Below, one piece after another: positions 1-20,000 of a stretch of 20,000 bases of DNA. Within the stretch, counting starts at the first letter, position 1, and each line of letters starts with the position of its first letter. Below the pieces are notes generated by a model. The model was not told the origin of the DNA, searched no databases, and was given only the letters and a program-made list of their open reading frames with translations. Origin of the DNA: an uncultured virus (IMG/VR IMGVR_UViG_3300009838_000020) (Duplodnaviria; Heunggongvirae; Uroviricota; Caudoviricetes); the IMG/VR virus record IMGVR_UViG_3300009838_000020. The stretch is one strand, 5' to 3'. A program made the position numbers and the translations under genes.

Positions 1-1049
1 TCAAAAGACAATTTACAAGACTCATTATAGTCTTTTACTGGCACTGAAATTGCTGTATTAACTGAATTATCACTTCCTAGTCTAACTGCTGAAATTCTGA
101 CTTGTATTCCGTATTTTTCTATGGTACTTGCTATCAAATAGGCTGGCATTAAATACAAAGCTCGGTTGCCGTCACCTATAGTTAAAAAATTAACTGGAAA
201 AAAAATATCAACATGCTTTACGCTGTCTTTCTTTTTTTCATAAAGTAAATAACTTTTTTTGTTACTAGAGGCGTATTTGAGTTTTACATTATTTTGCCCA
301 TTGAAAATTTTGCTAGGGTTTGCTGTTTCATAAGTGACCTCTATACCGTCGCTGTTTTCTTTTAAAAAACACTTGTCTGGGTACGTTTCATGTACCTTAG
401 TAGCTCCTTTTTGTCTGCGGACGCAAGAAAAAGTTCTATTGTCTACTGACACATTATAAACCCTGTTGCTTCCGACCATTACCAAGTTTACTTTTTCTGG
501 GTCTGCTACTCCATCTGGGCTTTCAAGATAAAAAAAAGGATTTTTTGTATTGCTATTTTTTATGTAATCTTTAAGTTCTTGTGAGAAAAATTCAACTGGT
601 CTAAACAAGCCCTGACTAGCCAAAGAAAAGTCAAAAACTCCTCTTTTGTCTTCGGTAATTTTAATGCGGTCGTTTTTATATAAACCTCCTAAATTTACTA
701 TAGCTTCTAAGTTTTCTACAATTTTGCCTGTTGTTTTTTTAATTTTTGTAAAATTTGCAGTACTAGAATTAACACTGTCCAAAAAAGCGTTTAAATTGGT
801 AAAATTTGAACCAGACACAAAACTTAGAGCACTTGTCGCATAACTTGGTATTTTATTTTGACTCCTTAGCTCTTGTACTAGATTGTATGCATCTTCTAGT
901 GATTTATACTGCTTAAAAACAAAGCCGTTACTGAACATGTACGAAAAAGTGTTTTGACCGCCTGTAATACTATTTTGCGACAAATTATTCACGTACATAG
1001 AAAAATCACGTGGCGGTAATGCTTTTATTAGCTCAAAAATGTTGTTCAT
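1..1049 (-). CDS. Partial CDS (>=349 aa, 3' end outside window); probable vWA/CobT-like partner of the upstream MoxR-type AAA+ ATPase
   Basis: Missing from the ORF track. Manual translation from ATG 1049 (3 nt after the ATPase stop) is open to the window edge: MNNIFELIKALPPRDF...GVFDFSLASQGLFRP...KHVDIFFPVNF...AYLIASTIEKYGIQVRISAV...ISVPVKDYNE. The helix-'EKYG'-strand-'PVKD' pattern resembles degenerate vWA partners of phage CobS/CbbQ-like ATPases. No DxSxS MIDAS motif is seen. The ORF is solid; the function is tentative. Confidence 0.6.
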   Translation of the reverse strand, partial: MNNIFELIKALPPRDFSMYVNNLSQNSITGGQNTFSYMFSNGFVFKQYKSLEDAYNLVQELRSQNKIPSYATSALSFVSGSNFTNLNAFLDSVNSSTANFTKIKKTTGKIVENLEAIVNLGGLYKNDRIKITEDKRGVFDFSLASQGLFRPVEFFSQELKDYIKNSNTKNPFFYLESPDGVADPEKVNLVMVGSNRVYNVSVDNRTFSCVRRQKGATKVHETYPDKCFLKENSDGIEVTYETANPSKIFNGQNNVKLKYASSNKKSYLLYEKKKDSVKHVDIFFPVNFLTIGDGNRALYLMPAYLIASTIEKYGIQVRISAVRLGSDNSVNTAISVPVKDYNESCKLSF

Positions 1050-1052
1050 TTT

Positions 1053-2411
1053 TTAATTTTTTGGCAACATGTTTTCAATTTCATCTAACTCTTCTGGTGT
1101 GTTGATTTCGTCGATTGGTAATTTGTCTTTTGTTTTCACAATAGAAAGCCATCCGTCGTAATCTGTTTTTGATTTTAATATATCCGCTTGCTCTGGTGTA
1201 AATAAACTAAAAAATTCATCTAACGAGTCTTTTACCCTTTTTACAGTATCAGACTCCATGATAGCAATAACCTCAGAATATAATGCTGGGGTAAAAGAAA
1301 CATCTTCGTTTGGTAACGGTACAACTTTTGTGTTTTTACCAGCATTTTGACGAATCATTTTTGAAACATACCATGTTTTTTGAACCGACTGCATTAAACG
1401 TATAGAAACAAAAGCTTTTGCTGTAAAGCCCTCATCTACAATTGCTTTTCTTAGTTTGTTTAGATACAAGTAAATAAAAGCCCATCTTTGTCTTAATATG
1501 CCCTCCCACTCAAATCTTTCGTCCACAAATACTTTGTAGGTTGAGCCAGCAAAACGGTCTTGTAATGATAAATCCTGCTTAAAGTTGGCTTCATACTCGG
1601 CATCTTTTGTGTTTAGCAAAGAGTTACCCGTTGCTAGAACAAAAAAGTCACCTCTGCTAAATTTTTGACCTCTGGCATTTGTTACTTTTGCGGGCATGTT
1701 GTCGCTGTCATATTCCCCTGCTTTTGCCAAAATTGAGTTTAATAAACCTGCGGTATTTGGGTCTATTTTTGGTAATTCATCTAACAACAAAATACATCCT
1801 CTGTTTGTTGGTTGCCCGAATTCATCTAAGTTAGCATAAGCTCTAATCGCTTTACCTTCTTGATAGCCGTCAATTGTTTGACCGCCTTGTATTTCAAGCT
1901 GTGATGTAAATTGGTTACAGTTAATTTCGATTAAATCCCAGTCTAAAAATTTAGCCAGTGTGCCAGCTAAATAGGTTTTCCCTGTACCTGCTCCTCCGTA
2001 TAGATAAACATTGTTCCTTGCCAATAAGTCACTTAATACTTTTTGTATAAGCGGTCTTTTCATTTCGGGTTTTACGGTTAGATTTTTCTTGACTACAACT
2101 CCAGAAGCTTGCTGAATGTTCAAAGTCATTACGGCTGGCTGATTTGATAGCATTTTTTTCACACTGCTATCTAAGTTGTCAATTGAAATTTTTTCGTCTT
2201 CAATTAAATCTCTGACTATTTTTTTAACTTCATTTTCGTCCAAATTGTTGGTTTTTTTTGAAGCTAACAACTGACTAAGTTGTATCATTTTCTGTGCAAC
2301 TTCGTCTCCTTGAAATTCTGTTGCTAGTCTTTTTTTTGCCAACTCAACAACTTTCTGATTGCTACTTGTGTTTATGGTCTCTAACAGCTGTTCTTTTGTT
2401 ACTGTATTCAT
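1053..2411 (-). CDS. MoxR/CbbQ/CobS-like AAA+ ATPase (AAA_5 type) with helical N-terminal extension
   Basis: Walker A GGAGTGKT, Walker B ILLLDE, sensor-1 strand FFVLATGN, arginine-finger region QDLSLQDRF, sensor-2-like VSIR. Confidence 0.88.
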   Translation of the reverse strand: MNTVTKEQLLETINTSSNQKVVELAKKRLATEFQGDEVAQKMIQLSQLLASKKTNNLDENEVKKIVRDLIEDEKISIDNLDSSVKKMLSNQPAVMTLNIQQASGVVVKKNLTVKPEMKRPLIQKVLSDLLARNNVYLYGGAGTGKTYLAGTLAKFLDWDLIEINCNQFTSQLEIQGGQTIDGYQEGKAIRAYANLDEFGQPTNRGCILLLDELPKIDPNTAGLLNSILAKAGEYDSDNMPAKVTNARGQKFSRGDFFVLATGNSLLNTKDAEYEANFKQDLSLQDRFAGSTYKVFVDERFEWEGILRQRWAFIYLYLNKLRKAIVDEGFTAKAFVSIRLMQSVQKTWYVSKMIRQNAGKNTKVVPLPNEDVSFTPALYSEVIAIMESDTVKRVKDSLDEFFSLFTPEQADILKSKTDYDGWLSIVKTKDKLPIDEINTPEELDEIENMLPKN

Positions 2412-2413
2412 GG

Positions 2414-3118
2414 TTAATCAAAAATTAAATTTAACACGTTGTTTATTCTTTCGGAATTCCTGTCTTCAAATATTTGTGCTCTGCCAATGGCTATTTTTGC
2501 TAGTGTTTTTGTTTTAAATGTTTTAATAATGTTTGGCGTATTAGCACCTAAAAACACTTCTACAGCAACTATGTCTGTGTCTGGAACAAAGCTTGTGTCA
2601 GATTTTGCTTTATCAAAATCTTCAATAGATTTTCTTAACAATTCATCAAAATCTACAGCTTCATCATCGTCTCCAAAACTATCAGCTCCTTCACCCTCAC
2701 CTTCGCCTTCTCCTTCTCCTTTGTCGTCATCGCTATCGTCGGTATTCGTGCCGTCATCTGGCTTGCCTTCATTATCGTCCTCGTCGTCGGGCGAATTTAT
2801 ACCTCCTTCGGTTTTTCCGTTATCGTTATTTTCGTCTTCACCGTCGCTTTTGTCGTCCTTACCATCATTGTCCTCTCCTTCGCCTTTGTCTGGCTCAGGA
2901 TTGTTGTTTTTGTTTTCGTCTTTACCTTCGTTGTCTTTTGACTCTTTGTCTTTGTCAAAAGGGTCTTCTACATTGTCGGGCACTTTGTCTGGTGGTGGTG
3001 GTGGTGGAAAGCCACCTCCTTCTGGCGGAGTGTCGTTTGGCTCATTAACCCTTAATATTATGATTTTGTCTCTTTTGAGGTTGTATGTTGTTTTTCCTTT
3101 TTCCATTTTATAAATCAT
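2414..3118 (-). CDS. Hypothetical protein with poly-Pro tract and long acidic low-complexity region
   Basis: 234-aa ORF (alternative ATG at 3106) that fits tightly between its neighbours. PPEGGGFPPPPPP is followed by a D/E/G/N/K-rich stretch including GEGEGEGEGEG, then a short ordered-looking C-terminus. Confidence 0.75.
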   Translation of the reverse strand: MIYKMEKGKTTYNLKRDKIIILRVNEPNDTPPEGGGFPPPPPPDKVPDNVEDPFDKDKESKDNEGKDENKNNNPEPDKGEGEDNDGKDDKSDGEDENNDNGKTEGGINSPDDEDDNEGKPDDGTNTDDSDDDKGEGEGEGEGEGADSFGDDDEAVDFDELLRKSIEDFDKAKSDTSFVPDTDIVAVEVFLGANTPNIIKTFKTKTLAKIAIGRAQIFEDRNSERINNVLNLIFD

Positions 3119-3626
3119 TAATGTTAACGTTCATTCTACCTGCGTTTCTTTTTGCTTTAAGAATATCCATAGCTTCTTTTTTTGACAGTTCTACAACAAC
3201 AACATCTTCGGTGTCGGGGTCGGCATCAACAACTCTTCCAAACTTATTGCCAATACGCACGATGTCGTTTGGCTCTGGTAGCTCTTGAAACGTTTTTGGT
3301 GGTTCTGGAGGTGTTGGTTGCGGTGTTGTTTGTTGTGGTGGAGTCTCTTTTAATTGCTTAAATATCTCCTCTTCAAAAAACTCAATAGCGTCTTCAAAAT
3401 TTTCTTTTAAATCTTTCGATTTGTTGAATTTTTTGTAAATCACATATTGCCCGTCAACCTCTTTGTATACAATATAAGGTTTATTTTGATTGTTTTCGTT
3501 GATAGTGTACTCAACTTCAATCACCATTCCGCTAGTTACGTGCGTTAGCCTTAACACATAAGTGTTTGGCTTGTTTGCAACTGGTGTGTTTGACTCTTTT
3601 AAAGTCCCTGATTTATATACAAACAT
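3108..3626 (-). CDS. Hypothetical two-domain protein with Pro/Gln/Thr linker and possible KOW/SH3-like C-terminal domain
   Basis: 172-aa ORF overlapping the upstream stop by 14 nt. Linker TPPQQTTPQPTPPEPP; C-terminal PEPNDIVRIGNKFGRVVDAD resembles a KOW/SH3-like barrel (tentative). Confidence 0.7.
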   Translation of the reverse strand: MFVYKSGTLKESNTPVANKPNTYVLRLTHVTSGMVIEVEYTINENNQNKPYIVYKEVDGQYVIYKKFNKSKDLKENFEDAIEFFEEEIFKQLKETPPQQTTPQPTPPEPPKTFQELPEPNDIVRIGNKFGRVVDADPDTEDVVVVELSKKEAMDILKAKRNAGRMNVNINDL

Positions 3627-6600
3627 ATCCTCCGTTTTTAAATCTTATGTCATTGAAAAATTTGAAATAAAACGATTTTTTAGCCAACACGCTTTTTACT
3701 TGGTTGGGGTAAAAAGTTAAAAACTCGCTTTCTACCATCCACGCTGTTCGGTCTTGATTCATTGTGCCATCTGCATTAAATGTTGGCACATCACCTTCTT
3801 GAAACAGTGCGTCATATCCGTAATTTTTCATCGTTTCAATTAATTCCGTATCGTTTCTTATAATGTTCCAAAACGGCATGTCCCTGTTCGGGTCTCCGCC
3901 TATTGCATTTAAAACGCTTGGGTTGTAATCTATAATTATACCGTAAGCGACTGCTAAATAATCTTTTAGGTCTTTATATGTACCCCTAAAGCCCAAAGGT
4001 AAAAAAGAAACTGGATTTTTCACATTTAAAAAGACTTTATATATGAACGGACTGTAATCCGCACTTGGGGTTGGTTGATTTTCAGATATACCTGCATAAA
4101 ATTTAGCATATTCTAAATTGTCTGTAAAAAACGAAGCTGGATATGCTGGTGGCTCAAAAGAACCATAAGGTCTTTTTATACCACTTCCAGTGTTTAGCAT
4201 TTGAGAGCCCTCTACATATTGTCTAACTCCATGATAATATATCTGTGGCTCTTTTGTTTCTTCGTCAATCATTACAGAGCAATTTAGATAGTTGCCTGTT
4301 TCGTATGCTTTTTCCCAGTCGCCAAACCAGTTTTTAAAATGCGGTGTCCGAACGTTTAAATACGCACCAATAGGTAATTTACTTTTTTCGCCATTTGGTG
4401 TTGGTAAACCGCACGGCTCGTCAAGTTCCGCAACTGGACTCTGTCTTGCTTGCTGAAAATAATAATGCAATAAATTCTGTGGCGTAAAGAAAGATGTGGC
4501 ATTATCTGTTTGATACGCATCGGACAGTATGCTTTTTTCTTTCTTCTCGACCAGCGTACCCAACTCTTTTAATAGAATAGCACGCTCTATTGAATTACTT
4601 GCCCCTTGAAAAAATGGCAACATTTCTATCAATGCTTTGATGTCTTTATCTAGCTTGCCCTCATCGGTGAATTCTTGTGGCAAAGTTCTAATGTCTGCAA
4701 CATTTTTTTCGTATTGCTCGGCATCAATTCTAGCTTGTTTATCTTCATCGCTTTCTGGAGCGTTAGTGCTTTGTGGTGCTACAGTCTGCCCTCTAAACCA
4801 CGATAGCAAATCATATTTTTCTATCAGTTTTTTATAGTTTTCTTCGTCGTGAAAAGCAATGCTTTTTTCAAATTTTTCTGTCTCAAAAAAATCGATGTTA
4901 ATTTCTCTTGGCTGGTTTGGAAGATGGTCAACAATTACAAAAGTCCATTTCGGTTTTACGTCGTTGAACTCAAAAGAAACTACAACATCGCCCATGCTTG
5001 ATTCGTGAGAATAAACAACCGCTTTTTTAAATGAAATCCAGCTTGTAAATCTTTTGTCTTTTACTTTTTCAAAAAATTCATTATTACTTGCTTCTGTAAT
5101 CTCAATACTAAAAATTGGTAATTTAGTATTTTGATTACTGGCTGTTTTTGGAGAATTAAACCATGTTCCAAAAGAATAGTCTGTATTAAGCTTTTCAAAC
5201 AATTTTTCGTTGTTTTCAGCCATGCTTAAACCAAAATTTGAAGGCGTAATTTCGTCAAACGGAATTTCTTTAGCCGTAGCGGTTCTTAACCATTTGTTGT
5301 AAAAATCTACCCAAATCGTGTCATTATCGAGATTATTAAAAAAAACACGCACACTTAACGTTTCAATACTTGGGTTTTCTTCCTGAAATTCTAAAATTGC
5401 TAATTTAAAGTCTTCAAAAGAGTAGTATTTTCTACCTCTATACTTTTGGTCAAAATAACTGCTAAACCAACCATCTATTGTCAAAAACTCTATTTTTGGC
5501 AAGCTGGTTGCTTTGCTTGTATTGGTTGACGCAATAGAGGTTACTGGAGTAGCGGTGTCAAAAATAAAGTCTTCAACATTTGTTTCAACAAATAAATCGT
5601 CGGCATTGTTTAAAACCCCTAAATTAATTAAAAAGTCGGCAGGCGTAAAACTACGTAACAACAACGCTCTCTTTGTGGTTGTGTAATCATCTACAAATTT
5701 TAGATAATAAACCAAAGCAAAAGGAGCAAATTGGACTTTTAGCGAAAACTCATCTATAGTATTTGACGTAATTTGTTTTGCGTTTGCGTTTTCTACGTAT
5801 GATATTAGCCAAGCTTTTAATTCTTCAAAGTTTTTGACTGTCAGTCCGACGTTGACGCTATCTGAAATAGTCGATTTATCTTTAGCAATAACGTTGTGCA
5901 ACGATATTATATTTATCTTTTCAATCTGAATTTTATTTGTGGATGGTGGTGCTGTTACTGCTGTTGCACTAGATTTTTTTGCTACTGATTTCTTTGTTTT
6001 TGGCTGTTTTTGATTTAAAAAATCCTCCACGTCCGTCTCCTCAGTAAGTTTTCTCCATCCACTTTGTCTTTTGGTCATTCTTATTACGTCAACACCTTTA
6101 AATGTTTCTGGATTAACTCTTTGAACTGTGTTTTTACTCCCTCTAGTTACGTTAAGCAAAAAAACGTTGGGTCTTGGTGGAAAAGAAAAGTAAAGATATG
6201 CACCTCTTATGATTTGGTTTTTTTCGTAAATTTCATTAATCGCTTCTTTAAGGTCGTCCAAAGTATTATATGTGTTGCCAGCCAAATCTGATAATGAATA
6301 ACTTGCCGTTGAAATTTTAATTCCAGTTATTGCTTCTTTAGTTACGCCACCATCTTCAAAAGCTTGTGTTATTTCATCGTCAGTAACCTCACTTGCAATT
6401 GCTTCTAAGTCTTCGTTTTCAATTAACTTTACAACTCCAAAATGTAGGTTTTCTGGAAACTCTTCCAGTTCAAACCATCCGTAATCAGTGTTTTCCCAGT
6501 TTAATTTTGGCACGAACTCTTCATCGACAAAAGCAATAAAATTATAAAACGTAAATTGTCCCGATTTAAAAACATAAGAAGGCTGTAATGTTTCTAATTG

Positions 6601-7296
6601 ATACCCAGTCTCTTCTTCTGCTTCTCTGACAACCGCCTCTATAACGCTAGTTTCACCTTCGTCCATCTTTCCGCTAATGATTCCCCATGTGTTTGGTTCG
6701 TAGACGTGCTTACTTCTTTTTAGTAATAGAAATCTTTTTGTTGATATGCAAAAAACCAATACACCGCCAGCAACACTACCCCAAAAGGTAGAAGGCACTC
6801 CTCCTTTTTCAAAAAGTTGTGCCATTTGCTCTGCTGAAATCTCACCACCTTTTTCATGGTCACAACCGCAGTCTTTTATCTGGTTAATAATCTCGTAATC
6901 GGTCATTGTTTTTCCTCCATACTCATAGCTGTTGCCGTAAAAATATATTTCACTCGGCACTTCTCCTCCTTCTGCAAAAGATACTCCACCGCCTTTTGAA
7001 TTAATTCTGGATAATATTTCTCGGTTTGTAAGCATTTCTCCTTCAAACATTCTTCGTTGTTGGTCTGCAACTGCTGGAGCTGTAATGACAACTTCGCCTC
7101 CTTGCATTTCTAAAGGCTGTCCAGTAGATTTATTAACAGCTTTTATACCGTTTTCGTCGTGTAATCTACCGACTAAATATCCTCCAGCTGTTCCTTTGTC
7201 GTGTACGATTGTTTGCCCCTTTCTTTTACCGACTAAAACACCTCCAGCTTGGGTTGCTTTTGCTTTCTCTTCTGTAATATTTATTTGTTTTGCCAT
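3613..7296 (-). CDS. Large polyvalent protein: Gly-rich N-terminal motif, Nudix hydrolase, four diverged tandem domains, C-terminal ADP-ribosyltransferase (ART-PolyVal-like)
   Basis: Nudix box GKMDEGETSVIEAVVREAEEETGY (6601-6672). C-terminal PNGEKSKL...VRTPHFKNWFGDWE...EPQIYYHG...FFTDNLEYAKFYA...VFLNVKNP...GYDALF...ESEFLTFYPNQVKS matches the motif order of ARTs in phage/plasmid polyvalent proteins. Confidence 0.82.
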   Translation of the reverse strand: MAKQINITEEKAKATQAGGVLVGKRKGQTIVHDKGTAGGYLVGRLHDENGIKAVNKSTGQPLEMQGGEVVITAPAVADQQRRMFEGEMLTNREILSRINSKGGGVSFAEGGEVPSEIYFYGNSYEYGGKTMTDYEIINQIKDCGCDHEKGGEISAEQMAQLFEKGGVPSTFWGSVAGGVLVFCISTKRFLLLKRSKHVYEPNTWGIISGKMDEGETSVIEAVVREAEEETGYQLETLQPSYVFKSGQFTFYNFIAFVDEEFVPKLNWENTDYGWFELEEFPENLHFGVVKLIENEDLEAIASEVTDDEITQAFEDGGVTKEAITGIKISTASYSLSDLAGNTYNTLDDLKEAINEIYEKNQIIRGAYLYFSFPPRPNVFLLNVTRGSKNTVQRVNPETFKGVDVIRMTKRQSGWRKLTEETDVEDFLNQKQPKTKKSVAKKSSATAVTAPPSTNKIQIEKINIISLHNVIAKDKSTISDSVNVGLTVKNFEELKAWLISYVENANAKQITSNTIDEFSLKVQFAPFALVYYLKFVDDYTTTKRALLLRSFTPADFLINLGVLNNADDLFVETNVEDFIFDTATPVTSIASTNTSKATSLPKIEFLTIDGWFSSYFDQKYRGRKYYSFEDFKLAILEFQEENPSIETLSVRVFFNNLDNDTIWVDFYNKWLRTATAKEIPFDEITPSNFGLSMAENNEKLFEKLNTDYSFGTWFNSPKTASNQNTKLPIFSIEITEASNNEFFEKVKDKRFTSWISFKKAVVYSHESSMGDVVVSFEFNDVKPKWTFVIVDHLPNQPREINIDFFETEKFEKSIAFHDEENYKKLIEKYDLLSWFRGQTVAPQSTNAPESDEDKQARIDAEQYEKNVADIRTLPQEFTDEGKLDKDIKALIEMLPFFQGASNSIERAILLKELGTLVEKKEKSILSDAYQTDNATSFFTPQNLLHYYFQQARQSPVAELDEPCGLPTPNGEKSKLPIGAYLNVRTPHFKNWFGDWEKAYETGNYLNCSVMIDEETKEPQIYYHGVRQYVEGSQMLNTGSGIKRPYGSFEPPAYPASFFTDNLEYAKFYAGISENQPTPSADYSPFIYKVFLNVKNPVSFLPLGFRGTYKDLKDYLAVAYGIIIDYNPSVLNAIGGDPNRDMPFWNIIRNDTELIETMKNYGYDALFQEGDVPTFNADGTMNQDRTAWMVESEFLTFYPNQVKSVLAKKSFYFKFFNDIRFKNGGYVCI

Positions 7297-7514
7297 TATT
7301 TTATGTATTTTGTCAGTGTTCCAACTAAATATCCTGCAATAATTGAAGTCCCTATCATTTTTAATAATTCGTGCTTTTCTGGAAAATGGAATTTAAAAGA
7401 TTTATCATCCGACCCATTTTGCTTACCGTAAGAGTAATGAATTATGTTTTCTGTCATGTTTGTTATAAACACAATTGCACCTGTAGTTAATGCGAGCCTT
7501 TGGTGTGGTTTCAT
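7296..7514 (-). CDS. Small putative membrane protein (two hydrophobic segments)
   Basis: 72 aa with hydrophobic stretches LALTTGAIVFIT and MIGTSIIAGYLVGTL. Its stop overlaps the polyvalent-protein start as TAATG. Confidence 0.7.
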   Translation of the reverse strand: MKPHQRLALTTGAIVFITNMTENIIHYSYGKQNGSDDKSFKFHFPEKHELLKMIGTSIIAGYLVGTLTKYIK

Positions 7515-7533
7515 TTAGCAATACTTTAATTAT

Positions 7534-7541
7534 CAAAAGTA
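7534..7541 (-). promoter_or_regulatory. Putative Bacteroidota sigma70 -7 element (TACTTTTG) for the polyvalent-protein operon
   Basis: Matches TAnnTTTG about 20 nt upstream of ATG 7514; no clear -33 TTTG at normal spacing. Confidence 0.45.
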
Positions 7542-7602
7542 CTATTTTTTCAAATAACTAACATTTTTTTGTTTAAAAAAAGAAAGTAAATGAAAAATTC
7601 TT

Positions 7603-7610
7603 TATATTTG
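7603..7610 (+). promoter_or_regulatory. Putative plus-strand -7 element (TATATTTG)
   Basis: Same octamer as the promoters at 18283 and 19282, but on the opposite strand and pointing at the 7666-7693 hairpin; no clear -33. Confidence 0.35.
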
Positions 7611-7665
7611 TTGTGCATAGGTTTTTAATTAGATTAATGTATTTTGAAAGGCATTTTTTGACACG

Positions 7666-7693
7666 AAAAAACCCTCTTTTGAGGGTTTTTTTT
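7666..7693. terminator. Bidirectional intrinsic terminator
   Basis: AAAAAA-CCCTC-TTTT-GAGGG-TTTTTTTT immediately after the GT4 stop codon; U tract available on both strands. Confidence 0.8.
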
Positions 7694-8987
7694 ATTTTAA
7701 CAAGCTATCAAAAACTAATTTGAATCTATTGTTGACCGTATCCCACGTTGTTTTTCTTATTTTTTCATAAGCCCTTTCGATAATTGCTTCTACTGATTTC
7801 ATGGTTTCTTCTCCTTCCTGCCCTAGACCATAAACAACCTCGTATAATTTAGTTACTTCCGAAGGATTAATTACAAATCGTATCTTTTCGGCATCATTAA
7901 CAAATACCATAGGCTGTGAAAACATAAAGGAAAAGCAGTTCTTTCCATCGTCTGTAATTTCAGTTAGTGCGGTGTGTTTTGGGCAAACAACTAGTGTTTT
8001 TGTTGCCATAGCTTCTGTGACGCTTAACCCCCATCCCTCTGCTGTTGTTGTTGTTATAAAGCAATTAAAAGAGTTGTAGATTTCGTTCATTTGCTCTTCC
8101 GAAACCCCTTTGTTTTCGGAGTATTTTTCTGGAAAAAAAACATCTTCACCAACTTTTAAATTTAGCTTTCCTGCTAAATTCAGTAGGTTCACGCCCATCG
8201 GGTCTAAAGGATTGGTGTGTAAGTACAATACTGCTTTGTTTTGGTTGTTATGCTTAAACTGAGCAAAGCCTAGTAATAATGAAGAAAGGTCTTTTCTTGC
8301 AGTATTACGATTAACAGTTCCAAAAACAAAATCGGCATTTGGAAACATTTTTTTCTGAATTTCTCTTCTCTTTTCAATATCCAAAGGCTTAAATATTTCC
8401 GTATCCGTACCGTGCGGAATCACTGTTATTTTTTTAAAAACTTGGTTGGAAACCATGTGTTGACACAAGCTTTTTGCATACTCAGTATAAAGCACTATTT
8501 TATCAAAAAACTCAAAACCAGCTAGGTCGTTTTGTGAAGGCTGGCTGTCTATTGGTGCGTATAAAACCGACTTGAACATTTTTCTTTTTTCCTGCTTTTT
8601 GTTTGTTTTTACAATATCCATGTGTGGTTTTAGAGTTGTAAAAAATTCTGGGTCGTTGATACAGAAAAGCAAATCCCAGTCTATACTGTAAAGCATTTTT
8701 AAAAACTCTATTCTGGCAAACGGGTCTTTTCTGTTTTCTGAGGTAAATAAGCACGGGAAAACCATTACATTTTCTGCGTCTTGGTGTTGGCTTGGAGCAA
8801 AATCGTTTATTGCCAAAACGGTTATTTTGTAGTTTTTGTTTTTTGCCAGATTATCTACAATTTTTTTTGCAACTACGCCAAATCCAGTGGTGCAGTTGTA
8901 GTCTGCGTAAACTAATATTCTTTTAACCCCTGTAGCTTTTCTTGCTTTCTTTTCGTTGAATTTTTGTAATTGAATTGTTTTTGTCAT
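7692..8987 (-). CDS. Glycosyltransferase family 4 (GT-B fold)
   Basis: N-terminal TGFGVVA, IPHGTD..F.P, NRNTARKD and the EX7E motif EGWGLSVTEAMA. ATG 8987 after an A-rich leader is more plausible than the ORF-track start at 9026. Confidence 0.9.
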   Translation of the reverse strand: MTKTIQLQKFNEKKARKATGVKRILVYADYNCTTGFGVVAKKIVDNLAKNKNYKITVLAINDFAPSQHQDAENVMVFPCLFTSENRKDPFARIEFLKMLYSIDWDLLFCINDPEFFTTLKPHMDIVKTNKKQEKRKMFKSVLYAPIDSQPSQNDLAGFEFFDKIVLYTEYAKSLCQHMVSNQVFKKITVIPHGTDTEIFKPLDIEKRREIQKKMFPNADFVFGTVNRNTARKDLSSLLLGFAQFKHNNQNKAVLYLHTNPLDPMGVNLLNLAGKLNLKVGEDVFFPEKYSENKGVSEEQMNEIYNSFNCFITTTTAEGWGLSVTEAMATKTLVVCPKHTALTEITDDGKNCFSFMFSQPMVFVNDAEKIRFVINPSEVTKLYEVVYGLGQEGEETMKSVEAIIERAYEKIRKTTWDTVNNRFKLVFDSLLK

Positions 8988-8998
8988 TTGTTGTTTTT

Positions 8999-9703
8999 TT
9001 AATGGTTTTCTAAATCGTGCACACATGTGACTTTTTTTATAACATAGCTAGTAAGATTGTTACTAAGCATTCTTTCTCGGCATCTATTCCACATATCTCC
9101 ATCTGACGGAAAAAGCATTCTTTGTTCTGCCCAAACATTTCTGTACCGCAAGTCTAATTGCTTGTAGTCTATATAAACACTGCTGTGTATTAATTGTGCG
9201 TAAGCTGGCATTCTTGACTCTATTGTTCCATCTGGAGGCAACTGCGGAAACACTGGATTGTTTATAAACCTACTAAGTGTAAATAAAAAAGCTGGCTTCT
9301 TTGCAAATGCGTGGATTGCTTTGTTTATTTCTTCTAAGTGGTTTGGCATCCAATAATCGTCGTGGTCGAGGTGGCATAAATCATAAATACCTTCTGCTAC
9401 CGCTTTGTTTATTGCATAATTAACTGCGTTTGTTCCGCCAGTGTTCCATAATATTATTTTTTCATCTGGAGCTGTATAAACATCTCTCTCTAAGGCAAAG
9501 TTCAAATTAACCAACACTAGTTTGTCTGCTGGAATTATTTTAGAAATTTCAATCAGCTCCTCTGGGTCATCATATCGGTCTCCAATTAAAAAAAGCTTGT
9601 AGTTCTGAAACGTTTGATTAACTATAGATTCTAATGCTCTTTTTAGAAATTTAGGTGTGCTACCGTCCGCTCTTCGGTATGTAGCCATTGTTATACCTAT
9701 CAT
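8999..9703 (-). CDS. Glycosyltransferase family 2 (GT-A fold)
   Basis: ITMATYRR...LKRALESIVNQTFQNYKLFLIGD and DxD motif LDHDDYW.PNHLE. Confidence 0.88.
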   Translation of the reverse strand: MIGITMATYRRADGSTPKFLKRALESIVNQTFQNYKLFLIGDRYDDPEELIEISKIIPADKLVLVNLNFALERDVYTAPDEKIILWNTGGTNAVNYAINKAVAEGIYDLCHLDHDDYWMPNHLEEINKAIHAFAKKPAFLFTLSRFINNPVFPQLPPDGTIESRMPAYAQLIHSSVYIDYKQLDLRYRNVWAEQRMLFPSDGDMWNRCRERMLSNNLTSYVIKKVTCVHDLENH

Positions 9704-10308
9704 AGTTTTTTTACTATAAATTCGTTATTAAATTCCAAATGTGGCAACGCTCCTAAAGTGTTTGGTAAGCTTCCAATTACCTCCCATTCTGTAGGTTTTA
9801 GCATTACAGAAAGTGCGTCAACCGCTTTTTTTACCTCTGGAGAATGCACAGAGTCTTGATAGTCGTCAAAAACAATATAGCCTCCTTTTTTTACAAAAGG
9901 CACATAGTTTAAAAAGTCTCTAATAACCGCATCGTGGCTGTGGTCTCCGTCAATAAAAAGCAAATCAATCTCATTATAAAGTGCTTTTATTATGTCAAGT
10001 ATTTCATCGTCCTTGCTGTCACCTTTTAAATACACGTACTTGTTTTCTCCTGCAAACTTGTTTACTATTATTCTGCAAATAGTTGGTGAAATTGGCTCGC
10101 CTAAGTCTATAGATACAACTGTTGTGTTTGGTCTTTGTATCATTAAGCTTGCACTAGCTCCAGAATAAGCCCCTATTTCTAGGTAGTTAATGTGCCCTTT
10201 AAACTGGTCTGCAATATCCGCTAAAACATGGTGGTGTTCGTGAAATGTTTTTGCTTGTTTGGCTATTTCCCTAACGGCATCTAGTGATTTTTGTGTTGGT
10301 TGTATCAT
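9700..10308 (-). CDS. Class I SAM-dependent methyltransferase (Methyltransf_24-like, probably sugar O-methyltransferase)
   Basis: YLEIGAYSGAS, VSID, GDS, IDLLFIDGDHSHDAV..D, VKKGGYIVFDD. Confidence 0.88.
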   Translation of the reverse strand: MIQPTQKSLDAVREIAKQAKTFHEHHHVLADIADQFKGHINYLEIGAYSGASASLMIQRPNTTVVSIDLGEPISPTICRIIVNKFAGENKYVYLKGDSKDDEILDIIKALYNEIDLLFIDGDHSHDAVIRDFLNYVPFVKKGGYIVFDDYQDSVHSPEVKKAVDALSVMLKPTEWEVIGSLPNTLGALPHLEFNNEFIVKKL

Positions 10309-10889
10309 TATATTAGCTTTGCTGGTGTTCCTATGTAAGTTCCTGTTTTTGTTATGCTTTTAACCACTCCTGCGTTCATTCCTATTGTGCAATTTTTGCA
10401 TATTTGTAGCTTTTCACGAACGATAGCACCTGTTCCTAAATAAACAAAGTCGTGTATCGTGACATTACCACTAACATTAACCGCTGGAGCTGTGGTAGAA
10501 TAGTCCATTATCTCACTGTCGTGACCAACAGTTGTGTTTAAATTTAAGTGTACGTGATTTCCAATTTTAATGTTTGTTGTCAAAACACAACCAGCCATAA
10601 TTGCACATCCGTCACCAATTTCTATGGTTGCAATATCCAAAACATGTGCTCTTTTTGAAATATGTGTCCAATAGATTGTTTCTGCTGGTAGTTGTTTTTG
10701 TAGCATTAGTTTTGATTTTGGGTCTCCGACCGCAATTAATGCTAGGTGCTTGTCTGGGTCAAAATCTTCCAGCAATTCACAGTCGTCGTTCCAGTATTTT
10801 TTACTTACAAAGCACTTTAGTTTTTTGCCGTAATCTGCAATGATTTCTCTGGCAAAACCTCCGTTTCCAATTAACACTTTTTCTTTCAT
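10308..10889 (-). CDS. Sugar acetyltransferase, PglD/NeuD/PerB family (hexapeptide repeats)
   Basis: IGNGGFAREI, LIAVGDP, hexapeptide repeats with the catalytic His in TVGHD, C-terminal YIGTPAK. Confidence 0.9.
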   Translation of the reverse strand: MKEKVLIGNGGFAREIIADYGKKLKCFVSKKYWNDDCELLEDFDPDKHLALIAVGDPKSKLMLQKQLPAETIYWTHISKRAHVLDIATIEIGDGCAIMAGCVLTTNIKIGNHVHLNLNTTVGHDSEIMDYSTTAPAVNVSGNVTIHDFVYLGTGAIVREKLQICKNCTIGMNAGVVKSITKTGTYIGTPAKLI

Positions 10890-10919
10890 ATTGTTGGTTA
10901 TTAAGTTTCTTGTACCGCA

Positions 10920-11558
10920 CTACTTATTGAATATTTTGAATTTTGAAAGGTCTGGATAAGACAATTCCACATCTGGATTGCTCCTTTTTGTGCCGTCTTG
11001 ATTATAAAACTGTTTTATCAGTTGTAGCCCTCTTATAGCAAGCTCTGGCATCATATAAAAATTCCATCCTATTACTGGGTTGTCATCAAAATTGTCGTCG
11101 TGGTAAGAGCACTCTGAGCGACCGCTAAATCTTGCTTTTTTTAGCCACAAATAAGCTTTTTCGTCGTCAAGCAAAATAGCTCCTCCTTTTGATAATTTTA
11201 AATGCTTGTATGCTCCAGTAAACGATATGCACATAAATTGGTTTGGCACATACATATCTGCTGTAAATCTTAAAGCTGAGTCCCAAATTGGTAGCGGGCT
11301 TAATTGATAAGCTCCTTTCAATGTTAACCCAGTTGTTTCTTTCCATTTTACCTTTGCTCCAGCGTGTATGATTTCACAAGGTACGCTTGGATAAGTTCTT
11401 TTTGGTATTTCTATTTCTCTTCCTTCGGCTTGCAAATACTTCAAGCATAAAAAGAGTGCGTTGCTTTGATTGTCAACGCAAACAACATACGGTGCTCCCG
11501 TATATTTACTAATTTCTTTTTCAAATTGTTCGGTAACTACATGTATGTCTTGTGCCAT
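10920..11558 (-). CDS. Short DegT/DnrJ/EryC1/StrS-family PLP-dependent aminotransferase
   Basis: FEKEISKYTGAPYVVCVDNQSNALFLCL, IPKRTYPSV...IIHAGA, WDSA (for EDAA), SF...K (PLP lysine) followed by GGAILLDD, GWNFYM. Only 212 aa. Confidence 0.82.
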   Translation of the reverse strand: MAQDIHVVTEQFEKEISKYTGAPYVVCVDNQSNALFLCLKYLQAEGREIEIPKRTYPSVPCEIIHAGAKVKWKETTGLTLKGAYQLSPLPIWDSALRFTADMYVPNQFMCISFTGAYKHLKLSKGGAILLDDEKAYLWLKKARFSGRSECSYHDDNFDDNPVIGWNFYMMPELAIRGLQLIKQFYNQDGTKRSNPDVELSYPDLSKFKIFNK

Positions 11559-12301
11559 TATGCCCCTAGTATTTTATATCCTTTTACATTTATTAAACAC
11601 CCGAAAACCCTTTCTAATTCGTGGGCAACCGTGCCGTCTCCATCGTATCCGTTTGGAAACCTATCAATAACTTTATCGTAAATGTTGTTTTCCAAAAACC
11701 AATCGATTATTATTTTAAAGTTAACAAGAAACATTGTTCCTGCGACAAAATTATACTCGTCAAATCTAATTGTTTCATTAAAATAATTTTGCTCATATCC
11801 AATAATTTTTTGTTTTAAAATCCAATTTTTGCTACCAACCATCTTTACCTCTGACAAACCAGCTACTTGGTTGTGATAATGCTCTAAAAGCCCGTTATTG
11901 AAAAGCAAGGCATTTACTAGGTCTTTTCTCCATCTTTCTCCCAAACCTTTTTCGTGTGCAAGGCTTTTTTTTGAGTGTATTTTTAGAATTGTCTTGTATC
12001 TATAACCATAATCAACTATTGTCTGCAAAACACTAACAAAAGGTGCAACATCCATTCCTTTGTTTTCCACTAAATAAACCCCTGCATGTGGCAACTCCGT
12101 TATTATTCTTTCAATTGATTCAACAGGTTCAATTTCAGATACAGTTATGAAAATATCATGGCTTACGGTGATGTTTTTTAAATAGGGTAAATACCAATCT
12201 AGCAAGTCTAAATAATACAAGTGTAAAATCACAAGCATTGGTTTTTCGTAGGTAGTGTTCTGCAACCAAATATCGTGGTCTTTGTTGAAAGGTATTATCA
12301 T
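11558..12301 (-). CDS. Rhamnan synthesis F (RgpF)-like protein
   Basis: LHLYYLDL, VENKGMDVAPF, KIHSKKS...GERWR..L, FVAGTMF, DGTVAHELERVF. Confidence 0.82.
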   Translation of the reverse strand: MIIPFNKDHDIWLQNTTYEKPMLVILHLYYLDLLDWYLPYLKNITVSHDIFITVSEIEPVESIERIITELPHAGVYLVENKGMDVAPFVSVLQTIVDYGYRYKTILKIHSKKSLAHEKGLGERWRKDLVNALLFNNGLLEHYHNQVAGLSEVKMVGSKNWILKQKIIGYEQNYFNETIRFDEYNFVAGTMFLVNFKIIIDWFLENNIYDKVIDRFPNGYDGDGTVAHELERVFGCLINVKGYKILGA

Positions 12302-12302
12302 T

Positions 12303-12935
12303 TTACAAGTTAAAAGGTTTTCTATAGCTTTCGTTACTAGGTAGTCCTCCCCATTTTCTAATATAGTAGGCTCTGTTGTTCATAAAATTATTATTTATAG
12401 ACGGCTCTTTTGCAATTGTCATGCTGTTTCTATAAACTAAAGGATTTAATTTTGGCGTGAAATGCATGTTGCTTTTTTCTAAAAGCATTCTGTAATAGTA
12501 ATCATTATCTTCAAAGTACGCTGGAAAAAAGTTTTCGTCAAAGTTTCCAATTTTGTTCCAAGTGGCAACTGGCAAAATAAAAACGCACCAGTTTTGTAGC
12601 CCACAAAAAAAGTCGGCATTTGGAGTGTTTTTTATAAACGCTTGGATTTCTTGCTCAGTCATCCCTAAATAAATGTCATCATTGAGCATAAGGACATGTG
12701 TATATTTTGCTCTTTGAGCATAATCCATTAGCATGTTCCAGCTTGCGGAAACACCTAGATTTTTGTGTGGTATGTATCGGAAAAACTTTTTTTCTCTAGT
12801 TAGTATTTCTTGTTTTCCATTGTCGCAGATTACTATTTCTGTGTTTTGAAAATCTTCAAAATATTTCTCTAACGCTTGATTTAATAAGTCGGCTCTGTTT
12901 ATTGTTGGTATTGCAACCATTAATTTTATACTCAT
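12303..12935 (-). CDS. Glycosyltransferase family 2
   Basis: VAIPTINRADLL, ICDNG, NLGVSASWN, LMLNDDI, IGNFDENFFPAYFEDNDYYYR, YYIRKWG. Confidence 0.9.
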   Translation of the reverse strand: MSIKLMVAIPTINRADLLNQALEKYFEDFQNTEIVICDNGKQEILTREKKFFRYIPHKNLGVSASWNMLMDYAQRAKYTHVLMLNDDIYLGMTEQEIQAFIKNTPNADFFCGLQNWCVFILPVATWNKIGNFDENFFPAYFEDNDYYYRMLLEKSNMHFTPKLNPLVYRNSMTIAKEPSINNNFMNNRAYYIRKWGGLPSNESYRKPFNL

Positions 12936-13234
12936 AGCAATTCGCCTGTTGTTAAGTCCACCATTGATAGGTCTGTCTTTTTGTTTGTAATAACAAGTTT
13001 GTCAATAACAATGCTGGTGTAATACTTTTCGTTGTATTTTTTAGAAAATATGTGAGCGGTTATTTTTACACCGTCACCAGCAATAACATTTAGTTGATGT
13101 ATGATTCTTTTTTGCTCTTCAAAAGCAAGGAAACAAATAGTCACATAGCTACCTTTTTCTTTTTTCCTAAGAATAAGGTTGCTCATGTTTTCATTCAAAT
13201 GAATAATTTTTACGACTGTTCCTTTAATCACCAT
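12932..13234 (-). CDS. OB-fold ssDNA-binding-like protein (DUF3127-like)
   Basis: Likely start is ATG 13234 (TAATG overlap with the upstream stop), giving 100 aa. MVIKGTVVKI...TICFLAF...GDGVKITAHIFSKKYNEKYYTSI follows the Bacteroidota SSB-like strand pattern. Confidence 0.6.
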   Translation of the reverse strand: MVIKGTVVKIIHLNENMSNLILRKKEKGSYVTICFLAFEEQKRIIHQLNVIAGDGVKITAHIFSKKYNEKYYTSIVIDKLVITNKKTDLSMVDLTTGELL

Positions 13235-14082
13235 TACTTCAATATTTTTTCTATTGTAACTTTGTCGAGTTCCTGTTGTAAATTTATAGAATTCAACCAA
13301 TTATTTACAATTAATCTTTTTGCTGTTATAGATATTTTTTTCGGGTCTATTTCCGACTCTGGAGCTTTTTTTGTTTCTGATAATCCAGACAATAGCTTGC
13401 CCATGTATGTTGCGAGGTATTCTTTTTTTGTTTCAACTTTGACGTGTTCTGTAGCCTCTTCTAGCTTTTTGTCCCAGTCTTCCTGTGTAATAATTATTAT
13501 TTTATTGTTGGTAATGTACTCAAACAGCCTATGTCCTAAGTCAAGATATGTTTCACCGCTGTCGGAGAAGGCTTTTGCTAGAGTAAGAAACTCTTTAAAT
13601 GTTTGAACTCTTTGCTGTTCGTCTATTTCTTTTTTTGTGCTTTGTTCGTGTTTTGCCATCGCTTGTCTGGCATTAACTATGCTCTTTGCTCTGTAGCTTT
13701 TGTAGCCGTTTAGCACTCTAGTTATAAAGTAAATGCTGAGTCTTCCATACGGCTTTTCTTCAATTTCAAGTTCATTCTTTAAGTAGCTTGCCACGCTCAG
13801 TTCCAAGTCTTGTATTGTGAAATTAGGATACAGATTTGATATTGTTTCGGTCATTTCTTGCAGTTCTTGTGGGTCTGGTTTAGCTAGTCCTAAAAGTTTT
13901 GCCCAAGAATCAATTGAGGTTTGAAAACGAACAAAAGTGTTTACATCTTCTATTTCGCTTAGTTTTTGGTGTTTTGTTGAACTGATATAGATTTGTATTT
14001 CGTTACTTGTTAGCTCTGGTGCTAATTTTTGTAACTCAATCGCCAGCTTCTTTTCGTCGTTTATTACGGATAATGTTTTCAT
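13234..14082 (-). CDS. Hypothetical helical protein, possible helicase-loader/replication accessory
   Basis: 282-aa ORF directly downstream of the initiator-like gene; function inferred from position only. Confidence 0.55.
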   Translation of the reverse strand: MKTLSVINDEKKLAIELQKLAPELTSNEIQIYISSTKHQKLSEIEDVNTFVRFQTSIDSWAKLLGLAKPDPQELQEMTETISNLYPNFTIQDLELSVASYLKNELEIEEKPYGRLSIYFITRVLNGYKSYRAKSIVNARQAMAKHEQSTKKEIDEQQRVQTFKEFLTLAKAFSDSGETYLDLGHRLFEYITNNKIIIITQEDWDKKLEEATEHVKVETKKEYLATYMGKLLSGLSETKKAPESEIDPKKISITAKRLIVNNWLNSINLQQELDKVTIEKILK

Positions 14083-14839
14083 ATATAAGTCTTTGCCTTT
14101 CTTGCTCTTCTTGTTCTTTTTTTACAATAGTAACCTTTTCGATGTCGGTTCTGGTTAATATTGGCGTATTAAGGTATTTTTCAAACTTGCCAGAAAATAA
14201 TGTGTCTGGTGTTAGAAATTGATGTTGTTCTGTACCAAACCAATGGTTGTACTTGTTATCAATTACTCTTATAAAATCACTTAAAACATAGCCCTCTTTT
14301 AGCCTTTCGTTTATTAAATCTTTCGTCAATTTTGCGTGAGGTTTGTATCTTGTTTTAAGCTTTTTATTAAGATAAAATATGATTTGCTCATGTATTGTTG
14401 GTTCTATAGGTTCGGTTCTTAGGTCTGGAACAAAAGCTTCAATTTGTATTGGTGTGATTGAAGCTTTTGTTTTTTCCATTCCTAACTGTGCCTCTGGTTT
14501 TGAGCGTTTGCTCGTTTTTGGATTTGGCTTTACCTTTTTTTCAGTCTTCTTTTTTGGTGTTTTTTTTACCTCTATTTCAAAATTACTTTTTATTGTTTTT
14601 TTTGTCGTTTTGTCAATAAAAAACAATCCGTGATTATTTCTAAGAATGCTGAAACTGGTGTTTTCTTCTAATATTTTTTTTCCAAAATCCAAAATTTTAT
14701 TTCGTTCATATCTGCTCAAACCGCTACTTCTTATCTGCACATATCCATTGTTGTCAATATTGTTAATTATGTCGTACCACGTTTTGTAGTATTTTGGATA
14801 TTTATGTTTTAGATAATTTAGAAAATATACCAGCTCCAT
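14036..14839 (-). CDS. Phage replication initiator-like protein with Phg_2220_C (conserved phage C-terminal) domain
   Basis: IIFYLNKKLKTRYK...LINERLKEGYVLSDFIRVIDNKYNHW...FLTPDTLFSGKFEKYLN, preceded by a Lys-rich linker. Confidence 0.85.
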   Translation of the reverse strand: MELVYFLNYLKHKYPKYYKTWYDIINNIDNNGYVQIRSSGLSRYERNKILDFGKKILEENTSFSILRNNHGLFFIDKTTKKTIKSNFEIEVKKTPKKKTEKKVKPNPKTSKRSKPEAQLGMEKTKASITPIQIEAFVPDLRTEPIEPTIHEQIIFYLNKKLKTRYKPHAKLTKDLINERLKEGYVLSDFIRVIDNKYNHWFGTEQHQFLTPDTLFSGKFEKYLNTPILTRTDIEKVTIVKKEQEEQERQRLIYENIIRNKRRKEAGD

Positions 14840-14847
14840 ATTGATAG

Positions 14848-15069
14848 TTAATCAATAATGTCGTCGATTGGCACTTCAAGTGCATTGGCTATCAATATAG
14901 CTGTTCTGATATTGTAATTTTTTCTCTTACCGCTGGCAATTTCGCTAATTATGTAACGAGTAAGTGTTTCTCCGTTATTTACTTTCGGAATCAGGTCGCA
15001 CAATTCTACTTGCGACATCTTACGCTCTTTTAATAGTGCGTGCAATTTGGTAACTTCTACTGTTGGCAT
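14848..15069 (-). CDS. XRE/Cro-family HTH transcriptional regulator
   Basis: LHALLKERKMSQVELCD...ISEIASGKRKN...TAILIANALEVPIDDI. Confidence 0.85.
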   Translation of the reverse strand: MPTVEVTKLHALLKERKMSQVELCDLIPKVNNGETLTRYIISEIASGKRKNYNIRTAILIANALEVPIDDIID

Positions 15070-15428
15070 GTTTGTTCGTTTTTAGTTTTATCGTCGTTTA
15101 TTAGTATGTATTTTGCAAAATTATTCACGTTGCCATACCTGTCTTTAAATGCTACATCTATTGTATCTATTTGATACCCTTTTTTTCTTAAATTAAAAAT
15201 GATAGCAGACAATCTGGTAGCTCCGTAAAGGGTAATTGCTTCCCAGCTTGTAATTGTTTTTTTTTTAAACAAGTGTTTTTTCACTAAGTTTGTTTTAGAG
15301 GTTTTTCGAGAAACTCTAACGGAGTTTGGGTCTTTGGTTTTTACTGCTGACTCATATTTTTTTACCTGTGGTTGTTGCTTTTTTTCTGGTTTTTTGTCAA
15401 ACAAAAAGCTAATTATTTTTTTTAGCAT
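15057..15428 (-). CDS. Winged-helix protein (HTH_39-like)
   Basis: KHLFKKKTITSWEAITLYGATRLSAIIFNLRKKGYQIDT...RYG...FAKY. Confidence 0.75.
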   Translation of the reverse strand: MLKKIISFLFDKKPEKKQQPQVKKYESAVKTKDPNSVRVSRKTSKTNLVKKHLFKKKTITSWEAITLYGATRLSAIIFNLRKKGYQIDTIDVAFKDRYGNVNNFAKYILINDDKTKNEQTCQQ

Positions 15429-15435
15429 GGTCTTA

Positions 15436-15660
15436 TTATTTACTTTTTTTTACACTGAGTTCTACTAGGTAATAAAAACAACTTAAAGGAAAAGCACTGA
15501 CAAAAACAGCTCTTGTTACATCATAATGATTTGGCATTGCGTATTGATTGTACAAAACAACTTCAACTGTTGTGATTGTGCCAATAATTAAAACCGACAA
15601 CAACAACCCTATAAGGTAGTATTTTATCAGTGTAATTATTATGTTTACTATTGGTTTCAT
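15436..15660 (-). CDS. Small membrane protein (two predicted TM segments)
   Basis: 74 aa with two long hydrophobic stretches and a basic C-terminus. Confidence 0.65.
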   Translation of the reverse strand: MKPIVNIIITLIKYYLIGLLLSVLIIGTITTVEVVLYNQYAMPNHYDVTRAVFVSAFPLSCFYYLVELSVKKSK

Positions 15661-15671
15661 ATAATTAACGG

Positions 15672-15702
15672 TAAAGGTAAGTAATTGTTTTTTTAATACA
15701 AA
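15672..15702 (-). promoter_or_regulatory. Putative Bacteroidota promoter for the replication/glycan operon
   Basis: Minus strand TTTG-N19-TACCTTTA (one mismatch to TAnnTTTG), 11 nt upstream of ATG 15660. Confidence 0.5.
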
Positions 15703-15712
15703 GTATTTTTTT

Positions 15713-16120
15713 TTATCTTTCGGTTGCTTTTAAAACATATCTTAAATAAGTCATAAGTGGCGGTGCTAATGCGTAGTTTGTTGCTATTCTTACAGCTTCT
15801 CTTAAAGCCACTCTTTGTGCCATTGCACGTTCGTATGGTTCAAGACCCGTTCTATATCTTGGATTTGTTTCTTCTTCTTCTGGATATTCACAGACTATTT
15901 CGGCATCTGTTACCTCAATGTCGTTTTCTGGAGCTTGTGCTCTAGCTTGTTCTCTGGCTTGTTTTTTTAGTAAGCCTTTTAGCAATTCGTAATCTTCTTG
16001 GGTGGTTTCTAAATCAAAAGTAATTAGACTTTTTAATTTACTGGTGTAGTAGCCTAAATAAGGCTGTAGTTCGTTGTGTCTCTCGACATAAATCTGTTCT
16101 GGGTTTTTTAAATCTTGCAT
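15713..16120 (-). CDS. Hypothetical protein
   Basis: ATG 16120 follows an A-rich leader and is preferred over GTG 16150; no recognisable motif. Confidence 0.65.
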   Translation of the reverse strand: MQDLKNPEQIYVERHNELQPYLGYYTSKLKSLITFDLETTQEDYELLKGLLKKQAREQARAQAPENDIEVTDAEIVCEYPEEEETNPRYRTGLEPYERAMAQRVALREAVRIATNYALAPPLMTYLRYVLKATER

Positions 16121-16133
16121 TTTTGTTTTTGTT

Positions 16134-16469
16134 TTAATTGTTATATCCACGTGATTTCACTTCTTCTTTTGAAGGAAACACCGCATCGTGATAGTTTTTA
16201 AATCCGTTGAATTCATATACCTGCCCGTCTTGATTGTTTAACACAAGCTTGAATAGCGATATGTTTTTTTTAAAAACCTCCAGTGCTTCTTCTTTCAGTG
16301 TTTTGCCAGTTACATAAAGCATTTTGCCTGTTGCACAGACCCTTTTCTCAATGTATATGATTTCGTAAATTTGCCTGCTTTGGCTTTTATCTGTTTTTAA
16401 CCATTCGTTATACTTTATTACAGCAAAAGGTTTTTTTTGGTTAATAAATTTTTCAATCATTGTTGTCAT
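16134..16469 (-). CDS. Hypothetical protein
   Basis: 111-aa ORF co-oriented and tightly packed with its neighbours. Confidence 0.65.
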   Translation of the reverse strand: MTTMIEKFINQKKPFAVIKYNEWLKTDKSQSRQIYEIIYIEKRVCATGKMLYVTGKTLKEEALEVFKKNISLFKLVLNNQDGQVYEFNGFKNYHDAVFPSKEEVKSRGYNN

Positions 16470-16670
16470 TTTGTTGCTTTTTTTTGATTAATTCCAAAAC
16501 TATTTTTTCAGTGTCTTTGTCTAGTCCTGTCGGCATTTGACCTGTATTAATAAAAACATTAACCGAATGCTCTATTTTTTTCTATTAGCTGTGCGTGTAA
16601 TTAGTACTTTTTTTATTTTTTCCAATTCCTGATAAGCTTCGGTTGCCGTTATTTGCTCAATTGTAATCAT
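16453..16670 (-). pseudogene. Small gene interrupted by a -1 frameshift at an A7 run (pseudogene, programmed slip or sequencing error)
   Basis: ATG 16670 overlaps the upstream TGA (ATGA). The frame reads 32 codons to AGA AAA AAA TAG. One extra A gives a continuous 72-aa ORF that ends at TGA 16453, overlapping the next gene start. Confidence 0.55.
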
Positions 16671-16918
16671 ATTTGTGTATTTTTTAATTTGTCTGGGACG
16701 CTGACTCCCCAGAATCGATAAAATGCTTCTATTATGATTTCTTTTTCTGGGTGTTTGTATTTTTTAACTACAGCCTCCACTCCGTTGTTGATAGCTAGCA
16801 TTAGTCCTGCATGAAGCAAATGTGGCTTGATTTCTTTTTTTACCTCTCTTGGTAGTTTTTGATAGTTTATGTTTTCTCCCAAAATAACTCTAGGGTAATC
16901 AAAATCTTTCCTTTTCAT
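16667..16918 (-). CDS. Hypothetical protein
   Basis: 83-aa ORF starting 2 nt after the lipoprotein stop. Confidence 0.65.
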   Translation of the reverse strand: MKRKDFDYPRVILGENINYQKLPREVKKEIKPHLLHAGLMLAINNGVEAVVKKYKHPEKEIIIEAFYRFWGVSVPDKLKNTQI

Positions 16919-16920
16919 GG

Positions 16921-17238
16921 CTAATCAATTGTAAAGAGTCCATAATTTAATTCTCCCGACCGAACATTTAAAACGCTTTCGTCTGTCGTTTTTAAAATTT
17001 TGTACTCTACATTTTGATGTACCAAATAAATGGAATTATAATCAATTGTGAAAGTGCTGGTGGTGAAATTTACTCCCTCTATGTTTATCGTTACCGTCTG
17101 ATTGTTGTTAATAACAATAAAGTTGGTTTCAAAATAGTCTGAGGTGTAAGTCCCTGTGTTGAAATTTGTTTTTTCAATCGTTTCGGCAGTACAGCTTGAC
17201 AGCAATACTACGCAAAAAATAAATAGTAGTTTTTTCAT
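16921..17238 (-). CDS. Putative lipoprotein
   Basis: Signal peptide MKKLLFIFCVVLLSS-C with lipobox; beta-rich mature region. Confidence 0.75.
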   Translation of the reverse strand: MKKLLFIFCVVLLSSCTAETIEKTNFNTGTYTSDYFETNFIVINNNQTVTINIEGVNFTTSTFTIDYNSIYLVHQNVEYKILKTTDESVLNVRSGELNYGLFTID

Positions 17239-17244
17239 TTTGTT

Positions 17245-17751
17245 TTATATTTTAGTTGATAATTCCGAAAAGACATCAATAATTGTACTGTTGTACATTG
17301 TGGTCTTGTCGTTTATTGTATTGTGTATTTTGTAGTTTTTAGTTATACCGTTTACCTCTGTAACAATTACAATATCACCTTTATCCAAGTCGTCTGAAAT
17401 CTTTGCCTTCATTCTTAAAACGTCTGAAAACATATATTTTGGTTCTTGTAGACTGTTTGCTTTCCAAACCCTTTGGTTTTTGATTTTTGTCAGCTCCACA
17501 AAACCTATTAAATCCTGCAACCAAAACATGAAATTTACATCAACATAAGGAACTACTTTTTTTATTTTTAGTAGATTAATAACCATGTGGTGTGTGTCTA
17601 GTTCTTTTTGAATTACAATCTCAATAGCTGAAAAAACCTCCTCTTTTAAACCAGATAAAAACTTTTTATTTAATGCAACTTTACCAAATTTCTCTGCAAT
17701 AAATTTTGTTTGGTTTGGTCTTAGTTTGAATATGTCTTCTATGGTATCCAT
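17245..17751 (-). CDS. Hypothetical protein
   Basis: 168-aa ORF in operon arrangement. Confidence 0.7.
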   Translation of the reverse strand: MDTIEDIFKLRPNQTKFIAEKFGKVALNKKFLSGLKEEVFSAIEIVIQKELDTHHMVINLLKIKKVVPYVDVNFMFWLQDLIGFVELTKIKNQRVWKANSLQEPKYMFSDVLRMKAKISDDLDKGDIVIVTEVNGITKNYKIHNTINDKTTMYNSTIIDVFSELSTKI

Positions 17752-17754
17752 GAC

Positions 17755-18255
17755 TTATTTTATATCCATGAATAATGTTTCACCCAAAACGTAATAATCT
17801 ACTAAATTGTCTGAACAAAATTTCGGTGTGTTTGTAAGCTTTTGACCGTCCCAAACTTCTTTGAAGGTTGTTTGAGAAATAAAGCCCTGTTTAAATAAAA
17901 TTGTTGTAAAAACATCAAATGTAACTTCTTTGATTTTTTCTTCATTACAACGACCCTGTATGTACCATAAAGTCATTACTGCGTCGCCTGCTGTTTGTAG
18001 TAAACATGAAAGCATAAGAAGCACACTTTGCTCTTTTATTTCTATGTTGTGTAGGTTAAGTCTTTTTTCTATTAATCTCCACGTAAAAGGCTTCTCTTCT
18101 TCTGGAACGTTTATTGTGTTGTGTGAAACAGCTATCTTAAAAAAAACTTTAGTTTCCTCTTGTGTGAGCTGTCTAAATTTTGAATTTTTTAGTGGCTCAT
18201 AAACATGTTTCTCAATAGCGTCTTTTTTGTCATAAATTTTTTTGTAGTCTAACAT
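17755..18255 (-). CDS. Hypothetical protein
   Basis: 166-aa ORF directly downstream of a good promoter match. Confidence 0.7.
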   Translation of the reverse strand: MLDYKKIYDKKDAIEKHVYEPLKNSKFRQLTQEETKVFFKIAVSHNTINVPEEEKPFTWRLIEKRLNLHNIEIKEQSVLLMLSCLLQTAGDAVMTLWYIQGRCNEEKIKEVTFDVFTTILFKQGFISQTTFKEVWDGQKLTNTPKFCSDNLVDYYVLGETLFMDIK

Positions 18256-18282
18256 TTTTTTGTTGTTTTTAAGTTTCTAACA

Positions 18283-18312
18283 CAAATATATTAATATTTT
18301 TTTAAATACAAA
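18283..18312 (-). promoter_or_regulatory. Bacteroidota sigma70-type promoter
   Basis: Minus strand TTTG-N18-TATATTTG, 27 nt upstream of ATG 18255. Confidence 0.7.
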
Positions 18313-18354
18313 ATATTATTGTTGTTTTTTGACGGCATCTATTTTTTTCTATAC

Positions 18355-18379
18355 AAAAAAAAAGGGCGGAAGCCCTTTT
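18355..18379 (-). terminator. Intrinsic terminator after the DUF932 gene
   Basis: Minus strand AAAAGGGC-TTCC-GCCC-T9, 22 nt after the stop codon. Confidence 0.78.
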
Positions 18380-18401
18380 CTGTTTTTTGGTTTTTGAAAA
18401 T

Positions 18402-19256
18402 TTAAACCAGTTGCATATTGATAATATTAAAAGCGTTTTGGTTTTTGGTGTACCCGCTTCCAATCATTACATTTTCAGCCTGTTTTTTTGGCTCTGCATC
18501 GTCGTGGTTGGTTTTCCAAGTTACTGCATTAAATAGTCCCCACATTGTTTCTCCGTGACTGGCTAACTCATTTTTTAAGATATTGTCAAATCTTTTCATT
18601 TCGTTAGATTTTCGTGTTGAAAAATCTTTGAGGTCTTTTTGGAAATCTTCACTTTTCAATTTGAACAAATCAGCAACAACTAGCTCAATTGCTTTTTTTG
18701 TAATCTTGGTGTCCGCCATTTTTTGAAATCTGTCCATCAAACCGCTTTCTATTCTCAACATTTCGTTTATCTGGAGCTGTGTTTGTCTAATTCTTTCGGA
18801 CGCTGTTAGCGAGTGTCTAAATTTAGAAACGTCTTTCATTGCCATGTAAAAAGTGTTTTGGCAACTAACAACTGTATTGCTCATTCCGAAGCCTGTAGAC
18901 GAAGAACCGTCGTGGCTGTTTAAAATAGTAACATACCTTTTTAAAGTGTCGTTACCGACTATCTGGTCGTTTATTTTAGCTTGATAATAAGTCTTGCGAC
19001 CGTTTTGAAATGTTCCGCCTGAATAATTTTGACTAATTTGATTGCTTGCTTCAATAACGGTTTCAGCCATTTGATGATTTTGAAAAATAGCATACTGTTT
19101 GCCAACTGTTCCTAACCAGTCGTTAGTGTCGTTTCTAAAAATTCCAAAAGAATCTGTTTTCAAACCGTCTTTTGTTACTAGCTCTTCTTTTCTAACCGTG
19201 TAGTTCGTTTTGGTTTTTTCTAATAATTCCAAAGTCGCTGTCTGTACTGTTTGCAT
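18402..19256 (-). CDS. DUF932/DUF945-family phage/plasmid protein (TIGR03299-like)
   Basis: RNDTNDWLGTVGKQYAIFQN, LNSHDGSSS, VVSCQNT, KFRHS, GETMWGLFNAVT. Confidence 0.85.
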   Translation of the reverse strand: MQTVQTATLELLEKTKTNYTVRKEELVTKDGLKTDSFGIFRNDTNDWLGTVGKQYAIFQNHQMAETVIEASNQISQNYSGGTFQNGRKTYYQAKINDQIVGNDTLKRYVTILNSHDGSSSTGFGMSNTVVSCQNTFYMAMKDVSKFRHSLTASERIRQTQLQINEMLRIESGLMDRFQKMADTKITKKAIELVVADLFKLKSEDFQKDLKDFSTRKSNEMKRFDNILKNELASHGETMWGLFNAVTWKTNHDDAEPKKQAENVMIGSGYTKNQNAFNIINMQLV

Positions 19257-19281
19257 GATGTTAATGTTTTTAAGTTATACG

Positions 19282-19314
19282 CAAATATACAAATATTATT
19301 TGTTAGGATACAAA
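19282..19314 (-). promoter_or_regulatory. Bacteroidota sigma70-type promoter
   Basis: Minus strand TTTG-N21-TATATTTG, 25 nt upstream of ATG 19256. Confidence 0.72.
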
Positions 19315-19408
19315 TTATTTTAGTATTTTTTTATATTTTTTTTTAAAATATTGATTTACAGATATTTATAAAATTTCATGGTAACAAAAAAAAAGTTTGT
19401 TTTTTTTT

Positions 19409-19638
19409 CTATGTACATATTTTTTTTTGCAACTTATTGATTTAGTGTTAGTTACAAAATCCTATGTACATATTTTTTTTTACTCGAAAATCCTATGTAC
19501 ATATTTTTTTTTTCAACTTATTGATTTAGTGTTAGTTACAAAATCCTATGTACATATTTTTTTTCTATGTACATATTTTTTTTTGCAACTTATTGATTTA
19601 GTGTGAGTTACAAAATCCTATGTACATATTTTTTTTTT
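19409..19638. repeat. Composite direct-repeat array: 6x CTATGTACATA+T tract, interleaved with 3x CAACTTATTGATTTAGTGT(T/G)AGTTACAAAATC
   Basis: The palindrome TATGTACATA starts at 19410, 19463, 19494, 19547, 19566 and 19619. The second element starts at about 19430, 19514 and 19586. Confidence 0.92.
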
Positions 19639-20000
19639 ATTTTAATTTCTGGAGGCTACAAAAACACAAAAAACACAATTTTGAAAAACTTATTTTAAGC
19701 GATTTAAGAAACTTTTTTTTATTTTACAGTAACAAACACGTAAAACAAAAGAAAAGCTCGCAGAACGAAAAAAAAGTGGCAAATTTTTGATTTCAATTAG
19801 TTTTTTTAGGTTTAAAAAACATCGGACGTGATTTTTTTGAGTTTTTTCAAAAAGGGGTGTAGAATTGTCTTTTCGTCGGGTTTTTATATATTATATATCT
19901 TATTTATAGGATATTACATATATTAAAGGGGTCGGTGATTAATTTAAGGGCTTGGGCTTTTTTTTATTTAGACTCTTACACTCTCTCCCTCCCTTTCGCT

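Follow-up and report, generated by a model that had tools for sequence, protein, structure and literature searches.

Gene content and flanking signals

The window (the whole stretch of DNA that was analysed, 20,000 nucleotides) is part of the ~72-kb genome of an uncultured phage; the host of this phage lineage is probably a member of the Bacteroidota. Six open reading frames (ORFs), g1 to g6, were called on the minus strand, co-oriented and tightly packed. According to their coordinates, g1 (7296..7514) and g2 (3613..7296) overlap by 1 nt (TAATG), g2 and g3 (3108..3626) by 14 nt, and g3 and g4 (2414..3118) by 11 nt; gaps of 2 nt and 3 nt separate g4 from g5 (1053..2411) and g5 from g6 (3..1049), respectively. 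Such overlaps and gaps bear out the six co-oriented, coupled genes that a previous sequence-only reading of this DNA had described. The ORFs are set apart from the glycan genes by an AT-rich spacer and a palindromic, terminator-like hairpin (7665..7692, no strand assigned; hairpin scan; 12 pairs with T/A runs on both sides), which lies directly at the stop codon of a glycosyltransferase gene (7692-9026). This hairpin closes the upstream block of glycan or modification genes, in agreement with the terminator proposed earlier; since terminator-like sites are not enriched over shuffled sequences (2 in the window versus a shuffle mean of 6.7, i.e., fewer), the case for it is its position alone. 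The element TACTTTTG (7534..7541, minus strand; motif match only), some 20 nt before the ATG of g1, was found as a candidate Bacteroidota-type -7 promoter element, fitting TAnnTTTG, which we take to be the Bacteroidota -7 consensus. The proposal that the genes have their own promoter thus keeps a suitably placed motif match, but the motif itself is not enriched across the window (32 matches versus 36 expected).

The first ORF, g1 (72 aa), has two weakly hydrophobic stretches with marginal 19-residue Kyte-Doolittle means (≤1.44). No homologue was detected in 98 related loci, even at E≤10, and no family match was obtained in Pfam, PHROG, NCBIfam, or PADLOC. It is therefore not a conserved part of a module, and the membrane protein that had been read here is not supported.

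Domain content of the encoded proteins

The 1227-aa product of g2 is a genuine polyvalent protein, in which a Nudix domain lies between a handle at the N-terminus and an ART-PolyVal unit at the C-terminus. The handle (residues 1-150; 6847..7296, minus strand) is conserved across the polyvalent family, being common to 865 of the 1147 candidate proteins scored, among which the effector domains are shuffled. Its invariant residues are G39, G43, H46, G50, I51, E63, E68, L95, and N99; it matched no Pfam family, and its AF2 model reached a pLDDT of only 53.8. Effector domains on handle-bearing proteins are ART-PolyVal, Nudix, GNAT, Zeta toxin, methylase with DarA_C, ParB, and a sliding-clamp domain; LPD1 and LPD11 are carried by neighbouring genes, and no structural genes of the lineage were recognisable. 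The Nudix domain (residues 178-286; 6439..6765, minus strand; Pfam E 9.4e-15, 55.2 bits versus a cut-off of 21.1) has a legible REAEEETGY box. It is one among many variable, interchangeable effector domains and, like the handle and g1, lies outside the unit described below. The Nudix/ART polyvalent protein of the sequence-only reading was thereby confirmed, and the part assigned in it to the Nudix domain was dropped. Polyvalent proteins have been proposed, in the portion of PMC5512222 used here, to be packaged and injected; by analogy with this class, g2 may be packaged in the virion as well.

The last part of g2 (residues ~880-1227; 3616..4659, minus strand) is termed the long-form ART (ADP-ribosyltransferase) unit and consists of a conserved pre-domain of ~130 aa followed by ART-PolyVal (Pfam match residues 1016-1207). 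The Pfam score in g2 is just under the cut-off (28.3 versus 31.2); homologues score above it. The triad positions are H1022, F1056, and D1162, of which the second is Tyr in 31 of 35 aligned ART domains and Phe in the window protein. Four loci (L007, L008, L026, and L101) encode the ART on its own, in a gene of 330-370 aa that immediately precedes the linker gene.

The linker protein is split here into g3 and g4, as determined by comparison with relatives, most of which encode it in a single ORF (g3 is fused to g4 in, e.g., L017). The N-terminal half, g3 (172 aa), has a globular N-domain followed by a Pro/Gln linker and then a small C-domain, its low-complexity part being only the Pro/Gln-rich linker of ~25 residues. 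The C-terminal half, g4 (234 aa), comprises an acidic low-complexity stretch of ~120 aa nearly free of hydrophobic residues and a conserved C-domain of ~80 aa; Asp and Glu make up 29% of g4 overall. What had been taken for two disordered adaptors is consequently one protein, whose composition is fast-evolving and repeat-rich.

The g5 product (452 aa) is an AAA_5-class AAA+ ATPase (Pfam AAA_5, 52.5 versus a cut-off of 22) and matches phrog_249, annotated ‘porphyrin biosynthesis’ (E 1.5e-16). The Walker A (G139-T146), Walker B (D211-E212), sensor-1 (N263), and candidate Arg finger (R286) positions are all invariant in the family, which retains 35-62% identity across the studied loci. Searched against the PDB, the family profile gave midasin as best match (3.4e-13) and CobS at 2e-3; g5 is closer to midasin, CobS, and NorQ than to MoxR proper. 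The earlier assignment to MoxR holds for the wider MoxR-related AAA_5 group but not for MoxR proper, as Pfam AAA_3 gave no match and bpMoxR matches were weak (17.3-25.7 bits versus a cut-off of 27).

The first 349 of the 558 aa of g6 are encoded in the window, past whose start the gene continues (full-length protein P0114). It falls into a small viral DUF7192-related family; no Pfam family, including vWA and CobT, was matched, and a DxSxS MIDAS motif was looked for and not found. The nine best VIA matches of its model (pLDDT 83.8) were all to the MIDAS domain of Rea1/MDN1 or the vWA domain of NorD (Z 5.4-6.8 over 169-206 aligned residues), scores below the Z 7-8 that unrelated models often reach in that comparison; generic vWA domains reached Z ≤4.3. 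Atlas structural neighbours include CobT_C clusters, and a Foldseek search with the model gave no match at E≤0.001. The modelled core thus weakly resembles MIDAS/vWA domains working with AAA_5 rings, and g6 is probably a vWA/MIDAS-like partner of g5: of the vWA-like partner claimed before, the fold signal stands, whereas a vWA family match and the motif are lacking. Together, g5 and g6 would be a strongly diverged viral equivalent of pairs like CobS/CobT and NorQ/NorD.

Inheritance of the ART unit and the cassette as one block

About 100 related loci were compared, with the linker, g5, and g6 defined as the cassette. In the set seeded with the N-domain, g5 and g6 occur together, 0-6 nt apart, in 31/31 loci having either, and they likewise adjoin in all four MAG loci. 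When only g6 was used as seed, a polyvalent protein sharing the N-domain of g2 was located upstream in 15/15 loci with enough upstream DNA. Cassette status was known for 48 unique loci (29 with and 19 without): the long-form ART is present in 29/29 versus 1/19 (the latter being L069) and the pre-ART domain in 24/29 versus 0/19. Throughout the 29 cassette loci, the long-form ART ends 1.0-2.4 kb before g5, i.e., one linker gene apart, and the linker gene is always present between ART and ATPase.

The tree of the neighbouring glycosyltransferase contains five changes of cassette status, all on well-supported branches, and long ART and cassette change together in 5/5 independent contrasts (sign test p = 0.0625); the N-domain tree gave the same result in 4/4 pairs (p = 0.125), these p values being set by independent contrasts numbering only 4-5. 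With g5 as search marker for the cassette, a g5 homologue was absent anywhere in 5/5 related records without an adjacent cassette, three of which are 90-100% complete; the positive control recovered g5 in 5/5 records. The ART unit and the cassette were thus passed on, acquired, and lost together as a single block, with at least five gains or losses among close relatives, and the phage lineage can do without this block. Given the distribution of the long ART and the five joint changes, synteny is conserved, with the ART directly upstream of the linker in every cassette locus, and the link between the ATPase pair and ADP-ribosylation claimed for this locus holds at the genomic level beyond close relatives. 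Since the loci all come from a single viral lineage, part of this synteny is inherited. AAA homologues at a greater distance, in crAss-like and Acinetobacter phages, have different gene neighbourhoods that lack a polyvalent gene.

Possible roles and relation to known systems

The joint inheritance of the ART unit, the acidic disordered protein, the AAA+ ATPase, and g6 suggests a dedicated handling machine for the transferase. Positions 1-7296 encode a giant polyvalent protein whose last ~350 residues are the long-form ART, followed by the three-part cassette. The ATPase ring, docked via g6 and perhaps also via the acidic linker, would act on the ART unit as a dedicated chaperone or remodeller; it may keep the unit from folding or from being active inside the cell that makes it, and may render it competent for delivery or for acting on a host target. 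We give an even chance to the reading that g5 and g6 act in this way on the long-form ART of a giant polyvalent protein of the injected-effector type.

Block inheritance would be the same if the ART, the linker, the ATPase, and g6 acted jointly on a host target once infection has begun: g6 would bind a complex or a defence protein of the host, which the ATPase would remodel and the ART would modify, all in host takeover or anti-defence and with no chaperoning of the ART. The optional and patchy occurrence of the block is what accessory counter-defence genes tend to show, and a phage MoxR ATPase is reported, in the part of PMC13716836 drawn on here, to be needed against a defence system. The weak likeness of g5 to the defence ATPase IetA points the same way, but lies far under the family cut-off (26 versus 510 bits), and the host target, the delivery into the cell, and the early production of g5 and g6 are all putative; we regard such joint action on the host as rather unlikely. 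A generic viral CobS/CobT-like metal-chelatase helper or virion-assembly chaperone, adjacent to the ART through inherited gene order, would agree with the phrog_249 match, the distant homologues without polyvalent genes, and the single lineage of all loci studied; cobST-like two-gene clusters are also widespread in tailed viruses and proposed for cobalamin synthesis (PMC8651126, as far as excerpted). This is unlikely in view of the repeated joint gain and loss with the long-form ART (5/5 and 4/4 contrasts; 29/29 versus 1/19), the linker gene invariably in between, and the missing CobT Pfam match of g6; moreover, the ATPase is missing from three 90-100% complete genomes, which argues against an essential role in assembly. 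We consider it improbable that the acidic linker, alone or together with g5 and g6, inhibits the ART in the producing cell in the manner of a toxin-immunity pair, with the ATPase freeing the inhibitor. The linker gene does always follow the ART directly, the two being translationally coupled (they overlap by 14 nt in the window), and the linker has the changeable, repeat-rich composition noted above, but searches of Pfam, PHROG, NCBIfam, and PADLOC linked it to none of the known immunity or antitoxin families, and a lytic phage would seem to gain little by protecting a cell due for lysis.

In midasin (Rea1/MDN1), NorQ-NorD, and CbbQ-CbbO, a vWA domain docks the substrate onto the ATPase. They share with the dedicated chaperone or remodeller proposed here an AAA_5 ring with a MIDAS/vWA adaptor, and both the best PDB match of g5 and the best fold matches of g6 come from this group; in contrast, g6 reaches only modest fold scores (Z≤6.8), the ATPase would have a phage effector as its substrate, and the disordered acidic protein is a constant additional component, the third. 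The MoxR-vWA ternary conflict systems of multicellular bacteria, reportedly described by Kaur et al. 2020, likewise join an AAA+/vWA core to effector domains, and g5 has weak bpMoxR matches. They differ in being cellular defence with a beta-propeller as third component, whereas the present module is a phage one with a bpMoxR match below cut-off.

Viral cobST-like pairs (a CobS AAA+ with a CobT vWA protein; PMC8651126, in part) also have an AAA_5-type ATPase gene followed by a larger partner gene, and the likeness extends to the phrog_249 match, the weak match of g5 to CobS structures, and the CobT_C clusters among the Atlas neighbours of g6; in contrast to these pairs, g6 matches neither CobT nor vWA in Pfam and a MIDAS motif could not be recognised in it, g5 and g6 are tied to an ART-PolyVal unit and an acidic linker protein, and no link to cobalamin genes was seen within the window. 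With the polyvalent proteins of Iyer et al. 2017 (PMC5512222), g2 shares a conserved handle and shuffled effectors, but its own handle matches no Pfam family; the terms AAA+, vWA, MoxR, and CobS are absent from the main text of that article, the part considered here. Virus-encoded AAA+/vWA pairs like g5 and g6 further include the MoxR-vWA pairs of the Acidianus two-tailed virus (a tail-assembly pair) and of group 2.2 jumbo phages, proposed in the consulted section of PMC7824862 as chaperone and co-chaperone serving virion assembly; in contrast to these, g5 and g6 are dispensable in complete relatives, and what they travel with is an enzyme domain instead of structural genes.

Organisation of the minus-strand module

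All sizeable open reading frames (ORFs) of the window are carried on the minus strand, and the six at its start are, as had been read from the sequence alone, co-oriented and tightly packed. They comprise g1, a small ORF (7296–7514, −), g2, encoding a polyvalent protein of 1227 aa (3613–7296, −), g3 (3108–3626, −) and g4 (2414–3118, −), encoding the two halves of a linker, g5, encoding an AAA_5 ATPase (1053–2411, −), and g6, encoding a DUF7192-related putative partner of g5 (3–1049, −) that is cut by the window edge. From g1 to g4, successive genes overlap by 1, 14, and 11 nt, whereas g4/g5 and g5/g6 are separated by 2 and 3 nt. The glycosyltransferase gene upstream of g1 ends at a palindromic hairpin (7665–7692) flanked on both sides by A/T runs, and an AT-rich spacer of ~150 nt lies between the hairpin and g1. 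This spacer contains TACTTTTG ~20 nt ahead of the g1 start, which we take to match the Bacteroidota −7 element (a motif match only, without enrichment in the window). The motif TAnnTTTG was located in intergenic DNA at 7534–7541, 16495–16502, 18283–18290, and 19282–19289 (all −), i.e., 20–35 nt 5′ of four minus-strand gene starts; the four sites are compatible with Bacteroidota-type promoters, the motif not being enriched window-wide. For g1, zero homologues were found at E ≤ 10 in the 98 related loci searched, and its earlier listing as a membrane protein belonging to the module was dropped.

The remainder of the window is phage-like and encodes glycosyltransferases, a methyltransferase, a hexapeptide transferase, an RgpF-like protein, a Phg_2220_C replication protein, HTH proteins, and a DUF932 protein; the phage contig that contains the window is 71,849 bp long, and lysis genes were found downstream in relatives. 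One glycosyltransferase (12303–12935, −) also matched TAGT (TET-associated glycosyltransferase; 27.1 bits, cut-off 27.5), and because of this match the target of the “glycan cluster” (7692–12935) may be phage DNA bases instead of a surface glycan. An ORF of 212 aa (10920–11558, −) matched only positions 26–88 of the 360-position DegT/DnrJ aminotransferase profile and may encode a truncated or highly divergent aminotransferase.

The g2 protein carries a Nudix domain (PF00293, 55.2 bits against a cut-off of 21.1, E = 9.4e-15), with the Nudix box REAEEETGY (REx2EE) present in its sequence and preceded by a spacer that, by our count, is one residue longer than in the canonical motif. Its ART-PolyVal domain (PF18760) scored 28.3 bits, just under the Pfam cut-off of 31.2, and the homologous domains of related loci scored 40.4 (L003), 53.4 (L007), 47.5 (L008), and 43.5 (L080). 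The first 150 residues form a conserved domain without a Pfam family, henceforth called the N-domain, which was common to 865 proteins of 675–2148 aa (1147 candidates scored). The other domains of these proteins differ from one set to the next, namely ART-PolyVal (PF18760), Nudix (PF00293), DUF5661 (PF18905), DUF5824 (PF19141), a sliding-clamp domain (PF02767), Zeta toxin with AAA_33 (PF06414), N6 methylase with Eco57I and DarA_C (PF02384, PF18789), GNAT, and ParB, and the Nudix domain is therefore one interchangeable domain among others. Adjoining giant genes in relatives encode LPD1, LPD11, SNF2 or Strawberry-notch helicases, and PAPS reductase. By their sequences, g2 and the neighbouring giant genes are assigned the signature of polyvalent proteins as described in excerpts of Iyer et al. 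2017 (PMC5512222): at least two unrelated effector-type domains are combined in one large protein, and orthologues of g2 likewise show shuffled domains around shared parts. No internal repeats were detected in g2 by blastp self-comparison.

An AF2 model of the N-domain (pLDDT 53.8) was of too low confidence for a fold search, and a relation to the crAss cargo protein 1 family suggested by the Atlas (score 0.81) was rejected as being at chance level and unconfirmed by Pfam. The N-domain core of ~60–70 aa (GPSHxxGGIPAVVxGxxPIExEGGEYVI) was also observed, sometimes internally, in far more distant viral proteins (L077–L092); one His and two Glu are invariant in this core, which may act as a small enzymatic or binding module. 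In related loci (L030–L094), the N-domain polyvalent gene stands first in a series, ahead of two or three more giant genes (e.g., L033 12458–17461, L047 13397–18397, and L087 14291–20270) that carry SNF2 or Strawberry-notch helicase, methylase with DarA_C, Zeta toxin, LPD1, and LPD11, so that the region represents a whole “polyvalent island.” In one close relative (L003), a crAss001_48-related protein (3559–4035; PF21825, E = 1.1e-16) is encoded just 5′ of the polyvalent gene, a hint that genes have been exchanged with crAss-like Bacteroidota phages.

Association of the ART unit with the linker, ATPase, and g6 genes

The order polyvalent C-terminus, g3, g4, g5, and g6 was kept in the 8 IMG/VR loci found with g5. 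A search seeded with the g6 family returned 19 loci, 4 of them cut by contig ends; in 15/15 loci with enough upstream DNA, an N-domain protein was encoded upstream, followed after ~1.0–2.4 kb by g5 and g6, and this order was the same even where g6 identity was only 24–29%. A search seeded with the N-domain returned 65 loci, 31 with g5 and g6 (always adjacent) and 34 without. Once duplicates had been removed, along with 8 loci in which the downstream DNA was too short, 29 unique loci carried the cassette (i.e., linker, g5, and g6) and 19 lacked it. Where relatives lack the cassette, more giant polyvalent genes come immediately after the polyvalent gene. Five whole records without an adjacent cassette, three of which were 90–100% complete, contained no g5 homologue, and g5 was recovered in 5/5 records known to carry it, which served as positive control; the cassette is therefore optional.

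The long-form ART unit (g2 residues ~880–1227, i.e., a pre-domain and ART-PolyVal) was scored with a local HMM built from the window ART region and its homologues. Scored in this manner, continuous long-form ART was present in 29/29 cassette loci versus 1/19 cassette-less loci (L069), and 3 further cassette-less loci had short ART forms without the central 60 positions. The pre-ART domain (g2 residues ~880–1010) was present in 24/29 cassette loci versus 0/19 others. The ART domain is encoded by a separate gene in L007, L008, L026, and L101 and is located at the very C-terminal end of the preceding protein in most loci; it ends one linker gene ahead of g5 in 29/29 cassette loci. An H-Y-D configuration is given for the ART-PolyVal active site in excerpts of PMC5512222, and the triad positions of the window are H1022, F1056, and D1162. 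Among 35 aligned domains, His was found at position 1022 in 30 and Asp at position 1162 in 34, and position 1056 was Tyr in 31 and Phe, as in the window, in 4.

A tree of the neighbouring glycosyltransferase was used to follow cassette status (33 rows, 26 with and 7 without cassette; loci without the gene or without known status were left out). Five changes of status were counted, all on well-supported branches, and the nearest relatives of the window were cassette-less. Long ART shifted in the same way as the cassette in 5/5 independent pairs (p = 0.0625, the floor for five pairs), and on the N-domain tree the two shifted together in 4/4 pairs (p = 0.125). Read most simply, these comparisons describe long ART, linker, AAA+, and g6 as a single block that can be swapped at the 3′ end of the polyvalent gene. 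In comparative-genomic terms, the link between ART and the AAA+/vWA-like pair proposed in the sequence-only reading can thus be taken as real, being borne out by conserved synteny, by co-occurrence, and by joint change on both trees. Its wider picture was narrowed: the protein is polyvalent and its ART is linked to the cassette, whereas the membrane ORF and the Nudix domain, which had been counted as parts of the system, are bystanders.

Two disordered adaptors had also been proposed between g2 and g5. In most loci, this position is occupied by a single ORF of 280–800 aa, which begins with a globular part, continues with a long low-complexity stretch (GE, GQ, GS, or PQ repeats) that is often 20–34% Asp+Glu, and has a helical end. 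It is split into g3 and g4 in the clade of the window and fused in L017, so the two adaptors are one linker protein. Local iterated HMMs traced the homology of g3 and g4 only within the closest clade; across loci, the linker ORFs are equated by their position, size, and composition.

The AAA_5 ATPase and its putative partner

The g5 protein matched Pfam AAA_5 with 52.5 bits (cut-off 22), and G139, K145, D211, E212, N263, and R286, at the Walker A, Walker B, sensor-1, and Arg-finger positions, were invariant in 18 members of its family. The profile of these 18 members matched midasin (3.4e-13) and CobS (2e-3) in the PDB; only this family profile did so, phmmer of g5 alone having no PDB match. 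A further match to phrog_249, annotated as “porphyrin biosynthesis,” we read as CobS-like. By these sequence matches, g5 is classified as an AAA_5 / helix-2-insert AAA+ protein (midasin, CobS, NorQ/CbbQ, and the wider MoxR group). Its earlier designation as a MoxR AAA+ protein consequently holds for the wider group but not for MoxR proper, since AAA_3 (PF07726) did not match the g5 protein of the window at E ≤ 0.1 (L008 reached 16.4 versus 27) and bpMoxR (PF20030) reached 17.3 bits against a cut-off of 27. A CobNST identity was likewise rejected, as no CobS or CobT model was among the NCBIfam matches of g5 or g6 at E ≤ 0.1, and PADLOC gave only weak IetA-like matches for g5. In one contig represented by two loci (L029 7187–9658 = L062 11951–14422), the AAA+ gene encodes 823 aa with a weak internal Hom_end match (E = 3.6e-4, at the 21.1-bit cut-off), and the family HMM matched separate pieces on either side; the Hom_end match inside the gene suggests an intein-like insertion.

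At full length, g6 encodes 558 aa (P0114), the first 349 of which lie in the window, and has no family in Pfam, PHROG, NCBIfam, or PADLOC. Its family is small, the g6 profile having matched 227 clusters at E ≤ 0.001 among 1.84 billion representatives. DUF7192 (PF23822) was matched by 9/44 sampled members (best E = 2.1e-10), the window protein itself being without a match, and was found in part of the members of 29/30 Atlas clusters nearest to g6; the family is regarded as DUF7192-related. Matches to vWA or CobT families were found in 0/44 members at E ≤ 0.01, and P0114 matched 0 Pfam families. The AF2 model of g6 (pLDDT 83.8) had nothing at E ≤ 0.001 in a Foldseek search against the PDB (best E = 2.5e-2), and the weak list consisted mostly of vWA domains. 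In VIA-align, all nine top places were taken by Rea1/MDN1 MIDAS or NorD vWA domains (Z 5.4–6.8, 169–206 aligned residues), among them Rea1-MIDAS with Z 6.8 (206 aligned, rmsd 7.1), NorD with Z 6.6 (202 aligned, rmsd 6.5), and MDN1 with Z 6.0 (173 aligned, rmsd 4.7), versus Z 4.3 at most for generic vWA domains; all of these scores fall under the level stated by the tool for chance resemblance. CobT_C clusters were among the structural neighbours of the Atlas’s own g6 model (TM ~0.3), and the family profile had only chance-level matches among PDB sequences. The metal site of vWA/MIDAS domains is DxSxS...T...D. By inspection, no DxSxS was seen past the first modelled strand (residues 279–285) of g6, nor among its invariant columns. 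The agreement among the signals, and the fact that the best matches are precisely the vWA domains that partner AAA_5 rings, still speak for g5 and g6 being a divergent AAA_5 plus MIDAS-like pair. The earlier suggestion of a vWA-like partner is kept as probable from the weak fold-level signal, and no vWA sequence family is assigned. Residues 121–153 of g6 (FDFxLASxGLxRPxE) are highly conserved and modelled with low confidence, and may be ordered only in a complex. Fused forms of g6 of >978 aa were not found, which is weak evidence.

Possible role, relatives, and hosts

Midasin, NorQ–NorD, and CbbQ–CbbO are AAA_5 rings with an adaptor, and because of these systems it is proposed by analogy that the g5 ring would work with g6 as its adaptor. 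The ART unit, which invariably accompanies g5 and g6, would be their client, and the acidic linker would act as a co-adaptor, tether, or inhibitor. That the AAA+ ring, MIDAS-like adaptor, and acidic disordered co-adaptor recognise the long-form ART unit at the C-terminal end of the polyvalent protein and unfold or prime it for capsid loading or tail passage is considered an unlikely possibility; if true, the block would be a phage counterpart of the chaperone-ATPase pairs that serve secretion in bacteria, and no earlier case of an ATP-driven loader dedicated to an injected phage protein is known. It is predicted that polyvalent proteins enter with the phage DNA and disarm the host, which raises the question of how a protein of 1,000–2,000 residues is prevented from doing harm, loaded, and delivered. 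Viral AAA+/vWA pairs, whether cobST-like or of the MoxR-vWA type, are widespread, with hardly any substrate known for them. Since g5 and g6 come and go with a single, particular enzyme unit, they have a clear candidate client, and the DUF7192 family gains the working hypothesis of being an adaptor for an AAA_5 ATPase.

In earlier studies, viral MoxR-vWA chaperone pairs were proposed (PMC7824862), a MoxR ATPase of a phage was reported to be necessary for countering a defence system (PMC13716836), and cobST-like pairs were described as widespread in tailed viruses (PMC8651126). A published link of polyvalent or ART-PolyVal proteins with an AAA+/vWA pair was not found by full-text search, including excerpts of PMC9503650, and DUF7192 was not mentioned in the literature searched. 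Such terms are also absent from the main text of PMC5512222, the supplements of which may hold such neighbourhoods; within this scope, the combination is, as had been supposed, not a described one.

GenBank phages had no nucleotide match for positions 1–7600 of the window, tblastn found neither g6, in its truncated or complete form, nor the N-domain of the window or L092, and g5 matched with only 25–30% identity, in crAss-like, Acinetobacter, and Gordonia phages; the lineage therefore has no cultured relative. The AAA homologues of crAss-like and Acinetobacter phages are distant, occur in other contexts, and differ in adjoining another small partner, and the AAA-adjacent protein of Acinetobacter phage AM24 was rejected as a g6 homologue (hhalign probability 0.9%). 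Among 57 ORFs of a 70.5-kb relative (L095–L098), only a tail-fibre-like protein and an endolysin were recognised by PHROGs; the structural module of the lineage is considered very divergent because no terminase, portal, or major capsid was recognised. Both g5 and g6 were found together on 4 MAG contigs, titled Arcicella, Saprospiraceae, Saprospira, and Ca. Planktophila (a 3-kb contig), and the Saprospiraceae contig of 61 kb carried the full order of N-domain protein, ART, linker, AAA+, and g6. The MAG titles together with the promoter-like motif point to Bacteroidota as hosts, short of proof. Relatives also occur in Tara ocean data.
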